Assembly: GCA_020632495.1 (NCBI GenBank)
Contig: JACKFL010000006.1
Coordinates: 780,032-844,031, forward strand
Direction of reading: 5' to 3'
Length of the DNA stretch: 64,000 nucleotides
DNA from: Candidatus Omnitrophota bacterium
GTDB lineage: Bacteria; Omnitrophota; Gorgyraeia; Zapsychrales; Zapsychraceae
The notes beneath the pieces are model-generated. The model was not told the DNA's origin. It searched no databases and saw nothing but the letters and a program-made list of their open reading frames with translations. Positions 1-64,000 of this stretch are shown in pieces; within the stretch, counting starts at the first letter, position 1, and every line of letters begins with the position of its first letter. The position numbers were made by a program, and so were the translations under genes.

Positions 1-1
1 C

Positions 2-1366
2 ATGGTGGTCACGATTTTCCTGGCCCGCATGCTGGATAAGGAAGACTTCGGGTTGTACGCCCTGGCGTTTGTCGTCATCGACGGTTTAGGGCTCTTTAAG
101 AGTATCGGTATCGATAAAGCCTTGATCCAGAGGACTAAAGATCTGGACAAGGCTACCGACACGGCATTTCTCATCATACCACCAATGGGAATCGTTCTCT
201 ACGGAGTCCTATGGGTGATTACTCCATTTGTCGCGAGTTTTTATCCAGAGGCCATCGATTTACCTGAGGTATTGAGGGCCCTAGGTCTGTTCTTTGTTAT
301 TTTTACTTTAAGTAAGGTTCCATTAACTTTACTTGAAAAAGATATAAAGTTCGATGTCATTGCGAGAATAACTAGTTTCTCGCAGGTATTTTATTCCGTT
401 ACGCTACTGACTGCTTTCAGTGGTTTCGGCGTGTGGAGTCTGGTGATTGCTTATTTGGGAACGGAACTCGTCAGATGCATTTCTGTACTTGCGGGCCGTG
501 CCTTGGCGGCCGTCTTGACCTTCGATAAAAAGATTGCCTTAGAGATGCTTCATTTCGGAAAATTTGTTTCCTGAGTTCATTGATCTGGTTTTTGGAAAGG
601 AGTTTCGACAAGATCATTATCCCCAAAGTCATCGATATACCACGCTGGGCGTCTATTCGATTGCTAACAATTTGGCTAGCATACCTGCCGGATTTCTGGA
701 GTGAAAGTGAGTCACGTATTATTTCCTACCTACTCGAAGCTTCAGGGTAACCTCATAATATGAAATGGCTTTCTTGAGAGTCTATCAAGGTCGTGTTTAT
801 GATCTGCGCGCCGATTACCATGGGATTGTATTTGATCGGGGGAGACTTTCTGTTGATCGCGTACGGATCGAAATGGGTCGACGCGGTCCCGCTGGTACAG
901 ATCCTGGCCTTTTGCGGGTTGTTTACTGCAATGGGATACGCCAAGGGGCCGATCCTGCTGAGCCTGAATAAACCCAAGATCGGTTTTTATCTCGGATTGA
1001 TCAAGGCCTTGATCCTGTTCACCACCCTGATCCCGATCGCCAAGACGCACGGCATTATCGGGGTATCCTGGTTTATACTGGTGCTGACCATAATCATGTT
1101 TTTCGTCGGACAGTCGATCACGCTGCGGCTGATGAAGGTCAAGTGGTCCGAGGTGTTGGCAGTTCTAAGCTCCACATTGTGGGCCTGATGCCGCGATGGG
1201 AATCGCCTTTGCCTTAACCAATCCTTACGTGATGGCCCTGGAAGCACACGCTATCGTCAAATTCCTGCTTAATTCTACGATCATCAGCGCGGCATTCGGG
1301 GCGGTTATCTGGATCAAGGAAAAAGAGTTCATTTGGGACATTAAGCAAATGGTGATTAAATCCTGA
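2..1366 (+). pseudogene. Wzx-like polysaccharide flippase (MOP/PST family), 5' end cut by window edge, broken by at least 5 frame changes
   Basis: ORF 2..574 is multi-TM (LARMLDKEDFGLYALAFVVIDG...). Flippase-like segments then continue in other frames: FLSSLIWFLERSFDKIIIPKV (from 568), TTLGVYSIANNLASIPAGFL (from 639), VLFPTYSKLQGN (from 701), ESIKVVFMICAPITMGL... (778..1188), DAAMGIAFALTNPY...MVIKS stop (1187..1366). No single intact frame. Confidence 0.6.
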
Positions 1367-1367
1367 G

Positions 1368-2499
1368 ATGAAAACGATTTGTTACTATGAACCGAGTTCG
1401 GGTTTCGGCGGCTCCAGTTCAAACCTGTACCACATCCTCAGGCAGCTGGATAAGGAGCAATTCCGGCCGATCGTGGTCGTCCACAAAGACGGCGATCAGT
1501 TTGAGCGTATCCGGTCGCTGGGGGTGGAGGTCATAAAAGTCCCTTACACCGGGATGGACGCGTTCAATTGTGCCGGAGGTCTCAATCTGATCTGGTTGGG
1601 ATTCACGGCATTGAATCCGCTGGTGCGGCGATTGACCGCGCTCCTGAAAGAAAAGTCCGTGGATCTGGTCCACATCAATACGAATATCTCCCTGGGGATG
1701 CCGATGATCCTCGCCGCCAACAAACTGGGGAAGAAGGTCTTCTGCTACATCCGGGAATCCCGCGCCCTCATCCGCCGCGAGCGAATGATGGTTCCGAAGG
1801 TAGACCAATTTTTTATCCTGAACCAGGCGGCGGTAAAGATTTATGGCAAGGACATTCCCGCCGCTAAACTGCATGTGGTCCCGGACGGTGTTGATCTGTC
1901 TGAATTTGAGGGCTGCAGCAAGTCTTTCCGGGAGAGTTTAACCTGGAAGGCATGAAGGTGATCGGCCTGGTCGGACGGATCGTCGAAGGGAAGGGCAACT
2001 GGAGTTCGCGCAGGCCGCCAAACATGTCTGCAAACGGCACCGGGACGCCTGTTTCTTCATCGTCGGTGATGCCAAGGTTCCGGATACCGGCTACTATGAA
2101 GCACTGAAAGGATTTGCGCCGCGAACATCTGCAATCCAAGGTGATCCTCAGGGTGGCGCACCGACGTTAAACAGATCATGCACGGATTGGACGTACTGGT
2201 GCTGGCCAGCACCACTTTCCCGAAGGGTTGCTGAATTCGATTATCGAGGCGATGGTCCTCGGCAAACCGGCAGTGGCGACGGATATTCCGGGCCGCCGGA
2301 GATCATCGATCACGATCGGACCGGCTATATCTGCCACCGGCGACGTGGACGCCCTCGCTGCGTATCCGGCATTGCTGGATGATCCGGAACTCGCCCGGCA
2401 AATGGGGAGCGCGGACGGCAGCGGGCCGCAGAGCGTTTTGACGTGCGCCAGGTGGTCAAGACGATGCAAGATATGTACACGGCGGAGCTCACCGCATGA
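1368..2499 (+). pseudogene. GT4 glycosyltransferase, C-terminal half readable only by hopping frames
   Basis: N-terminal half is intact (1368..1955). After that, GT4 segments lie in different frames: LEGMKVIGLVGRIVEGKG / QLEFAQAAKHVCKRHRDACFFIVGDAKVPDTGYYEALKGFA / GWRTDVKQIMHGLDVLVLASTTFPEG / LLNSIIEAMVLGKPAVATDIPG / PPEIIDHDRTGYI / GDVDALAAYPALLDDPELARQMG / RAAERFDVRQVVKTMQDMYTAELTA stop. The stop overlaps the next ATG (ATGA at 2496). Confidence 0.6.
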
Positions 2500-3580
2500 G
2501 GCCGAAAATTTTGTATCTGGTGGACAATCTGTTGATTGGCGGCGCGCAAATGCAACTGGCGCGGCTGGTTCACGGACTGGGAGACCAGGATTTTGATTTG
2601 CGTGTCTTAGCCCTGGGCGACACTCATCCGCGTCTAATGCAGATTATCGGTGCCGCCGTGTGGCTGTTTTCCGATGATGTGCATTGGAAGCCCGGCTTCT
2701 GGCTAAGTTATCAAAAGTCCGTCATGCGGTGCGGCCATCAAACCCGACATCGTGCATACCTATCTGAATACTTCAAATGTCTTCGGGCTATACGGCACGA
2801 CAGTCCAAGGTGCCGATCATCGTGACTTCGCGGCGAGATATGGGGCGCTTCCGGTCACGGCGCATTGCGGCCATGGAACGCTGGTCCAACAAGTTTTGTC
2901 ACCGCGTGGTGTGCGTGTCCGAGGCCGTCAAGCAGCAGACCGTGGCCAGCGAGGGCCTTGACCCGGCCAAGGCCGTGGTGTTGTACAGCGGGGTGGAAGT
3001 CCCGGCCGCGCCGGAGCGGGCTGATTCTTGTGGCGGCGCTTTGACGGTCGGCATGGTGGCTTCGGCGGACCGGGTGGAGAAAGGGCACATGGATTTCTTG
3101 CAGGTGGCATGCGAAGTCCACCGCAAGAACAGGGAAATTCGCTTTGTTATCGTGGGTGACGGGCACTTGCGGCCGGAGCTGGAGCGCTTCGCGGACCGGG
3201 AGGGCATACGGCCGGTTGTTGATTTTCGCGGCCGGTCTTCCGACGTGCCCTCCGAAGTCCGCAAGTTCGACATATTTGTCATGCCGTCGCATACGGAAGG
3301 ATTTTCCAATGCCGTACTGGAGGCAATGGCGATGGGAGTGCCCGTCCTGGCCAATGCCATGGAGGGAAACCTCGAGATCATCGATGACGGTGTCAACGGG
3401 ATGTTGGTTGAGCCCCGGAATACGGCTCAGATGTCCGGAAAGATCCTGGCCAACGCCGGCCGCCGTCCGGATTTGCGGGCGATGGGAGAGCGGGCCCGGG
3501 CCAAGATCGAGGCTCATTTTACACTGAAACATATGGTCGAACGCTATAAAACGTTTTACAATGAACTCCTGAACGGATAA
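2496..3580 (+). pseudogene. GT4 glycosyltransferase with about 3 frame changes between 2700 and 2790
   Basis: MRPKILYLVDNLLIGGAQMQLARLV (2496 frame), then LSKVRHAVRPS / PDIVHTYLNTSNVFG / ARQSKVPIIVTSRRDMG in three other frames. From 2777 the frame is intact to 3580, including SHTEGFSNAVLEAMAMGVPVLA (GT4 E-x7-E region). Confidence 0.6.
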
Positions 3581-4785
3581 TGAAGGCAAAAAAGAAAAAA
3601 ATCGGATATGTGGTATCGCTGTTTCCCTGCTGGTCGGAAACTTTCATTCTCAATGAAATCATCGAGCTGAGCAAGGCCGGCTACGACATCACCATTTTCT
3701 CCATCCGCAATGATCTGGAGAAGTACACGCAGGAAAAGGCCAAGCCCTACCTGGCCCGTACGCACTATATTAAGGTAGGTCGAATGGTGTTGTCCTATTT
3801 CCGCTGGCTGCTGCGTAAACCCGGGGTGCTGCTGTCGTGGACTCTCAAAGTCCTATCGGCCAGTCTCGGCAACGTTCGAATATTTCACAAGAATGTCTGG
3901 TGTGTGCTGGTCGCCGCTTATTTTGCCGATCTGGCCCGGGATGAGGAATTGAAGCACCTCCATGCGCATTTCGCCACCTATCCGGCCCTGGTGGCCACCG
4001 TGATGTCCAAGCTCACCGGGATTGATTACACGCTGACCACCCACGCCCACGACATCTTTCTCGACAAGACCTTGTTGCGCGAGAAAATCGGGGCGGCCAA
4101 GGCCGTTGCCACGATTTCGCAATACAACCGGCGCTATCTGGCCGAGCATTGCGGTGAGGACATCCTTCCCAAAATTCATATCGTCCACTGCGGACTGGAC
4201 CTTTCCGAGTGGGATTACCAGCCGCATCCCAACGGGCATCATCCGCCGTCCATCGTGTGTGTGGGACGGTTGACCCAGATGAAGGGCTTTGAAAATCTTA
4301 TCCATGCCCTGAACCTGATCAAGAATGAGCAGGACTTTCGCTGTCACATCGTAGGCGACGGCGATCTGCGGCCCCGGTTTGAGCAACTGATCGCCGAATA
4401 CGGACTGGAGGGACGCGTCATCCTGGAAGGGGTCCTCGACAGCGCGGAGGTCCGCAAACGGATCAAGGAGGCGCACATCTTCGCCGTGCCTTCGGTGTGG
4501 GATGACACCGACGGCCAGGACGGTATCCCGTTGGTGCTGATGGAGGCGCTGGCCGTGGGCACGCCGGCCGTGGCCTCACGCATATCGGGCATACCCGAGC
4601 TGGTGATCGACGGGCAGACCGGACTGCTGGCCGAGCCCGGCGATGTGGATGCGTTGGCCGACAAGATCCGGCATCTGCTTTGCGACAAAGACCTGCGCGC
4701 GCGGCTGGCGACGCGGGGACGGGAGCAGATAGAAAGAGAATTCGATATCGCCAAGAACGCCAGACAACTGGCCAAACTGTTTTAA
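3580..4785 (+). CDS. GT4 glycosyltransferase (WcaL-like architecture)
   Basis: 401-aa intact ORF. N-terminal YVVSLFPCWSETFILNEI. C-terminal GT4 core VPSVWDDTDGQDGIPLVLMEALAVGTPAVASRISGIPELV. Start overlaps previous stop (TAATG). Confidence 0.85.
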   Translation: MKAKKKKIGYVVSLFPCWSETFILNEIIELSKAGYDITIFSIRNDLEKYTQEKAKPYLARTHYIKVGRMVLSYFRWLLRKPGVLLSWTLKVLSASLGNVRIFHKNVWCVLVAAYFADLARDEELKHLHAHFATYPALVATVMSKLTGIDYTLTTHAHDIFLDKTLLREKIGAAKAVATISQYNRRYLAEHCGEDILPKIHIVHCGLDLSEWDYQPHPNGHHPPSIVCVGRLTQMKGFENLIHALNLIKNEQDFRCHIVGDGDLRPRFEQLIAEYGLEGRVILEGVLDSAEVRKRIKEAHIFAVPSVWDDTDGQDGIPLVLMEALAVGTPAVASRISGIPELVIDGQTGLLAEPGDVDALADKIRHLLCDKDLRARLATRGREQIEREFDIAKNARQLAKLF

Positions 4786-4793
4786 GGGCACGC

Positions 4794-6941
4794 ATGATGT
4801 TGCTATCCATACTCCGTCGCGATTTGTACCCGCGCGCCGCGCGCTGCGCGGTGCCCGTTGTTGTCGGTCTGCTGGCTATGGCCGTGCCGGCAGCCCACGG
4901 AGAGTTGATCAAGATCGAGATTCCTGAGCAGATCAAATCCTACTTGGACGAGCGTCACTATAATCCCGCGGAGATCGACGGATTGTCGCTGCCGCCGAAT
5001 ACAAATGATCAGCGGACCTATTTTATCGACGGCACCAACGGCAATGATGAGTGGAACGGACTCTTTCCCCGCCACACGCACGGCGACAACGGTCCCTATA
5101 AAACCATCTCCAAGGCGACCGGGCGTTACGACAATCACAAACACGGGGAGCGCGTACTGATTCGCGGAGGCTACTACCGGGAGGGATTCGGACTGGGAAA
5201 TTTGACCGGGACGGCGGATGAAGATCATGTGACGACCTTCGCTCCTTATGGCGACGGCGAAGTGGTCCTCGATCTCAGCGACACCAAGGGCCTGGATGAA
5301 TTCACCGTTTTTGACGGCGACGTCTGGATGGCCAAGGTCAACGAGAATTGGTTTGCCCATCCGAAAAGCAATGTCGACTGGGCCGTGATGGACTGGAATC
5401 ATCGCTGCTGTCGTGAGGCCATAGGATATAACGGAACGGACAATGGGAAAAAAAGCGGCCGGACGGCACAGCTCGTTGATTCATCCAAAGATTTCGCTGA
5501 GTACAAGAAGGAGCACGGAAAGGGGCGGACGGATTTTATCGGAGCCACCGTATGGAATATTACCGACGGCTCCTGGGCCAAGGTGACCTCAGTGGCCACT
5601 ACGCAAAAGAAGAACGACACGCTGAATTTGACGCCGTTGACCGGCGGGCAGAGCAATGTCTTCAATCCGGGGGATGAATACGCGGTTTACCAGTTGGATA
5701 GCGATGGGAAGTTTGCCAATGTCAAAGACACCTTTTACATCAAATCGGTCAACGGCGAACCGCGTACCCGCCACATCATCGCCAACAGCTCAGACTGGGA
5801 CAACAGCCGCGTGCCCATTTATCTATCCGGCAAGAATTTTTACTTTTACGGGCTAACCATCGTAGGCGCGCCTTCGATCGGCGTGATGACCCTGGGCGAC
5901 GAACAGAGCGTCGTCTTTGAGAAATGCCGGTTTCTGTTCACGGGAAAACACGGTACATCACAGTTCGGTAAAAATATCAAGTCGGTTAAGTGGCTGAAGA
6001 ACTTCTTCTACGCGACCGTTATGATGAACTGGCCGCGGGGCAATACATGGGGCGGGAACGGAGGTTGGCCGAACTCGGTGGCATCGGCGCGTGTGGAGAA
6101 CTCCGAAATGTCGGGAAATATCGTCATGAACGGCGGCGGTGAGGGCATGAATAACGTGGCCCTTTTCCGGGACAACATTATTGTCGATAACTACAGCATG
6201 AATGTGTACTTGGGAGACATTCCGAATATCGAAGGCGGCTTTGAAATTTCACACAACGATGTGATCTTCACCGGTTATCGTGAGGAGGATGCCCTCGACC
6301 GGTTTTATCTGGACGGGTATTACAACGGGTATCAACGCAATTATGTCAAAATGCATCCCAACGGGATTACCATCGGGCTGGAAAAAAGCGGCGGGACCGC
6401 GCCGCCGGGCGGATTTCATATCCATCACAACAATGTGATCGGTTGTTGGAACGGGATTAACGGGTATTTCGAGGTTCCGACTGCCGGTTATCAGAATTCG
6501 ATTATTGAAGACAACACCGTGGTCCTGATGACGGCCCAGGACCGTAAGTGGCTGTTGTATTTCGACAGCGCCGGTATGCAGCTGCGGGCCCGCAAAGGGG
6601 CGGACTTCAATACAGTGATCCGGCGAAACCGGGTTATCGGCGCGGACAATACCGACGGACGGCATCATCTGGTTTACATCCGCGGGACCGATTTCGATGT
6701 CCTGGACGTCGATCACAACATCTATTCCTTCCCGGGGCACGATTCCTTCAGAACCGATAAGGGGATCAAGAATTTTGGACAGTGGCAGAAACTGACCGGT
6801 TACGACCGGAATTCCGTATTCACCGAGGACGCCGGACTGGTGGGACAGGATTGGTCGGACTCCTCCAAGATATTCCGCAAGCATTTGCAGGTGCGGGAAG
6901 GTGCGGACCAGGAGCAGGGGATCGGGGCAGGATCAAAATAG
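4794..6941 (+). CDS. Secreted right-handed parallel beta-helix repeat protein (possible polysaccharide lyase/epimerase-type fold)
   Basis: ATG at 4794 gives a signal peptide MMLLSILRRDL...VVVGLLAMAVPAAHG. The body has beta-helix-style features: DGTNGNDEWNG..GPYKTISKA..RVLIRGGYYREG, and repeated N/G/H-rich turns (HIHHNNVIGCWNGINGY, IIEDNTVV, VIRRNRVIG). The 4680 start in the ORF track overlaps the upstream gene and is unlikely. Confidence 0.65.
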   Translation: MMLLSILRRDLYPRAARCAVPVVVGLLAMAVPAAHGELIKIEIPEQIKSYLDERHYNPAEIDGLSLPPNTNDQRTYFIDGTNGNDEWNGLFPRHTHGDNGPYKTISKATGRYDNHKHGERVLIRGGYYREGFGLGNLTGTADEDHVTTFAPYGDGEVVLDLSDTKGLDEFTVFDGDVWMAKVNENWFAHPKSNVDWAVMDWNHRCCREAIGYNGTDNGKKSGRTAQLVDSSKDFAEYKKEHGKGRTDFIGATVWNITDGSWAKVTSVATTQKKNDTLNLTPLTGGQSNVFNPGDEYAVYQLDSDGKFANVKDTFYIKSVNGEPRTRHIIANSSDWDNSRVPIYLSGKNFYFYGLTIVGAPSIGVMTLGDEQSVVFEKCRFLFTGKHGTSQFGKNIKSVKWLKNFFYATVMMNWPRGNTWGGNGGWPNSVASARVENSEMSGNIVMNGGGEGMNNVALFRDNIIVDNYSMNVYLGDIPNIEGGFEISHNDVIFTGYREEDALDRFYLDGYYNGYQRNYVKMHPNGITIGLEKSGGTAPPGGFHIHHNNVIGCWNGINGYFEVPTAGYQNSIIEDNTVVLMTAQDRKWLLYFDSAGMQLRARKGADFNTVIRRNRVIGADNTDGRHHLVYIRGTDFDVLDVDHNIYSFPGHDSFRTDKGIKNFGQWQKLTGYDRNSVFTEDAGLVGQDWSDSSKIFRKHLQVREGADQEQGIGAGSK

Positions 6942-6975
6942 GTATATGCGTGTATGTGTATATGCGTTTATGCGG
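6942..6975. repeat. Left inverted repeat flanking the four-helix-bundle gene; 26-nt perfectly alternating purine-pyrimidine tract
   Basis: GTATATGCGTGTATGTGTATATGCGTTTATGCGG begins directly after the TAG stop at 6939-6941. About 27 of 32 positions match the reverse complement of 7466..7497. Confidence 0.75.
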
Positions 6976-7017
6976 GGTGTTCCCGTTGTTTCAGGAATAA
7001 ACAGGGTCTGAAATTCT

Positions 7018-7383
7018 ATGTCACAAAAAGTACGTACCCACAAGGATCTCGAAATCTGGAAAAAAGGCATAGATCTCGTTACAGAAGTTTACAAAGTCAC
7101 TAAACAGTACCCAAAGGAAGAGCAGTATGGCCTATGTTCTCAAATGCAGCGTGCGGCAGTGTCGTATACGAGTAATATTGCCGAGGGTGCGGCTCGAAGT
7201 TCGGTCTCGGAATACGTAAGATACCTGTACATCGCCATGGGATCGCTGTCGGAGTTGGAGACCCAGGTAATAATATCCGTAAACCTGGAATATATGGATT
7301 CCGGAGAGGACATCCTAGAGCATATTGAACATTTACGAAGGATGACTCTCAATTTTATTAAGTATCTTAAAGACAAATCATAA
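7018..7383 (+). CDS. Four-helix-bundle protein (23S rRNA-intervening-sequence protein family, TIGR02436-like)
   Basis: 121 aa with family hallmarks: DLEIWKKGIDLVTEVYKVTKQYPKEEQYGLCSQMQRAAVSYTSNIAEGAAR...YLYIAMGSLSELETQ. Visibly AT-richer than the flanking genes. Confidence 0.85.
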   Translation: MSQKVRTHKDLEIWKKGIDLVTEVYKVTKQYPKEEQYGLCSQMQRAAVSYTSNIAEGAARSSVSEYVRYLYIAMGSLSELETQVIISVNLEYMDSGEDILEHIEHLRRMTLNFIKYLKDKS

Positions 7384-7463
7384 GCCATGCACACAGATGT
7401 CAATATTGCCAACTCGGTCAATGATGTCGGGTCGCACATCCTGATCAGGCGGATGGATAAAGA

Positions 7464-7497
7464 CCCATACACACATATACGCATATACGCATACACC
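7464..7497. repeat. Right inverted repeat flanking the four-helix-bundle gene; 31-nt alternating purine-pyrimidine tract
   Basis: CCCATACACACATATACGCATATACGCATACACC ends 4 nt before the ATG at 7502. Its reverse complement GGTGTATGCGTATATGCGTATATGTGTGTATG aligns to 6942..6973. Confidence 0.75.
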
Positions 7498-7501
7498 AAA
7501 T

Positions 7502-8617
7502 ATGCCGATTAAGACGCTATTTATCATCTGGAGCCTCGAACGCGGCGGGGCTGAGCGTTTTCTGGCGGGACTGTTGGAACATCTCGATCGCAGCAAGTTT
7601 GATCCGACTTTATGCTGCCTGAACTGGAAAGGGGAATGGGCGGCACCGCTGGAGGCCAAGGGGCTTAAGGTGATTGCCCTGGAAAAAAAGGGGGGGCTTG
7701 ATCTGGACGCCTTTCGCCGGTTGAAGAATATAATTAAGGAAGGCGAATATCATATCGTAAACACCCACCTGTGGGCCGCGGACGTGATGGGCCGGGTTGC
7801 CGCTTTTCAGTGCGGGATTCCGGTCGTTGTCTCCACCGCGCAGAACGTGGATGTATGGAAGAAGTGGCATCACCGGGCCGTCGACCGGTGGCTGGCCGGC
7901 CGGACCGATCAATTGATCGCGGTTTCCGCGGCGGTTAAGGAATATTATCATCACTGCGTGGGGTTTCCGGAAGAAAAGATTACGGTCATCCCCAACGCCA
8001 TCGATGTGGAGCGTTACCGGGACCCGGGCGACATCGGTTATTTGTATGAGGAACTGGAGGTCGGGGCCGAGGATTTCATTCTTGCCTGCGTCGGACGCCT
8101 GAACCATCAGAAAGGGCATCCGTACCTCTTCCAGGCGATGAAAGAATTGTCCGGCACGCTGCCGGAACTCAGGATTCTGATTGTGGGGGAAGGCGAAGAC
8201 AGGACGCGCCTGGAAGCCATGGCCAATGAACTCGGGATCATGCCGATGCTGCGATTCACCGGGCAACGCGCGGATATCCCTGCGCTTTTACAACTGGTCG
8301 ACGCGCTGATCCTGCCGTCCGTATTCGAGGGGCTGCCTTTGTGTGTGCTGGAAGCCATGGCCGCGGCCCGGCCGGTCATCGCGACCGATGTCGGAGGAAC
8401 GGCCGAACTGGCCGTGGACGGTGAAACCGCCTTTATCGTACCACCGCGGCGGCCGGAGGCGCTGAAGGATGCTATACTCCGTTTACGGCGGCTGCCCGAC
8501 GGCGGCCAAAGCATGGGCGCGCGCGGTCGCGAAGTGGTGGGGCGGGAATTTTCAATTCAGAATAGTACGAAGAAAACAGAAAAACTATTTACGGCATTGC
8601 TAAAAGGTAAATTATGA
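7502..8617 (+). CDS. GT4 glycosyltransferase
   Basis: 371 aa. N-terminal LFIIWSLERGGAERF. C-terminal PSVFEGLPLCVLEAMAAARPVIATDVGGTAELAVDGETAFIVPP. Confidence 0.9.
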   Translation: MPIKTLFIIWSLERGGAERFLAGLLEHLDRSKFDPTLCCLNWKGEWAAPLEAKGLKVIALEKKGGLDLDAFRRLKNIIKEGEYHIVNTHLWAADVMGRVAAFQCGIPVVVSTAQNVDVWKKWHHRAVDRWLAGRTDQLIAVSAAVKEYYHHCVGFPEEKITVIPNAIDVERYRDPGDIGYLYEELEVGAEDFILACVGRLNHQKGHPYLFQAMKELSGTLPELRILIVGEGEDRTRLEAMANELGIMPMLRFTGQRADIPALLQLVDALILPSVFEGLPLCVLEAMAAARPVIATDVGGTAELAVDGETAFIVPPRRPEALKDAILRLRRLPDGGQSMGARGREVVGREFSIQNSTKKTEKLFTALLKGKL

Positions 8618-10086
8618 AATTCAAATATTTAGTGATTCTCAGCCTGATCTTTTATTTGCCACTCCAATTAAAGCTTCCCAACTGGCCACATTTTCCAGCG
8701 ATAAATATACTTGCCCTGTTCATGTTAGGAGTAATGGCTACATCGCGCAACCCCGGCTTCAAACGGCCTGCCTTCGAGACTCCGCTGATAATATTTCTTG
8801 TAATTTGGACCATGTCTTTTATCTATGCATGTATGTTTACAGACGGGATGCCCCGCATGGAAATTGCCCGTGAATTTAAACGGTTATTCTTATTGCCATG
8901 GGTATATTTTATCATTTCCCGATGTATTGCAGACAAACGTGAGCTTTATATTTATTTAATTGGGGTCTTACTTTGCTTGATGCTTTGCGGTCAAAATACG
9001 TATTATAACGGTGTGTTGGCGGGCGCGAATTTCGCTCTGCATAAACGTTCAAGTGGTCCATTCGGCTGGGGTTGGCGAGCATCTGACATCGCCGGTGGAT
9101 TTTTGGCCACGTTTACGCCCTTATTGATTGCCTATTTCTTTTTTGTTCGCAAACCGCTTTTAAAATTCATAAGCGCTATCGGTGTGGGATTGTGTGGTTT
9201 GGGACTAATGACAACATATTCCCGAGGTTCAATGATGGCATTACTTTTTGCCTGTTTGGGAATGATTTTTGTGGGGTCACGTCAGTTGGCAAAAGCTTCA
9301 AAGATTAACTTCTTAGTTATTTTTATCGGTCTGGTAATCGGTGGCGTTATGTGGAAGGCTTGGGTTCCTCCATCGATTATTGCGCGGGTTGAGGGGACGA
9401 TTGTCGCTGATGAGGATGATATGGAGTTTGTAGACGCATCACTTACGGATGAGACCGGTGAAAGTGTATTGGATTTAAGTTCTCAGTTGAGAATGCATGC
9501 ATGGAGACAGGGGTTGAGTTTTTTTACTACACATCCTCTTACCGGGATCGGATTTCGACAGGTGCAATTTCAACTCGGACATGATCCGCATAATGGATTT
9601 GTATTGATTGCGGCAGAAATGGGTATCCTGGGAATCATGGTGTTTATATGGTTAATATTTGCTGTGACATGGCAAGCCTTTCGACTTATTAATACGGACT
9701 TCAATTATATAGGTGTTGGTGCTGTGGGGATGATGATAGGTTTTGTTGTAGTAAATATGTTCTATGCGAATTTCTTTCGGGACAATGTGGTGGGTACTTT
9801 CTGGATAGTTCTGGCCTTGCTGGCGGCAGCAAATTCTTTTTATGCGAATGGGGAAAGCGGTGAAGTGGTTGGTGAAACGGATCCGACACAGAACAAAATG
9901 AGCTATGCAGAATACCGTAAGCGCTATTTGCAGAGTGTTCTTCTTGCGCTGACACTAGTCGTTGCTGGTATTGTGTCCGTCGCCATGTTCTGCCGACTGC
10001 CCGAACGTACCGGCGTCGCGTCGGTTTTCCGTGCGACCCCGGTGTCGCTCGGAGGTAACCAAGGGAAGGAGCTCATCGCCGGATGA
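8614..10086 (+). CDS. O-antigen ligase / Wzy-like polysaccharide polymerase family membrane protein
   Basis: 490 aa, 10 or more hydrophobic helices. Has the Wzy_C-like loop GLMTTYSRGSMMALLFA plus a large outer loop with HDPHNGFVLIAAEMG. AT-richer than neighbours, as is usual for wzy. ATGA overlap with the previous gene. Confidence 0.8.
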   Translation: MKFKYLVILSLIFYLPLQLKLPNWPHFPAINILALFMLGVMATSRNPGFKRPAFETPLIIFLVIWTMSFIYACMFTDGMPRMEIAREFKRLFLLPWVYFIISRCIADKRELYIYLIGVLLCLMLCGQNTYYNGVLAGANFALHKRSSGPFGWGWRASDIAGGFLATFTPLLIAYFFFVRKPLLKFISAIGVGLCGLGLMTTYSRGSMMALLFACLGMIFVGSRQLAKASKINFLVIFIGLVIGGVMWKAWVPPSIIARVEGTIVADEDDMEFVDASLTDETGESVLDLSSQLRMHAWRQGLSFFTTHPLTGIGFRQVQFQLGHDPHNGFVLIAAEMGILGIMVFIWLIFAVTWQAFRLINTDFNYIGVGAVGMMIGFVVVNMFYANFFRDNVVGTFWIVLALLAAANSFYANGESGEVVGETDPTQNKMSYAEYRKRYLQSVLLALTLVVAGIVSVAMFCRLPERTGVASVFRATPVSLGGNQGKELIAG

Positions 10087-11234
10087 GGGTCCCCAGTCCC
10101 ATTAAGGTTCTGTTTGTCCATCCCAATAACAAACTGACGGGGCAGGAATTCTCGCTGTTGGAGCGGATGATCGGTCTGCGCCGCATCGGTGGGACCGAGT
10201 GTGCCCTTTTGCTTCCCGAGGAGGGCGATTTCAGTGCCTTGGTGAAGAAGGAGGATTTTTCGGTTCGGCACATTCCCATGCCGCGTTTGAAAAAGCTCAA
10301 TCCGGTCCCGTACTTGAAGACGGTGTTTGCCGTAAAGAAATTGATTCAGACGGACGGTATTCATGTGGTGCATTGTTCGGGTATTTATCCGAATCAATTC
10401 TGCCTGCCGGCGGCGCGAATGAGCGATGTGCCGGTCATCGGCCAGGTGACAACGACCGTGTACAATGACTATGACATCAGTTCCAATTTTGTTTCCAAGA
10501 TCGATTTGCTGATTACCTGTTCACTGGCCGCGAAAAAACATTTGGAAGGCATCCCCGAGCTGGCGACCGGCCTGAAGCCGGAGAATATCCACTGCGTCTA
10601 CGATGGGATTTCCGAAAACACGCACAAGTTCACCGACGAACAGATCGCGGTCCTGCGCGCCGAGTTCGGTATCGCCGAGGATGATCAGGTGGTGGGCCAG
10701 CTTTCCGAAGTGATCCCTCGTAAGGGGTGCGAGTATTTTGTCGAGATGGCGCGCGAGGTCAAGCAGGCGCTGCCCAAAACAAAGTTTCTCATCATCGGCA
10801 AAAGCCATCGGGATGAGTACGAAGAGAATTTGCGCCGGAGCATTGCCGAACACGGACTGGAAAAGGATGTCCTGCTGACGGGGTTTCGCAAAGACTTTTA
10901 CGCCTTTCTGCAGTTGATGGACGTCAGTGTCCTGGCCTCGCTTGCCGAAGGGTTAGGCCGGGTCATTGTGGAATCGCAATATATGGAGAAGCCGATGGTG
11001 GCTACCGCCGTCTCGGGAAACGTCGAGGCTATCGAGGACGGTAAGAGCGGATTTCTGGTGCCGCCTGAGGACCCGTCCGCGCTGGCGGACAAGGTCATCC
11101 GGCTACTCAAGGACGAAGAGCTGCGCCGCAAGTTGGGTGCCAGCGGTTACCTTTCCGCCAAGAACAAGTTCAGCATCGACGGCCACGCGGCCGCTTTGCG
11201 GGAAATTTATGTAACGCTGTTGAAGTCGTTATAA
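10083..11234 (+). CDS. GT4 glycosyltransferase
   Basis: 383 aa. VLFVHPNNKLTGQEFSLLE N-terminus. SLAEGLGRVIVESQYMEKPMVATAVSGNVEAIEDGKSGFLVPP. ATGA overlap with wzy-like gene. Confidence 0.9.
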   Translation: MRVPSPIKVLFVHPNNKLTGQEFSLLERMIGLRRIGGTECALLLPEEGDFSALVKKEDFSVRHIPMPRLKKLNPVPYLKTVFAVKKLIQTDGIHVVHCSGIYPNQFCLPAARMSDVPVIGQVTTTVYNDYDISSNFVSKIDLLITCSLAAKKHLEGIPELATGLKPENIHCVYDGISENTHKFTDEQIAVLRAEFGIAEDDQVVGQLSEVIPRKGCEYFVEMAREVKQALPKTKFLIIGKSHRDEYEENLRRSIAEHGLEKDVLLTGFRKDFYAFLQLMDVSVLASLAEGLGRVIVESQYMEKPMVATAVSGNVEAIEDGKSGFLVPPEDPSALADKVIRLLKDEELRRKLGASGYLSAKNKFSIDGHAAALREIYVTLLKSL

Positions 11235-11259
11235 TCGACTGAGAAGGAATTTTCAAGCC

Positions 11260-12378
11260 GTGACTACGGACAAGGTGATATTACAATTTTCATGCATGCA
11301 TTCGACCAAATACGGGGCCGTGGAGGCATATTTCCGGGAGTCGGTCAAGTACTGCCGTGAAAAGGGATATCTTACAGTCCTGCAGTACGAATCGATGCCG
11401 CAGTCCGCGGATTATTTGAAGGATTTAAGCCGACTGGACGCGCGGATCCTGGTCAGGCCCGTCCCGCTGTCGGTATTCGGCGCTTATACGACCGTGCGTC
11501 AGGTGCTGCGTGAAGTTCGGCCGGTTTTAGTGCATGCTCATTTTGCCGAACGCTTTGTCAAGATGTGGATCCCGTTGCTCGCGCGGCGGGCGGGGGTGGC
11601 GCGCACGCTGTGCTCGGTCCACAATATCCCGGAATACAAAGGGAAGACCTGGGCGCGGCATATTTATAACTTGTACGACAAGGTGCTGGCGGTCAGCAAG
11701 GCGGCGGAGGACGGCTGCCTGACAGGCGGAGTGGACACCGACAGGCTGGTCACACATTATCTCGGTCTTTTCGGCGAGCGGAAACGCTCGGCGGAACTGC
11801 GTCAGACACACCGGAGCCGTATGCAGATCCCGGATAATGCCGTGGTCATCGCGTGCATCGCGTTTGATACTCCCTTCAAAGGCTTGGACCTGCTTCTCAA
11901 GGCGTTTCAACTGGCCGGCCGTAACGAATCCGGGTTGCATCTTGTTCAGATCGGTGTCGATCCCGAACAATCCCGGCTGCCTGCGCTGGCCGCCGAACTG
12001 GGTATCGCCGACCGGGTCCATTGGGCCGGGATCATCGATGAGGGCTGGCGGGTGCTGAATGCCGCCGACATCTATATGCAACCGTCGCGTTTTTCGGAAG
12101 GACTCGGTCTGGCGATCGTTGAGGCCATGGCCTTGCGCCTGCCGGTGATCGGAACGAACATCGGCGGCATCCCCGAGGCGGTTATCGACGGAGAAACCGG
12201 GATAATAACGGAGCCGGACGCAGAAAAGCTGGCCGGCGCCATAAACGGCATGCTGTCGGACCGTGAGACCTGGATGCGGATGGGCGAGGCCGGCTACGAG
12301 CGCTACCGCAAGGTCTTTGACGGACCGCATTCGGTCAGTCAGCTTGTCGATCAGTATTATTTTGCCGATGAGCAGTAA
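11260..12378 (+). CDS. GT4 glycosyltransferase (GTG start)
   Basis: 372 aa. QPSRFSEGLGLAIVEAMALRLPVIGTNIGGIPEAVIDGETGIITEP. Confidence 0.85.
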   Translation: MTTDKVILQFSCMHSTKYGAVEAYFRESVKYCREKGYLTVLQYESMPQSADYLKDLSRLDARILVRPVPLSVFGAYTTVRQVLREVRPVLVHAHFAERFVKMWIPLLARRAGVARTLCSVHNIPEYKGKTWARHIYNLYDKVLAVSKAAEDGCLTGGVDTDRLVTHYLGLFGERKRSAELRQTHRSRMQIPDNAVVIACIAFDTPFKGLDLLLKAFQLAGRNESGLHLVQIGVDPEQSRLPALAAELGIADRVHWAGIIDEGWRVLNAADIYMQPSRFSEGLGLAIVEAMALRLPVIGTNIGGIPEAVIDGETGIITEPDAEKLAGAINGMLSDRETWMRMGEAGYERYRKVFDGPHSVSQLVDQYYFADEQ

Positions 12379-13282
12379 CCGCAATCCGGAAACCAGTATC
12401 GTTACGCCGACATATAACCGCGCGGCCCTGCTGCCCGGGCTGCTGGCTAATGTGCGGGCGCAGACCTGCCAGGATTTCGAATTGATCGTCGTCGACGACG
12501 GTTCGACGGACGATACGGAGCGGGTGATGGCTGAATACACCGCCGCCGAACCCCAACGGATCCGATATATCCGCCAGAAAAACCGGGGCTCGGGCGCGGC
12601 GCGCAATGCCGGGATCCGGGAGGCGCGCGGCAAGTATGTGGCCTTTCTGGATTCGGACGACGCCTGGGATCCGCGGTATCTGGAGCGCGCCGTCGGCGCG
12701 TTAACGTCGGGACGGTACCATTGGGCGGTGACCGCCTGCGAGCGTATTGATATCGATGCCGAGGGGAACGAACGCTCCCGGTCCGTGATCGGCTGTGATA
12801 TTCAGCGCGAAGGATCCTTTTTCGAACGGGAGTTGTCCGTATACGAAGGGTTGCTCACCGGCAACGTGATCGGGGAGACGTCCCGTGTGGTCGTGACCAA
12901 GCAGGCCCTTCACGTGGTGGGCGGTTTTCGCGAAGACTTGAAGCTCAGCCAGGACTACGAGCTGTGGTTGCGTCTGGCGCGGGAGAATTATTTTCTGACG
13001 GTGATCGATGAACCGTTGGTCGCCTATCGTAAAAGCATCGACAGCGTCACCAAGACACGCTTCGTGGAGGCGTTGACATTCGGGTACCGCATCATCAGGG
13101 AATACAGCCGGGACGCCATTGAACGGGATCCGCTGTTCGCCAAGTTTTACGCTCAGAAAATGCGAATCTACGCGCGCGATGTCTACTGCAGCCGGCCGTT
13201 GCGCTTGCTTTTTTTGTTGCGGTGTCTGGTGAGCCGTCTGCGTTTCGGGCTTATCTATCAAGTTAGGAACAGGAACTCATGA
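12368..13282 (+). CDS. GT2 glycosyltransferase
   Basis: ATG at 12368 gives MSSNRNPETSIVTPTYNRAALLPGLLANVRAQTCQDFELIVVDDGSTDDT...FLDSDD (GT-A DxD). The upstream part of ORF 12263.. only overlaps the previous gene. Confidence 0.85.
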   Translation: MSSNRNPETSIVTPTYNRAALLPGLLANVRAQTCQDFELIVVDDGSTDDTERVMAEYTAAEPQRIRYIRQKNRGSGAARNAGIREARGKYVAFLDSDDAWDPRYLERAVGALTSGRYHWAVTACERIDIDAEGNERSRSVIGCDIQREGSFFERELSVYEGLLTGNVIGETSRVVVTKQALHVVGGFREDLKLSQDYELWLRLARENYFLTVIDEPLVAYRKSIDSVTKTRFVEALTFGYRIIREYSRDAIERDPLFAKFYAQKMRIYARDVYCSRPLRLLFLLRCLVSRLRFGLIYQVRNRNS

Positions 13283-14043
13283 GTAAAGAGCGGATCATTT
13301 TGATGTATCACGGAATCGTCAACGGGCAGGATCCCGTTCCGCCCGGGCGTGAGGTCGGTGCCGATCTCTATGACGTGACCGAGTCCAATTTCCGGGACCA
13401 GCTGACCATGCTGCGTGAGAAAAACATCAAGGTCAAACGGATCGAAGAGGCGGGGACGGTGGACGTTGTCATCACCTTCGACGACGGGGAAGCCAACAAC
13501 TGCCGGACAGCCTTGCCGATCCTCAAGGAATTCGGCTATCCTGCCTATTTTTTTGTGATCACCCGCCGGGTGGGCCGGCCCGGGTACATGACCATGGACG
13601 AGCTGAAGACAATGGTCGCCAACGGCATGGTCATCGGATCGCATGGGATGAGTCATGAAATCCTCACCAATCTGAAAGATACGCAGATTGAAGAAGAGCT
13701 TGCTGCCTCCCGCCGGTATCTGGAGCGCAATCTGGAGACCGAAATCCGGGACTTTTCTATCCCGCGCGGTTTCTGCAACGACAAGATTTTAAGAATGGCC
13801 TATGCGGCCGGCTACAAGAATGTGTTTATTTCAGACCGTCCCCGGGACCTGTCCGATGAACAGTGCCACGCGCGGGTCGCGGTCAAACAAAACTGGGACC
13901 TCGCGCGGTTTGAACTGGCAATCAAGGGGGAAGTCCCTGTCAAAGAGGCCTTCATGGAAAGGACCAAGAACCTCACCAAGTTGGTTCTGCGTGAAGGGGG
14001 GTACAATTGGTTGCGACAAGTGTTTATCAAAATTATGAAGTGA
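13279..14043 (+). CDS. Polysaccharide deacetylase (NodB homology domain)
   Basis: ILMYHGI...VVITFDDGEANNCRTALPILKEFGYPAYFFV...GMVIGSHGMSHE. ATGA overlap with the GT2 gene. Deacetylases of this type are a known component of exosortase loci. Confidence 0.85.
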   Translation: MSKERIILMYHGIVNGQDPVPPGREVGADLYDVTESNFRDQLTMLREKNIKVKRIEEAGTVDVVITFDDGEANNCRTALPILKEFGYPAYFFVITRRVGRPGYMTMDELKTMVANGMVIGSHGMSHEILTNLKDTQIEEELAASRRYLERNLETEIRDFSIPRGFCNDKILRMAYAAGYKNVFISDRPRDLSDEQCHARVAVKQNWDLARFELAIKGEVPVKEAFMERTKNLTKLVLREGGYNWLRQVFIKIMK

Positions 14044-14246
14044 AGCTTTCATGTGAATTTTGCTGGTATATGATCTATTGAAAAAGAAAACCGAGGGTAT
14101 GGGGTCCGATTTTCTTAGTGTAAATTCGAGGAATAAAATTGGCAGGTAAGTAAAAGTCTATGCGAAGTAGAAAATCATTAGAATAAAAGACTGCCCAAAT
14201 AGACTGCGTTCGTCCGGACCGGACAGACCAGCTGTTTCAATGCGCT

Positions 14247-15398
14247 ATGAGTATAATTCTCTGGATCTCGATATTTTTAATACTTTGGTGTTACCTGCTT
14301 TATCCGTTATCGGCGGCGGCGTTCGCGCGGGCGGCCGAGCGGAAAGTGGCCAAAGGGGAGTATTGCCCCACCGTCTCGGTGGTCATTTCGGTCTGGAATG
14401 AAGAGGATGTGATCGAGGCCAAGCTGAGGAACTTTCTGGCGCTGGATTATCCGGTCGATAAGTTCGAAATCCTGATCGGTTCCGACGGCTCCACCGATCG
14501 GACCAACGCGATCGTAAAAAGTTTTACCGATCCGCGGGTGCGTCTGATCGAACATGCCGAACGTCGAGGCAAGATGGCGACGTTGAATGACCTGGTCGCC
14601 AAGGCGCGACATGAAGTTATCGTATTCACCGACGCGCGGCAGGAGTTTGCCGCCGACGCGATCCGTCAGCTGGTGGCAAACTTCGCGGACCAGAGCGTCG
14701 GATGCGTGTCCGGAGAACTGATGTTCTCGCGGAAAGAGGGAGCAACGGCGCGCGGCATCAATCTCTACTGGAATTATGAGAAATTTATGCGCAAATGCGA
14801 GAGCCGCATCCACTCGATGCTGGGCGCGACCGGCGCGGTCTATGCGATCCGGAAGGCGCTCTACCCGACGGTTCCCGCGGAGGTGGTCTTGGACGACGTG
14901 TACATCCCGCTGAAGATTGTGCAGCAAGGCTACCGGGCGATCTTCGACGGGGAGGCCAAGGCTTACGATGAGGTGGCGGACAGTCCCCGCGAAGAGTACC
15001 GCCGCAAGGCGCGGACTTTGTATGGCAATTGGCAGGTGTTCCGGATATTTATCGGTCTGTTCAATCCCCTTGCCAGTCCGGTCGCCGTTCAGCTCTTTTC
15101 GCACAAGTTTCTGCGGGTCGCGGCGCCGTTTTTGCTTATTGGAATTTTTTGTCTCAACATGCTGTTGTGGAGTGAACCGTTTTACCGCGGATTGATGACT
15201 CTGCAACTGCTTTTTTACGTCATGGCCGCGGTCGGCGGGTTGGCAAGGCACCAAAAGTATGGTATGCTCAGGATCTTGTCCAAAGTGTGTTACATACCGT
15301 ATGTCTTCTGTTTATTGAACTTTTCGGCCCTTATAGGATTCGTCCGTTTCATGAGTGCCGGTCAGCAGATTACCTGGGAAAAGGCGAGGGCCCGATAA
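14247..15398 (+). CDS. Membrane-embedded GT2 glycosyltransferase (synthase-like, N- and C-terminal TM helices)
   Basis: 383 aa. TM, then VSVVISVWNEEDVIEAKLRNFLALDYP..ILIGSDGSTDRT...FTDARQ, then C-terminal TM helices. Stop overlaps the exosortase ATG (TAATG). Confidence 0.85.
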   Translation: MSIILWISIFLILWCYLLYPLSAAAFARAAERKVAKGEYCPTVSVVISVWNEEDVIEAKLRNFLALDYPVDKFEILIGSDGSTDRTNAIVKSFTDPRVRLIEHAERRGKMATLNDLVAKARHEVIVFTDARQEFAADAIRQLVANFADQSVGCVSGELMFSRKEGATARGINLYWNYEKFMRKCESRIHSMLGATGAVYAIRKALYPTVPAEVVLDDVYIPLKIVQQGYRAIFDGEAKAYDEVADSPREEYRRKARTLYGNWQVFRIFIGLFNPLASPVAVQLFSHKFLRVAAPFLLIGIFCLNMLLWSEPFYRGLMTLQLLFYVMAAVGGLARHQKYGMLRILSKVCYIPYVFCLLNFSALIGFVRFMSAGQQITWEKARAR

Positions 15399-16231
15399 TG
15401 GACTATGTGATGAAATTAGCGCGAATGCATCAAAAACTGCTCTTGGCATTAATTGTCATGATCGCAGCTTACTTTCCCACCATTTTGTGGATGTATGACC
15501 GCTGGATTGCCCGTGATTCGTATTACTCACACGGATTTCTCATTCCGATCGTCAGCCTGGCTTTGATCTACTGGAACAAGGAGGAGCTGGCCGAGATCAA
15601 ATGGAAAGAGTCCCCGTGGGGGATGCGGCTGATTATTGCCGGGGCGGTCCTGCACCTGCTGGCGAGCCATCCGAATGTCCGCATTTACTTTGTGTCAGGG
15701 TTTTCGATGCTGGTGTTGATTTGCGGTCTGGTGTTGTACCTCTACGGCGAGGAGATCTTCAGGCGGATCCTTTTTCCGCTGTTTTTCCTGATCTTCATGG
15801 TGCCGATGCCGCTGGTTGTCATCAACAAGATCAGTCTCCAGTTGAAAATGTTTGCCGCGGAATTGGCGACGATGGTGCTGAATAATATGGGCATCCAGGC
15901 CCTGCGGGACGGGAGTATCATCAAAATGCGGCACGCCCATGTCACGGTCGACGATGTGTGCAGCGGGTTGCGGTCGCTGATTTCGCTCACGGCGCTGGGC
16001 AGCATCTGCGCCTACTGGCTGAAGGCGGCGATGTGGAAACGGCTCACGCTGTTTGCCTCGACGATCCCGATTGCCATTATCACCAACATGTGCCGGGTGG
16101 TGGCGTTGTCCGCGATCAGCGAGATTTGGGGGACGGAGTACGCCGAGGGTTTCGTCCATGACTTTTTGGGATTTATGGTATTCGCCCTTGCGTTTATTAT
16201 GCTGATGGCGGTCGGGAAGCTGCTGGAATGA
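15398..16231 (+). CDS. Exosortase (XrtA/EpsH-like)
   Basis: ATG at 15398: MDYVMKLARMHQKLLLALIVMIAAYFPTILWMYDRWIARDSYYSHGFLIP. Catalytic-type motifs present: DDVCSGLRSLISL (Cys/Arg), IITNMCRVVAL, FVHDFLGFMVF. About 8 TM helices. Confidence 0.85.
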   Translation: MDYVMKLARMHQKLLLALIVMIAAYFPTILWMYDRWIARDSYYSHGFLIPIVSLALIYWNKEELAEIKWKESPWGMRLIIAGAVLHLLASHPNVRIYFVSGFSMLVLICGLVLYLYGEEIFRRILFPLFFLIFMVPMPLVVINKISLQLKMFAAELATMVLNNMGIQALRDGSIIKMRHAHVTVDDVCSGLRSLISLTALGSICAYWLKAAMWKRLTLFASTIPIAIITNMCRVVALSAISEIWGTEYAEGFVHDFLGFMVFALAFIMLMAVGKLLE

Positions 16232-16857
16232 AAATCAACAAATTTGTCATCATCCTGTTACTCATCGTGGGGGCGGGGGCTGTGTCCTGGACGACCTATC
16301 TGAAGGAATTCAACGAGGAGGACACCGTCAGCATCCACTCGTTTCCGAAGGAAATCAACGGCTGGGTTTCCGAGGAATTGCCGATCACGGAGGACGAATA
16401 CGCAATCCTGGAGACCCGCAACGTATTTACCCGCAAGTATACTGGCCCGAAGGGCCAGATCGTATATTTCTTTACCGTGTATTCCCAGTATAACCGCAAG
16501 GTCGCCCACCCCCCGGAGGTGTGCTACACCGGCAGTGGGATCAAGGTCGTCAGCAACACCGTGGACGCCATCCCTATCCCCGAGCACAACGTAACCATAA
16601 AAGCCCACAAACTACGGCTGGAACGGCGCCAGCTGAAGCAGGTGGCCTACTATTGGTTCAAAGTCGGTGATTCTTTTACGCCCAGCTATTGGCAGCAGCA
16701 GCTGCGTATAGCCATCAAGAACCTCCTCGGGCGCCCCGAAGGCAGCGCCCTTATCCGTGTCTCCGCGGTTTATAATGATGACGACCAGCAGGCCGTGGAA
16801 GACATCAAAGAGTTCACCCGCCTGGTTTTACCCGCCATCTACAAGCACCTGCCTTAA
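16228..16857 (+). CDS. EpsI-family exosortase-associated protein
   Basis: 209 aa. N-terminal anchor, then FPKEINGWVSEELPITEDEYAILETRNVFTRKYT...VAHPPEVCYTGSG...YYWFKVG...ALIRVSA. ATGA overlap with exosortase. Confidence 0.8.
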   Translation: MKINKFVIILLLIVGAGAVSWTTYLKEFNEEDTVSIHSFPKEINGWVSEELPITEDEYAILETRNVFTRKYTGPKGQIVYFFTVYSQYNRKVAHPPEVCYTGSGIKVVSNTVDAIPIPEHNVTIKAHKLRLERRQLKQVAYYWFKVGDSFTPSYWQQQLRIAIKNLLGRPEGSALIRVSAVYNDDDQQAVEDIKEFTRLVLPAIYKHLP

Positions 16858-16895
16858 TAATAAAGACAAATAAATACTACATGTGTATAAATGCG

Positions 16896-16974
16896 TTGTT
16901 GCGTGTCCACAACAAATGTTTAATTAATTGAACATTAGTTGGGATGGTCTGTCTAGGACTGTCCGGGTAAGTCC
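16896..16974. promoter_or_regulatory. Cluster of palindromes 100-180 bp upstream of the sigma-54 promoter (candidate enhancer/UAS sites)
   Basis: TTGTTGcgtgtccaCAACAA (16896..16915). AATGTTtaattaattgAACATT (16915..16936). GGACTgtccgggtaAGTCC (16956..16974). The position fits bEBP enhancer geometry; binding is not demonstrated. Confidence 0.3.
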
Positions 16975-17073
16975 CGCCTGAGCTTGCTTTTTAGTTCCCC
17001 CAGAATTACGTAAGTCATTGAAATATATAGTAATCGTGTGCAGGTCGATAAATATCTCCCGGTCTATCAGGAT

Positions 17074-17089
17074 TGGCACGCATATTGCT
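17074..17089 (+). promoter_or_regulatory. Sigma-54 (-24/-12) promoter
   Basis: TGGCACgcataTTGCT matches the TGGCAC-N5-TTGCW consensus. It lies 51 nt upstream of the ATG at 17140, and a sigma-54-dependent activator is encoded 5.5 kb downstream. Confidence 0.65.
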
Positions 17090-17139
17090 CCCTACAGAGG
17101 CAAGTATACATTCTTGGAAACGCTTTCACGAGGAACGAA

Positions 17140-17994
17140 ATGACAAAAAAGAGACGACAGCTTAAGAAAAGACAACGCATCCTGACGACGATTATGGTGA
17201 TGCTTTTTGGCGTATGCGTGGCTTCTGCCTGGGCGACGGTATCCTTCGTCAAGACCGAGCCGGCTTCCCAATATACGGCTCAGACCGCTGATGCCGGTCG
17301 CACGGAAGAGGTAATCCAGCCAGCCAAGTCCCACGCGCCGGAGCCGTCAACCCTGGCCTTGTTCGGGGGAGGCTTCTTGGGCATGGTGATCAGCATCGTC
17401 CGCCAGACCTATGAGGCGGCCAAACGGGCCTTCGATATCGTCGCCAGCACCTTGGGTGCCATTATCCTGTCACCGTTGATGCTCTTGGCCGTGATTCTGG
17501 TCAAGTGCACCTCCAAAGGGCCGATCATCTATTCGCAAACCCGGGTCGGTAAGGATGGCAAGCATTTCAAGATCTACAAGTTCCGTACCATGCGGGTGGA
17601 TGCGGAAAAGAACACCGGACCGGTGTGGGCCGCCAAGAACGACAAGCGACTGACTCCGGTAGGGGCATTCCTGCGCAAATCCCACATTGATGAGTTGCCG
17701 CAGTTGTTCAATGTACTGAAAGGGGAAATGTCCGTCATCGGTCCCCGTCCGGAACGTCCCGTATTCGTTCAGGAATTCAGCGAAGTTATCCCGAACTACA
17801 CCCGCCGTCTGCTGGTCAAGCCCGGAATTACCGGTTTGGCGCAGGTTTGGCACCGTTACGATGAAACCATTCAGGACGTGAAGAAGAAAGTTCGTTACGA
17901 CCTGCTCTACATAAAGAAAATGTGCATTTGGGCCGACTTGAATATCATCCTGCGGACGGTCCGCGTGGTGATTACCGGGGAAGGGGCCCGCTAG
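17140..17994 (+). CDS. Polyprenyl-phosphate sugar phosphotransferase (priming sugar transferase, WbaP/PglC-type catalytic domain) with an N-terminal extension carrying a PEP-CTERM-like motif
   Basis: RBS GAGGA 5 nt before the ATG at 17140. Catalytic core KRAFDIVASTLGAIILSPLMLLAVILVKCTSKGPIIYSQTRVGKDGKHFKIYKFRTMRVDAE...DELPQLFNVLKGEMSVIGPRPERP. N-terminal extension: MTKKRRQLKKRQR, TM, about 30-aa loop, PEPSTLALFGGGFLGMVISIVRQ. An alternative in-frame ATG at 17383 would remove the extension. Confidence 0.8.
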   Translation: MTKKRRQLKKRQRILTTIMVMLFGVCVASAWATVSFVKTEPASQYTAQTADAGRTEEVIQPAKSHAPEPSTLALFGGGFLGMVISIVRQTYEAAKRAFDIVASTLGAIILSPLMLLAVILVKCTSKGPIIYSQTRVGKDGKHFKIYKFRTMRVDAEKNTGPVWAAKNDKRLTPVGAFLRKSHIDELPQLFNVLKGEMSVIGPRPERPVFVQEFSEVIPNYTRRLLVKPGITGLAQVWHRYDETIQDVKKKVRYDLLYIKKMCIWADLNIILRTVRVVITGEGAR

Positions 17995-18085
17995 GCAACC
18001 TAATAATAGCATCCAGCGTGATGTTTGACATAAATCTCACTAGCAAAAACAGCAAATGAATCGAATCAAAAGGGGAGTAATCAGA

Positions 18086-18946
18086 ATGAAGAAATTAGTT
18101 TTCGCACTCACAATGACACTTTCGACAGCATTCATCGCGACAAGTGTTATGGCTGATCCTGGACCCTACGACACAAGCCATTGTACCGATACCAATGGCG
18201 GCGTGTTCACGGCCTGTGAAGCCAACAACAACGTTGATATCTTCAACGCGATCAACAAAGTATTCACGGACAGAGGCCTGGCGTCTCCCGGGTTTACAGA
18301 CAATGAAGGAACGGACAGCCTGCAATATACAGGCGCCAACGAATTCTGGCAAGAAATCGCTGACGGTGATTCTTCTGAATTCGCCTTCATCTCTATTACA
18401 GCGTCCAACGTGAACCAACTGGGTGTTTTCCCGGCTGGTGGATCCGCAGCGGCATCGACATTCTTCACGCTGTCGTTTACCGGCGACCTGTTTACCGGAA
18501 ACGGTAGCATGGCCAATCCGTACCCGGGTTTCATTAACCCGCTGGCAGGGTCAAATTTCGGATTCTCACTCAAGTCTGACCCGGCCGTCGGCCCGGATAT
18601 GATTTGGGCTTCCGAAGTTGCCCAGAACTCAGACGGAATCGACCACATGCTGACTTTTCAACTGCAGGATTTGGCTAAGCAGAGCGTTTACATCAAGGTT
18701 GATTACAACAACGACGGTGACCTGACCAATGACGGTGACAACGTGATCGAAGTCGTTTTGGACGAAGACACGTTCCTGCTGGCCTGGGAAGACAAGCCGC
18801 AAAATACTTTCGACTCCGACTACAACGATGCCATTTTCTTGGTAACAAGACTTGAGCCGACCGTTGTTCCGGAACCGATGAGCATGGTTCTCTTCGGCGG
18901 TGGTTTGGCCGGATTGGCAGCAACTCGTAAAAGAAAAATCAGCTAA
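18086..18946 (+). CDS. PEP-CTERM sorting-domain protein with DUF4114-like domain
   Basis: RBS AAGGGGAG before the ATG at 18086. Signal peptide MKKLVFALTMTLSTAFIATSVMA. DUF4114-like FLLAWEDKPQNTFDSDYNDAIFLV. C-terminus VPEPMSMVLFGGGLAGLAATRKRKIS. Confidence 0.85.
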   Translation: MKKLVFALTMTLSTAFIATSVMADPGPYDTSHCTDTNGGVFTACEANNNVDIFNAINKVFTDRGLASPGFTDNEGTDSLQYTGANEFWQEIADGDSSEFAFISITASNVNQLGVFPAGGSAAASTFFTLSFTGDLFTGNGSMANPYPGFINPLAGSNFGFSLKSDPAVGPDMIWASEVAQNSDGIDHMLTFQLQDLAKQSVYIKVDYNNDGDLTNDGDNVIEVVLDEDTFLLAWEDKPQNTFDSDYNDAIFLVTRLEPTVVPEPMSMVLFGGGLAGLAATRKRKIS

Positions 18947-19030
18947 TTTAACAGGCTGACTTTTGTAGCACTATAATCTCTTGAGCGAAGTCTGCTTAAG
19001 AGAAATCTGAAGGAAGGAGGGCTCGTCCCG

Positions 19031-19312
19031 ATGAAAAAGACAACCGAAGTTAAGACACTGAAGGGGTTATTTCTTGCCGCGCTTATTCCGTTCATCACGG
19101 CATGCAACGGTGGCGGGGGAGGTACGGCCCTTCTTGGTACCGGCAGTTTGTTCAGCGGCCTAGGCGGCAATGGGGATACCGGTTCAGGATTACTCCCCGG
19201 TGGCGGCGATGAAATCGCGTCACTTACCAACCCCGAACCGGCCAGCATGATATTGCTCGGCAGTGGAATGGCTGCTTTGACGTACTTCAATAATAAGAAG
19301 AGAATCAAGTAA
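19031..19312 (+). CDS. 93-aa glycine-rich mini-protein with lipobox signal peptide and PEP-CTERM tail
   Basis: RBS GGAGGG. MKKTTEVKTLKGLFLAALIPFITAC (lipobox ITAC), Gly-rich core NGGGGGTALLGTGSLFSGLGGNGDTGSGLLPGGG, tail NPEPASMILLGSGMAALTYFNNKKRIK. Confidence 0.8.
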   Translation: MKKTTEVKTLKGLFLAALIPFITACNGGGGGTALLGTGSLFSGLGGNGDTGSGLLPGGGDEIASLTNPEPASMILLGSGMAALTYFNNKKRIK

Positions 19313-19350
19313 GATTCATTCTGAACATTGAATCCAGGACAAAAACAAAT

Positions 19351-19389
19351 AAGGCAAGCTATTACCCAATAGCTTGCCTTATTTTTTTA
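19351..19389 (+). terminator. Rho-independent terminator
   Basis: 13-bp perfect stem AAGGCAAGCTATT / AATAGCTTGCCTT, loop ACCC, followed by ATTTTTTTA. Confidence 0.85.
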
Positions 19390-19439
19390 TCCCCGCGGGG
19401 ACGGGGACTAGGTCGGCGTGGTTTTTTCGCAAATCTGAT

Positions 19440-19468
19440 TGACGACAACGCCGGCCTATGCTAGGATT
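19440..19468 (+). promoter_or_regulatory. Candidate sigma-70 promoter
   Basis: TTGACG-N17-TAGGAT, about 120 nt upstream of the ATG at 19588 and just after the terminator. Confidence 0.35.
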
Positions 19469-19587
19469 TAGAACGTAATATCTTCGGATATAAGGATTTA
19501 CCTAATTCTCTCACGTTCATCCCGAAGGCAGTATCGACCGCCCCCAGTGCATTTCCGGGGACTATCTCTGAAATAACAGGCGTACTC

Positions 19588-20454
19588 ATGAACAAAGAGA
19601 AGAATCCAACACTTAAGGTATTTCCCCTGCTCCGTATCTCCATCAATACGTTGTTCAGCAACGGTCCGATTGTCTTTCCGTACTTGGTTATCCTGTTCGT
19701 CCAATTTCTCCTGCTCGAGATTCTGTACTTCTTTCCGCAATGGCCTTTGAATCAATTCTTTGACCCGCTCGTTAGTAAGCTGGAGTCGCCGATGTTTATG
19801 CATTACCCGCTGAACCTGGCGCTTTTGCAAAAGATGTATTTTCAGGCCTACATACCGGTCTACATCTTTTTCTCCAGTTTCTTTGTATGTGTGGCCATTG
19901 CCGCCATCAAAGATATCAACGAGGACCAAAAACCGAACGTCAGGCAGATCATGGTGCGCATGCTGCCGTTCTACCTATATATCATCGTGACCGCCGTCCT
20001 CATATATGCCTTCAGCTATCTTTTCTCGGAGAGCTTCGGTATGATTGAAAGTCGGGCCGATCAGATTCGCTCGACCGCGGGGCCATTCTTCTGGCTTAAG
20101 CAGACAATCCTGCAGGGCGGTCCGTATTTCCGGCTCTTGCTTAACGTTGTCGCGGTGACCTTGTTTGCCTATGTCTTTCCGCTCATAGCGATTGAGCGGC
20201 GCAACCTGTTCGTGGCGCTGTTGGAGAACATTAAATATGTCATTACCGCACCGATTAAGACTTTTATGATCGTGCTGCTGCCCACCGTCGTTTTTGCGGT
20301 GGTGCTGCTCGCGCGCAAGCACGTTCCCTTTGAAGGGGAATTTCCGGAGATGCGGGCGATCATGATCGCCTTCAGCATTTTGGTTATGGTGATCATCGAT
20401 GCGGTGGTTTATACATCATTAACGATGTTTTATTTAGTAAGGAAGGGCCAATAA
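19588..20454 (+). CDS. Polytopic membrane protein, unknown function
   Basis: 288 aa, about 6 hydrophobic helices, no motif recognised. Stop is immediately followed by the next ATG (TAAATG). Confidence 0.6.
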   Translation: MNKEKNPTLKVFPLLRISINTLFSNGPIVFPYLVILFVQFLLLEILYFFPQWPLNQFFDPLVSKLESPMFMHYPLNLALLQKMYFQAYIPVYIFFSSFFVCVAIAAIKDINEDQKPNVRQIMVRMLPFYLYIIVTAVLIYAFSYLFSESFGMIESRADQIRSTAGPFFWLKQTILQGGPYFRLLLNVVAVTLFAYVFPLIAIERRNLFVALLENIKYVITAPIKTFMIVLLPTVVFAVVLLARKHVPFEGEFPEMRAIMIAFSILVMVIIDAVVYTSLTMFYLVRKGQ

Positions 20455-21360
20455 ATGAAAAGGGCCGTCGTCGCATTTATTCTGATTTTAGCTGGAGTGT
20501 TTGCCCTGTTTACCATGTTGGACCGTAACGGGGACTTTGTCGCTGAACGCGATCTATGGCGTATCAATAATAGGTTCGCCAAGGCGTCCCGGGATCCGCA
20601 GATTGTGCCTGACTCCACTTTTCGTCAGATTGTCGCTGACTATAACGCCTTTATCCAGCAGTATCCCGAGTCGCATCTGGCCCGGGTGGCGCATATTCTG
20701 ATCGGCCGTGTCTATATGGTGAAAGGGGACTTGGCCAAGGGGCGGGAAAAGTATGAAGAAGTGGCCAAGCTGTACGCCGATGAGCCGAAGATTGCGGTCG
20801 AAGCCGTGGCGGATATCGGCCGTACCTACGCCATCGAGAACAATGCCCAGGGGGTGATCCAGAATTACGAACGGGTTATCCGTGAGTATCCGTTGACGAT
20901 GCACGGTATGCAGGCGCCAATCTTGTTGACCAAGTTGCATGCCAGCCGCGGTGACACGCAGCGCGCCCAGGATGCCTACCGGGCGGGTATCGCGCATTAT
21001 CAGAAGCTGATCAAGGAGTATCCCGGCGGTTCCACGGAATTTAACGCGCTGCGCTCGATGGGAACCTTGTACCTGGCGGGTGGTGACCGGCGCAAAGCGA
21101 TCGAAACCTTCGGAAAGGTCTTGATCAATTTTTCCGACCAGAAATACATGACGTCGAAAAGGGTGGCCACGATTGTGCGCACCATTAATACTGTTGCCAT
21201 CGTGGATCTCAAGGATTATGACTTTCCTTTGTCTATTTACCGTGAGTTTATCAAGGCGCATCCGCAGCATCCGTACCGCCCGCGCTTTGAGCAGATCATA
21301 GAAAGTATTGAGTTGTTGAAAGAAAGTAAGGTTACGCTCGATACGGCACCCCAACGATAG
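20455..21360 (+). CDS. Membrane-anchored TPR-like repeat protein
   Basis: N-terminal anchor MKRAVVAFILILAGVFALFTML. Repeated helical hairpins with YPES/YPLT/YPGG spacing (QQYPESHLARVAHILIGRVY, REYPLTMHGMQAPILL, KEYPGGSTEFNALRSMGTLY). Confidence 0.65.
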   Translation: MKRAVVAFILILAGVFALFTMLDRNGDFVAERDLWRINNRFAKASRDPQIVPDSTFRQIVADYNAFIQQYPESHLARVAHILIGRVYMVKGDLAKGREKYEEVAKLYADEPKIAVEAVADIGRTYAIENNAQGVIQNYERVIREYPLTMHGMQAPILLTKLHASRGDTQRAQDAYRAGIAHYQKLIKEYPGGSTEFNALRSMGTLYLAGGDRRKAIETFGKVLINFSDQKYMTSKRVATIVRTINTVAIVDLKDYDFPLSIYREFIKAHPQHPYRPRFEQIIESIELLKESKVTLDTAPQR

Positions 21361-21368
21361 CGACGGAC

Positions 21369-22658
21369 ATGAAATCGGCCATTCAGGAACTGACACAAAC
21401 AACGCTCTTTCAAAAAATCGGCGATATCTGCGCGACGGTGAACACAGCCCTTGGCGCCCAAGACCTATTGGAGAAATCGCTTCACAAAATTATGGACTTG
21501 TACGGGGCGACCCGTGGTTCCGTCTTTATCGCAGAAGGCGGGAGCGGCAAGTTGGTTTTGAAGGCTTCGTACGGCATGAAGCTCAAAGAGGAGCAATCCA
21601 TGGTCAAGCAACTGGGCGAGGGAATCGTCGGCCGGGTGGCGAAGTTAAAACAGCCGTTGTATGTGGAAGACATCGCGTCGGATGAGCGGTTTCAGAATTT
21701 CAAGCTGCGGGGTAGTTACGCCACGCCGTCGTTTATCTGCGCGCCGCTGCTGGTCAAGGATCAACTGATCGGCGTGATCAATATTGCCGATAAGGAAACC
21801 GGGAGCCGCTTTAACGAAACCGACATGCAACTCCTGGATTTTCTCACCACGCAGGTGGCCCTGAACTACCGGCGGATCGAATTGCATCAGAAATTCAAAC
21901 GCATCGTACGGGAAAAAGAAAATCTGAAGGACCGGCTCGGTCAGACCGATCAGGAAAAACTGAACCTGAAGAAACAAATCGTGGTCCATGAAAAACTGGC
22001 GACCATTGGAAAACTGGCTGGCGGTATCGCGCATGAGTTCAATAATCCGCTCGACGGTGTCATGCGTTACACGAATTTATGCCTGGATCACATCCAGGAC
22101 GATGAGGTGGTGCGGGGGTATCTGTTGGAGGTCAAGCACGGCCTGAATCGTATGGCCAATATTGTGCGCAACCTGTTGGCCTGTTCTCGGGACGAGCATC
22201 CGGCGTCGCAGTCGGTGGAAATCAAACAGGCCTTTGAGCATGCCTTGTCCGGCAAAATGAACGACATTGTCCGGAAGAATATTATTGTCGAGCGCAAGAT
22301 TGCGTCGAATATGCCGGCCATACCCGATTTGGGTATCGAGCGGATCTTTTCCAATCTGATTACCAATGCAGTCGACGCCATTGAACGTGACGGGCGGATC
22401 TCAATGGCGGCCGACATGTACGCGCAAGTCCTGGTCATCAGTTTCGCGGATACAGGACGGGGGATCGAGGAAGAGAATTTGGAGAAAATATTCGAACCGT
22501 TCTATACTACGAAAGATATTGACAAAGGTTGTGGGTTGGGCTTGACGATTGTCGGAGAGATCGTCAAGTCTTATGAGGGAACCATTAATATCGAAAGTGA
22601 ATTCGGGAAGGGGACGACCTTCACGATTAAAATACCTGTTCCGGAATACGATGGATAA
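21369..22658 (+). CDS. Soluble GAF-domain sensor histidine kinase
   Basis: GAF (GSVFIAEGGSGKLVLKASYG...GIVGRVAKLKQPLYVEDI...FICAPLLVKDQLIGVINI). H-box GGIAHEFNNPLDGV. HATPase N/G boxes (NLITNAVDA, DTGRGI, GCGLGLTIV). No TM segment. Confidence 0.85.
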   Translation: MKSAIQELTQTTLFQKIGDICATVNTALGAQDLLEKSLHKIMDLYGATRGSVFIAEGGSGKLVLKASYGMKLKEEQSMVKQLGEGIVGRVAKLKQPLYVEDIASDERFQNFKLRGSYATPSFICAPLLVKDQLIGVINIADKETGSRFNETDMQLLDFLTTQVALNYRRIELHQKFKRIVREKENLKDRLGQTDQEKLNLKKQIVVHEKLATIGKLAGGIAHEFNNPLDGVMRYTNLCLDHIQDDEVVRGYLLEVKHGLNRMANIVRNLLACSRDEHPASQSVEIKQAFEHALSGKMNDIVRKNIIVERKIASNMPAIPDLGIERIFSNLITNAVDAIERDGRISMAADMYAQVLVISFADTGRGIEEENLEKIFEPFYTTKDIDKGCGLGLTIVGEIVKSYEGTINIESEFGKGTTFTIKIPVPEYDG

Positions 22659-24045
22659 AAGGGACAATCAAAATTACAGTATGCTCATCGTCGATGATGA
22701 GCCCCTGATTCGTGAATCGCTATTTGAGATCTTCAAGATCGAGGGGTTTCGGGTGCAGATGGCATCCACCGCTGAGGAAGCCCTGATCCTTATGGAAAAG
22801 AATCCGGTCCACATTGTCATCACGGACCTGAAGCTTCCGAACATGTCCGGACTGGAGCTTTTGCAACAGGTTAAGAAGGATTACGAGCAGGCCGAGGTGA
22901 TCGTTATTACCGGCTATGGATCCATCGAAACCGCGGTGGAGGCGATGAAGATCGGGGCCTTTGAGTACATCACCAAGCCGATCAATGACAGCGAAATCAA
23001 ACTGATCATCGCCAATATTGTGCAAAAGATCCGTTTGATAGAAGAGAATACCGCGTTGAAGGGCCTCATAGCGAAGGACCGGCGACAATCCTTTGCGGGG
23101 ATGATCGGTTCCAGCGAGCGGATGCAGTCGGTCTACAATATCATTGATTCGGTTGCGTCGACAAATGCTACAATCCTGATTACAGGCGAGAGCGGTACCG
23201 GCAAGGGAATGGTGGCCAAAGCCGTTCACCAAAGCGATGAGCGGCGGCGTAAACGGCCGTTTGTGGAAATCAGCTGCGGAGCGCTGTCCGAAACTCTTTT
23301 GGAAAGCGAATTGTTCGGGCACGTCAAGGGGGCCTTCACCGGTGCGATCAAGGATAAAGAAGGCCGTTTCGAGTACGCCAAGGGAGGCACGATCTTCCTC
23401 GACGAAATCGATGCTTTTTCGCCCAGTCTTCAGGTTAAGCTTCTGAAGGTTCTGCAGGACGGACTATTCGAGCGGGTCGGTGAAAATGTTTCCCGCAAAG
23501 CGGATGCCCGAATTATTGTCGCCACCAATCAACAGTTGACCAAGCTGGTGGACGAAGGCGAGTTTCGTGAAGATTTGTATTACCGGATTAATGTCATCGC
23601 AATCCAAATGCCGCCTCTGCGGGACCGGCGCGACGACATTAAACCGTTGGCGGATCATTTTCTGGAGATGTTCAGCCGTGCGAACAACAAGACGGTTAAG
23701 GAAATGTCCGACGAGGTATTGGCCCTGTTCAAGTCATACAGCTGGCCGGGCAACATTCGTGAGCTGGAAAATGCGATTGAGGGGGCGGTGATCATGGCGA
23801 AGGGGGATGTGATTCAACTGTCGGACATCCCGAACAGCACCAAGTTTGAGGAGGAAGACGGGAGCAAGAGCGCCGAAATCAAATCTCTCAAACAGGTGAC
23901 CGAACAGCCGGAGCGGGATCATATTATATCCGTTCTCAACGATTGTAATTGGAACCGCAATAAGGCGGCGGCCGCACTGGGGGTCAACCGGACGACGCTT
24001 TACAATAAAATGAAAAAATACAATATCCTGGATGCCAAAAAGTAA
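22651..24045 (+). CDS. Sigma-54-dependent response regulator (NtrC family; PrsR-like context)
   Basis: ATG at 22651 overlaps the kinase stop. Receiver [14 protein letters not shown]...[15 protein letters not shown]+ [30 protein letters not shown]-terminal [26 protein letters not shown]. Confidence 0.9.
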
Positions 24046-24050
24046 AGAAC

Positions 24051-25079
24051 ATGTCTGACGAAAAATCAAGAAGATTGGCGCAACAACTGATTGTTAAGGA
24101 CAAATGGTGGGACATGCTCTCGCGGTTCATCGATGTTCTGCGCATCAATATCTATATTGTTGACCGTACGGGCCAGTTTATTTTGCCTCCGGAGGAAACG
24201 AAGTACGGGGGGCGGTTATTGATGCACCCGGAACTGGGCTTCGATGTCTTTAAGAAAAAAGGCACACGCTTCGAGTCGCAATTCGTCGGACATACCCATT
24301 ATCTGGAAACCGTCAACCGTTACGATTTGTTCAGCTTTGCCATTCCTCTGCGAACCACGGCCCAGGAGATCATCGCGTACGTCATGGTTGGGCCGGTGAT
24401 TCTCAACAAGCGCCTGGAGACTTCGGAGTATGTCCGTTTGGCCAAGGCGGTCGGAGCGAATGAAGACGAGCTTTTGTTCGAGATCAATGAGATTCGGGTC
24501 GTGTCCAATATCATGATGAATTCGATCATCAATCTACTCACCGAAATCGTACGTGACAGCATCGAAATCAAATCGCCGCAGGAGGCAACCACCAACGAAA
24601 ATGCCGTCGCTCAGAAGGTTTGGGAAAAAGAATTTGAGAATATTGCGAATGAGATATATTCCACGGTTCGCGTCGATGAGCTTCTGATCACCTTGCTGGA
24701 TATCGCGCTGAAGATGACCGGGACGCAATGCGGATCGGTCATGATGCTCGATCCCAAGACCAATGAATTGACGATTAAGGCCGCCAAAGGACTCAGTGAT
24801 TTAAAGATTCAGGGTGTCCGCGTCAAGATCGGAGACGGGATATCCGGTTTGGTCGCCAAGGTCAAGGCACCATTAATTCTGGAGAGTGAAAACCCCGATT
24901 CCCGGGTAGCCCACCTGATGACCCGGCCGGAAATCAGGCGCGCCCTGGTCATGCCGTTAGTATCCAAAAATCGTTGTTTCGGGATCCTGAATCTGCACAC
25001 CCACGCTGATGACGACCGCATCGAGGAAAATCTGGATAACCTTCACTACCTGACTCAGTTGCTTTCCTCGGCTTTCTAG
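24051..25079 (+). CDS. PocR-like sensory domain plus GAF domain protein, no output domain
   Basis: The N-terminal approx. 170 aa resembles PocR (IYIVDRTGQFILPPE...LFSFAIPL...IIAYVMVGPVIL). C-terminal GAF (LLDIALKMTGTQCGSVMMLD...GISGLVAKVKAPLILE...LVMPLVSKNRCFGILNL). Confidence 0.55.
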   Translation: MSDEKSRRLAQQLIVKDKWWDMLSRFIDVLRINIYIVDRTGQFILPPEETKYGGRLLMHPELGFDVFKKKGTRFESQFVGHTHYLETVNRYDLFSFAIPLRTTAQEIIAYVMVGPVILNKRLETSEYVRLAKAVGANEDELLFEINEIRVVSNIMMNSIINLLTEIVRDSIEIKSPQEATTNENAVAQKVWEKEFENIANEIYSTVRVDELLITLLDIALKMTGTQCGSVMMLDPKTNELTIKAAKGLSDLKIQGVRVKIGDGISGLVAKVKAPLILESENPDSRVAHLMTRPEIRRALVMPLVSKNRCFGILNLHTHADDDRIEENLDNLHYLTQLLSSAF

Positions 25080-25184
25080 GCGCTTGGGTCGCTCGCGCGA
25101 TATCTTTGCATCCCCACTATCCGAATGATATACTTCCATCTGATCATCATTCTCATAAGTAGCTGAAATCAGAGGATCTTTTGT

Positions 25185-26219
25185 ATGACAAAGACAATAT
25201 TGGTGGTCGGAGGGGCAGGGTACATCGGTTCCCATACTTACGTGGAACTCCTGGCAGCCGGTTATGATGCCGTTATCGTTGATGATTTCAGTAATGCCGA
25301 GCAAAGGGTAATCGACCGGTTGGTGGAGTTGACGGGACGCTCCGTACGTCTCTATGAAGGAGACGCCGCTGACCCGCGGTTTATGCGAAGTGTTTTTGAG
25401 GCGGAGTCCGGCCTGACCGGAGCGATTCACTTCGCCGCCTATAAAGCAGTGGGGGAGTCGGTCCGGGAGCCGCTACGCTATTATCGGAATAACATCGATT
25501 CGATGCTGGTCTTGCTGCAAACCATGGCCGATTTTGATGTTCCCGACTTGGTGTTTTCGTCATCATGCACTGTCTACGGTGTTCCGGACGAACTTCCGGT
25601 TACCGAGATGACCCCGCGCAAAGACGCCCACTCACCCTATGGAAATACCAAGCGTATTTGTGAGGACATTATCCGTGATGCGGTCACCGGCGGCAACCAT
25701 CTCAAAGCGGTGTTGCTGCGTTACTTTAATCCGATCGGCGCGCATCCGTCCGCATTGATCGGTGAGCTGCCGATCGGTGTGCCCAATAATTTGGTCCCGT
25801 TTGTCACCCAAACCGCGGCCGGGATTCGGCCCGAATTGACTATTTTCGGCGACAACTACGAAACATTTGACGGGACCTGCATCCGGGACTATATTCACGT
25901 CGTCGATCTCGCGCGAGCGCATGTCAAGTCGCTCGACTACTTGGAAGGGGTCGACGGCAGGGGGTGCTGCGAAGCCATTAATGTAGGGACGGGACGCGGC
26001 AACAGCGTTATGGAAGTTGTTCAAACATTTGAGCAGGTCGCCGGCGTAAGTTTGAATTATAAGATCGGTCCGCCGCGTGCCGGCGATGTTCCCGCTATTT
26101 ACGCGAACGCGGACAAGGCCCGGTATCTCCTGGGGTGGGAATCGCAGTTAACGCTCGAAGATGCGTTGCGTGACGCATGGCGTTGGCAGGGTATGTTATC
26201 TACAAAAGAGAAGGAATAG
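25185..26219 (+). CDS. galE: UDP-glucose 4-epimerase
   Basis: ILVVGGAGYIGSHT, SSSCTVYG, YGNTKRICE (YxxxK), LRYFNPIGAHPS, RDYIHVVDLA. Confidence 0.9.
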   Translation: MTKTILVVGGAGYIGSHTYVELLAAGYDAVIVDDFSNAEQRVIDRLVELTGRSVRLYEGDAADPRFMRSVFEAESGLTGAIHFAAYKAVGESVREPLRYYRNNIDSMLVLLQTMADFDVPDLVFSSSCTVYGVPDELPVTEMTPRKDAHSPYGNTKRICEDIIRDAVTGGNHLKAVLLRYFNPIGAHPSALIGELPIGVPNNLVPFVTQTAAGIRPELTIFGDNYETFDGTCIRDYIHVVDLARAHVKSLDYLEGVDGRGCCEAINVGTGRGNSVMEVVQTFEQVAGVSLNYKIGPPRAGDVPAIYANADKARYLLGWESQLTLEDALRDAWRWQGMLSTKEKE

Positions 26220-27194
26220 ATGAAGACGATATTGCTCACCGGCGCGGCCGGTTTTATCGGGTCCAAGACGGCGGAATTGTTGTCCGGACGGAAGAACGTC
26301 GCGGTTATCGGCGTGGACAATGTGAATGACTACTATGATGTTCGTGTTAAGCAACACCGTCTGCGGGCGCTGAAGAAATTGCCCAATTTTACTTTTCATA
26401 AACTGGATATCGAGAATCTGCCCGGTTTGAGGCGACTGTTTCAGCGCTACTCGATCGATGCGGTCGTGAATCTCGCGGCCCGGGCCGGAGTCCGCTACAG
26501 TATGATTAATCCGCACGTCTATTTCACAACCAATACCCAAGGGACGTTGAATCTCCTGGAGTTGTGCAAGGATTTCGGCGTGAAGAAATTTGTGCTGGCT
26601 TCGACGTCATCTCTGTATGCCGGCCAGAAAATGCCGTTTACGGAAGGTTTGCCGGTTAACACGCCGATATCTTCTTACGCAGCCAGTAAAAAGGCGGCAG
26701 AGGTGACCTGCTATACCTACCACTTCTTGTACGGGATCGACGTCTCGGTGGTGCGCTATTTTACCGTCTACGGTCCGGCGGGGAGGCCCGACATGTGCAT
26801 GTTCCGGTTTATCAAATGGATCGATGAGGGCAAGCCGATGGAGCTATTTGGTGACGGGTCCCAAAGCCGGGATTTTACCTACGTCGACGATATCGCCAAG
26901 GGCACTATTAAGGCGCTACGCCGGGTGGGATTTGAGGTGATGAATCTCGGCGGAGGGAACAAGCCGTATTCTCTGAATTATGTCATTCAACTCATCGAAG
27001 GTCATCTTGGCAAACAGGCGCGGATCAAGCAAATGGCCTTTCACAAGACCGATATCAAGTCCACCTGGGCCGATATCTCCAAGGCCAAGAAGATTCTGAA
27101 GTGGCAGCCTAAGATCGAGCTGGAGGCGGGGGTTAAGCGCACGGTAGAATGGTATTTGGCCAATCGCCAATGGCTCAAGGATGTCAAACTCTAA
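26220..27194 (+). CDS. NAD-dependent nucleotide-sugar epimerase (UDP-glucuronate 4-epimerase-like)
   Basis: ILLTGAAGFIGS, STSSLYG-type ASTSSLYA, YAASKKAAE, RYFTVYGPAGRPDM, GDGSQSRDFTYVDDI. Confidence 0.85.
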   Translation: MKTILLTGAAGFIGSKTAELLSGRKNVAVIGVDNVNDYYDVRVKQHRLRALKKLPNFTFHKLDIENLPGLRRLFQRYSIDAVVNLAARAGVRYSMINPHVYFTTNTQGTLNLLELCKDFGVKKFVLASTSSLYAGQKMPFTEGLPVNTPISSYAASKKAAEVTCYTYHFLYGIDVSVVRYFTVYGPAGRPDMCMFRFIKWIDEGKPMELFGDGSQSRDFTYVDDIAKGTIKALRRVGFEVMNLGGGNKPYSLNYVIQLIEGHLGKQARIKQMAFHKTDIKSTWADISKAKKILKWQPKIELEAGVKRTVEWYLANRQWLKDVKL

Positions 27195-28030
27195 AGATCG
27201 CGCTTCTCGGCGTTCTGCTGTGCGTCTCCGTCGCGGAGGCTGCGTCTGATCCGTTACTTACTCATCCCGTTTTTTCTCGCCAACAACAGTCTCTCCGGCA
27301 GGATATTCTTAGAATCATAGAACAAGTGAGAAGTGACCACCGCGTCGGCATTGAATTCGAGAATTTAGATCCGGACGATATTGATCAGACTCAAATCAGT
27401 TTGAGGGAGGCTGCGCCCAAAGACTACGGACGCGTATATCGGTTTTTACTTCTCTTGCAAGAAGAGTTGAACAAGTACCCGCCCAATTTTCTGCGTCCTG
27501 CGCAGTTGGAATCCATTTATTTGGTCAAAAGTTTGTTTAGGGAAGACAAGAACGCGCAAGGTATCTACGATTATCGCCATAAAATCATTTTCTTTGACTT
27601 CGCCCGGCAGTATGGAGGAGAGATGGCTCAGCGCCATAATATCCATCACGAATTCTTCCATGTCATCGATACGAATTCTTTTTATTGGCAGGAAAAAGTG
27701 GGTTGGGAAGAGCTCAATGCCCCGGATTTCAAGTATGTCAGAAAGGGGAAGGTTCACGTAGATCCCGAGCCTAATCAGGCTAATTACTTTGCTCCCACAC
27801 GGAAAGGTTTCGTGACTTACTACGCGATGATGTCGCCCTATGAAGATAAAGCTGAAGTGTTTGCCTGTTTATTTGTGCGTTCGCAGTCGCGGTTGATCCA
27901 GCGTTGGGCCGCGAAGGACGACATTTTGCAAAAGAAAATATCCTACCTGAAGCAATTTCTGAATATCTACACTGACGGAACCATAAACGAGGATTATTTC
28001 ACCCGGTTGTGGGCCGCTTCCGAACGGTAG
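27170..28030 (+). CDS. Secreted protein with HExxH zinc-metallopeptidase-like motif, family not recognised
   Basis: Signal peptide LKIALLGVLLCVSVAEA. NIHHEFFHVID (HExxH) followed about 55 aa later by YYAMMSPYEDKAEVFA (possible Glu/Tyr ligands). The start could be 27149 or 27170. Confidence 0.55.
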   Translation: MAQGCQTLKIALLGVLLCVSVAEAASDPLLTHPVFSRQQQSLRQDILRIIEQVRSDHRVGIEFENLDPDDIDQTQISLREAAPKDYGRVYRFLLLLQEELNKYPPNFLRPAQLESIYLVKSLFREDKNAQGIYDYRHKIIFFDFARQYGGEMAQRHNIHHEFFHVIDTNSFYWQEKVGWEELNAPDFKYVRKGKVHVDPEPNQANYFAPTRKGFVTYYAMMSPYEDKAEVFACLFVRSQSRLIQRWAAKDDILQKKISYLKQFLNIYTDGTINEDYFTRLWAASER

Positions 28031-28098
28031 AGTTCCCGTCCAAAGCCCATAAAATAATGCAGATCAGAGTGGTCATGATCCGGCTGCTTCGTTACAAT

Positions 28099-28143
28099 AA
28101 GCATATGCTTATATGAAGGCGTGTGTTGATATGAGCATATGCC
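28099..28143. promoter_or_regulatory. Two copies of the palindrome GCATATGC, 34 bp apart, upstream of the DUF134 gene (candidate operator)
   Basis: AAGCATATGCTT (28099..28110, a perfect 12-mer palindrome) and GAGCATATGCC (28133..28143). They lie 40-80 nt upstream of the ATG at 28182. Confidence 0.35.
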
Positions 28144-28181
28144 AATAACAACCGGTGCGTTAAAAAAGGTGCCAGCTCAAA

Positions 28182-28583
28182 ATGCGTAAAGGCCGACGAA
28201 AAAAAGTCCGATATATCCAGGAAATGCCGCCGGTGGCGCTCTTTTCGCCGCGCGGCCGGCCCGGCCGTCCTGACGAAATTGAGCTAAAAGTCGACGAATT
28301 TGAGGCGCTCAAGCTGGCTGATTATCAAGGTTATGATCAGTCGGAAGGCGCTCAAGCCATGGGGATTTCGCGCGCCAGTTTTGGCCGGATACTGAGGAAT
28401 GCGCGAAAGGTGTTGGCGACCGCCATTGTGGAAGGTTGCTGTCTGAGGATCCGGATTGGAGACGTACAAGTCGGGGTGCGCCAAAAGAATCTTCCCAAGA
28501 AAGACCGAAAGCCTGCCGAGGTTGGGGATGTGGAAAAAGTCCTGCGCGAAAATATTCTCAAGTACACCCGCAAAGACCAGTAA
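28182..28583 (+). CDS. DUF134 (UPF0251) family putative DNA-binding protein
   Basis: MRKGRRKKVRYIQEMPPVALFSPRG...IELKVDEFEALKLADYQGYDQSEGAQAMGISRASFGRILRNARKVLATAIVEG. Confidence 0.8.
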   Translation: MRKGRRKKVRYIQEMPPVALFSPRGRPGRPDEIELKVDEFEALKLADYQGYDQSEGAQAMGISRASFGRILRNARKVLATAIVEGCCLRIRIGDVQVGVRQKNLPKKDRKPAEVGDVEKVLRENILKYTRKDQ

Positions 28584-28632
28584 ATCAAGGTGGTACCTTG
28601 GGTGAACTTCATCTGATTTTCATCTTCTCGAA

Positions 28633-28660
28633 ACTGCACATAATACATCTTATGTTAAGT
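28633..28660. other. dif-like Xer recombination site
   Basis: ACTGCACATAA-TACATC-TTATGTTAAGT versus E. coli dif GGTGCGCATAA-TGTATA-TTATGTTAAAT. Left arm matches 8/11 and right (XerD) arm 10/11, with a 6-nt spacer. Inner arms form the perfect inverted repeat ACATAA/TTATGT. It lies in the AT-rich non-coding gap where + strand and - strand gene blocks converge. Confidence 0.55.
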
Positions 28661-28826
28661 AGAGGAGAGTGAAACCTGGATTTTCGAGGTTTAGATCAAA
28701 GTGGCTATTCTATATTGATTGATGGGATTTTTCGCTCTGTAACTTGAGCAATGATCTAGCGCGGAATCTTGGTTGGTGGCCTGACACCGCGATGCTTGTT
28801 CTGCGCTTGGATGTCAGACGTTTCGA

Positions 28827-29240
28827 TCAGTTGTCAAACGGCACGCTTTCCGGTTCTTTTTGGTGGGGTGTCATGGCTTCGACACGGGTGATTTCGATTT
28901 CCATGAGATGAAAGTTCGGGTCTTCCACACCGCCGAAATACTGTTTCAACATGGGAATGGTATCCCACAACAATTGCTTCCCTGCCTGGTCTTCAGATAT
29001 TTGAGCTTTTCCGGTAATGCGGGCGTACCACATCTTCCGGTCAACAAAGCATATCTCCACATGTGGATTGGCTTCCACCTGCGCGATCGTCCGTGATCGT
29101 CCGAGCATGGCAACCAGCAGACGGTTGTCATCCGTCAGATATGGCATCATCGGCCGGACGCGCGGCTGGTCTCCTTCCGTTGTCCCGAGAAATCCAAACC
29201 CTGTATCACGAATCAGATCGATTACATCCTCTTTGGTCAT
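28827..29240 (-). CDS. Pyridoxamine 5'-phosphate oxidase-like FMN-binding split-barrel protein
   Basis: Start taken at MTKEDVIDLIRDTGFGFLGTTEGDQPRVRPMMPYLTDDNRLLVAMLGRSRTIAQVEANPHVEICF. The longer ORF start at 29318 overlaps the xdhC-like gene. Confidence 0.7.
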   Translation of the reverse strand: MTKEDVIDLIRDTGFGFLGTTEGDQPRVRPMMPYLTDDNRLLVAMLGRSRTIAQVEANPHVEICFVDRKMWYARITGKAQISEDQAGKQLLWDTIPMLKQYFGGVEDPNFHLMEIEITRVEAMTPHQKEPESVPFDN

Positions 29241-29280
29241 CTTGTTCGTCCTTTTTTGAAGTTTTAGCGGATTAACCTTT

Positions 29281-30087
29281 TCAATCTTTGGTCCGGAATT
29301 TGTCGGTGCCGGTCGCATCCGGATTATTTCTGCGGATCAACTCCGCCGCGATGGATACGGCAATTTCAGCCGGGGTCTGGGCGCCGATATCGAGTCCGGC
29401 CGGGATGGATATCCTCTTTAGGTATTTTTCGGCCACGCCGTCCTCCCTCAAACGTCTGAAGAATTTGACTCGTTTGGCCTGGCTGGAAATGCAACCGAGA
29501 TAGCCGATCTCCGGCGCGCCAATGACTGCCTGCAGGGCCTCATAATCGTGTTCATTGCCGTGCGTTACGATCATAATGTCGGTGCGCCCGTCGATACGGC
29601 ATTTTTTTAATTGAGCGGCGGGTTTTCCGACCAGGATTTTGTCGGCCCAAGGCATCCTCTGCGGGTTGGCAAACGCCCGGCGGCTGTCGATAATCGTCAG
29701 TTGATAGTCCAGGCTTTTAACGATAAGCGAAAGCGGCAAGGCAATATGTCCCGCCCCGACGAGGATAAATTTGCGTGCCTGTTTGACCGGTTCGATAAAG
29801 ACACGGATTTGTCCCCCGCAGACCGATTCACCCTTTCGGCCGAAATAATCGTAGGTCATCAGACGGGTTTCGTTTTGGGTGATGGCTTCCAGGCAACGGG
29901 CAATGACGTCTTTTTCGTTGCGTCCCCCTCCAATCGTGCCGTGGGTCGAACCGTCATCGAAAACGATCATTTTGGCGCCGGCCTTGCGGGGCGTACCTTT
30001 TACGGTACTTTCCACGACTGTGGCAAAGGCACAACGCCGACCCGCCTTGATGGCGAGCCGGGCGTGATTGATGAAATCCTCATTCAT
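29281..30087 (-). CDS. XdhC/CoxI-family molybdenum-hydroxylase maturation protein
   Basis: CAFATVVESTVKGTPRKAGAKMIVFDDGSTHGTIGGG...ICGG-type VCGGQIRVFIEP...FILVGAGHIALPL...IVTHGNEHD. Confidence 0.85.
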   Translation of the reverse strand: MNEDFINHARLAIKAGRRCAFATVVESTVKGTPRKAGAKMIVFDDGSTHGTIGGGRNEKDVIARCLEAITQNETRLMTYDYFGRKGESVCGGQIRVFIEPVKQARKFILVGAGHIALPLSLIVKSLDYQLTIIDSRRAFANPQRMPWADKILVGKPAAQLKKCRIDGRTDIMIVTHGNEHDYEALQAVIGAPEIGYLGCISSQAKRVKFFRRLREDGVAEKYLKRISIPAGLDIGAQTPAEIAVSIAAELIRRNNPDATGTDKFRTKD

Positions 30088-30101
30088 GTGCGGAGGTGTG
30101 A

Positions 30102-30659
30102 TTACTGGACGACGTAAGCGTTGAAAATTTCCTGATTTTCGCGGGGACGATTGCCTTGTGCGGTGGGTACACTTTCCAGGGCCTTGACGACACTCATACC
30201 TTCCACGACTTCCCCGAATATGGTGTGTTTACCGTTCAACCATGGGGTCGGAACGGTTGTTATGAAGAATTGTGACCCGTTCGTATTGGGACCGGCGTTG
30301 GCCATGGCCAGCACCCCCGGCTTACTGAAGGTAACGTTCGGGCTGGTTTCATCGCGGAATTTACCGCCCCAAATACTCTCTCCGCCACGTCCGGTCCCCG
30401 TTGGATCGCCCCCCTGGATCATGAAGTTGGGGATAACACGGTGAAAAATCAGACCATTGTAAAATCCATTGTTCACATGTCCGACGAAATTCTCGACTGC
30501 TTTTGGGGCGACATCCGGGAACAGTTTCAATTGAATATCCCCTTGTGTGGTTTGCAAGATGACATAGATCTCATTTTGCGCGGCTGACTGGCGGGCGGTC
30601 AGGCCGATGACCAAAAATGCGGCTAATGTGATGAAAAGCACAGGGATCCACTTATTCAT
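30102..30659 (-). CDS. Cyclophilin-type peptidyl-prolyl isomerase, secreted
   Basis: Signal peptide, then [27 protein letters not shown]...[20 protein letters not shown]...[10 protein letters not shown]. Confidence 0.9.
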
Positions 30660-30697
30660 GAGGACACATCCTTTGTTACGGGGTTTGCGAGAGATAA

Positions 30698-31954
30698 TTA
30701 AAACCGTTTGTCTTCCGATGACGAATCAGAACCGGGTGGTGGCGGCGGTGTTTGCGGGCCTTCGGCGGGGGGCCGCTGAGTGGCTGCGGGTCCCCGTCCG
30801 TCGTCCGCACCTGCTTTCGGATTCTGATCTTGGGGTAAGTTTACCATAGGATCAGGGTCAGGGGAACCATCTTTTCGTACGGCCTCCTCCCTGTCGTTTT
30901 GTTCGTTTAAATTGCCGGGAGGGGGGCTTTGAGGGGGGTTTTGGCCCTTTCGGACGTCGCCCGGCGATTCTTTTAACTGGGCATTCTTGCGCTGAATCTC
31001 CTCCTCCAGGATGTGAACCTTATCCCGCAGCTGTTGTGCCTGGACTTTTTGCTGCTCTGTCTCCATTTGAGCGTTTTTCAGCGTGTGCTGCAGGTCCCGG
31101 GCGTGATCCTTGACGTCCTGGATCTCGTTTTCGAGAAGTGCTTTGAGCTTGAAGAAATCATCACGATTTTGTTTCTCGTTGGCCAATTGAGACTCAGCCT
31201 GGGCGAACTTACTGCTCTTTTCCTGAAAAAGCTTGTCCAGACGCTCGTATTTTTGCTTCCATTCATCCAGCTGGACCGTGGCCAGGAGCTCGCGTTGACG
31301 TGACGACGCATCACTTTGCCTTCCTCCGGCCGCTGATTTCGTCTGTTGAAATTCCTCTTCAATCGGGAGAACCGGCTGGGCGTTTGCGGGTCCCGGCGCA
31401 GGTGCGGCGGGCTGTGGCGGCGGAGATGCTCCGAGGGGGCTCCCCACAGAGGGCGATGCGGGCGGTTTATGGGTAGTCATGGCCGCCGTGCCTTCGGAAG
31501 GGCCTTGTGAGGATATTTCAGTTTCTTTCTTCTGCAGGCCGGGAAATGTCGTAGGGCGCGGGATATCGTCCAGCGGGCTGGGTTTGGATTTGTGCAGACT
31601 GAGCTTACCTAAAAAAGACTTTTTCTTCGGCTTATCCTCGGGCAGATCCGGCGCGGCTTCAATGGCATCCAGCCGTACGGGGGATTCAGCGCCTTTTTGT
31701 CCCCCGAACAGTCCCTGTAAAGCGACGCGCGGCCTTTTGGGTTTCGCTGATTTCTTGGGCGGGGCCTGCGTGGCGGTTCCGCCTTGCCTGTTTTTCAGTG
31801 TTTCTGTCGCGGGATCGTAATTCTTGAGTTCATCCGGTGAGAGTTTTTGGATGCCGGCGTTAGCGGCGGCTTCCTGCTGTAATATCCACAGGGCCACCAT
31901 AATGCCTAGGACACAAACGCCACATACGATAAAAAAGATTGTCGTTAATGTCAA
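30698..31954 (-). CDS. Membrane-anchored proline-rich / coiled-coil protein, unknown function
   Basis: N-terminal [27 protein letters not shown]. Pro/Ala/Ser-rich linker. About 130-aa heptad-like segment ([108 protein letters not shown]). Pro-rich tail. Confidence 0.55.
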
Positions 31955-31999
31955 GGTGAGTTATCTCCTGCGGTTGGCCTGGGCCATGATGTGGCCTGT

Positions 32000-32029
32000 T
32001 TGACAGAACGGTCATGACAGCGTTATACT
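32000..32029 (+). promoter_or_regulatory. Sigma-70-type promoter TTGACA-N18-TATACT placed for a leaderless or near-leaderless mocA-like transcript
   Basis: The -10 hexamer ends at 32029 and the ATG is at 32036, so the expected start site (about 7 nt after the -10) coincides with the start codon. No SD sequence is possible. Confidence 0.45.
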
Positions 32030-32035
32030 GTGCGC

Positions 32036-32629
32036 ATGTTGGCATGCATTGTATTAGCTGCGGGACAAAGTCAGCGATTCGGAAAACCGAAAGCCGTGAC
32101 CGATATCGACGGGCGCCCTCTGATTCAGTTGTTGCAAGAGACAGTGCTGGCCGCGGATTGTGAGGAACTGATCGTCGTGCTAGGGGCGCGATCCGAAGAA
32201 ATTGAACCGCTTCTATTAAATCACAGCCGGGTAAACGTTGTCCATAACAAAGATCACAAATTTGGTCAAACTTCTTCATTTCAGTGTGGTTTACGTCAGT
32301 TGAGCAAAGCGGTTACGGGTGTCTGGTTGCTGCCGGTTGATTATCCGTTTTTGCGCCGCGCGACTCTGGTCCGGCTACGTGAAATGGCAGCACAACATCC
32401 CGCCGATATCGTGATCCCGACATATGACGGAAAACGGGGCCATCCGCCTTGGTTTCCGGCCGATCTCATCGATGAATTTCTGGCGCTGGATCCCGGCCTC
32501 GGACTGAACACGGTCCAACACGGTCACCAGGACCGTTGCCGCGACTGTCCGGTCGATGATCCCGGCGTGATTGCCACCTTCAACACGCCGGCGGAATTGG
32601 CTGCCTGGCGAGCCAAGCTCAAACGATAA
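32036..32629 (+). CDS. mocA: MobA-like NTP transferase (molybdenum cofactor cytidylyltransferase MocA-like)
   Basis: MLACIVLAAGQSQRFGKPKAVTDIDGRPLIQ...LPVDYPFL...GKRGHPPWF. Divergent from a molybdenum hydroxylase cluster. A GTG at 32030 is an alternative start. Confidence 0.75.
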   Translation: MLACIVLAAGQSQRFGKPKAVTDIDGRPLIQLLQETVLAADCEELIVVLGARSEEIEPLLLNHSRVNVVHNKDHKFGQTSSFQCGLRQLSKAVTGVWLLPVDYPFLRRATLVRLREMAAQHPADIVIPTYDGKRGHPPWFPADLIDEFLALDPGLGLNTVQHGHQDRCRDCPVDDPGVIATFNTPAELAAWRAKLKR

Positions 32630-32642
32630 TTGCGGATAAAAA

Positions 32643-32690
32643 AACAGGCATTTTCCCGCAAGCGTGAAGCTGCGCGTGAAAATGCCTGTT
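32643..32690. terminator. Hairpin between convergent genes (13-bp perfect stem), U-run on the minus-strand side
   Basis: AACAGGCATTTTC (32643..32655) pairs with GAAAATGCCTGTT (32678..32690). The A-run at 32632-32642 gives a T-run after the hairpin on the - strand. Confidence 0.7.
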
Positions 32691-32711
32691 GGAATTGTTA
32701 TGACCGGCGGA

Positions 32712-33089
32712 TTATTTCAAGATGACGACCGTGGCCCGGAAGTTGGCCCGGACATAGGCGTTGCCGATGATGTCTTGGGCCGGAAGCCGTTTCCATTCAC
32801 CGGTGGCATCACTTTGAAGGTTGGTGATGACATCTCCCCCCATGATGGCCGTTTCACGTTTCATCCGTTCGATGATCTCGTCAATCTTTTGCCGGCGTTC
32901 GGAGTTGACCGTCACGTACCCGATCACCTCATGCGGCTTGTCGACCTTTTCCTGATAGACGATGCCCTGAGTGCTATCTTTGGGAGGATAGTAATTCAGG
33001 CTCGTCTCTTCCGAGGTGACGTTGTACAGGCTGCAGCCGGAAGCGGCTGCGGTCAAAACTAGCAGCAAAAATACTGTCGGTGTTCTCAT
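32712..33089 (-). CDS. Small lipoprotein, translationally coupled to the Mo-hydroxylase large subunit
   Basis: MRTPTVFLLLVLTAAASGC (lipobox). ATGA overlap with the stop of the upstream 778-aa gene. Confidence 0.6.
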   Translation of the reverse strand: MRTPTVFLLLVLTAAASGCSLYNVTSEETSLNYYPPKDSTQGIVYQEKVDKPHEVIGYVTVNSERRQKIDEIIERMKRETAIMGGDVITNLQSDATGEWKRLPAQDIIGNAYVRANFRATVVILK

Positions 33090-35422
33090 GTCTCGTTCTC
33101 CTGTTGCTCTTTTTCTTGCAGCGCTTTTATGATCTTGTCGGGTGTAATGGGCAGCTCCCGGATGCGGACGCCGATAGCGTCTTCGATGGCGTTGGCGATG
33201 GCGGCCGATGTCGGCAGCAAGGACGCCTCTCCCATCCCTTTGGCCCCGAACGGGCCTTCAGGATCATCTGTCTCGACGAGAATGGACTCCATTTCCGGGA
33301 TACCCATGGTGCGGGGCAGCCGATAATTCGCGAAATTTCCGTTGGCCGGACGCCCCTTTTTGTCGAAATGGAGGTTCTCCAAAAATGTGTAGCCGATCCC
33401 CATCGCCAGGGATCCCTCAATTTGTCCCTCTACCGACTGGGGATTGATGGCCTTACCGATATCGTGTGCGTCCCACAGTTTCAGGATCGTTACCTCACCA
33501 GTCCCGGTGTCCACCTCCACTTCGGCTATCTGGGCCTCAAAACCGTAGCTTCCCGAGACATTGCCCTCTCCCGTCCGGAAATCGATCGGTGTGGTCTTGG
33601 GATTATAACTCCCCCGGCCGATAATCTGACGGCCGTAGCGGAATGAGTAGGCCAGTTCCAATGCCTTGTCGAAGTCCATAATCACTTCACCGCTGGTAGT
33701 GACGATGACCTCCTCAGCGCGGATATCCAGATCATCACAGGCGAGATTCTTTTCTTCACTGACCACCTTCAGAATCTGTTGCTTCGCGTCCCTGGCCGCC
33801 AGGATCGTCGCATTTCCGGAGATGAAAGTCACCCGCGAAGCGAAACTGCCGGTGTCAAACGGTGTGATCTCGGTATCCCCGGATTTGCATTTGATCCGGC
33901 CATAGCTGACACCCAGCTCCTGCGCGGCGATTTGCGAGAGTGCCGTGTTGGAGCCTTGGCCGGTGTCCGCCGCCCCGGTGAACAGATAAACGGATCCGTC
34001 CTCTTCGACTTTGACGATCGATCCGGCGGATTCATGCGATTTGTACATCTTTGATCCCATGACGTCGGCCGCGATGCCGATGCCGATGCCGCGTTTTTTT
34101 GCGCGCTGTTGTCCTTTTTTCTTGGTCCACTCCGCCGAGGCGCAGGCCCGTTCGATGCATTCACGCAGGCCGTTGGTGGTGAGCTTCATTTGATTGATAG
34201 TCGTCATGTTCGGACCGGTGATATTACGCAGACGAAATTCAACCGGATCGAGGCCGACACCGGCGGCCAGCATGTCCATATGCGATTCGATCGCGAACCC
34301 GGCCTGCACCCCGCCGAAACCGCGCATCGCCCCGCTGATCGGTGTGTTGGTATAGACCCGGTAACCGGTGACGCGGAAATGTTCAATCCGGTACACCATA
34401 AAGATGCGCATGATGGCGGCGGCCAGGACCGTCGGGCCGTAGCTGCAGTACGCGCCGCCGTCGGCGATCACCTCGCCGGTTATGGCGACCAGGGTCCCGT
34501 CCTTTTTGACGCCGGACTTCAGTCGATAGATCATGCCGTGCTTGCGGCGGGAAGCGAGAAATTCCTCCTCCCTGCTGTAGCAAATTTTGACCGGCAGTCC
34601 GCCGGCTTTCTTTGAAAGCAGGCACGCCGCAAAATCCATCGGGAGCATTTCCAGTTTACCGCCGAAACCTCCTCCGACGGCAAGCTTGATGACGCGTACG
34701 TCATTCAGGTCCATCTTCAAAGTCTTGGCCAGGGCCTCCCGGCATTTGAACGGGGCCTGGCTTGAGGCCCAGAGCGTAACTTTATTGGAAAATGTCTCCC
34801 ATTGTCCGACGCACACATGCGGTTCCATGGCGGTTTGATGAGCGGCCGGAGCGTAAAACTCGTCTTCGCGGATGTAGTCGGCCTCCTTCAGCGCGCGGTC
34901 GGGGTTGCCGAAATTGACCGGCAGAATAACGGCGATATTGTTGAGTGATTCGTGGATAAGCGGCGCGCCCGGCTTCATGGCCTCCCGGACGTCGACAACG
35001 TGCGGGAGTTTTTCATATTCCACCTTGATAAGTTTTAACGCCTGGTCCGCGGTTTCCTCATCAACGGCCGCCACCGCGCCGAATTCGTCGCCGATGTAGC
35101 GCACCCTGTCCGCTTCCAGAGCCATCTGGTCGATGGTGTGCGGAAAGAAATATTCGTTCGAACCGAACTTAATATTGTGCGTGTCTTTGGCCGTCACGAT
35201 CGCGCGCACGCCCGGCAATTTCTCGGCCTCAGAGGTATCGATGCTGAGGATCTTGGCGTGGGGATGCGGTGAGCGCAGCATTTTGCCGATGAGCATATTA
35301 GGAAAGCTGACGTCAAAGGCGTATTTGGTCTGGCCGGTGACCATCCCTAATCCGTCGATGCGTGGCACGCTTTTTCCCACCGGATCGACATACTCTTTTT
35401 TATGATCGACTTTGATATTCAT
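33086..35422 (-). CDS. Xanthine dehydrogenase / aldehyde oxidoreductase family molybdopterin-binding large subunit
   Basis: 778 aa. VPRIDGLGMVTGQTKYAFD, GGGFGGKLE, GAMRGFGGVQ, PFGAKGMGEASLLPTSAAIANAI. Confidence 0.9.
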   Translation of the reverse strand: MNIKVDHKKEYVDPVGKSVPRIDGLGMVTGQTKYAFDVSFPNMLIGKMLRSPHPHAKILSIDTSEAEKLPGVRAIVTAKDTHNIKFGSNEYFFPHTIDQMALEADRVRYIGDEFGAVAAVDEETADQALKLIKVEYEKLPHVVDVREAMKPGAPLIHESLNNIAVILPVNFGNPDRALKEADYIREDEFYAPAAHQTAMEPHVCVGQWETFSNKVTLWASSQAPFKCREALAKTLKMDLNDVRVIKLAVGGGFGGKLEMLPMDFAACLLSKKAGGLPVKICYSREEEFLASRRKHGMIYRLKSGVKKDGTLVAITGEVIADGGAYCSYGPTVLAAAIMRIFMVYRIEHFRVTGYRVYTNTPISGAMRGFGGVQAGFAIESHMDMLAAGVGLDPVEFRLRNITGPNMTTINQMKLTTNGLRECIERACASAEWTKKKGQQRAKKRGIGIGIAADVMGSKMYKSHESAGSIVKVEEDGSVYLFTGAADTGQGSNTALSQIAAQELGVSYGRIKCKSGDTEITPFDTGSFASRVTFISGNATILAARDAKQQILKVVSEEKNLACDDLDIRAEEVIVTTSGEVIMDFDKALELAYSFRYGRQIIGRGSYNPKTTPIDFRTGEGNVSGSYGFEAQIAEVEVDTGTGEVTILKLWDAHDIGKAINPQSVEGQIEGSLAMGIGYTFLENLHFDKKGRPANGNFANYRLPRTMGIPEMESILVETDDPEGPFGAKGMGEASLLPTSAAIANAIEDAIGVRIRELPITPDKIIKALQEKEQQENET

Positions 35423-35425
35423 AGG

Positions 35426-35950
35426 TCAACTCGCTGACTTCGTTTCCGCGGAACGCGGCGTGTTCGCAGGTTTCTGTCCCTGTCCGGCCATCTTCTCTCC
35501 GGCCTCCTCAATGGCCTCGATAATCTTCAGATAACCGGCGCAGCGGCACAGGTTGCCGTCCAGGGCGTAATCGATCTCGGCCCGCGTCGGCCGCGGGTTG
35601 ACGTCCAGCAGGGCCTTGGCCGACATAATGATCCCCGGAATGCAGAAGCCGCATTGGACCGCCCCCTTGTCCAGAAAGGCCTGCTGCAACGGGTGCAGCG
35701 TGTCTCCGTCCGCCAGCCCTTCGATGGTGGTGATCCGCGCGCCGGTGCAGGCGGCGGCCAGCGAAATGCATGACAGCACGGCGCTGCCGTTAATCGCCAC
35801 CGTACACAAACCGCACTCGGACTCTTCACAGCCGGTCTTGGTCCCGGTGAGCCCCAGGTTATCCCGCAACACTTCCAGCAGGGTTTCGTTTCCGCGCAGG
35901 GTCAGCGGATAATCGCGGCCGTTAATATTTAGAGTGACGTCTTTACTCAT
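35426..35950 (-). CDS. (2Fe-2S)-binding small subunit of molybdenum hydroxylase
   Basis: GCEESECGLCTV...SC (plant-type cluster) and QCGFCIPG...NLCRCAGY (second cluster). Confidence 0.9.
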   Translation of the reverse strand: MSKDVTLNINGRDYPLTLRGNETLLEVLRDNLGLTGTKTGCEESECGLCTVAINGSAVLSCISLAAACTGARITTIEGLADGDTLHPLQQAFLDKGAVQCGFCIPGIIMSAKALLDVNPRPTRAEIDYALDGNLCRCAGYLKIIEAIEEAGEKMAGQGQKPANTPRSAETKSAS

Positions 35951-36791
35951 CGTTGATCAGCTCCCCGATGGCCTCCCGCAGATATAACCGGAAGAGGTGT
36001 GTTTTGTAGTCGCTTCCGCGTTTGGCGTAAATCTCCCCGGTCAAATGATCCAGGGCGGCCGCCGGCAGGTCCGGTCCGGCCGGCGCGGTATTCAGAAATT
36101 CTTCCAGCGCGGCATCGCGTTGCGCAAACTCGACGCAGTTATTGACCGCGACCCGGCAGTCTTCCAGGGATGCCTTTCCCCTGCCCGCGGAAATGATCAG
36201 CGACAACATCGGGATATCCACGAACTGCGACTTTTTGGCGCGCCGGTAGGCGCAGCGCCGGTCTGTGATCAGCGGGAACCGGACGGCCGTCAACAACTTG
36301 TCGGTCTTGGCCTGCCCGGAAAAGAACTCTTGGGGATCGACCGCGGTCTCATTCATCGCGGAGTCCACAAAATACAAGCTTGCCTGGAGTCCGAGGCTTA
36401 CCGCCGGCATTTCGGTCCACGTGTAGCGGCAGGTCAGATTGCCGCCGATAGTAGCCATGTTGCGAATCGGTTGCGTTGAGATATTACGGCATACCGTCTT
36501 GAGGACCGGCAGGTGCTCAGCGACCAGCGGATGGTCGAAGATCTCGGCGATGGTCGTCATGGCCCCGATGCGCAATCCGTCCCGGTCCAGCGTGATCCCG
36601 CGCAATTCAGTGATATGCTGCAGGGTGATGACATGATCCGGCGTCCGCGCACCGTTGCGCTTCAGCAATTTCAGCTGGTTCAGCAGAAATGTCCCCCCGG
36701 CATGAAGCCTGACGTGTTCAAGTTCGGCCATCAGGCGGACGGCCTCGCTCAACGACGTGGGGGCGTGAAATGTGAGTGGATTGAGTAGCAT
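35943..36791 (-). CDS. FAD-binding (CoxM/XdhB-like) medium subunit of molybdenum hydroxylase
   Basis: Start taken at MLLNPLTFHAPTSLSEAVRLMAE...HAGGTFLL...IRNMATIGGNL. The upstream part of ORF 35943..36962 is Arg/Trp-rich, has no homology signal and overlaps the CPBP gene. Confidence 0.85.
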   Translation of the reverse strand: MLLNPLTFHAPTSLSEAVRLMAELEHVRLHAGGTFLLNQLKLLKRNGARTPDHVITLQHITELRGITLDRDGLRIGAMTTIAEIFDHPLVAEHLPVLKTVCRNISTQPIRNMATIGGNLTCRYTWTEMPAVSLGLQASLYFVDSAMNETAVDPQEFFSGQAKTDKLLTAVRFPLITDRRCAYRRAKKSQFVDIPMLSLIISAGRGKASLEDCRVAVNNCVEFAQRDAALEEFLNTAPAGPDLPAAALDHLTGEIYAKRGSDYKTHLFRLYLREAIGELINDE

Positions 36792-36849
36792 CGCTTCGTC
36801 GGTTTTTTGACTATCTGATCGTGTTGTCGCGGAGTGAGAACGTTGCCCT

Positions 36850-36877
36850 AGTATATCAAAAATAGCTGTGCGTGCAA
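36850..36877 (-). promoter_or_regulatory. Candidate sigma-70 promoter for the Mo-hydroxylase operon
   Basis: On the - strand: TTGCAC-N16-TATACT, about 55 nt upstream of the ATG at 36791. Confidence 0.45.
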
Positions 36878-36906
36878 GGAATTCGGGGGCCTCCGGCGGC
36901 GGACGC

Positions 36907-38760
36907 TCACGGCGACGCCTCCCGGCCGAGAAACTCGTCCACCGCCACCTCCACCACGGCAAAATCCCACCCGTTGGCCGCGATTTCGGTCTTGATTTCA
37001 GCAGCCGGCCGCCCCTGAAATCGGGCCGCCTGCGCCTGCAGATAGGCGGTCAGGACCGTCACATTGAAGGTCTGCTGTTTGTTCAGATGCCAGCGCAGCG
37101 GGCGTTCCTCCACCCGGCGGTTGAGGATAAACGCGATCACGGCGAACAGCAGCGGCAGGCTGAGCGCAAACAGGGCTCCGGCCAGATAAACAATATGCGC
37201 CGATCCGAACAGGTATCCGGTGGAATGCCAGAAGACGTTAAAGACATAGTGGCTGACGATGGTGCATATCAATCCGAAGCGCAGATAGATAAAGGCCATG
37301 AAAAATCCGAGAATCGAGACTTCGACAGCCCGGTACCACATCGGATAAATCGGATAGGTCGTGTGGGCGAATCCCCACAACAGCGATGAGATCACCACGG
37401 CGGCCGCCGTATTTCTGAAGAACTTCTTCCCCACGTTGATGCCGAACAGCCGGTAGAGGACTTCCTCCGACACGCTGGCGTTCAATCCGAGGGTGATCGC
37501 CGCGAGAGAAGGAAAATAGGACGTGCTCAGCGAGGTCATCCAGGAATACTCCACCCACACACTGAAGAAACGCTCCCCTGTTTCGAGCAGCAACGCCTGG
37601 CAACCCAGCAGTACCAGAAAGACCAAATATCCGGCAAGCACGGATTGGGCGACCTCACGCGAAAAAAACGTGGTGTGGATGTATTTCAGGAGGCTTCCCT
37701 CCCGCTGGGACCGGGCCATCTCAAAGTGCAGGAGTTCTCCCGACAAGCCCGGCATCAGCACATAAAAGGCGGCCATCACGGTTCCGACCAGCGCATTGGT
37801 CAGGAAGCGGATAACATAGGAATTCATCGACGACGTGGTCTGGTATTGGGTGATAATCGATTCGAACGCATTGAAGAAACCGAGCATGTTCAAGGCAAAC
37901 AGGACTGCGGCGATTTTGATGTACATCCATTTGGTCGTATGCATGGCCAGATGATTTTTGCGGGCCACCACAAAGTACACGGCGGATATAAAGAAGATCA
38001 TATGAAAAATCCGGGTGACGGTATTGATATTTTGTGAGACGACCTGCTTGCTTTGCATATCGCGCTGGTAATCCTCGGGGATCTTGAAATGATGATGGGC
38101 ATAGGAAAGGATTTGATCCCCGGAACTGGTAATATTGGACAGCAGTTTTCCGGTGCCGCCGTCTTCCTTCCACGGGATGCTGACCTCGTCATGGCGCCAG
38201 GCAAAGGTGTGATCGCGGCGAAAATCGTAGATCGTTGAAAGGTCGCCCACCAGGGTATAATTCTCGACCTGAAATCCGAACCGTTCGCGCAGAAAATCCC
38301 TGGATCGCTCACGGGCATCGTCCTTGGGGATTTCCTCGATTTTCTCGGTTTCCTCGATGAGGTGCTGGTAGAAAATGACCTTGCCTGTCCGTGAGGATAC
38401 CAGCACTTTGTACTGTTCCTTCTGCCCCTCCCGGAAAAAACGTACCGACCAGTAGAAGAGATCGACGTCATACTTCCGCAGGAACTCCTTCATCTTCTTG
38501 GTGCCGATCGATCTTTTGAGGTAACCGCTGGTCTGTGTGTCGCGCTGAAATACAATCGCGTGCCGGTATGTGCCGAGTTGCGGTTCATTGGCGGCGACAT
38601 AGCGGGTGGCGATGTCCAGCGCCTGCTGGCGGTTGACCGACAGATCGATATATGTCAGTTCAGGTAGCCGCAACACGCCCCACAGGAGGGCGCCGGCCAA
38701 CGCAAGGGCGGCGAATATTAACCAGGGAAATGAATCAATGGCGGGGCGGCGGTCGGTCAT
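36907..38760 (-). CDS. Large CPBP-family (CAAX/Abi) intramembrane metalloprotease with extended N-terminal extracytoplasmic region
   Basis: 617 aa. CPBP motifs NASVSEEVLYRLF (EExxxR), WGFAHTTYP (FxxxH), IVSHYVFNVFW (HxxxN). About 250-aa N-terminal soluble region after one TM. Confidence 0.75.
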   Translation of the reverse strand: MTDRRPAIDSFPWLIFAALALAGALLWGVLRLPELTYIDLSVNRQQALDIATRYVAANEPQLGTYRHAIVFQRDTQTSGYLKRSIGTKKMKEFLRKYDVDLFYWSVRFFREGQKEQYKVLVSSRTGKVIFYQHLIEETEKIEEIPKDDARERSRDFLRERFGFQVENYTLVGDLSTIYDFRRDHTFAWRHDEVSIPWKEDGGTGKLLSNITSSGDQILSYAHHHFKIPEDYQRDMQSKQVVSQNINTVTRIFHMIFFISAVYFVVARKNHLAMHTTKWMYIKIAAVLFALNMLGFFNAFESIITQYQTTSSMNSYVIRFLTNALVGTVMAAFYVLMPGLSGELLHFEMARSQREGSLLKYIHTTFFSREVAQSVLAGYLVFLVLLGCQALLLETGERFFSVWVEYSWMTSLSTSYFPSLAAITLGLNASVSEEVLYRLFGINVGKKFFRNTAAAVVISSLLWGFAHTTYPIYPMWYRAVEVSILGFFMAFIYLRFGLICTIVSHYVFNVFWHSTGYLFGSAHIVYLAGALFALSLPLLFAVIAFILNRRVEERPLRWHLNKQQTFNVTVLTAYLQAQAARFQGRPAAEIKTEIAANGWDFAVVEVAVDEFLGREASP

Positions 38761-38766
38761 AAGTGG

Positions 38767-39447
38767 TTACAATAGCCCCAATACCTCGGTGGGGAGATTG
38801 TCGAGCTCCTGGTTGCCCAGCACCTTGATCGACCAGCGCAGCAACTTCAGTTTTTGTGTCAAGCGCATGTCCGGTTCGACCACCTGGGTCAGCCGTTTGC
38901 GTGACAGGAAGAGTACTTTGCGCAGCGTGTTGAAGAAGATCCGGGCTTCACGCGCCCGGTTGTCCCCTTTCTCGACGATGTTTTCCAGCGCTTTATAGGC
39001 CATATCATTGACCGTGGGATTGTAGTGATCGAGTTTCTGGATCAGTGCCGGCACCATTGATTTCAGGTACTTGATGCGGTCGAGCAGACACAGCGTGTGC
39101 ATGATTTCGACCTGCACAAACGGCGAATCCGTCCGTTTCAGGCGGCGCAGCAGGATCTTTTCTATATTCTTCTTTTCTTTGGAGACGACTTCATCCGCAA
39201 AGTTTTCCCGGAATACCCGCAGCGAGGCGGCCCGCTGGTAATCATTGGGCAACGCGTCGTCGTCTATCATCGCCATCAAGATTTCTTTAGAGTATTTGGC
39301 GTATTGCTGCGCTCCGCGGTCGAGGAGTTTGCGGTCGTCGAACATCATCAACCCGTTAGGCCCTTCCGGGGTCGGTTGCTGGGCGGTTGCCGGTGAGACC
39401 AATAACATCACGGTCAGGGTCAAATAGAAGGCTTTATTTCGGATCAT
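38767..39447 (-). CDS. Secreted all-helical (HEAT/armadillo-like) protein, unknown function
   Basis: Signal peptide MIRNKAFYLTLTVMLLVSPATAQQ. Repeated helical segments (LLRRLKRTDSPFVQVEIMHTLCLL, VPALIQKLDHYNPTVNDMAYKALENI). Confidence 0.5.
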   Translation of the reverse strand: MIRNKAFYLTLTVMLLVSPATAQQPTPEGPNGLMMFDDRKLLDRGAQQYAKYSKEILMAMIDDDALPNDYQRAASLRVFRENFADEVVSKEKKNIEKILLRRLKRTDSPFVQVEIMHTLCLLDRIKYLKSMVPALIQKLDHYNPTVNDMAYKALENIVEKGDNRAREARIFFNTLRKVLFLSRKRLTQVVEPDMRLTQKLKLLRWSIKVLGNQELDNLPTEVLGLL

Positions 39448-40300
39448 AATCCAACTCCAGGGAAACGTCCACGGCCGGTGCCGAATGGGTCAGGGCGCCC
39501 AGCGAAATCCGGTCCACACCGGCCTGAGCATAGTGGGCCACGTTGCGCAGGGTAATGCCGCCCGAGGCCTCCAATTGGATCGACTTGTTCAGCCGGTTAC
39601 GAATGGCCACGGCCTGGCCGACCATGGCCGGACGCATGTTGTCCAGCAATATGATATCCGGCGCGGCAAGCAATGCCGCGGCCAGTTCTTCCAGATCATC
39701 GACTTCCGCCACAATCCGGCGCCGGGACTTGGCCCGCACGATGCGGATAGCGCCGGCAATGTCGACCTCCGGCCGGCAGGCCGTCCGGTGATTATCTTTG
39801 ATCATCACCATCTCCTGCAGGTCAAAGCGGTGATTCTGACCGCCGCCGCAGCGAACGGCGTAGCGCTCCAGGTCCCGCAGTGTGGGGGTCGTTTTACGTG
39901 TGTCCAGGATCGCGCATCCTGTCCCGGATACGGCCTTCACAAATCGATGGGTGTGAGTGGCTATCCCGCCCAGGCGTCCGAAGAAATTCAATGCCGTCCG
40001 TTCCCCGCTCAGTACGGCACGCGTCTTGGCCCGAATCAGGGCCACAGCGCTGCCCTTTGCGGCTTCTTCCCCGTCCTTGACCAGCGTCTTGTACCGGGCT
40101 CCGGGGTCCAATTTGCGAAAAATCTCGCGAGCCAGCCGATGCCCGCAAACGGTTCCCTCCTGCCGGTAAATGATCCGGGCCGAGGCGAATTGACGGGCGG
40201 GAATCAGGGACAGAGTGGTGATGTCCTGAGCGGCCCGGTCCTCACGCAGGGCCTGCCGCACAAGGCTGTGGATGGCTGCTGTGTTCATGCGATTTGACAA
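39434..40300 (-). CDS. nadC: Nicotinate-nucleotide pyrophosphorylase (carboxylating)
   Basis: ALREDRAAQDITT..., ERTALNFFGRLGGIAT, ILDTRKTTPTLR, MIKDNH, ILLDNM, LEASGGITL. Confidence 0.9.
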   Translation of the reverse strand: MSNRMNTAAIHSLVRQALREDRAAQDITTLSLIPARQFASARIIYRQEGTVCGHRLAREIFRKLDPGARYKTLVKDGEEAAKGSAVALIRAKTRAVLSGERTALNFFGRLGGIATHTHRFVKAVSGTGCAILDTRKTTPTLRDLERYAVRCGGGQNHRFDLQEMVMIKDNHRTACRPEVDIAGAIRIVRAKSRRRIVAEVDDLEELAAALLAAPDIILLDNMRPAMVGQAVAIRNRLNKSIQLEASGGITLRNVAHYAQAGVDRISLGALTHSAPAVDVSLELDYDPK

Positions 40301-40405
40301 TTCTCCGTTATTATAGAGGCAGGTATGGGGACTTTCAAGGATAAGCTCAGAGGAAACACGCGGGGAAATCTTCGGTTTTCTCGGCGGCAGATCCGGAACG
40401 CCTTG

Positions 40406-41002
40406 CTATTGTTGAGGTTCTGCCGGGACTTCTGCGGGGGCTTCGGCGTCGAAGGCGGATTCGTCCTCGACGACCGGCGGCTCTTCCATAGCAGCGGTTT
40501 CGGGGGCGCCTTCTTCGGTGATCATCTCCATGGAATTGTCGATCAGGGCCGTCCCCTCCTGGGTGGTTTCTCCGGAGGCGGCACCTTCGGGAAGCGTGCC
40601 TTCTCCCATGTCTCCTTCGGCGACTACTCCCTCCAGATCAAACCCCTCGTTGGGATCCCACAAGAGTTCCAGGGCCTCCATGGGAAACGGGCCTTTGGAG
40701 AGCCGATTAATGAATTTGGTGTTACCCTTCGGCATCCATTCAAATTCCAGTTCATCGCCGGGCTTCAAATCGTTAATCTTCTCAATATTAAAGACTTCTA
40801 TACTTCGGGAGCTATACTGGTACATAACGTCATCAATTTCATGGGTATCCCAATTATACTCGGAAACCTGCATGCGCTGGCCCTTTAAATCGATTTTCTT
40901 TAGCGTTCCAAAGCCTTGGGTGTCCTTGGCCGAGCTGGGGGACGGAAACAGCAGCAAGAGGGATACCGCAGCCGCGGTGATGATGGAATGAGACTTCGAC
41001 AT
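40406..41002 (-). CDS. Secreted protein with acidic C-terminal tail, unknown function
   Basis: Signal peptide MSKSHSIITAAAVSLLLLFPSPSSA. C-terminal half rich in E/G/A/P. Confidence 0.45.
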   Translation of the reverse strand: MSKSHSIITAAAVSLLLLFPSPSSAKDTQGFGTLKKIDLKGQRMQVSEYNWDTHEIDDVMYQYSSRSIEVFNIEKINDLKPGDELEFEWMPKGNTKFINRLSKGPFPMEALELLWDPNEGFDLEGVVAEGDMGEGTLPEGAASGETTQEGTALIDNSMEMITEEGAPETAAMEEPPVVEDESAFDAEAPAEVPAEPQQ

Positions 41003-41106
41003 GAACGTACCTCCGTAAAAGATAATAGTGGGGGAACAGATCCCTCACAAATTTAACACACGACGACGGACTTTGGCAAGCGTTCCCTTGAACCGGAGGC
41101 GGCCCC

Positions 41107-41415
41107 TTAGTTCGGGGCCGGCCCTGCCGCTAAGTACGTTTGGACCAGATCTTCCCACTCCGCCTCCAGCCCGCCGTGATAAGGCGATTGACCGGCCCGG
41201 GAGTACCAGTAAGCCGCATTGGACCGGTCTCCCTCCTTGCGATGCAGATAGGCGTGAATCCGCGCCCCCTGCGGTCCGGATATATCCTGGGCGATGCGGT
41301 GTGCTTGTTCCCAGTCATTCTTGGCGTCCCACCATAAGGCTGCCAGAAGTTCGGAACATCCGGCCGGTGGTGACGCGCCGGCCAGGGATTCTTTGAATCC
41401 GGTCAAATCCATCAA
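41107..41415 (-). CDS. Conserved-looking small hypothetical protein (102 aa)
   Basis: LLAALWWDAKNDWEQAHRIAQDISGPQGARIHAYLHRKEGDRSNAAYWYSRAG. 4-nt overlap with the upstream gene. Confidence 0.5.
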   Translation of the reverse strand: MMDLTGFKESLAGASPPAGCSELLAALWWDAKNDWEQAHRIAQDISGPQGARIHAYLHRKEGDRSNAAYWYSRAGQSPYHGGLEAEWEDLVQTYLAAGPAPN

Positions 41416-41672
41416 CCAATCGTCCCTTCGTATTCCGGGAAATAGCGCTGGATGACTGGCAGTTCAAAGCGGCCCAGGATCATGGTATTGCTTTCCCGGT
41501 CCAGCAGAAACGCAAACGATTTTATTAGCAGCTCTTCTTTGGAGAGCCGGCCTTCGGTCAGCCTCTGGTGATAGGCGTCCGTCACCGTCACGATATGCCG
41601 TGTCGTGGTGCCTTCACGTACGGTCACTTCAAAATCATCTTTGTTGAGGTGCGTGACGGAAACGTTGCTCAT
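41412..41672 (-). CDS. Small hypothetical protein (86 aa)
   Basis: MSNVSVTHLNKDDFEVTVREGTTTRHIVTVTDAYHQRL...SFAFLLDRESNTMILGRFELPVIQRYFPEY. Overlaps the next gene by 4 nt. Confidence 0.5.
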   Translation of the reverse strand: MSNVSVTHLNKDDFEVTVREGTTTRHIVTVTDAYHQRLTEGRLSKEELLIKSFAFLLDRESNTMILGRFELPVIQRYFPEYEGTIG

Positions 41673-41678
41673 GGAATT

Positions 41679-42257
41679 TTACAAAAACGGGAAGTATACA
41701 AAGATCTTATTGATCGCCGCAGAAAGCTTCGGATGCTCTACGCCCACCCGGGTACCGAGCAGTTTGGAAACCACCAGAAAATCACGGAATCCGGTGGACA
41801 GATTTTTCTTGTGAAGAAGGATATCTTCCAGCTGATGCAGCGACTCCTTCGCCAGATCCGACGCCGTCTCCGAGGAGACAAAGTCCTCCAAATAACCGAT
41901 AATCTTTTCAAATTCGTTCTGGTCCAGCCAAATGCCGTGGCAGATCGCGCATTTGTCGATGATGATATCGGAGTCGCTGTAGGGCAGGGAATGCATTTCG
42001 GTTTGACATTGCGGGCACAGGGTGCCATCCGGAGTGTCGTCGGTCTGCGGGACCTGCTGGTCGAAGGGGTCGAAATTGATCCAGCCGAGATCTTCATCGG
42101 TGTGGTCCTTGGCCTTTTTCAGTTCCCCGCGGTCAAACCAGCGGCCGTGACAGGTGGGGCATTCACCGATAATAACGCCCTTAAAGTCGACCTGCTTGAG
42201 TTCGCTGTGGCATTGGGGGCAATCCATCACATTCACTCCCGCGTTATGGTTTGGCAT
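41679..42257 (-). CDS. Double zinc-ribbon protein (zf-TFIIB-like CPxC...CxxCxGxWxD modules)
   Basis: CPQCHSELKQVDFKGVIIGECPTCHGRWFDRGEL and CPQCQTEMHSLPYSDSDIIIDKCAICHGIWLDQNEF. Confidence 0.65.
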   Translation of the reverse strand: MPNHNAGVNVMDCPQCHSELKQVDFKGVIIGECPTCHGRWFDRGELKKAKDHTDEDLGWINFDPFDQQVPQTDDTPDGTLCPQCQTEMHSLPYSDSDIIIDKCAICHGIWLDQNEFEKIIGYLEDFVSSETASDLAKESLHQLEDILLHKKNLSTGFRDFLVVSKLLGTRVGVEHPKLSAAINKIFVYFPFL

Positions 42258-42868
42258 TGCCGCGCATTCGGCGCGCGAAAATTAACGGTGTCCCTATTTT
42301 CGGCGACAAACTCGACACTGTCAATAATTTCCTCGAATAAGGGGCGGTAATCCTCAAATTGAACCACCCGGGACACGGTAAACTGCACCGAGTAAATCCC
42401 TTCCCAGTCGGCCAGATAGTAGTCAAAGGCCCGGCCACCAGGCGTACCGTTCACATAACCCTTGGTCTGAACCAGTTTGCGGCCGCATTCATGACGTTGC
42501 GAGATGTCAAACCATCCCTGGTAACGGTCCAAGGCGCGCAATTCCGCCCAGCCAAAGCGAATGCCCGCCGGCCGCTTGTGCCGGCGGTAGGCCAGCTGGA
42601 GTTCCACGGGCGGATCCGCAGAGATACGCAACCGGACGGTCTGCTCCTCCACCCGCGCCGTCCAATCGGGCGCGCAGCCGAGGCGCAGTCCGGTCCCGGC
42701 GTCCCAGCAAGTGGACGGCAGGGTCTGTGCGTCCGGACCGGTGCGCGGGCTGACGCTGAAGACCTCCGTCACCGGACGGAAGCCGTCGGCGTATGCCGTC
42801 GTGATCCCCGGATAAAAAATCACAACGGCCAGCCACGCGGCCATTATTTTATTGCGCGAAAAATACAT
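42233..42868 (-). CDS. Secreted hypothetical protein
   Basis: Start taken at MYFSRNKIMAAWLAVVIFYPGITTAYA (signal peptide). The longer ORF start overlaps the DUF445-like gene. Confidence 0.45.
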   Translation of the reverse strand: MYFSRNKIMAAWLAVVIFYPGITTAYADGFRPVTEVFSVSPRTGPDAQTLPSTCWDAGTGLRLGCAPDWTARVEEQTVRLRISADPPVELQLAYRRHKRPAGIRFGWAELRALDRYQGWFDISQRHECGRKLVQTKGYVNGTPGGRAFDYYLADWEGIYSVQFTVSRVVQFEDYRPLFEEIIDSVEFVAENRDTVNFRAPNARQCQTITRE

Positions 42869-42903
42869 GGTGAGTCTTGCGGCGGCGCCCCCCCTGGCCG
42901 CCT

Positions 42904-43617
42904 TTAGACGAAAAAGCTCATCGCCAGTCCGATTACCCCTCCGAACACCCCGCCCCATACTACCAGCCAGCCGAGATGATCGCGGATCATCCGCTGGATG
43001 ATTTCCTTGACCATATCGGGCGTCAGTTCATCCAGACGCTGGTCGACGATTTCCTCGATTTTATCGAGGACCTCACGGCTGACGTGGCTGGGCAGTATAT
43101 TATCCTCCAGCGCGGCCAGGAAGCGCGGGCTGCGCGCGGTGTCCGTCAGCAGGATTTCCATCTTTTTCTTGAAGGCCGGACGCAGCGGTTCAAAAACGTG
43201 CGACGCCTTCATGACGCTCAAAACGTTGCCCAGCGTGGAGTTCATCATCAATTCCACCAGCCGGTCATACATCTTGTCCAGATCGACCGCCGCGATCAGC
43301 GGCTGGACGTTGATGCGGGCGGCGGCGGAATCCTGCTGTCCCTGGAAAAACTTATCCACGTTCTCATCAGTGAAGAATTCATCCATGATCAGCTGTTTGA
43401 TGCCGCCCTTGAATTCTTCAAACCGGTTGGGGATGACCCCGGACCCGTAGAGTAACGGGACCTTTTCAAACAGCATGTACACGGCCAGCCAATTGGTTAA
43501 GGCGCCGGACAGGGCGAAAAAACCGACCGACTGAAGTTGCCGCTGATAGGCGGGCGTGTAATATCCCGCCGCTATAATCAGCCCGGCCGAGATATTGGTC
43601 ACCAGGCTTTTGTTCAT
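42904..43617 (-). CDS. DUF445-like membrane protein
   Basis: TM helices at both ends around a soluble helical core (NWLAVYMLFEKVPLLYGSGVIPNRFEEFK...MVKEIIQRMIRDHLGWLVVWGGVFGGVIGL). Confidence 0.6.
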   Translation of the reverse strand: MNKSLVTNISAGLIIAAGYYTPAYQRQLQSVGFFALSGALTNWLAVYMLFEKVPLLYGSGVIPNRFEEFKGGIKQLIMDEFFTDENVDKFFQGQQDSAAARINVQPLIAAVDLDKMYDRLVELMMNSTLGNVLSVMKASHVFEPLRPAFKKKMEILLTDTARSPRFLAALEDNILPSHVSREVLDKIEEIVDQRLDELTPDMVKEIIQRMIRDHLGWLVVWGGVFGGVIGLAMSFFV

Positions 43618-43898
43618 TAGTCTTCGCGGCTGGTAATTTCCACCAGGTGGTAACCGAATTGCGTTTTCACCGGACCGTGGACTTTACCGACTTCTTCGTT
43701 AAATACCACCGTATCGAATTCCGGTACCATTTGGCCCGGCTGGAATTCTCCCAACGCTCCCCCGTGCTTGCTTGACGGACATTGCGAGTGTTCCTGGGCT
43801 ACCTCTGCAAAATCCTTACCGCCCTCAATTTCCTGTTTGAGTTTAAGGCATTTTTCTTCGGAATTGACGAGGATGTGACGTGCGCTTGCTTTGGCCAT
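43617..43898 (-). CDS. Parvulin-type peptidyl-prolyl isomerase (PpiC-like)
   Basis: Start at MAKASARHILV...CLKLKQEIEGGKDFAEVAQEHSQCPSSKHGGALGEFQPGQMVPEFD...GPVKTQFGYHLVEI. The upstream extension of ORF 43617..44156 is Arg/Pro-rich and overlaps the next gene. Confidence 0.85.
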   Translation of the reverse strand: MAKASARHILVNSEEKCLKLKQEIEGGKDFAEVAQEHSQCPSSKHGGALGEFQPGQMVPEFDTVVFNEEVGKVHGPVKTQFGYHLVEITSRED

Positions 43899-44019
43899 GT
43901 GGATTCCCTTCTTTTGGTTGTTATTCACGGATTGTAAAATGCGGTGATGTGTTGAACGGGCTGGTCGTGGTTGCCCCGGGCCGGTTCCCGTCCGACGTCG
44001 GCGGACGCGGGGACCTGCG

Positions 44020-44454
44020 TTAAAGGTATTTGGCTTCTTTTCGTGTAACGGGCGTTTTGCCCAGTGTTTTGAGGGCTTCTTTGAGGATTTGGTCCCGGAT
44101 GTCGCGATCCGGGTCTCGCATAAAGAAATACAATCCTGTGCCGATGACACCGGCAATCAATAGAATCTGCACGTACATTTCAACATTGATGACCCATATC
44201 AGGATCAGCAATACACCGTAAAAAATCGAAAGCCCGATGTATTCCTTCCGGCGCCGGTTGGACACGCATCGGTCGCATATATATTCGCTTTGTTTGCCCA
44301 AGACCTGGTAGCGGGCCTTCCCGAGGGCCTCATTCAGGTCACGTTCGAAGGAATTTTCTTCGACTTCGACCAGAATGACCTCCCCCATTTTACTCTCGGG
44401 CGGTTCCAGAACTTTGTCTTTTCGGCAACCTTCGCAGCGGCGATCTTCTTCCAT
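44020..44454 (-). CDS. Zinc-ribbon (CxxC...CxxC) protein with two C-terminal TM helices
   Basis: RRCEGCRKD...YICDRCVS, followed by IGLSIFYGVLLILIWVI and ILLIAGVIGTGLYFF. Confidence 0.45.
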   Translation of the reverse strand: MEEDRRCEGCRKDKVLEPPESKMGEVILVEVEENSFERDLNEALGKARYQVLGKQSEYICDRCVSNRRRKEYIGLSIFYGVLLILIWVINVEMYVQILLIAGVIGTGLYFFMRDPDRDIRDQILKEALKTLGKTPVTRKEAKYL

Positions 44455-44551
44455 AGATATTTCCCTGTAAAATTTCTCCTATTTTATCAGAACCCGTCCG
44501 AATCCCAAATGATAATTCTGGATTCCCGTCCGCGGGCGGAAAACCGGCCGG

Positions 44552-45409
44552 TTACGCGGGGTCCTGCGGCTGACCCAGGGCTTCGCCGCAAAATCGGCAA
44601 AACAACGAATCCACGGCATGACCCTCCTTGGTGCACGCCGGGCATACCCGTGAGGTTTCGCGCCGGTGGATCGTCCGGTGCAGTTCCACCGAGAAGATCC
44701 CGGTCGGGACCACGATAATCGTGTAGCCGGTCATCATGATTAACGAAGCCATAAACTGCCCGAGGACCGTTTGCGGGGCGATGTCGCCGTACCCGACCGT
44801 GGTCATGGTGACGATCGCCCAGTACACGCTGCGCGGTATGCTGGTAAAACCGTTGTCTCCCCCCTCGATCAGGTACATCACGGTCCCGGAGATGACCACC
44901 AGCGTCAGGATGCACATTAAAAACACAGCCATTTTGTGCAGGGACGCGCGTAATGATTTGATCAGGATCGTGTATTCGTCCAGCAAATGGGCCAATTTAA
45001 GGACGCGAAAGACCCTCAACAGGCGCAGCGCGCGGATGACCAAGAGCGACGAGGCCCCGGGAAAGATGAACGTCCCCAAATAGGTCGGCAGGATGGCCAA
45101 AAGATCGATGATACCCAGAAAACTGCGTGCGTAGACAATCGGACGGCGCACACAGTACAGGCGCAGTCCGTACTCGACCGTAAACAGCACGGTGAATACC
45201 CATTCCAGGAAAATCAGCAGGCCGCCGTGGTTGCTGCGGATGCTTTCCACGCTTTCCAGGACAACGGCCAGGACGCTGACGATAATGGTCCACAGCAGGA
45301 TAATATCGAACAGACGGCCTTCCCTGTTTTCCGCCTCAAAGATGATGGCGAACATCCGCCGCCGCAACGGGTCCGGGTGTCCCTGGATATGCTGTTCGTT
45401 GTTTTTCAT
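44552..45409 (-). CDS. Voltage-gated K+ channel (6TM) with C-terminal zinc-ribbon
   Basis: S4 LRALRLLRVFRVLKLAHLL. Selectivity filter TMTTVGYGDI. C-terminus CPACTKEGHAVDSLFCRFCGE. Confidence 0.85.
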   Translation of the reverse strand: MKNNEQHIQGHPDPLRRRMFAIIFEAENREGRLFDIILLWTIIVSVLAVVLESVESIRSNHGGLLIFLEWVFTVLFTVEYGLRLYCVRRPIVYARSFLGIIDLLAILPTYLGTFIFPGASSLLVIRALRLLRVFRVLKLAHLLDEYTILIKSLRASLHKMAVFLMCILTLVVISGTVMYLIEGGDNGFTSIPRSVYWAIVTMTTVGYGDIAPQTVLGQFMASLIMMTGYTIIVVPTGIFSVELHRTIHRRETSRVCPACTKEGHAVDSLFCRFCGEALGQPQDPA

Positions 45410-45442
45410 AGCGAATGACTTTACTCCAAGCCGCCCGGTGTG

Positions 45443-45664
45443 TCATCCGAACATACGGGCCAACACGCCGATGACGCCGATCCAGATGATGAGATTGGCA
45501 GCGACATACACGGTGATCATCCAGGCCGGCAGGACCTTCTTTCCGATCAGAAAACGGATTTGACGGACCGGCAGGTTGCGCTTGCCCTGGAATATGTGGC
45601 CGTTAATCTCGGCGAAAAAGACCCCTGCCATGCCGAGGATAATCAGTAAGACAAATGTAAGCAT
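45443..45664 (-). CDS. Small two-TM membrane protein
   Basis: Start at MLTFVLLIILGMAGVFFAEINGH...WMITVYVAANLIIWIGVIGVLARMFG. Confidence 0.45.
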   Translation of the reverse strand: MLTFVLLIILGMAGVFFAEINGHIFQGKRNLPVRQIRFLIGKKVLPAWMITVYVAANLIIWIGVIGVLARMFG

Positions 45665-45687
45665 GGCACGGTCCGTGTTTGACGTGT

Positions 45688-46002
45688 TTATAGGTTGGAA
45701 TAAAAATTGACCGAGGTCACCCGGTCGCCGCTGAATAAGATATAAATATTGCGCCAACCGCGGTATTCCCAGCGGCTGCCCCCGCGCAGATACGGCTCTC
45801 CCCAGGAGGCCTCCACATCGTCTTTACTCATGCCGGGAATCACCCGGCCGCCGCGGATCGCCCGTTTGACCGGCGAATCGAGCTGCGGGTTTTGCCGGAC
45901 GTAGGCGGTCCGGACATCCTTGGCCGCGACATGCAGCGGTTTGGACGTCTGGCAGCCGGCGACACACAATGCGGCCAGCCCGATCAGTAATGGTCGGCGC
46001 AT
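45688..46002 (-). CDS. Small lipoprotein (BamE/SmpA-OmlA-like)
   Basis: MRRPLLIGLAALCVAGC lipobox. VIPGMSKDDVEASWGEPY...WEY pattern. Confidence 0.55.
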   Translation of the reverse strand: MRRPLLIGLAALCVAGCQTSKPLHVAAKDVRTAYVRQNPQLDSPVKRAIRGGRVIPGMSKDDVEASWGEPYLRGGSRWEYRGWRNIYILFSGDRVTSVNFYSNL

Positions 46003-46004
46003 GG

Positions 46005-46448
46005 TTAACTCCCTCCCTGACTATGATTGATTCTTGCATTATCCGGATAGGGACGGCCCTGTCCGGTTTCCAACAAGTCCTTCAGACTGAGCAGATAGCC
46101 GGCCCATTCGGCGGAACAGCGTTCATACAAGGGTGTTTCTTCAGCCCACATCTCATGCCGGAACTGAACCAGGGTCTGGCCGTCCTGTTCCTCCCACTCG
46201 AAAAGGATCTGGGTGTCTTCCCATTCCGGATCCACCTGCAGGCACTGCCAAACGATCTTGGTGGGATTCTGCTGCAGGACTTGCAGCGTCATGACCGATG
46301 CGTCGAAATGCACGGCGATTTCCCCGCCCGCCTCAAATTCGCCCTCGGTGCGGCTCCACCAGCCGGATATCCCGTCCGCGCTGGAGAGGGCCCGGTACAC
46401 GGATTGCGGGTCGGTCTTTATTTCGACCCGGTGAGAAATGGTGAACAA
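46005..46448 (-). CDS. SRPBCC / AHSA1-like protein
   Basis: TTG start with AAGGAG 6 nt upstream gives (M)FTISHRVEIKTDPQSVYRALSSADGISGWW...VHFD...TLQVLQQNPTKIVWQC. The rest of ORF 46005..46832 overlaps elbB in another frame and is low complexity. Confidence 0.65.
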   Translation of the reverse strand: MFTISHRVEIKTDPQSVYRALSSADGISGWWSRTEGEFEAGGEIAVHFDASVMTLQVLQQNPTKIVWQCLQVDPEWEDTQILFEWEEQDGQTLVQFRHEMWAEETPLYERCSAEWAGYLLSLKDLLETGQGRPYPDNARINHSQGGS

Positions 46449-46497
46449 TATGTGCTCCTTGATATCGGAAATTTTTGGCTGCCCTGCGAGGCGTCTG

Positions 46498-47145
46498 TTA
46501 CATCCGGAGCAGCGCGTTGACCACGTTCTGCGCGCCGTTGGCGATCTCGATGATATTGGAATCCAGCATATAACACGGGCCGGTGACCAGCTTTTTCTTT
46601 TCATCGACGACGATTTCCTCCGCCTTGGTATTTTGCGGCGTGGCGCCCATCGCCTTGAGGGCCTCGTTGACATCTTCGTCGTCACCGACGGTGACCTTAA
46701 CCTCGTCCAAAAGTTTGGCGAGCAGAACCGGCGCGATGCACAGGGCGCCGATCGGTTTGCCGGCGGCGTGTGTCGTGGTGACGGCACGCTCGACCTCCGG
46801 GTGAATGCCGCACTCGGTCCCGTCCACGGCAAAGGTACACAGGTTCAACGCCGCGCCGTACCCGCCGGGCAACATCAGATAATCGAAGTCTTCCTGCCGG
46901 TACTCTCTCAGGGCCTTCACCTTGCCCCGTGCGATGCGGGCCGATTCGACAAGTACGTTACGATTGCCTTCTTCCTGTTCACCGGTCAGGTGGTTGGTGA
47001 CATGATGCTGATCGCAGTCCGGCGCGAAACACTGATAGCTGTTTCCGGTCCGCTCAATAGCCAAAAGCGACATGGTCGCTTCATGAATTTCACTGCCGTC
47101 CTGGAATCCGCAGCCGGACAATATGACAGCAAAACGCTTGCTCAT
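46498..47145 (-). CDS. elbB: ElbB-type DJ-1/PfpI family protein (glyoxalase III-like)
   Basis: MSKRFAVILSGCGFQDGSEIHEATMSLLAIERTG...CFAPD...NHLTGE...LMLPGGYGAALNL...GKPIGALCIAP. Confidence 0.85.
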   Translation of the reverse strand: MSKRFAVILSGCGFQDGSEIHEATMSLLAIERTGNSYQCFAPDCDQHHVTNHLTGEQEEGNRNVLVESARIARGKVKALREYRQEDFDYLMLPGGYGAALNLCTFAVDGTECGIHPEVERAVTTTHAAGKPIGALCIAPVLLAKLLDEVKVTVGDDEDVNEALKAMGATPQNTKAEEIVVDEKKKLVTGPCYMLDSNIIEIANGAQNVVNALLRM

Positions 47146-47157
47146 GATAATGCTCCT

Positions 47158-47559
47158 TTAGTTCTGAGTTTGAACACTGACAGGGACAGTCCGAACAAAA
47201 CGTCGAGGATCAACAACCCTTGGCGCAGATTGGCGGCGGAGAGCAGCAGCGTTCCCTGTTTTCCCGCATCCCAGCAGGTTCCACCGAGATAGTATTGTTG
47301 TGTCGGATTGAGGGTGAACGGGGGCGGGAATACTGTCGGCGTTGAAGCGAAGATTATTTTCTTCCCATCTCCAGGCGGTAAAGCCGGCTGCCATGAGCAG
47401 CAACGCCGAATACAGCGGTGTTCCGCCCCAATGCGGGTGATTCTCGTCGAAATATCTCAACAACACCATGACAATCAGCCCGGCGCATACCAAACAACAT
47501 CCGACAATGTCGGTGAGAGATTTCTTGCTGTCCATCCAATCCTTTGAGTCCGGGGCCAC
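47158..47559 (-). CDS. Hypothetical two-TM protein (weakly supported)
   Basis: ORF only. Two hydrophobic segments (IVGCCLVCAGLIVMVLL, LYSALLLMAAGFTAW). The C-terminal part looks non-protein-like. Confidence 0.3.
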   Translation of the reverse strand: MAPDSKDWMDSKKSLTDIVGCCLVCAGLIVMVLLRYFDENHPHWGGTPLYSALLLMAAGFTAWRWEENNLRFNADSIPAPVHPQSDTTILSRWNLLGCGKTGNAAALRRQSAPRVVDPRRFVRTVPVSVQTQN

Positions 47560-47597
47560 AATCGGAAAAGCAGGTTTTCGGTGCGGTGACCGTGCGA

Positions 47598-48104
47598 TTA
47601 CCGGTCGAAAAACGGTCCGCCGGTAGTAATCGCGAAGACCTTGGACCCGGTCTGGCCCACGGTCAACGGGGTCGCGACGAACTTAAAGCCGTCCTCCGAC
47701 ATGTGACAGTTGTAGTGAAAGCCGGAATAAATCTTATTACAATAGTTGTCCTTGATGTAGGGCGGAAACACATCGGTGAGTTGGTTCATATGCTCCGGGT
47801 AAATCCCGTTGTTACGGCGCGCGAAGCGCCGGGTGGCACGGGCCATCTTGTCCAGCACTTCCTGGGCGACGCGGTCGTTAAATGCCGGTCCGGGGTTGGC
47901 CGGGTCGGGTAAGGACATCAACGTCTGGATTTCGTCCAGCTTTTTGAGCAGCACTTCCTTTTCCACCCGCAGGTCGATCACTTCGCGGCGAAGCTGATCG
48001 AGTTCCGTTTTGTCGTTTTCCGTGAGCATTGGTGTGGTGGCGGCAACCGGTAATGCCGTCACCAGCAGGGTCGTCATAACAAGCAGGCATAGTCGTGTTT
48101 TCAT
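47598..48104 (-). CDS. Secreted hypothetical protein
   Basis: Signal peptide MKTRLCLLVMTTLLVTALPVAA. Short coiled segment, then a Cys-containing globular part. Confidence 0.5.
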   Translation of the reverse strand: MKTRLCLLVMTTLLVTALPVAATTPMLTENDKTELDQLRREVIDLRVEKEVLLKKLDEIQTLMSLPDPANPGPAFNDRVAQEVLDKMARATRRFARRNNGIYPEHMNQLTDVFPPYIKDNYCNKIYSGFHYNCHMSEDGFKFVATPLTVGQTGSKVFAITTGGPFFDR

Positions 48105-48210
48105 GGCAGCAAGATCCTCCTAATTAATCCTCAACGTGTTCTGAGGCACTATTTTAGCAATTTTCCGGTGGTTCGGCCAGAGAAAAATCGGCGCGGGTGG
48201 GATAGGCGGA

Positions 48211-48232
48211 ATTCGCCACGCGCGTGGCGAAT
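48211..48232 (-). terminator. 22-nt perfect palindrome downstream of the 48250 gene (possible terminator)
   Basis: ATTCGCCACGCGCGTGGCGAAT, 18 nt after the stop of the - strand gene. No tight U-run, so terminator function is uncertain. Confidence 0.4.
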
Positions 48233-48249
48233 CTTCAGTCCGGCGGTCG

Positions 48250-48969
48250 TCAGGGGGCTTTTTTAATTGTTCTTAAACGTTTGATTTCATGGCGGATACG
48301 GAGCTTTTCCCGCATGGGAAGGGCGTTGTACCTGTCATTGAAGGGGCCCCAGCTCGGCTGGAGGAAGTACTTGCGGGCCTCAAGTTCGTGGACCGCGGGA
48401 TACTTTTCACGTTCAAAGTAGACGCTCAGGATCTTTAACGCGGCCCGGTATTCGATCATCGGGAAGAACAGGACCTTCTCGGCCATCAGTTTTTCCACGT
48501 AGGCATAATATGCCTCCACGGGTTTGATTCGGCCGTTAGGCAGGTGGACGGCCAGGCCTCCGAAGCGGTCGAAAAGGATGCTGTCGAAGTGCCAGTCGGC
48601 AATCTGGGAACGCACCTGAATGAGGTCCGCTTCGCTCATCTTGGAGCGCAGCTTTCGCACTTGTTGCAGGTAGGCGTTCACTTCCAAATCGGTGACTTCG
48701 TAACCGTACTCTGCGAGTAAGCGGCTCTTCATTTTGGCATGAATTCGGCGGGCCAATGTCTCCATACGGTAGGTGTATTCAAATTGCTGGAATTTTACCT
48801 CCGAGAGCTCGGCGCGGCGGCCGGCGGCCCTGTCTTCCGAAAGTTGTAACGTCTGCGGCATGATCCGGTCGTTATTGAAGACGGCGGCGGCCGGATCGTC
48901 ACCGGCGGCGTATGTAGGCGCGGCCGACAAAGCGAGTAACAGGATCGTTACGGCGGAATATCTTTTCAT
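48250..48969 (-). CDS. Secreted hypothetical protein
   Basis: Start at MKRYSAVTILLLALSAAPTYAAGDD (signal peptide). No motif recognised. Confidence 0.5.
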   Translation of the reverse strand: MKRYSAVTILLLALSAAPTYAAGDDPAAAVFNNDRIMPQTLQLSEDRAAGRRAELSEVKFQQFEYTYRMETLARRIHAKMKSRLLAEYGYEVTDLEVNAYLQQVRKLRSKMSEADLIQVRSQIADWHFDSILFDRFGGLAVHLPNGRIKPVEAYYAYVEKLMAEKVLFFPMIEYRAALKILSVYFEREKYPAVHELEARKYFLQPSWGPFNDRYNALPMREKLRIRHEIKRLRTIKKAP

Positions 48970-49054
48970 GTGTGTTCCTCTCCCCTGGCGAGCCGGGGTT
49001 TCATCCCTGATCATCCGGACAGGCCGGCTGTCCCGCACGTTGAGGGATACTCAT

Positions 49055-49435
49055 TTAAGTATGCGCGATCACTTCGATTTCCACCAGCACATCCTTCGGA
49101 AGGCGCGCGACCTCCACGGCGGAGCGGGCCGGTGCGGTTTCGGCGTCGAAATAACGGGAATAGACCGCGTTCATCGCCTGAAAATCTTCCATATTCTTCA
49201 GAAATACCGTGGTCTTGATGACGTGCTCCAGACTCAGTCCGGCGGCCGCGAGCACGGCCTGGATGTTGGTGAAGACCTGCTCGGTTTGCGCGGTCACATC
49301 ACCCTCGATCAGGCGGCCGTCCTTAGTCAGCGGGATCTGTCCGGCGCAAAATAATAAATCCCCGCTGCGGACCGCTTGACTATAGGGGCCGACCGGTGCG
49401 GGTGCGTTCGCGGTTAAGATAATCTGCTTGGTCAT
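49055..49435 (-). CDS. RidA/YjgF-family enamine/imine deaminase
   Basis: MTKQIILTANAPAPVGPYSQAV..GDLLFCAGQIPL...KTTVFLKNMEDFQAMNAVY...PARSAVEVARLPKDVLVEIE. Confidence 0.9.
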   Translation of the reverse strand: MTKQIILTANAPAPVGPYSQAVRSGDLLFCAGQIPLTKDGRLIEGDVTAQTEQVFTNIQAVLAAAGLSLEHVIKTTVFLKNMEDFQAMNAVYSRYFDAETAPARSAVEVARLPKDVLVEIEVIAHT

Positions 49436-49473
49436 TATATGTCCTTTCGCGCCGACCGGGACACCGGTCGATG

Positions 49474-50133
49474 TCACTTGATGAGTACCCGGCCCTCGCC
49501 GAGATTCTTGTTATCCACATCTTTCGGCGATCCGAAAACCGTTACCGTGCCTGTGCCGTGATGTTCTATCGCTGCCGTCGCGGTGGCCGTGAAGGTGACG
49601 TCCGCATCGCCCGTCACAATGACCGAGGCAACCCGCGCGTTCAGCTCCCGCAGGTCCACATGACCCGATCCCTCGCTGTGTATCGTCAGTTTATTGACGC
49701 TGCCGGAGCCGGAGACCGATCCGGTGTTCTTCACCGCCACGAGAAATACATCGGCGTCGGTAAGTTTCAGGGTCACCGGACCGTGACCCACATGCGTTAC
49801 CGATTCCAGCGTCGGGCTGACCAGGCGTACCTCGCCGGGACGACGGCTGCGCAATTCCAGGGCGGGTTGCAGCTGAAGCGCGTTGCCGGCGACGGTCGTG
49901 CGGATGTGCTTCAACAGATTGGAATCAAACGTCAACTCGGCCTTCGGCGGCAGTCCCTGCTGGGCGGTGACTGCGAAATCACCGTGAATCACGGCGGTAG
50001 AGAAGGCGGTCAGTTCGCGTGATTCTGTCGCCGGCCGGCCGTTACCCTTGACGACGCCGGGTTCGCAGCCGGAGACAAGCAGGACCGCAGCGATGAGCAG
50101 ACACAGGCCGCTTATCCGGGACCCTTCGTTCAT
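49474..50133 (-). CDS. DUF2807-like (GIN-domain) beta-rich lipoprotein
   Basis: LLIAAVLLVSGC lipobox. Repeated G-x-G strands (HVGHGPVTL, NTGSVSGSGSV, SEGSGHVDL, VTGDADVTF, HHGTGTVTVFGSP). Confidence 0.65.
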   Translation of the reverse strand: MNEGSRISGLCLLIAAVLLVSGCEPGVVKGNGRPATESRELTAFSTAVIHGDFAVTAQQGLPPKAELTFDSNLLKHIRTTVAGNALQLQPALELRSRRPGEVRLVSPTLESVTHVGHGPVTLKLTDADVFLVAVKNTGSVSGSGSVNKLTIHSEGSGHVDLRELNARVASVIVTGDADVTFTATATAAIEHHGTGTVTVFGSPKDVDNKNLGEGRVLIK

Positions 50134-50507
50134 TTCATCAGTTCCCGCATGGCCTCCTCCCGGGAGTCAAAGACGAGAATCATCTCCTTCAATTTGTAGA
50201 TCTCAATCAAATGCTGGAACTCCTCCGGCATGTTGATAAACGCCACCCGGTGATTGCGCCCGCTGTTACTTTCGAGACGATCGATGATGTTGGCGACCGT
50301 GGCGGAATCGACATCGCCGACCAGCTCATAGTCGACCAGAATACGCAAATTATCACGTTTGCCGATGCGGTGCCGGCGCACGATTTCATCGAGGAGTTTG
50401 CGCGATTCAGGCAGCGTGTACTGATTAATGTCGCCGCTGACCTGAATCGAGATGAAATCACCGTCTTCCTTGGCAATGAAACTGGGCCGTAGGTATTTCT
50501 CAGGCAT
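50130..50507 (-). CDS. STAS-domain protein (anti-sigma-antagonist-like)
   Basis: 125 aa. ISIQVSGDIN...LRILVDYELVGDVDSATVANIIDRL...FINMPEEFQHLIEIYKL. 4-nt overlap with the downstream gene. Confidence 0.55.
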   Translation of the reverse strand: MPEKYLRPSFIAKEDGDFISIQVSGDINQYTLPESRKLLDEIVRRHRIGKRDNLRILVDYELVGDVDSATVANIIDRLESNSGRNHRVAFINMPEEFQHLIEIYKLKEMILVFDSREEAMRELMK

Positions 50508-50512
50508 CGGCC

Positions 50513-50941
50513 TTATTCTTCCCAGGCAGACGATTCAGCCGGGCTGCCGGCCGAGGCCCGTGACGGCGCCGGTTCGGACTGGTAGCCTCCTCCATCGTAT
50601 CCGCCGCCGCCGTCTCCCTGACGCTTGGGCATGAAATGGACATTATTGGCCACGATCCGTACCTTGCTTTGGGTCTTGCCGTCCTTGTCCCACCGGTCCT
50701 GCTTCAATCTACCTTCGACTATGATGCCGCTCCCCTTGGCGAGGTATTTAGCGCAGTTTTCGGCAATCACGCCCCACACTTCGATATCAAAGTAGGACAC
50801 CTCCTGCGTCTTTTGACCGTCTTTACTGAAGACGCGGTTATTGGCGATGGAAAGATTGCATACCGGGCGGCCGCTGGACGTGAAGCGCATTTCCGGATCG
50901 CGGGTAAGATTTCCCATGATGTTGACACTGTTTAAACTCAT
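50513..50941 (-). CDS. ssb: Single-stranded DNA-binding protein
   Basis: MSLNSVNIMGNLTRDPEMRFTSSGRPVCNLSIANN...FDIEVWG..AENCAKYLAKGSGIIVEGRLKQDRW. Gly-rich tail. Confidence 0.9.
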   Translation of the reverse strand: MSLNSVNIMGNLTRDPEMRFTSSGRPVCNLSIANNRVFSKDGQKTQEVSYFDIEVWGVIAENCAKYLAKGSGIIVEGRLKQDRWDKDGKTQSKVRIVANNVHFMPKRQGDGGGGYDGGGYQSEPAPSRASAGSPAESSAWEE

Positions 50942-50965
50942 TGGTTTCCTTTCGCTTGGCAGAGG

Positions 50966-51886
50966 TTAACTGGCGTTATAGGGTTCCTTAATCAGGTATT
51001 GGATGTATTCATCTTCGGGGAGAACCTCGACATCGTTGAATTTTTGTACTTCCCCGTTCTTATACTTGACGGTCAGGCTCATTTTCAAGAAGCCCTTGCT
51101 CTTATAGTCGCTGAGCTCATTGAGCCGCAAAACGCGCTCCTGCGGTTTAAAGAAATATAAAGCGCGGGAGGTGGTCACGAAATTCCCTTCGCTGAGATTG
51201 ACCAGAAATTCCCCTTGCTCAAACGGCCGGATTTTCCAGGCGCGCTCGATATCTTCGCGGTACAGACAATGGCCTGCGATGAACTGCTGCAGCGAATTGT
51301 TGCGCGCCTCCCGCGAACAAGTGGGGCTGAGCGGATTCAATTCTCCGGCCCGCCAGGAGGTGTGTGTCTGTGACATCAGCTTTTCGAACGGTGAATCATC
51401 CGGTTCAAAGTCCGGGTCATCTTCGACAATCTTTCCGGCTTCGACCGCATCCGTTGATTCTTCCGTCGCGGCCTTTTCAGCTTTTTTTATTTCCCGCGCC
51501 TCCTCTTCTGCCTCGCGGGCGACAGCCTGCTTTCCCCTGACGGTGCGTCCGATGACGATGCCCAGCCAACCGCATCCGGCCATTAACACGAAGCCCAGGA
51601 CACCGCCGGCGATAAAGAACGGCTGCCCGTTACCCCTGGCGGCCGCCTTGGCGGCCGTGAGGTATATGAGCGCCATTCCGGCAATCAGTCGCCAGAAGGA
51701 GAAATTTCCGCGTTCATCATGCGCAAAGAGAAAGACGATGCACGAGGCCAAAGACGGCACCAGTGCCTGCTGGTAGCCGACACCGGTGAGTTTTGCGTAA
51801 ATGACCGGGACCGCGCCCAGCCCGCCGAAAATCATCGTACCGGCGATATAAGGAATGAAGTCGGCCTTGCGGTACATCCCGGCCAT
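50966..51886 (-). CDS. Membrane protein with acidic linker and C-terminal soluble domain, unknown function
   Basis: Four hydrophobic helices, EAEEEAREIKKAEKAATEE linker, about 140-aa C-terminal domain. Confidence 0.45.
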   Translation of the reverse strand: MAGMYRKADFIPYIAGTMIFGGLGAVPVIYAKLTGVGYQQALVPSLASCIVFLFAHDERGNFSFWRLIAGMALIYLTAAKAAARGNGQPFFIAGGVLGFVLMAGCGWLGIVIGRTVRGKQAVAREAEEEAREIKKAEKAATEESTDAVEAGKIVEDDPDFEPDDSPFEKLMSQTHTSWRAGELNPLSPTCSREARNNSLQQFIAGHCLYREDIERAWKIRPFEQGEFLVNLSEGNFVTTSRALYFFKPQERVLRLNELSDYKSKGFLKMSLTVKYKNGEVQKFNDVEVLPEDEYIQYLIKEPYNAS

Positions 51887-51889
51887 GTT

Positions 51890-52372
51890 TTAGTGTCCGC
51901 AGCCGCCGGCGCCGTGGATATGTCCGTGTTCGAGTTCCTCAGCGGTGGCTTCGCGGATCTCCAGGACTTCTATTTCAAAGTGCAGGGTTTGTCCGGCGAG
52001 CGGATGATTAAAATCGACCGTTACCTCGGCTTCTCCCACCGCCTGAACGGTGGCGATTTGTGCACCCTGCGGGCTGTTGACCTGCAGGTGCATACCTTCC
52101 TTGAGATCGTCGAGACCGTCAAAGTGTTCCTTTGGAACTTTCTTGATTTTGAGTTCGTCGTGAGGGCCGAAGGCCTCCTCGGGCGCCAGGCTCATGGAAA
52201 ATTTTTCGCCCTGAGCGCGGCCGTCGAGGGCCTTTTCCAGACCGGGCATGAGATTGCTGTGTCCGTGGAGATAACCCATAGGCGCGTCATTGACAGTCGA
52301 GTCGATCGTATCCCCGGCATCATTCTTCAGCGAGTAATGGATCATGGCGACTTTTCCGTTTTCGATTTTCAT
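51890..52372 (-). CDS. slyD: FKBP-type peptidyl-prolyl isomerase (SlyD-like) with His/Cys-rich tail
   Basis: VAMIHYSLKNDAGDTIDST...MGYLHGHSNLMPGLEKAL...HPLAGQTLHFEIEVLEIREAT. Tail HGHIHGAGGCGH. Confidence 0.85.
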   Translation of the reverse strand: MKIENGKVAMIHYSLKNDAGDTIDSTVNDAPMGYLHGHSNLMPGLEKALDGRAQGEKFSMSLAPEEAFGPHDELKIKKVPKEHFDGLDDLKEGMHLQVNSPQGAQIATVQAVGEAEVTVDFNHPLAGQTLHFEIEVLEIREATAEELEHGHIHGAGGCGH

Positions 52373-52474
52373 AAGGGTCCTTTCGTTGACCGACCGTCAG
52401 TCCATGGCACGCAATCGGGTAACCGTGTCACCATCTTCCAATAGTCGCGAATGCATTCGATAGTCGCGGCGGGA

Positions 52475-52795
52475 TCAACCGTCCGCATTTTTCCAGGCGT
52501 CGAAACCGCCGCGCAGGCTGTAGGCGTTGGTGAAGCCGCGTTCCTGCAGGGCGGCGCACACACCGAGGCTGCTGTTGCCGTAATAGCAGTAACAGATTAC
52601 GGTGCGCTCCTTATCGGCCTGCGTGATAAACTCGTCAAAATCTTCCTGTGACGCGATATGCCGGGCGCCTGCGATGCTCTCTGTTTCATGGTCCAGGGCG
52701 GCGCGGACATCGATCACGATGGCCTCGCCGGCGGAGATTTTGAGCCGCGCTTCTTCGACACTCAATTCTTTGATGTTGTCCTGATCGGGGATCAT
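52475..52795 (-). CDS. Rhodanese-domain sulfurtransferase (GlpE-like)
   Basis: VIDVR...H.AGARHI...TVICYCYYGNSS (active-site Cys loop)...RGGFDAW. Confidence 0.85.
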   Translation of the reverse strand: MIPDQDNIKELSVEEARLKISAGEAIVIDVRAALDHETESIAGARHIASQEDFDEFITQADKERTVICYCYYGNSSLGVCAALQERGFTNAYSLRGGFDAWKNADG

Positions 52796-52796
52796 G

Positions 52797-53498
52797 CTAT
52801 TTCTTTCTGATTATGCCTTTGCCGGAATTGTCGATTTCCGTCTCCGGCGGGTTACCCGCATAAATAATTTCGCCGCGGCCGATGTTGGTGGCCTCCAGTT
52901 TTTGCGTGGCCACGACCGTCACCCGGCCCTTGCCAGTCAGCAGGACATCGACCTGTTTGGCGGTGACGTCTTCCAGCTGGAGATTCCCGTCGCCGCCGGC
53001 CTCGATCCAGAGCTTGTCGACCCGGCCCAATCCCGAGACATCGCCGTCGCCGGAAACTTTAAGCGCCAGGTTTGACAGGCTGAGATTGTCCAGGATCACG
53101 GTTCCCCGGCCGCTATGATCGATGCGCTCCAGGTCGGGGGTCTCGATCCGCAGGCGGACGGGTTTACGGGTGCGAAAACCCTGTTCAAATTCCGGCACCA
53201 GGATGTTGTCGTTGATTCGCGGTTTCAGCAAGCGGGTAATGTTATCGTCGGCGGTAATGATGATGCGCGGGGTACTCCCCTGGGCGATATTGATGTCAAA
53301 ATCATGATCGATCTTCACCCCCTCAAAGAAGTGAACATCGATGCGCCGGGTGGTCAGCGTTCCGGATCCGGTGACCGTGCCGTCTCCGTACTTGGTCCCG
53401 ACCGGTCCTCCCCCGGAGCCGCCGCAGCCGGCCGAGCCCGTCAATAAAGCGGCGGCCAGCAAGACGCTCAGTATCCGCGGGCGCGATAGGCTTACCAT
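52797..53498 (-). CDS. DUF2807-like (GIN-domain) lipoprotein, paralog of 49474..50133
   Basis: Start at MVSLSRPRILSVLLAAALLTGSAGC. Repeats HSGRGTVIL, VSGDGDVSGLGRV, AGGDGNLQL, LTGKGRVTV, NIGRGEIIYAGNP. Confidence 0.65.
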   Translation of the reverse strand: MVSLSRPRILSVLLAAALLTGSAGCGGSGGGPVGTKYGDGTVTGSGTLTTRRIDVHFFEGVKIDHDFDINIAQGSTPRIIITADDNITRLLKPRINDNILVPEFEQGFRTRKPVRLRIETPDLERIDHSGRGTVILDNLSLSNLALKVSGDGDVSGLGRVDKLWIEAGGDGNLQLEDVTAKQVDVLLTGKGRVTVVATQKLEATNIGRGEIIYAGNPPETEIDNSGKGIIRKK

Positions 53499-53551
53499 AT
53501 TCCGGCACATTGCCCTTACTATAATGAATATTGGCGGCGGCGTCAATAGGG

Positions 53552-54523
53552 TCAGGGCTGGCGCCGCGCCTTGGCCAACAATTCTTCAAGGATAACCAGA
53601 TATTCGGGTTTCAATGGACGGGTATTGTCAATATGCTCCGCGATGCACACCAGGGCCATGGCCTGGTCGACAATCCATTGGGTCCGGGTCAGCATATCAA
53701 AGGCGGTGGTAATGTCCTGGCGGGATGCATAATGGCATGCTAATTCGCGTCCATGCGGCGTCGGATTCATAGCCATTCTTCGAATTTCCGAGACGGCCTT
53801 ATCATGCATTCCCCAGGCCATGTAATAACCCAGCATTTGATGGACGAAGATACAGTCGGTCTCGGTCTGGATATGAGTCATGGCGCGGTCCATGAGGGCA
53901 ACGGCTTCCTCGCGACCTTGAGGCTCACGTTCAAGTATTTGAATTATGGTGAAATACTCCTGGCAATCGGTGGAATCCTCCAATGATTGAGTGTCTGGCG
54001 GAACCGATTTTCCCTGACTTCCGATCATTCTTTTAATATGCATTGTCGCATAAGTTTGGGAATAACTGTCGCCGATCGTCAATGGTGCGTGCAAACTAGC
54101 TAAGTTTCTGGCGTTTTCGGACTTCTTCGGGGCACCAATTTTTTTATAAGCCTTCGCGATGTGTTCCAAGGCCAACATGGAGAATTGGTTATAAAGGTAA
54201 GGACTATGCAGGATCATAACAGCATAATCCAGGATTGTGACGCCCGATCCTTGTTGTCGTTGCGGTTGGAATTTGAAAACTTGATCCAAGAACTTATCTT
54301 GGTACTTAATACGGATAGTAAAGCCGTCTGATGAATCAATAGTGATGCCCTGTTTGACGGCAGGATAGTGACGAAATTGCTCGCCGATGACCGGGTGAGG
54401 TTCAGAGGAGAAAATTATGTGCCTGGTCGTCTCATCGTTTAGGCGCAGTAATGCATAGGTCAGGCCTATCAGAATGACGATCGTCCACAGAAGCCTTGTG
54501 CTGGGGAGCTTTCTTTTGCTCAT
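53552..54523 (-). CDS. N-terminally anchored helical protein, tandem paralog A (unknown family)
   Basis: TM LLWTIVILIGLTYALL. Shares blocks with the upstream gene: VTILDYAVMIL, HIAKAYKKIGA, GREEAVALMDRAM, RELACHYA, ALVCIAEHI, PLKPEYLVILEELLAKARR. Confidence 0.6.
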   Translation of the reverse strand: MSKRKLPSTRLLWTIVILIGLTYALLRLNDETTRHIIFSSEPHPVIGEQFRHYPAVKQGITIDSSDGFTIRIKYQDKFLDQVFKFQPQRQQGSGVTILDYAVMILHSPYLYNQFSMLALEHIAKAYKKIGAPKKSENARNLASLHAPLTIGDSYSQTYATMHIKRMIGSQGKSVPPDTQSLEDSTDCQEYFTIIQILEREPQGREEAVALMDRAMTHIQTETDCIFVHQMLGYYMAWGMHDKAVSEIRRMAMNPTPHGRELACHYASRQDITTAFDMLTRTQWIVDQAMALVCIAEHIDNTRPLKPEYLVILEELLAKARRQP

Positions 54524-55422
54524 CGTGCCTGCTCTCTTCCTGCCTCCCGTCGGGCCTCCGACAGCAAGCGATCCAGTATCAATCGGTAATCCGGTTGTAA
54601 CGGGCCCCGGCCCTCAATGTGTTCGGCGATGCAGATCAGAGTTTCGACCTGATCAAGGTATGTCAATGCCCGATCATTGACGCTCTTGGCCGCGACAGCA
54701 AAGGCGCGGTCGTATTGTTTGATCTTGGCGAAATGACAGGCCAAATCCCGAGCCTCATAGACCTTCTTCAGATTCAGGCGTTCGATGTGCCCGTAGGCAC
54801 GTTCGAACTCTCCCAGCTGAGTGTATTGATACAACAGATCGTGGACACACGGAAAGTCCTCCGCGGAGTCCACCAGGGACATGGCCTGATCATAGAGCCG
54901 GAGCATTTCTTCGCCGTCCCTGTCCTTCATTTCCCGGGTACGGAAGTAAATCTCCTTGCCAATCCCATAGGACACGTTCGGATCTGACGATCCTTTGGCA
55001 TCCTCGGGGTGCGGGATTTTATTCTTGCTGATTTTAAACCCGCTGCAAGGGTAAGGACGTCTCGCTGAATAACTGTCGGCTTCGGTGGCGCGATCAAGCC
55101 GGCGCTTCCAGACCATGTCCCATATCAGGAGAAACTGGCGGTAGGCTCCGGCTCTCCGATACGCCCGGGAAATCATGGCCAGCAGCCGGTCGTGTTCCGT
55201 GTGACGATCGTAACCGGAAAGCAAGATCAGTGCCGCGTAATCCAGGATTTGAACGGACGGGTTACAACATGACGTCGGCGTAAATGTCGAAAACAATTTA
55301 TAGTTGAGGCTTTTTTGAGGATCGAATCGATTGACGGCGCGATATGAATTGTACATGACGAACAAAGAAACCGTGATTATGATGGCGATAAGAAGGTAGA
55401 TTTGATTTGAAACGCGCTTCAT
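54520..55422 (-). CDS. N-terminally anchored helical protein, tandem paralog B (unknown family)
   Basis: TM IYLLIAIIITVSLFVMY. Blocks VQILDYAALIL, MISRAYRRAGA, GEEMLRLYDQAM, RDLACHFA, TLICIAEHI, PLQPDYRLILDRLLSEARR. 4-nt overlap with paralog A. Confidence 0.6.
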   Translation of the reverse strand: MKRVSNQIYLLIAIIITVSLFVMYNSYRAVNRFDPQKSLNYKLFSTFTPTSCCNPSVQILDYAALILLSGYDRHTEHDRLLAMISRAYRRAGAYRQFLLIWDMVWKRRLDRATEADSYSARRPYPCSGFKISKNKIPHPEDAKGSSDPNVSYGIGKEIYFRTREMKDRDGEEMLRLYDQAMSLVDSAEDFPCVHDLLYQYTQLGEFERAYGHIERLNLKKVYEARDLACHFAKIKQYDRAFAVAAKSVNDRALTYLDQVETLICIAEHIEGRGPLQPDYRLILDRLLSEARREAGREQAR

Positions 55423-55446
55423 CAGTGCTCCGGTATTGCTTTTACT

Positions 55447-55836
55447 TCAATCGTTGCCGTGTAAACGGTCGATCGCCCGGCGGTCTTTTTTGGTGGGGCG
55501 GCCTTCGCCTTTGGGGCGGCGGGGGGTCCAGGAGGACTTGACCTCCTTCAGCTGCTTGAGGTCATCTTCCTGCGTCAGGTCTTCCCGGCATTCCGCGGCG
55601 ATCTTGGCGCCGACGCGTTTGTCGATACACTTGAGAACCTTGTACTGCCAGTCGATACCGTCGCGTTTGACGGTAATGAGATTTCCTTCCCGGATCTCGC
55701 GCGAGGGTTTGGCGTTCTGTCCGTCCACGCTCACCCGCTGGCGTTTGCAGAGGTCCGTGGCCGCGGCGCGCGTCTTGCAAATCCGCACCGCCCACAACCA
55801 TTTATCCAATCGTGTTTTTCCGGCGTCAGTGTCCAT
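55447..55836 (-). CDS. hslR: S4-domain RNA-binding heat-shock protein 15-like
   Basis: TRLDKWLWAVRICKTRAAATDLCKRQRVSVDGQNAKPSREIREGNLITV...RPTKKDRRAIDRL, collinear with E. coli Hsp15. Confidence 0.8.
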   Translation of the reverse strand: MDTDAGKTRLDKWLWAVRICKTRAAATDLCKRQRVSVDGQNAKPSREIREGNLITVKRDGIDWQYKVLKCIDKRVGAKIAAECREDLTQEDDLKQLKEVKSSWTPRRPKGEGRPTKKDRRAIDRLHGND

Positions 55837-55845
55837 AAAGTGTTT

Positions 55846-56015
55846 GGAATATCGAATATCGAAATCCGAAGGAAATCAGAAGCATCGAATTTCAAATTAC
55901 CGAAACGGCCGGACGAGAATTCCTGGGATGCGGCGCGCAGCCTGGCAAATTTGGTCCTTTGATCACTAGGTGATTCGATATTCCTTCGATATTCGAAGAT
56001 TCGATATTCGGATTT
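55846..56015. repeat. Array of TTCGATATTC / GAATATCGAA 10-mers flanking a GC-rich 95-bp core in the rsmJ-hslR intergenic region
   Basis: Left: GGAATATCGAATATCGAAATCCGAAGGAA (55846..55874). Right: GATTCGATATTCCTTCGATATTCGAAGATTCGATATTCGGATTT (55972..56015), with three direct copies of TTCGATATTC. The 9-mer AAATCCGAA / TTCGGATTT is also inverted. Confidence 0.7.
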
Positions 56016-56021
56016 AATACG

Positions 56022-56705
56022 CTACTTCAAAGCGTCATAAGTCATGCGCTTATAAATTTCAAACCGATGATTCGGCGTTTCAACGATCCCGTCCGGCTTC
56101 TGCGGGATGATAAATGCCGCTGTCGCCGGGCGTTTGATAACCACGCGTTCGGCGGCGAGTGCCATCGCCTGCTCGAACAAGGCTACACTCAGGTCTTCAT
56201 CCCCGGCCAGGGCGCGCAGCACCTGCAGCTCTTTTTTCACCGCGGCTGATTTTTTGCGGGCCGGGTACATCGGATCGATGTACACCGTCTGCGCAGCAAA
56301 CGGCAACGGCGCGTCGCTATCCTGCAGACTCAAGCGCTCCGTCACCCAAGAACCAATTTCCGTATCTTCTTGGGCCCGCCGCAGCCCGTCGGCCAGTAAC
56401 TCGCGCACCGCCGGGCATTTTTCCAGCATGTGCACGCGGCAGCCCAGCGCCGCCAGGACAAAGGCGTCCCGTCCGAAGCCCGCGGTGTGGTCCAGCACGG
56501 TGGGCAGTGCGCGGCCCTTTTTGATCCCCACCGCCTTGGCGATCGCCTGTGTCCGTCCTCCCCCCTTGCGAATCCGGTACAACAGCGTCGGATCGGTAAA
56601 GTCGACGGCGTGCTCCGACAGCCCGGAGCCAGGCGCAAACCGGACGGTCAGACGGCCGTCGCTATCGATGATGTGAAAGTCCTTGTCGCTGAGCATAGGC
56701 ATCAT
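56022..56705 (-). CDS. rsmJ: 16S rRNA (guanine1516-N2)-methyltransferase RsmJ-like SAM methyltransferase
   Basis: AIAKAVGIKKGRALPTVLDHTAGFGRDAFVLAALGCRVHMLEKCPAV...VYIDPMYPARKKSAAVKKELQVLRAL...VVIKRP...HRFEIY, collinear with E. coli RsmJ. Confidence 0.8.
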   Translation of the reverse strand: MMPMLSDKDFHIIDSDGRLTVRFAPGSGLSEHAVDFTDPTLLYRIRKGGGRTQAIAKAVGIKKGRALPTVLDHTAGFGRDAFVLAALGCRVHMLEKCPAVRELLADGLRRAQEDTEIGSWVTERLSLQDSDAPLPFAAQTVYIDPMYPARKKSAAVKKELQVLRALAGDEDLSVALFEQAMALAAERVVIKRPATAAFIIPQKPDGIVETPNHRFEIYKRMTYDALK

Positions 56706-56742
56706 TATAGGTGTCCCGGTGAGGTGTGTAAAGGATGGCCGG

Positions 56743-58008
56743 TCAGCGCGTATTGCGGACCAGCGGTTCGTTGTATTCGCCGGTGACGTAGGGAAGGTTT
56801 TCGAGAAGCTGGCGGCGGCCGGCGTTGCTGACCGGTGTGTTTTTTAGCCCGAGTTTCTTCAGTTGCGGCAGGGTGTTGAGCTTTTCCACGCCGAGATCGG
56901 TCACGGCCGTGTGGCTGAGCGAGAGCGTTTCCAGCAGGCGCAATCCCCTGAGTTCCGTAAGACCGGCGTCCGTAATATTGGTTTGCGCCAGGTTCAACCA
57001 TGTGAGGGTGCCCAGCCGTCCGATGTGCACCAGGCCGACGTCCTCCAGCGGGGTGTAGCTGACGTCCAGCTCCTTCAGGCGGGCCATGTCCCGCAGCGCG
57101 GCCAGCCCGCTGCCGGTGATGTCGGTGCCGTGCAGTTTCAGGGTCTCCAGTTCCGTTAACCCGGCCAGCGGTCGCAGGCCCTGATCCGTGATCGACGTGT
57201 AGCGCAGATCGAGGTGCCTTAAATGGGTCATCCCAGACAAAACACCGAGTCCGTGGTCGGTGATGCCGGTGCGAAACAGGCTGAGGTCCTCCAGCCGGAC
57301 CAATCCGGAAAGCACGGCCGCGTCTTCGTCCTTGAATTTCCGGCAATCGGCCAGGGATAGCGAGCGCAGATTGCTGAGGCCGCCCAGTTTTCTCCAGTCG
57401 TCCAGCCGGGCTGAATCGAGCGACAGTTTCTGTACCGGAAGATCGGCCAGGGCCTGCAGGCCCTCGCCGCTCAGGATCACGTCCTCCATGCTCAGGGCCG
57501 AGAGTTTGGTCAGGCCGGAGAGCGCTCGCAGTCCGTCGTCGGTGAGCCCGGTCATCCCGGAGAGATTCAGATTTGTCAGGCCGGTAAGGGTGCCGATGTG
57601 GCGCAGGCCTTCGCCTGTAAAGTGCGAACCGCTGAGGTCCACCGCGGTCAGTTCCGGCAAGTCATTTAATGCCGCCAATCCCGAGTCGGAGATATCCTGC
57701 GATTCGATGATCACGGTATCGAGATGATGCAGATTCCGAAGGAGCTTAAGTCCGGCATCCCCACCGTGGTAACCGCGCCGGTCGGAAAACTCGACAACGG
57801 TCCGGTCGGCTCCGTAGGACCCGTATTCGACGTAGGCGCCCAGGGCCTCCAGGGCCACCACCGCTTCCAGGTGCGCGCGCGGCAGCACGCCGTTGCCGGC
57901 CACCCGCCGGGCCTCTCCCGTTGGGACCTCGGCAATCACTGAGGCCACGGCCGCGCACCAAATGCCTGCCACCGTAAGTCCGATCTTCCAATATCGTTCG
58001 GGCCTCAT
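56743..58008 (-). CDS. Secreted leucine-rich repeat protein (about 24-aa RNI-like LRRs)
   Basis: Signal/anchor MRPERYWKIGLTVAGIWCAAVASVIA. At least 13 repeats of the form L..L..L..LDLS.T.ITD.GL..L (e.g. LTHLRHLDLRYTSITDQGLRPLAG). Confidence 0.85.
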   Translation of the reverse strand: MRPERYWKIGLTVAGIWCAAVASVIAEVPTGEARRVAGNGVLPRAHLEAVVALEALGAYVEYGSYGADRTVVEFSDRRGYHGGDAGLKLLRNLHHLDTVIIESQDISDSGLAALNDLPELTAVDLSGSHFTGEGLRHIGTLTGLTNLNLSGMTGLTDDGLRALSGLTKLSALSMEDVILSGEGLQALADLPVQKLSLDSARLDDWRKLGGLSNLRSLSLADCRKFKDEDAAVLSGLVRLEDLSLFRTGITDHGLGVLSGMTHLRHLDLRYTSITDQGLRPLAGLTELETLKLHGTDITGSGLAALRDMARLKELDVSYTPLEDVGLVHIGRLGTLTWLNLAQTNITDAGLTELRGLRLLETLSLSHTAVTDLGVEKLNTLPQLKKLGLKNTPVSNAGRRQLLENLPYVTGEYNEPLVRNTR

Positions 58009-58234
58009 ACCAAGAACCTCGCGGCGCTCTGTTTTGTGATACCGTCACCGGCGGTCGTCAGCGTTTTTTTCGGGAGTGAATCGTCGGGGCGGCGGCTGGT
58101 GACGGGAACGCTGCCTGATGGGCTGCGGTCAACGGCCGGAATCATTGGGTTGGTGGATATATGAGCCATATCGGGCAAGAGATCAATGCGCGACATTTGT
58201 TCAGGTCGACGTGATGATCTGCTGTTACCCTGTC

Positions 58235-58263
58235 AGTATAAGGGGCGTGCCGGAGCACGTCAA
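58235..58263 (-). promoter_or_regulatory. Candidate sigma-70 promoter TTGACG-N17-TATACT for the LRR gene
   Basis: On the - strand, 17 nt after the giant-gene stop. Same hexamers and spacing as the promoter at 63880..63908. Leaves an about 220-nt leader before the ATG at 58008. Confidence 0.45.
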
Positions 58264-58279
58264 GAAGCGGTTGACCTAT

Positions 58280-61200
58280 TTACAGGTTCAACAGCGCCGG
58301 GCCGGTGGTCAGCGGTGTGATTTTGATTATGAGCGGAGTGAAACCGCCGATGTTCATATTTTCAATCGGTTGCTGCTGAACCGGCAACGGAATTCCGGTG
58401 CCGTCGCGCTTGATCTGCAGATCGAGCAGTCCGGCGTCGAGATCGATACCACCGACCGGCACGTCCGGTTGCAGGGCGCGGTCGATCGCCAGCAAGGCCG
58501 CGTCACCGAGTCTGAGGTCTGCGCCCAGCGGCTGGCGGATGTCGACTTGAGGATTTTCATCGAGGATGATGACATCCTGCTGCCGGCGGAACGGCAGAAA
58601 TCCCGTCCCGGTGCGCGTGATCCGGCCGGAGCGGATGATGATCTGACGTCCGGATACAAAAGCCACCAGTGATGACTGCCCCTCGGTCTCGGGTTGCACC
58701 AGAATGTAAGGCGTGACGATGGTGGACTCCGGACCGGCCAGCGCCACTCCCTGCTGAATGGGCCGCAGCGGAAAGCGCCGCGCGAAACTCGGCAGGACCT
58801 GTTGCAGCGAGTACATCGCGCCGACGGCATAGCGCAGGTCGCTTTCGAGCCGGCGCATGGTGCGGACCATGTCCGCGTCGAACAAACGCTGCAAGACAGT
58901 GTCCACCGCGGTCGCCTCTCTGGGACTGAAACGCCGGTAGAAATACCCTTTCAGTTTTTGCAGCATGGCCGGGCTGTTTTTAAACTTCAGCGTCAGCGCG
59001 CGCATCCGTTCACCGGTGCGCTGGCGGGTGACTGTCCCGACGGTAATATCCAGGTATTGTGAGAGGACCGGATTGATTTCCTGCAAGGTGCCCAGGATGA
59101 CGTCGCGCAGAAACTCCCTTCTTTCAGCGCGCCGCTCGGGAATGTTGATTTCAGGTCCGGCCATGAGCACAAGATTCGCGTCCTCCCCCTCGCCCTGGAC
59201 CGGGAACAACTGGCTTTGGGTAAGCATTTCATTGAGATACACCAATCCCTGTTCACCGTAGCGGCTCAGTTTTTCCTGCAGGCCGGCCAGCAGAGAACGG
59301 CGTTGCGCATTTGCCGCCGGTAGGATCATTTGCGGCAACGGGGCTGCCTCAGCCACACGGTCTTCACTTAAGTCCGGTTGTTGCAGGTGCAGAAGCTGAT
59401 GCCGGGCGAGCTGCGTCCGGTGTTCGCGGCTTTGCGCCAGGATGGCGGACAGCGCGGCCGGATCGAGATACAATGCCCCGTCGAGAACACCCGGATGCAT
59501 GATCACCTCCAGGCTGGCGTCGAGATTGTTGGCGTAGGCCAGTTCGTTCACCGTGTCCATCAGGCCGGGCAGAATAAAAATAGGGACGCCGGCCTGCGCC
59601 AGGATGCCTTCCGGATCGAGCCGCGCGTAACGGGAAGTGCCGGGTTCGATCTCCGTTTGCAGGGACAGAAACTCCGCCGTCTCCAGAGTGGCCCGGATAT
59701 CGTAGACGGCGGCGTTGATCAGTTCTTCCTGCGGTACGGTGATGCCCTGGCGGATACGCGGCAGCGACGGGGCCGTTACCCCGGCGGTCTCTGCCACGGA
59801 GGGGCTGTCCAGGCTGGGGACAGGCGCCTGTGAATCGATTTCCTCCGCGCTGCTGTCCGGCTGCGCCGCGCGCCGGTTCAGACGCTCACTCTGGGCACTG
59901 CGGAACTGGCGGCCCTGGCCCGCGATGATCTCGACGGCGGAAGGATCAAAATAGAGATTGCCCCGCAGCGTTGCCGGTTGCAGCAGATACTCGAGCGGAA
60001 TGTCCAGGTTGCGTTCGGCGGCGAGCTGCTGGACGCGTTCGGTGAGCCCCGCCAGTTGAAAGATGGTTATGTTGCGGGCGGCCAGCGTTCCGTCCGGATC
60101 CAGGCGCCGGTAGATGGCGCTGTTAGGATCGATGCGCTGTTGCCGGAGAATAGTCTGGGCGGCATCGTCGAGTTCAAGCAGGGCGATCTGCATCAGTTCC
60201 TGATACACGTCCGGAAGGTATTCTCCCTCCAACCCGCGAAGCCGGTCGAGCGCCTTGGGGATGAACAGCGAAGCCTCCTCCAGCTGCGGCAGCGGGACGA
60301 TACGCGCCACATCGGCGTACTCGAGTTCTCCGGCGCGGATCAGTTCCCGCACATTGACCTGCAGCATGTGGTGCGCGGCCAGTTCCTGGCGGTAGCTGTA
60401 ACTCTGACTGGCAAAGACGTCCAGCGCCAAGGGATCGACGTATAAGCGGCCGCCGGAGCGCGCCGGCTGGATGAGGTCCTCCAGCGACATCTCAACACCC
60501 AGTTCGTCGGCCACGGCCAACGTCGTTTTGATCAGGTCAGGGACGACGAAGACATCCACCCGGCCGTTGCGCAGGATGCCGCTCGGGTCGATGTCGGCGT
60601 AACGCTCCGAATCCGGTGACAGGTAATTCGATCCATATGCCTCCAGACCGAATTGCGCGTCGAGGCGTTCGATCGCCTGATTGACGACGGCCTGCGGCGC
60701 CACGGTCACGGCGGCCGGCGGACGAACGCCGTCGCCGAGGTTCAACTGTTGCGGATTGCGCAGGCGGGGCAGCGGCGCGATGGCGTTGATTTGCGACTCA
60801 CTCAGCTCGGGGCGCCGGACGTGCGCCAAATGGTGACGTACCAGTGCCGCCCGGTACTCCGGCGGCTGGCTGGAGATGATATCAATAGCTTGAGGGGAAA
60901 AGTACAGGGCCTTGCCGACGATGCCCGGATGCAGCAGCATGTCCGGTCCCAGCTGTACCCCCTGCTCTTCGGCGATGCGTAAGACGCCTTGCAGCAGGTT
61001 ATCAACGACGTAAACCTTCACCCCCGCATAAGCGAGGTCTCCGCGCGGGTCAAGAATTTGAAACTGCTCATCCGTCGGTGCGATCTCCACCGGATCGGCC
61101 GCCAGGGCGGCCAGCTCATTGAGGCTGCCGGATGTGGGCAGTCGGTTGCTCAGATCGCGCCAGTATGTGTCGCGGCTCAGTTCCTGAAGCGTGGTGACGT

Positions 61201-63802
61201 CGCGGGAGGCGATCTGAATACGGGGTTGTCCCGCGGGCGGTGTGCCCAGGACGCCTTCCAGTCCGGCGCTGTCGCCGATCACGATAACACCCGCGGCATT
61301 CTCGACGATGCTGCGCCACACCCGCTCGGTTTGGGGTCCGATGCCGAGGATCTCCACCTCGTCGGTCAGCACCGGCGAACGGCGGTGGACCCAAATGGTC
61401 CGCTCGGCGCCGGCGGCGTCACGGATGCGGATATCGAGGATCGGAAAGACCGGTGAGACATCCTCCGGTCCGGTAAAGCCGTACGACGGCTGCATGAAGC
61501 GCTGGGTGGCTTCCGCCATTTGAACGGTCAGCGGACTTTGCTCATTGAGGCGGGGATTCAGCGCCGTGATGATTTCGCCCAGGGCGCGCGTGCGCGTGTA
61601 ATTGATGTTGCCGATCTCTTGTGCTTCCAGCCGGCGGATGGATTCCTGGACCGGTTCCAAATCGACCTGCGCGAGCTGGTCCGAATCGATGACGCCGGAT
61701 TCGGGTACGTTGATCCCCACGGACTCCAGCTGAGCGCGCGTAAATCCGATTGCCTTGGGGCGCTCGCCGTCGACAAATCCCAGCGACGGCAGGTTGGCCG
61801 GTCCCATCAGACCGAGCACATTCGCCCTCCCTGAAGTTAGGAAACGCGCCACGGCCAGGGCGTCGGTGTCAAAGTCGATATTCGACAGGACGACCACCTG
61901 TCCCTCCGTCTGCGGGCTCATCAATTCCGCCAGATTCTGGTCGAAGACCGCGCGCGCTTCAGCCTCGAACGAATCCAGGGCTATATTGACGCGGCTGATC
62001 AGATCATCGACGGCCTCGGGCTCCTGCGGCAGGTCGACGTAAAACGCGGTGCCCATTTCCGCGGGTGCTGCGATCTTGCCCCCCACATCACTCAAAGTAA
62101 AGTTGCGTTCGACCGGGGTTCCTTCAAAGTCCGATCCGGTAAAATCCTTGTACACGAAGATCCCGGCCGCGTCCCATAATGCGTTCATGATGGCCTCGTA
62201 GTCGCGCCAGCGCGCGTTGAGGATGGGATTGTCCCCCTTGCCTTCCCGGATCGCGGCGAGCAGCAGTTTCGGCCGGGTCTGGTTCGGCATCGGATACATC
62301 GGGACATCGATCACCGGCGCGGCCCCGTCGAGCATCCGGCGGACCTCGGCGACCGCGGCCAGCACCTGTTCAGGGCGCAATTGGCGGTTATCCAGCGTGA
62401 CGGTCTGAATGGATTGCACCGCGGGTTGTTCGCCCAGCACGGCGGCGTCGGCCAACGCCCGGAGTTCGGCCGGGGCGTTTTCGAGCAGAGAGATCTGGAC
62501 CTCCACAATGCGCGCGATGCCCGCGTCCGGTATGGGGCGCTGCTGGATCAGTTCCTGAATGCGGGCCCGGTCCGCCGCTTCCATGGACTGAATACGCGCG
62601 ATGATCTGCTGACGGCTGGGGTCGCTCAGGCGGCCCGAATCCAGCAGGGTAAGAAAGCGGGCGAATTGATCAAGGTCGAGTGCGGCGACGGCGGTCTGCG
62701 CGCGAAAAACGGCGGAGACGTTCATCGAGGCCCCGCCCGAGAAAAACTTGCGCGGGATCATCGTGTCCAGGGAGGCGTCGTAGTCTTCCCTCACATAATT
62801 GTAGACACCGACTTTAAAGGCATCGAGATATTGCTGGTAGATGCGGTCTTTCATCGCCTCGTTGATCTCGTCGATCCCCTTCATCCGGGCCCGGTCCACG
62901 TAGACCTGACCGAGCAAACTGTCGCGCAGGTTCTGTTTGTACCAGGTCGCCAGGACCATCGCGTCGTAGATCTGCCGGAGTTTGGCGAAGTGGCGGCCTT
63001 GATTGATCTCTTTTTCGATCTCCGGAATGAGGATATCGCGCACTACGCCGGAGGTAATCCCGCTGACGACCTTCTCGTCCCGTTCCGACATGAAGCGGGG
63101 CCGCTCGCCGTGTTTGGCCAGCGCGAAATAATCTTCCTCCAGCATCACCTTCAGCCGGCTTTCGACGACATAGGCGGTTCCGTCCAGCTCGAACACCGTG
63201 GCCGCGGCCGGGACCACCCAGATCTTGTTAAAGGTATTCATCGGGATATCGCTGGTGCCGTACTCCTGCATGGCTTTCTTTTTGACGCGGTCCCAGAAAT
63301 TTCGGCCGAGTTTGTCCTCCGGGTACATCAACGACGCCGTGAGCTGTTTGAGCATGTAGTCCATGCCCAACAGGTCGCGTCCCATTGCCGTGACTTCCAG
63401 TTCCGCGGAAATAATGCGGTCCTTTTCGTACGGGGACAGGTTGACCCACATCTTGTCTTCGGGGATGGTGAGGCTGGCCAGAAAATATTTGATCAGGCGT
63501 TGCGAGGTGGTTTGCAGTTCGTCGTCGCCGAGGAGGTCCTCCCCCTTGTCGATAACGAAATCGAACATCAGCGGATTGTCGGGATAAACGCGCAGCCCGC
63601 GGATCAGGGCCGGGGTGTAATCTTTGGAAGCCGGGACCATGACCCCGGGGATGGGTAATTCGATATTGGTGGTCGGCAGATTTTGCGCCGCGGCCGTTCC
63701 GGGGACGGTCAGGCTCATGACTGTAAACAGGGCCGCCACGGTCAGCGACATGCGCTGATAGTATGTTGTAAGTGCTGACCTGCTATGGATTTGCGTGAAC
63801 AT
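58280..63802 (-). CDS. 1840-aa secreted giant protein, unknown family, with four internal tandem repeats
   Basis: RBS GGAGGA 8 nt before the ATG. Signal peptide ...MSLTVAALFTVMSLTVPGTAAAQ. Uninterrupted 5.5-kb frame. No catalytic motif recognised. Hydrophobic/Gly C-terminal tail GGIDLDAGLLDLQIKRDGTGIPLPVQQQPIENMNIGGFTPLIIKITPLTTGPALLNL. Confidence 0.8.
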   Translation of the reverse strand: MFTQIHSRSALTTYYQRMSLTVAALFTVMSLTVPGTAAAQNLPTTNIELPIPGVMVPASKDYTPALIRGLRVYPDNPLMFDFVIDKGEDLLGDDELQTTSQRLIKYFLASLTIPEDKMWVNLSPYEKDRIISAELEVTAMGRDLLGMDYMLKQLTASLMYPEDKLGRNFWDRVKKKAMQEYGTSDIPMNTFNKIWVVPAAATVFELDGTAYVVESRLKVMLEEDYFALAKHGERPRFMSERDEKVVSGITSGVVRDILIPEIEKEINQGRHFAKLRQIYDAMVLATWYKQNLRDSLLGQVYVDRARMKGIDEINEAMKDRIYQQYLDAFKVGVYNYVREDYDASLDTMIPRKFFSGGASMNVSAVFRAQTAVAALDLDQFARFLTLLDSGRLSDPSRQQIIARIQSMEAADRARIQELIQQRPIPDAGIARIVEVQISLLENAPAELRALADAAVLGEQPAVQSIQTVTLDNRQLRPEQVLAAVAEVRRMLDGAAPVIDVPMYPMPNQTRPKLLLAAIREGKGDNPILNARWRDYEAIMNALWDAAGIFVYKDFTGSDFEGTPVERNFTLSDVGGKIAAPAEMGTAFYVDLPQEPEAVDDLISRVNIALDSFEAEARAVFDQNLAELMSPQTEGQVVVLSNIDFDTDALAVARFLTSGRANVLGLMGPANLPSLGFVDGERPKAIGFTRAQLESVGINVPESGVIDSDQLAQVDLEPVQESIRRLEAQEIGNINYTRTRALGEIITALNPRLNEQSPLTVQMAEATQRFMQPSYGFTGPEDVSPVFPILDIRIRDAAGAERTIWVHRRSPVLTDEVEILGIGPQTERVWRSIVENAAGVIVIGDSAGLEGVLGTPPAGQPRIQIASRDVTTLQELSRDTYWRDLSNRLPTSGSLNELAALAADPVEIAPTDEQFQILDPRGDLAYAGVKVYVVDNLLQGVLRIAEEQGVQLGPDMLLHPGIVGKALYFSPQAIDIISSQPPEYRAALVRHHLAHVRRPELSESQINAIAPLPRLRNPQQLNLGDGVRPPAAVTVAPQAVVNQAIERLDAQFGLEAYGSNYLSPDSERYADIDPSGILRNGRVDVFVVPDLIKTTLAVADELGVEMSLEDLIQPARSGGRLYVDPLALDVFASQSYSYRQELAAHHMLQVNVRELIRAGELEYADVARIVPLPQLEEASLFIPKALDRLRGLEGEYLPDVYQELMQIALLELDDAAQTILRQQRIDPNSAIYRRLDPDGTLAARNITIFQLAGLTERVQQLAAERNLDIPLEYLLQPATLRGNLYFDPSAVEIIAGQGRQFRSAQSERLNRRAAQPDSSAEEIDSQAPVPSLDSPSVAETAGVTAPSLPRIRQGITVPQEELINAAVYDIRATLETAEFLSLQTEIEPGTSRYARLDPEGILAQAGVPIFILPGLMDTVNELAYANNLDASLEVIMHPGVLDGALYLDPAALSAILAQSREHRTQLARHQLLHLQQPDLSEDRVAEAAPLPQMILPAANAQRRSLLAGLQEKLSRYGEQGLVYLNEMLTQSQLFPVQGEGEDANLVLMAGPEINIPERRAERREFLRDVILGTLQEINPVLSQYLDITVGTVTRQRTGERMRALTLKFKNSPAMLQKLKGYFYRRFSPREATAVDTVLQRLFDADMVRTMRRLESDLRYAVGAMYSLQQVLPSFARRFPLRPIQQGVALAGPESTIVTPYILVQPETEGQSSLVAFVSGRQIIIRSGRITRTGTGFLPFRRQQDVIILDENPQVDIRQPLGADLRLGDAALLAIDRALQPDVPVGGIDLDAGLLDLQIKRDGTGIPLPVQQQPIENMNIGGFTPLIIKITPLTTGPALLNL
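59360..61075 (-). repeat. Four protein-level tandem repeats (about 155-163 aa period) inside the giant gene
   Basis: Cores: QILDPRGDLAYAGVKVYVV...LLHPGIVGKALYFSPQAIDIISSQ...RHHLAHV...APLPRL / YADIDPSGILRNGRVDVFVV...LIQPARSGGRLYVDPLALDVFASQ...AHHMLQV...VPLPQL / YRRLDPDGTLAARNITIFQL...LLQPATLRGNLYFDPSAVEIIAGQ...APVPSL / YARLDPEGILAQAGVPIFIL...IMHPGVLDGALYLDPAALSAILAQ...RHQLLHL...APLPQM. The DNA copies are diverged. Confidence 0.8.
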
Positions 63803-63879
63803 CGGCCAAATCCTCCGGGTGCCGGTTGACCGTCACGATTGTGTGGGGAATGGGAATGGCGCGTTGCCGCGCTATTCAT

Positions 63880-63908
63880 AGTATAAGTAGTATTAGAGAA
63901 GACGTCAA
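63880..63908 (-). promoter_or_regulatory. Candidate sigma-70 promoter TTGACG-N17-TATACT for the giant gene
   Basis: On the - strand, about 75 nt upstream of the ATG at 63802. Confidence 0.5.
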
Positions 63909-64000
63909 GTAGCGAATGGGTGGGCTCACTTCGGACTTATCAGAGTTCCCAGTTATAACCGTCCGAGGCGGCCGGGGGGTCGGCCAGGGTCCATCCGGTG

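Follow-up and report, generated by a model that had tools for sequence, protein, structure and literature searches.

The 64-kb window, by which we mean the whole stretch of DNA analysed, carries a gene for a polyprenyl-phosphate sugar-phosphate transferase (a phosphoglycosyl transferase, hereafter PGT) between an exosortase/EpsI pair and two genes encoding PEP-CTERM cargo proteins. The features of the locus are as follows:

15398-16231, + strand: exosortase (EpsH family), no named subtype (PF09721 228.7 bits; TIGR02602 180.9, cut-off 105.55)
16228-16857, + strand: EpsI, exosortase-associated periplasmic protein (TIGR02914 99.8 bits, cut-off 42.8; PF11984 119.6 bits)
16910-16975, + strand: candidate enhancer region, with AACA..TGTT..AACA at 16910-16934 and, at 16946-16975, TGTC-type direct repeats spaced by about 10-11 nt
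17074-17089, + strand: sigma-54 (-24/-12) promoter TGGCACGCATATTGCT, ending 50 nt ahead of the ATG; the sole TGGCAY-N5-TTGCW match in the 64-kb window
17130-17134, + strand: Shine-Dalgarno GAGGA, read from the sequence 5 nt ahead of ATG 17140
17140-17994, + strand: PGT gene with N-terminal PEP module, 284 aa (TIGR03025, PF02397)
17140-17235, + strand: predicted cleavable Sec signal peptide (residues 1-32), with basic n-region MTKKRRQLKKRQR, hydrophobic core and A-W-A
17236-17337, + strand: predicted periplasmic spacer (residues 33-66), variable in sequence and length, pLDDT below 50
17338-17346, + strand: PEP motif P67-E68-P69, from conservation in 120 homologues
17347-17421, + strand: TM helix STLALFGGGFLGMVISIV, R88-Q89 and T-Y-x3 linker to the catalytic core (residues 70-94), from identity and the cargo-tail HMM
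17422-17991, + strand: PglC-like catalytic core (residues 95-284), from PDB sequence matches and invariant columns
18086-18946, + strand: cargo 1, with signal peptide, DUF4114-like region and C-terminal PEP-CTERM (residues 261-284 of 286; PF07589 23.5, TIGR02595 23.0)
19031-19312, + strand: cargo 2, 93 aa, Gly-rich, with lipobox (FITAC) and C-terminal NPEP-type PEP-CTERM (TIGR02595 18.1, PF07589 20.7)
19347-19384, no strand assigned: hairpin with a 17-bp stem and T-runs on both strands, from the terminator scan
20455-24045, + strand: TPR protein, histidine kinase and PrsR-like sigma-54-dependent response regulator

The PGT is the sole Bac_transf protein of the window. In the HMM search it scored 321 bits against TIGR03025 (cut-off 295.55), and PF02397 (Bac_transf) exceeded its threshold with 236.5 bits across residues 95-278. 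The re-entrant helix of the core starts at K95-R96-x-x-D99 and is broken at S111-P112, and both residues of the D184-E185 dyad are invariant (88 sequences). Sequence matches in the PDB include WbaP (E 2.4e-36, starting at PGT residue 87) and PglC (8E37/8G1N, E about 1e-30, starting at residue 94), and the AlphaFold2 model of the PGT shows one helix at 80-109 and another at 111-124, interrupted at 110. The protein departs from the monotopic definition, by which the re-entrant helix is the sole membrane element, in having two earlier hydrophobic helices (about 14-32 and 70-87).

Residues 1-94 are laid out as an entire small PEP-CTERM protein would be (a basic N-terminus, a predicted signal peptide closing with A-W-A, a variable spacer, PEP, TM helix, Arg), with APEPSTLALFGGGFLGMVISIVRQ leading into TYEAAKRAFD, where the Bac_transf domain starts. 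Such a layout ahead of the priming transferase and beside exosortase/EpsI was the core of the original prediction, and it is borne out by HMMs, conservation and synteny, none of the three refuting conditions named with it having come true; reading of the sequence also reproduced the ATG at 17140, the PEP at 17338-17346 and the downstream tails as it had reported them. All three parts of a PEP-CTERM signal are present: P67-E68-P69, the hydrophobic residues 70-87, and R88. PF07589 gives 26.1 bits (gathering score 20.7) and TIGR02595 gives 18.0 on the full protein; the scoring of residues 1-95 proposed as a check yielded a significant 20.2 (cut-off 16). These values equal or exceed those of the neighbouring cargo (23.5 and 20.7 for PF07589, 23.0 and 18.1 for TIGR02595). 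The domain is by definition located at the extreme C-terminus; here 195 residues come after residue 89.

Conservation was counted over the best 120 PGT homologues (59-90% identity). By motif, the N-terminus fits a signal peptide, having a basic n-region, then a hydrophobic core and a small-x-small site that is conserved, and AlphaFold2 models an N-terminal helix at 3-36. The small-x-small site that closes this helix is well kept (A30 in 96, W31 in 107 and A32 in 117 of the 120), with AEA, VFA, AQA, AGA, AFA or ALA taking the place of A-W-A in other lineages. Going by its sequence, the first helix is therefore better read as a cleavable Sec signal peptide than as the permanent signal anchor originally proposed. 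The spacer that follows varies in length between about 7 and more than 60 residues among homologues and is semi-conserved at its ends (T-L-S-F-V-K-P-x-D-A and K-x-R-A). The second helix is modelled with pLDDT 81-94 and lies 7 residues from the re-entrant helix, and most homologues have R-R where the window PGT has R88-Q89.

The extension is present in 120/120 of these homologues, and the recurrence of the N-terminal PEP-TM-Arg module, originally proposed as a check, held in every PGT homologue examined. Near-invariant columns include A66 (118/120), P67 (116), E68 (120), P69 (120), F75 (117) and G76 (118), followed by G78 (120), G81 (117), M82 (116), R88 (116) and Y91 (120), while R65 is kept in 103/120. 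SEP, PES, PEA or PDP rarely replace PEP in a few members of the family. The position of the motif is equally constrained: PEP starts exactly 28 residues ahead of the KRxFD motif in 99/120 homologues (those in which both could be placed by a simple pattern), and the distance from A66 to the stop is exactly 219 residues in 14/14 PGT fusions from a control scan. Mean pairwise identity is 0.66 in the PEP-TM-RR block, 0.57 in the re-entrant helix, 30% in the signal peptide and 0.23 in the spacer. Judged by these alignments, the constraint on the PEP-TM-RR block is far beyond the need of a plain membrane anchor.

Protein-level conservation, the Shine-Dalgarno sequence and the conserved sigma-54 promoter upstream together indicate that the extension is translated from ATG 17140. 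We regard as highly improbable the alternative that the extension is not made, translation starting at ATG 17383 (M82) or at M19 and PEP falling in an untranslated leader. It draws on the GGAGG 10 nt upstream of ATG 17383, which was pointed out in the original prediction and does exist, on the retention of M82 in 116/120 homologues, and on a public automatic gene call for the identical protein that begins at M19 (P0001, 266 aa). Yet the M19 start would still include the PEP motif, and a start at M82 would halve the TM helix and disregard a sigma-54 promoter and GAGGA correctly placed for ATG 17140. Conservation also reaches well upstream of M82 (W31, A32, R65, E68, P69) among proteins only about 60% identical, and the GGAGG is unconserved, being merely the codons of Gly76-78; most loci lack it and have GGTGGTGGA, GGCAGCGGN and similar instead. 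Ser77 is always AGY-encoded, one step from GGY, so the GGAGG would reflect a mutational path rather than selection for a ribosome-binding site. Inspection of the 26 loci for an internal start at M82 revealed no conserved Shine-Dalgarno, GGGGGAGG occurring in only 3/26.

The PGT extension was found in 35 species-level genomes, all Omnitrophota-type, in proteins down to about 60% identical. The fusion is therefore old, not recent as one of the original suggestions had it; a recent in-frame fusion is ruled out by this sharing together with strong purifying selection. The control scan, limited to 119 stretches and requiring A-PEP and LFGxG, represents a sample, not a census; it detected no PGT fusion outside Omnitrophota-type loci, and the tails that it found in Acidobacteriota, Proteobacteria, Planctomycetota and other groups, about 90 in all, were ordinary C-terminal ones. 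When 1.84 billion representative proteins were searched with a profile, no free-standing N-terminal module that could be the ancestor was identified: those short matches examined in which the family R-R-T-Y / K-R junction occurs are transferases with a truncation or a frameshift, and unrelated PEP-CTERM proteins of 80-90 aa have only a weak whole-length likeness to the module.

The cargo proteins encoded downstream have the tails VPEPMSMVLFGGGLAGLAATRKRKIS and NPEPASMILLGSGMAALTYFNNKKRIK, and the lipobox Cys of cargo 2 is shared by the listed homologues of 14 loci. That the PGT motif matches these tails, as originally claimed, was confirmed with an HMM built from 43 neighbouring cargo tails alone, which among 3667 ORFs matched cargo and the PGT segment only, finding the PEP-TM segment in 26/26 PGTs (17-37 bits). 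The PGT copy has flanks of its own: R at -2 (16/26) and A at -1 (22/26) of the PEP, where cargo has V/T/P and V/N/I, and R-R-T-Y after the helix, which is absent from cargo. It is also more uniform (0.66 identity for the module vs 0.51 for cargo tails). No same-genome co-evolution of the module with cargo tails was observed, the likeness being no higher within a genome (permutation p = 0.41).

Exosortase and EpsI lie directly 5' of the PGT in 30/34 loci (22/24 of a first set and 8/10 of a second). Among the remainder, locus L025 has no exosortase within 8 kb, in L010 the exosortase is 6.5 kb distant, and none occurs in the 2.2 kb of upstream sequence of L043. The window exosortase passes the general model TIGR02602 and scores below the XrtA cut-off (TIGR03109, 188.2 vs 208); 24 orthologues all keep its Cys189, Arg234 and His255. 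A sigma-54 site equivalent to that at 17074 is present 5' of the PGT start in 24/24 first-set loci having upstream DNA. The region 16910-16975, roughly 100-160 nt upstream of the promoter, is a candidate enhancer, and inspection by eye showed similar TGTC(N6-7) repeats in an equivalent position at most of the 24 related loci. The hairpin at 19347-19384 likely ends the sigma-54 unit comprising the PGT, cargo 1 and cargo 2. The TPR, kinase and response regulator genes at 20455-24045 are syntenic in most loci and are likely regulators of the promoter at 17074; the response regulator scored 414 bits against TIGR02915 (cut-off 502.6) and the kinase 96 bits against TIGR02916. Sigma-54 promoters of this kind have been reported upstream of PEP-CTERM genes (PMC1569441; PMC9850573).

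Building on the architecture, extension translation, conservation, specific cargo-tail likeness, synteny and promoter established above, we tentatively propose that PGT residues 1-94 are a functional exosortase-recognition module that arose long ago, when a small PEP-CTERM gene became fused to that of a PglC-type PGT. A PrsR-like activator would fire the sigma-54 promoter at 17074 to give a single mRNA for the PGT and both cargo proteins. The PGT N-terminus would be inserted via Sec by its signal peptide, which would presumably be removed after A-W-A. What remains would be a short tail in the periplasm, the PEP at the outer face, a single TM helix with R-R at the cytoplasmic face, and the catalytic domain 7 residues further on. 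The adjacent exosortase, with EpsI, could then bind the PEP-TM helix in the membrane as it would a cargo tail. The favoured form of this binding is that of a stable or slowly turned-over pseudo-substrate, its non-cleavage being speculative. The enzyme making the first lipid-linked sugar would thus be held beside the sorting enzyme, and polysaccharide initiation would be coupled in space and time to PEP-CTERM processing. More generally, a sorting signal may have been co-opted as an adaptor or switch on a biosynthetic enzyme, with exosortase holding or proteolytically licensing the PGT in one membrane complex, a possibility that we rate somewhat short of even.

Our preference for docking over simple cleavage is speculative. 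It stems from the module's own flanks, its higher uniformity than cargo, the closeness of the helix to the core, and the fact that the piece which cleavage would release is variable, down to about 7-10 residues. Three observations count against docking, namely the missing same-genome co-variation, an exosortase that is absent or distant at a few loci, and the PEP variants. The near-invariant PEP, the presumed catalytic recognition site, suits a cleaved substrate equally well. It is conceivable, if rather unlikely in our estimate, that the PGT is a true exosortase substrate, whose short periplasmic tail is removed at PEP and maybe moved to an acceptor, leaving a TM-anchored PGT with a new N-terminus. 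Cleavage might then license or tune priming, or mark the PGT for turnover, so that initiation would need active exosortase. The PEP motif and helix consensus identical to those of cargo, E68 and P69 in 120/120, a predicted signal peptide and spacer that would give the exact substrate topology, and the conserved exosortase catalytic triad are all in line with this, and EpsW-EpsZ offers a precedent for a priming PGT regulated through another protein (PMC12802240). On the other hand, the useful product of sortase-like chemistry is the N-terminal piece, here variable and sometimes of about 7-10 residues, the conserved R-A ahead of PEP is unlike every cargo tail, and trimming a short periplasmic tail off a cytoplasmic enzyme brings no evident gain.

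Still another explanation would dispense with exosortase, taking the module as a relic of an old fusion in which the helix was kept to anchor, orient or dimerise a small PGT. Helix packing would be the role of its GxxxG-like face (FGxGxxG), and the likeness to cargo would stem from shared ancestry and comparable constraints of the membrane. The modelled continuity of the helix with the catalytic core, the lack of same-genome co-variation with cargo tails and the one locus without exosortase within 8 kb all agree with it, as does the suggestion that PEP-CTERM copies far from the C-terminus are perhaps non-functional (Haft et al., PMC1569441). However, the atypically placed copies in that 2006 study were more divergent than normal ones, whereas the PGT copy is more conserved than cargo. 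Moreover, an invariant periplasmic P-E-P, a signal peptide and an outward-placing spacer would be needless for an anchor, and tight synteny with exosortase/EpsI, as well as sigma-54 control in common with cargo, is found in nearly all loci. Overall, we consider a relic improbable.

Exosortases have been tied by gene neighbourhood to exopolysaccharide loci since 2006. To our knowledge, exosortase biochemistry is little known and the present lineage has no cultured representative. A PEP-CTERM module on a priming transferase hints at a physical link of sugar-polymer initiation to protein sorting. The arrangement seems undescribed, as the original prediction had supposed: our literature search found no paper combining PEP-CTERM with a phosphoglycosyl transferase, none of the papers that it did find describes such a protein, and NCBIfam has no dedicated model. 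If true, the adaptor or switch reading would for the first time connect exosortases physically with polysaccharide synthesis, and it would give this class of sorting signal its first role beyond marking a passenger for export. A whole lineage has put an exosortase recognition signal on its priming transferase and kept it more constant than the cargo signals. One enzyme, one signal and one exosortase form a defined pair for an interaction or cleavage test, and a natural non-C-terminal signal could serve as a probe of exosortase recognition and cut site. The system may also reveal a further control on the committed step of polysaccharide synthesis. For annotation it is a warning, as pipelines label such PGTs just "sugar transferase" and sometimes truncate the N-terminus.

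Compared with canonical PEP-CTERM cargo (PMC1569441; TIGR02595, PF07589), the PGT likewise has a passenger, the PEP, a TM helix and a basic cluster, together with a predicted signal peptide, a gene adjoining exosortase/EpsI, and a sigma-54 promoter tens of nt ahead of the start codon; its helix consensus, PEP-[SA]-[TS]-[ML]-x-L-[FL]-G-[SG]-G, is that of the neighbouring cargo. It differs in that its passenger is a short variable spacer without a domain and in its transferase-specific flanks, K-x-R-A before PEP and R-R-T-Y after the helix. The cargo signal is terminal (a median of 3 further residues follow canonical signals, and 87% of copies have <10; PMC1569441), whereas in the PGT 195 residues of cytoplasmic enzyme follow. 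Another Bac_transf-family protein genetically tied to the exosortase system is EpsB_2 (TIGR03013), the sugar transferase of the XrtA/PEP-CTERM system, whose gene epsB2 is needed for the floc and polysaccharide phenotype of Aquincola (PMC9850573). EpsB_2 is a large multi-TM transferase (a model of about 443 positions) and the PGT matches only its C-terminal half (positions 240-443), with 279.4 bits against a cut-off of 393.35, well below a full-length assignment. The link of EpsB_2 to exosortase is one of gene neighbourhood only, and we know of no PEP motif in it. In the EpsW-EpsZ pair of Myxococcus, too, the priming step is under post-translational control by protein contact (PMC12802240); there the partner is a cytoplasmic response regulator and its target a large transferase, and neither a sorting signal nor a membrane protease takes part. 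The closest counterparts of the core are the small PglC-type PGTs (8E37, 8G1N), alignable from residue 94 and sharing the KRxxD start, the Ser-Pro break and the Asp-Glu dyad. In PglC the re-entrant helix is the sole membrane element, whereas the window PGT also has a predicted signal peptide and a helix that truly spans the membrane, which would place its N-terminus in the periplasm.

On the comparative evidence, the complete PEP-CTERM signal fused to the priming sugar-phosphate transferase of this exosortase-linked polysaccharide locus is real, translated, ancient and lineage-wide. The gene concerned is the following.

17140-17994, plus strand: transferase ORF, 284 aa (ORF reading)

Bac_transf (PF02397) covers residues 95-278 (236.5 bits), and the whole protein passes the exopolysaccharide polyprenyl glycosylphosphotransferase model TIGR03025 (321 bits vs the cut-off of 295.55). 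The solved structures of WbaP and PglC align with the core from residues 87 and 94, respectively, and its K95-R96-x-x-D99 motif, S111-P112 helix break and D184-E185 dyad are invariant or almost so among homologues. It is the sole Bac_transf enzyme in the 64-kb window. The 94 residues before the core comprise, in order, MTKKRRQLKKRQR, a hydrophobic stretch to A-S-A-W-A, a 34-residue hydrophilic spacer and APEPSTLALFGGGFLGMVISIVRQ; the coordinates and strings of the original prediction, which had recognized a PEP-CTERM-like signal here, all proved correct on re-reading.

The proposed likeness was borne out by HMM scoring, the segment reaching 26.1 bits with PF07589 (threshold 20.7) and 18.0-20.2 bits with TIGR02595 (threshold 16), equal in quality to the two true cargo proteins encoded downstream. 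A lineage-specific HMM, built from 43 C-terminal cargo tails of the window and 23 related loci, was run on every stop-to-stop ORF of 45 aa or more in the same sequences (3667 in all). Its hits were the tails of cargo proteins and, in 26/26 transferases, the internal segment (17.4-37.0 bits); no other ORF gave a positive score. The likeness, with the shared columns P-E-P-[SA]-[TS]-[ML]-x-L-[FL]-G-[SG]-G-[LIF]-x-G-[ML], is therefore beyond chance. In sequence terms the segment is a PEP-CTERM domain, the one defining feature that it lacks being a position at the C-terminus.

The possibility that the extension is unconserved fails, as all of the 120 best-matching homologues in the database have it (identity 59-90%, length 277-285 aa in most). 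The choice between the start codons ATG 17140 and ATG 17383 is likewise settled in favor of the former by residues conserved well before the internal Met (W31 in 107/120, A32 in 117/120, R65 in 103/120 and A66 in 118/120), followed by the PEP residues themselves (P67 in 116, E68 and P69 in all 120). GAGGA lies 5 nt ahead of ATG 17140, and the sigma-54 promoter listed below is conserved in front of the gene. The GGAGG preceding ATG 17383 is made of the Gly76-Gly77-Gly78 codons and is not conserved, most loci having GGTGGTGGA, GGCAGCGGN or the like. All this argues that the extension is translated, and its non-translation can be regarded as excluded for practical purposes. The public gene call of the identical protein (P0001; 266 aa) starts at M19, without the basic n-region (17140-17193) that homologues conserve, and is probably 18 codons too short; even this start would leave the PEP motif in the protein.

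A pattern search over one genome per species yielded 25 loci, and a second scan with the looser pattern A-P-E-P-x-[ST]-x-x-L-F-G-x-G added at least 10. With one exception, their titles read Omnitrophota or "uncultured Planctomycetales", the latter being third-party bins (L006, L008, L012, L013, L015, L020, L022, L034, L043, L077, L130 and L141) with the same gene order, which are thus probably Omnitrophota too. The exception, locus L040 (JBLINE010000003.1), is titled Lysobacterales and is probably mis-binned, given its 34% G+C and Omnitrophota-type GT2-exosortase-EpsI-transferase order. The second scan doubled as a control. Ordinary PEP-CTERM tails, which stop after a further 22-36 residues, made up at least about 90 of its matches, from Acidobacteriota, Proteobacteria, Planctomycetota, Nitrospira and others, and at least about a dozen were chance matches. 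Among the matches listed, the transferases with long continuations were of the Omnitrophota type only, and in every one the stretch between A66 and the stop counts exactly 219 residues. A 94-residue profile of the module found no free-standing copy among 1.84 billion representative proteins. The examined short hits with the junction motif of the family were truncated or frameshifted transferases. The next hits were unrelated PEP-CTERM proteins of 80-90 aa that match weakly along most of the profile, which would fit an origin by fusion of a small PEP-CTERM gene. The suggestion that this in-frame fusion is recent did not hold, since its distribution (25 and at least 10 loci) and conservation (120/120 homologues) mark it as ancient and maintained. 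The long proteins P0130 (2500 aa), P0138, P0143, P0145 and P0148 each match the PEP-helix portion of the profile at 4-9 separate places; these could be run-together gene calls over tandem PEP-CTERM genes or true internal signal repeats.

Mean pairwise identity varies along the chain: 0.30 in the signal peptide, 0.23 in the spacer, 0.66 in the PEP-helix-RR block, 0.57 in the re-entrant helix and 0.76 in the rest of the catalytic domain. The first helix, originally described as a signal anchor, is indeed hydrophobic and follows a strongly basic n-region, but it is hardly a permanent anchor, as it ends in a small-x-small triplet (A-W-A in most; AEA, VFA, AQA, AGA, AFA or ALA elsewhere) that a plain anchor does not need. 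This is the signature of a predicted signal peptidase I site, cleavage at which would leave a periplasmic N-terminus at T33. Residues 33-42 (17236-17265) read T-[LV]-S-F-V-K-P-x-[DE]-A in semi-conserved form (T33 in 93/120, S35 in 95/120, K38 in 76/120, an acidic residue at 41 in 100/120), a motif absent from short-spacer members. The spacer, the least conserved part, ranges from about 7 to more than 60 residues and has pLDDT below 50 in AlphaFold2, its ends being semi-conserved (T-L-S-F-V-K-P-x-D-A at the start, [KR]-[AS]-R-A before PEP). The predicted topology places PEP at the outer face, residues 70-87 across the membrane, and R88-R89-T90-Y91 with K95-R96 at the cytoplasmic face; in PglC-type enzymes it is at the cytoplasmic face that the re-entrant helix has to start. 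In the AlphaFold2 model residues 80-109 are a single confident helix (pLDDT 81-94), suggesting that the spanning helix is closely joined to the catalytic core.

The conserved gene order runs from a polysaccharide deacetylase through GT2, exosortase, EpsI, the PEP-transferase and one to several PEP-CTERM cargo genes to a 288-aa membrane protein, a TPR protein, a histidine kinase, a sigma-54 response regulator and one further protein, in which nothing but a weak resemblance to the kinase was detected. Exosortase and EpsI lie directly upstream of the transferase in 22/24 first-set loci having upstream DNA and in 8/10 second-set loci. The exosortase belongs to no named subtype (XrtA, 188 bits vs the cut-off of 208), and its Cys189, Arg234 and His255 are kept in 24/24 orthologues. 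The 288-aa multi-pass protein (19588-20454), a conserved and uncharacterised component of the exosortase locus, has no NCBIfam match; in most related loci, too, its gene stands between the cargo genes and those for the TPR protein, kinase and regulator. A 753-aa ORF within the glycosyltransferase cluster (4680-6941) also lacks an NCBIfam match at E <= 1e-5. Cargo 2, the second PEP-CTERM protein downstream (19031-19312; homologues in L001-L024, e.g. L001 9893-10165), is a small Gly-rich protein of ~90-130 aa. It has a lipobox (..[GA]-C, mostly with poly-Gly after it) as well as an N-PEP-type PEP-CTERM at the C-terminus, and the homologues listed from 14 loci keep the lipobox Cys. To carry a membrane-anchoring or sorting signal at either end is unusual for a protein. 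The regulatory features are as follows.

16910-16975: AACA..TGTT..AACA element, then three to four TGTC-type direct repeats ~10-11 nt apart (by eye)
17074-17089, plus strand: perfect sigma-54 promoter, TGGCACGCATATTGCT, the sole consensus match in the window
19347-19384: 17-bp hairpin with T-runs on both strands, 3' of cargo 2 (terminator scan)

An equivalent sigma-54 site precedes the transferase gene in 24/24 related loci with upstream DNA. As the terminator scan found no comparably strong hairpin between the promoter and this one, the sigma-54 unit probably consists of the transferase, cargo 1 and cargo 2. The element and the repeats, the latter spaced by about one helical turn, lie 100-160 nt upstream of the promoter and recur by eye at the same relative position in most related loci; both are candidates for binding by the PrsR-like activator encoded at 22681-24045.

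Four features need explaining: the invariant periplasmic P-E-P, the cargo-like helix face, the PEP-outside machinery and the persistent adjacency to exosortase and EpsI. Their simplest explanation, and probably the right one, is that the exosortase recognizes the module, whether by docking or by cleavage. An exosortase-independent anchoring or dimerising relic is improbable, as it leaves the invariant PEP and the signal peptide unexplained. Productive cleavage, under which priming would depend on the exosortase being active, appears somewhat doubtful: the piece to be released lacks conserved content and in some members is almost gone, R-A before PEP and R-R-T-Y after the helix are conserved but shared by no cargo tail, and the helix forms part of the enzyme's structure. 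For the same reasons we lean, tentatively, towards a stable or slow-turnover docking, by which the enzyme forming the first lipid-linked sugar could stay close to the sorting enzyme. A test for same-genome co-variation of the module with cargo tails was negative. The mechanism is directly testable.

The view that the arrangement is undescribed is consistent with the searches: full-text literature yielded no description of a PEP-CTERM signal on a transferase, a passing mention in a 2012 exosortase survey being possible, and NCBIfam (June 2026) holds no model for the architecture. Source annotations give only "sugar transferase" or a generic PGT name, while precomputed PF07589 and PF02397 hits occur together on 28/120 homologues, so that the co-occurrence already sits in databases, uncommented. 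It is the position of the signal that is unprecedented, the signal itself being of a known kind. Haft et al. found PEP-CTERM copies with long tails to be rare and, because more divergent, possibly non-functional (PMC1569441); the transferase copy is the opposite, its PEP-helix part being more constant than that of cargo tails (mean identity 0.66 vs 0.51). The enzyme shares its core type with PglC but is not monotopic, and it is no member of TIGR03013, the transferase family tied to XrtA systems (279 bits vs the cut-off of 393, with the C-terminal half alone matched). Its sigma-54 control resembles that of proteobacterial PEP-CTERM genes, which are preceded by a sigma-54 promoter and upstream motif (PMC1569441), and of the RpoN-dependent pepA (PMC9850573). 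In Aquincola, on the other hand, polysaccharide genes were reported not to be RpoN1-regulated, whereas here the priming enzyme itself stands under a cargo-type promoter.
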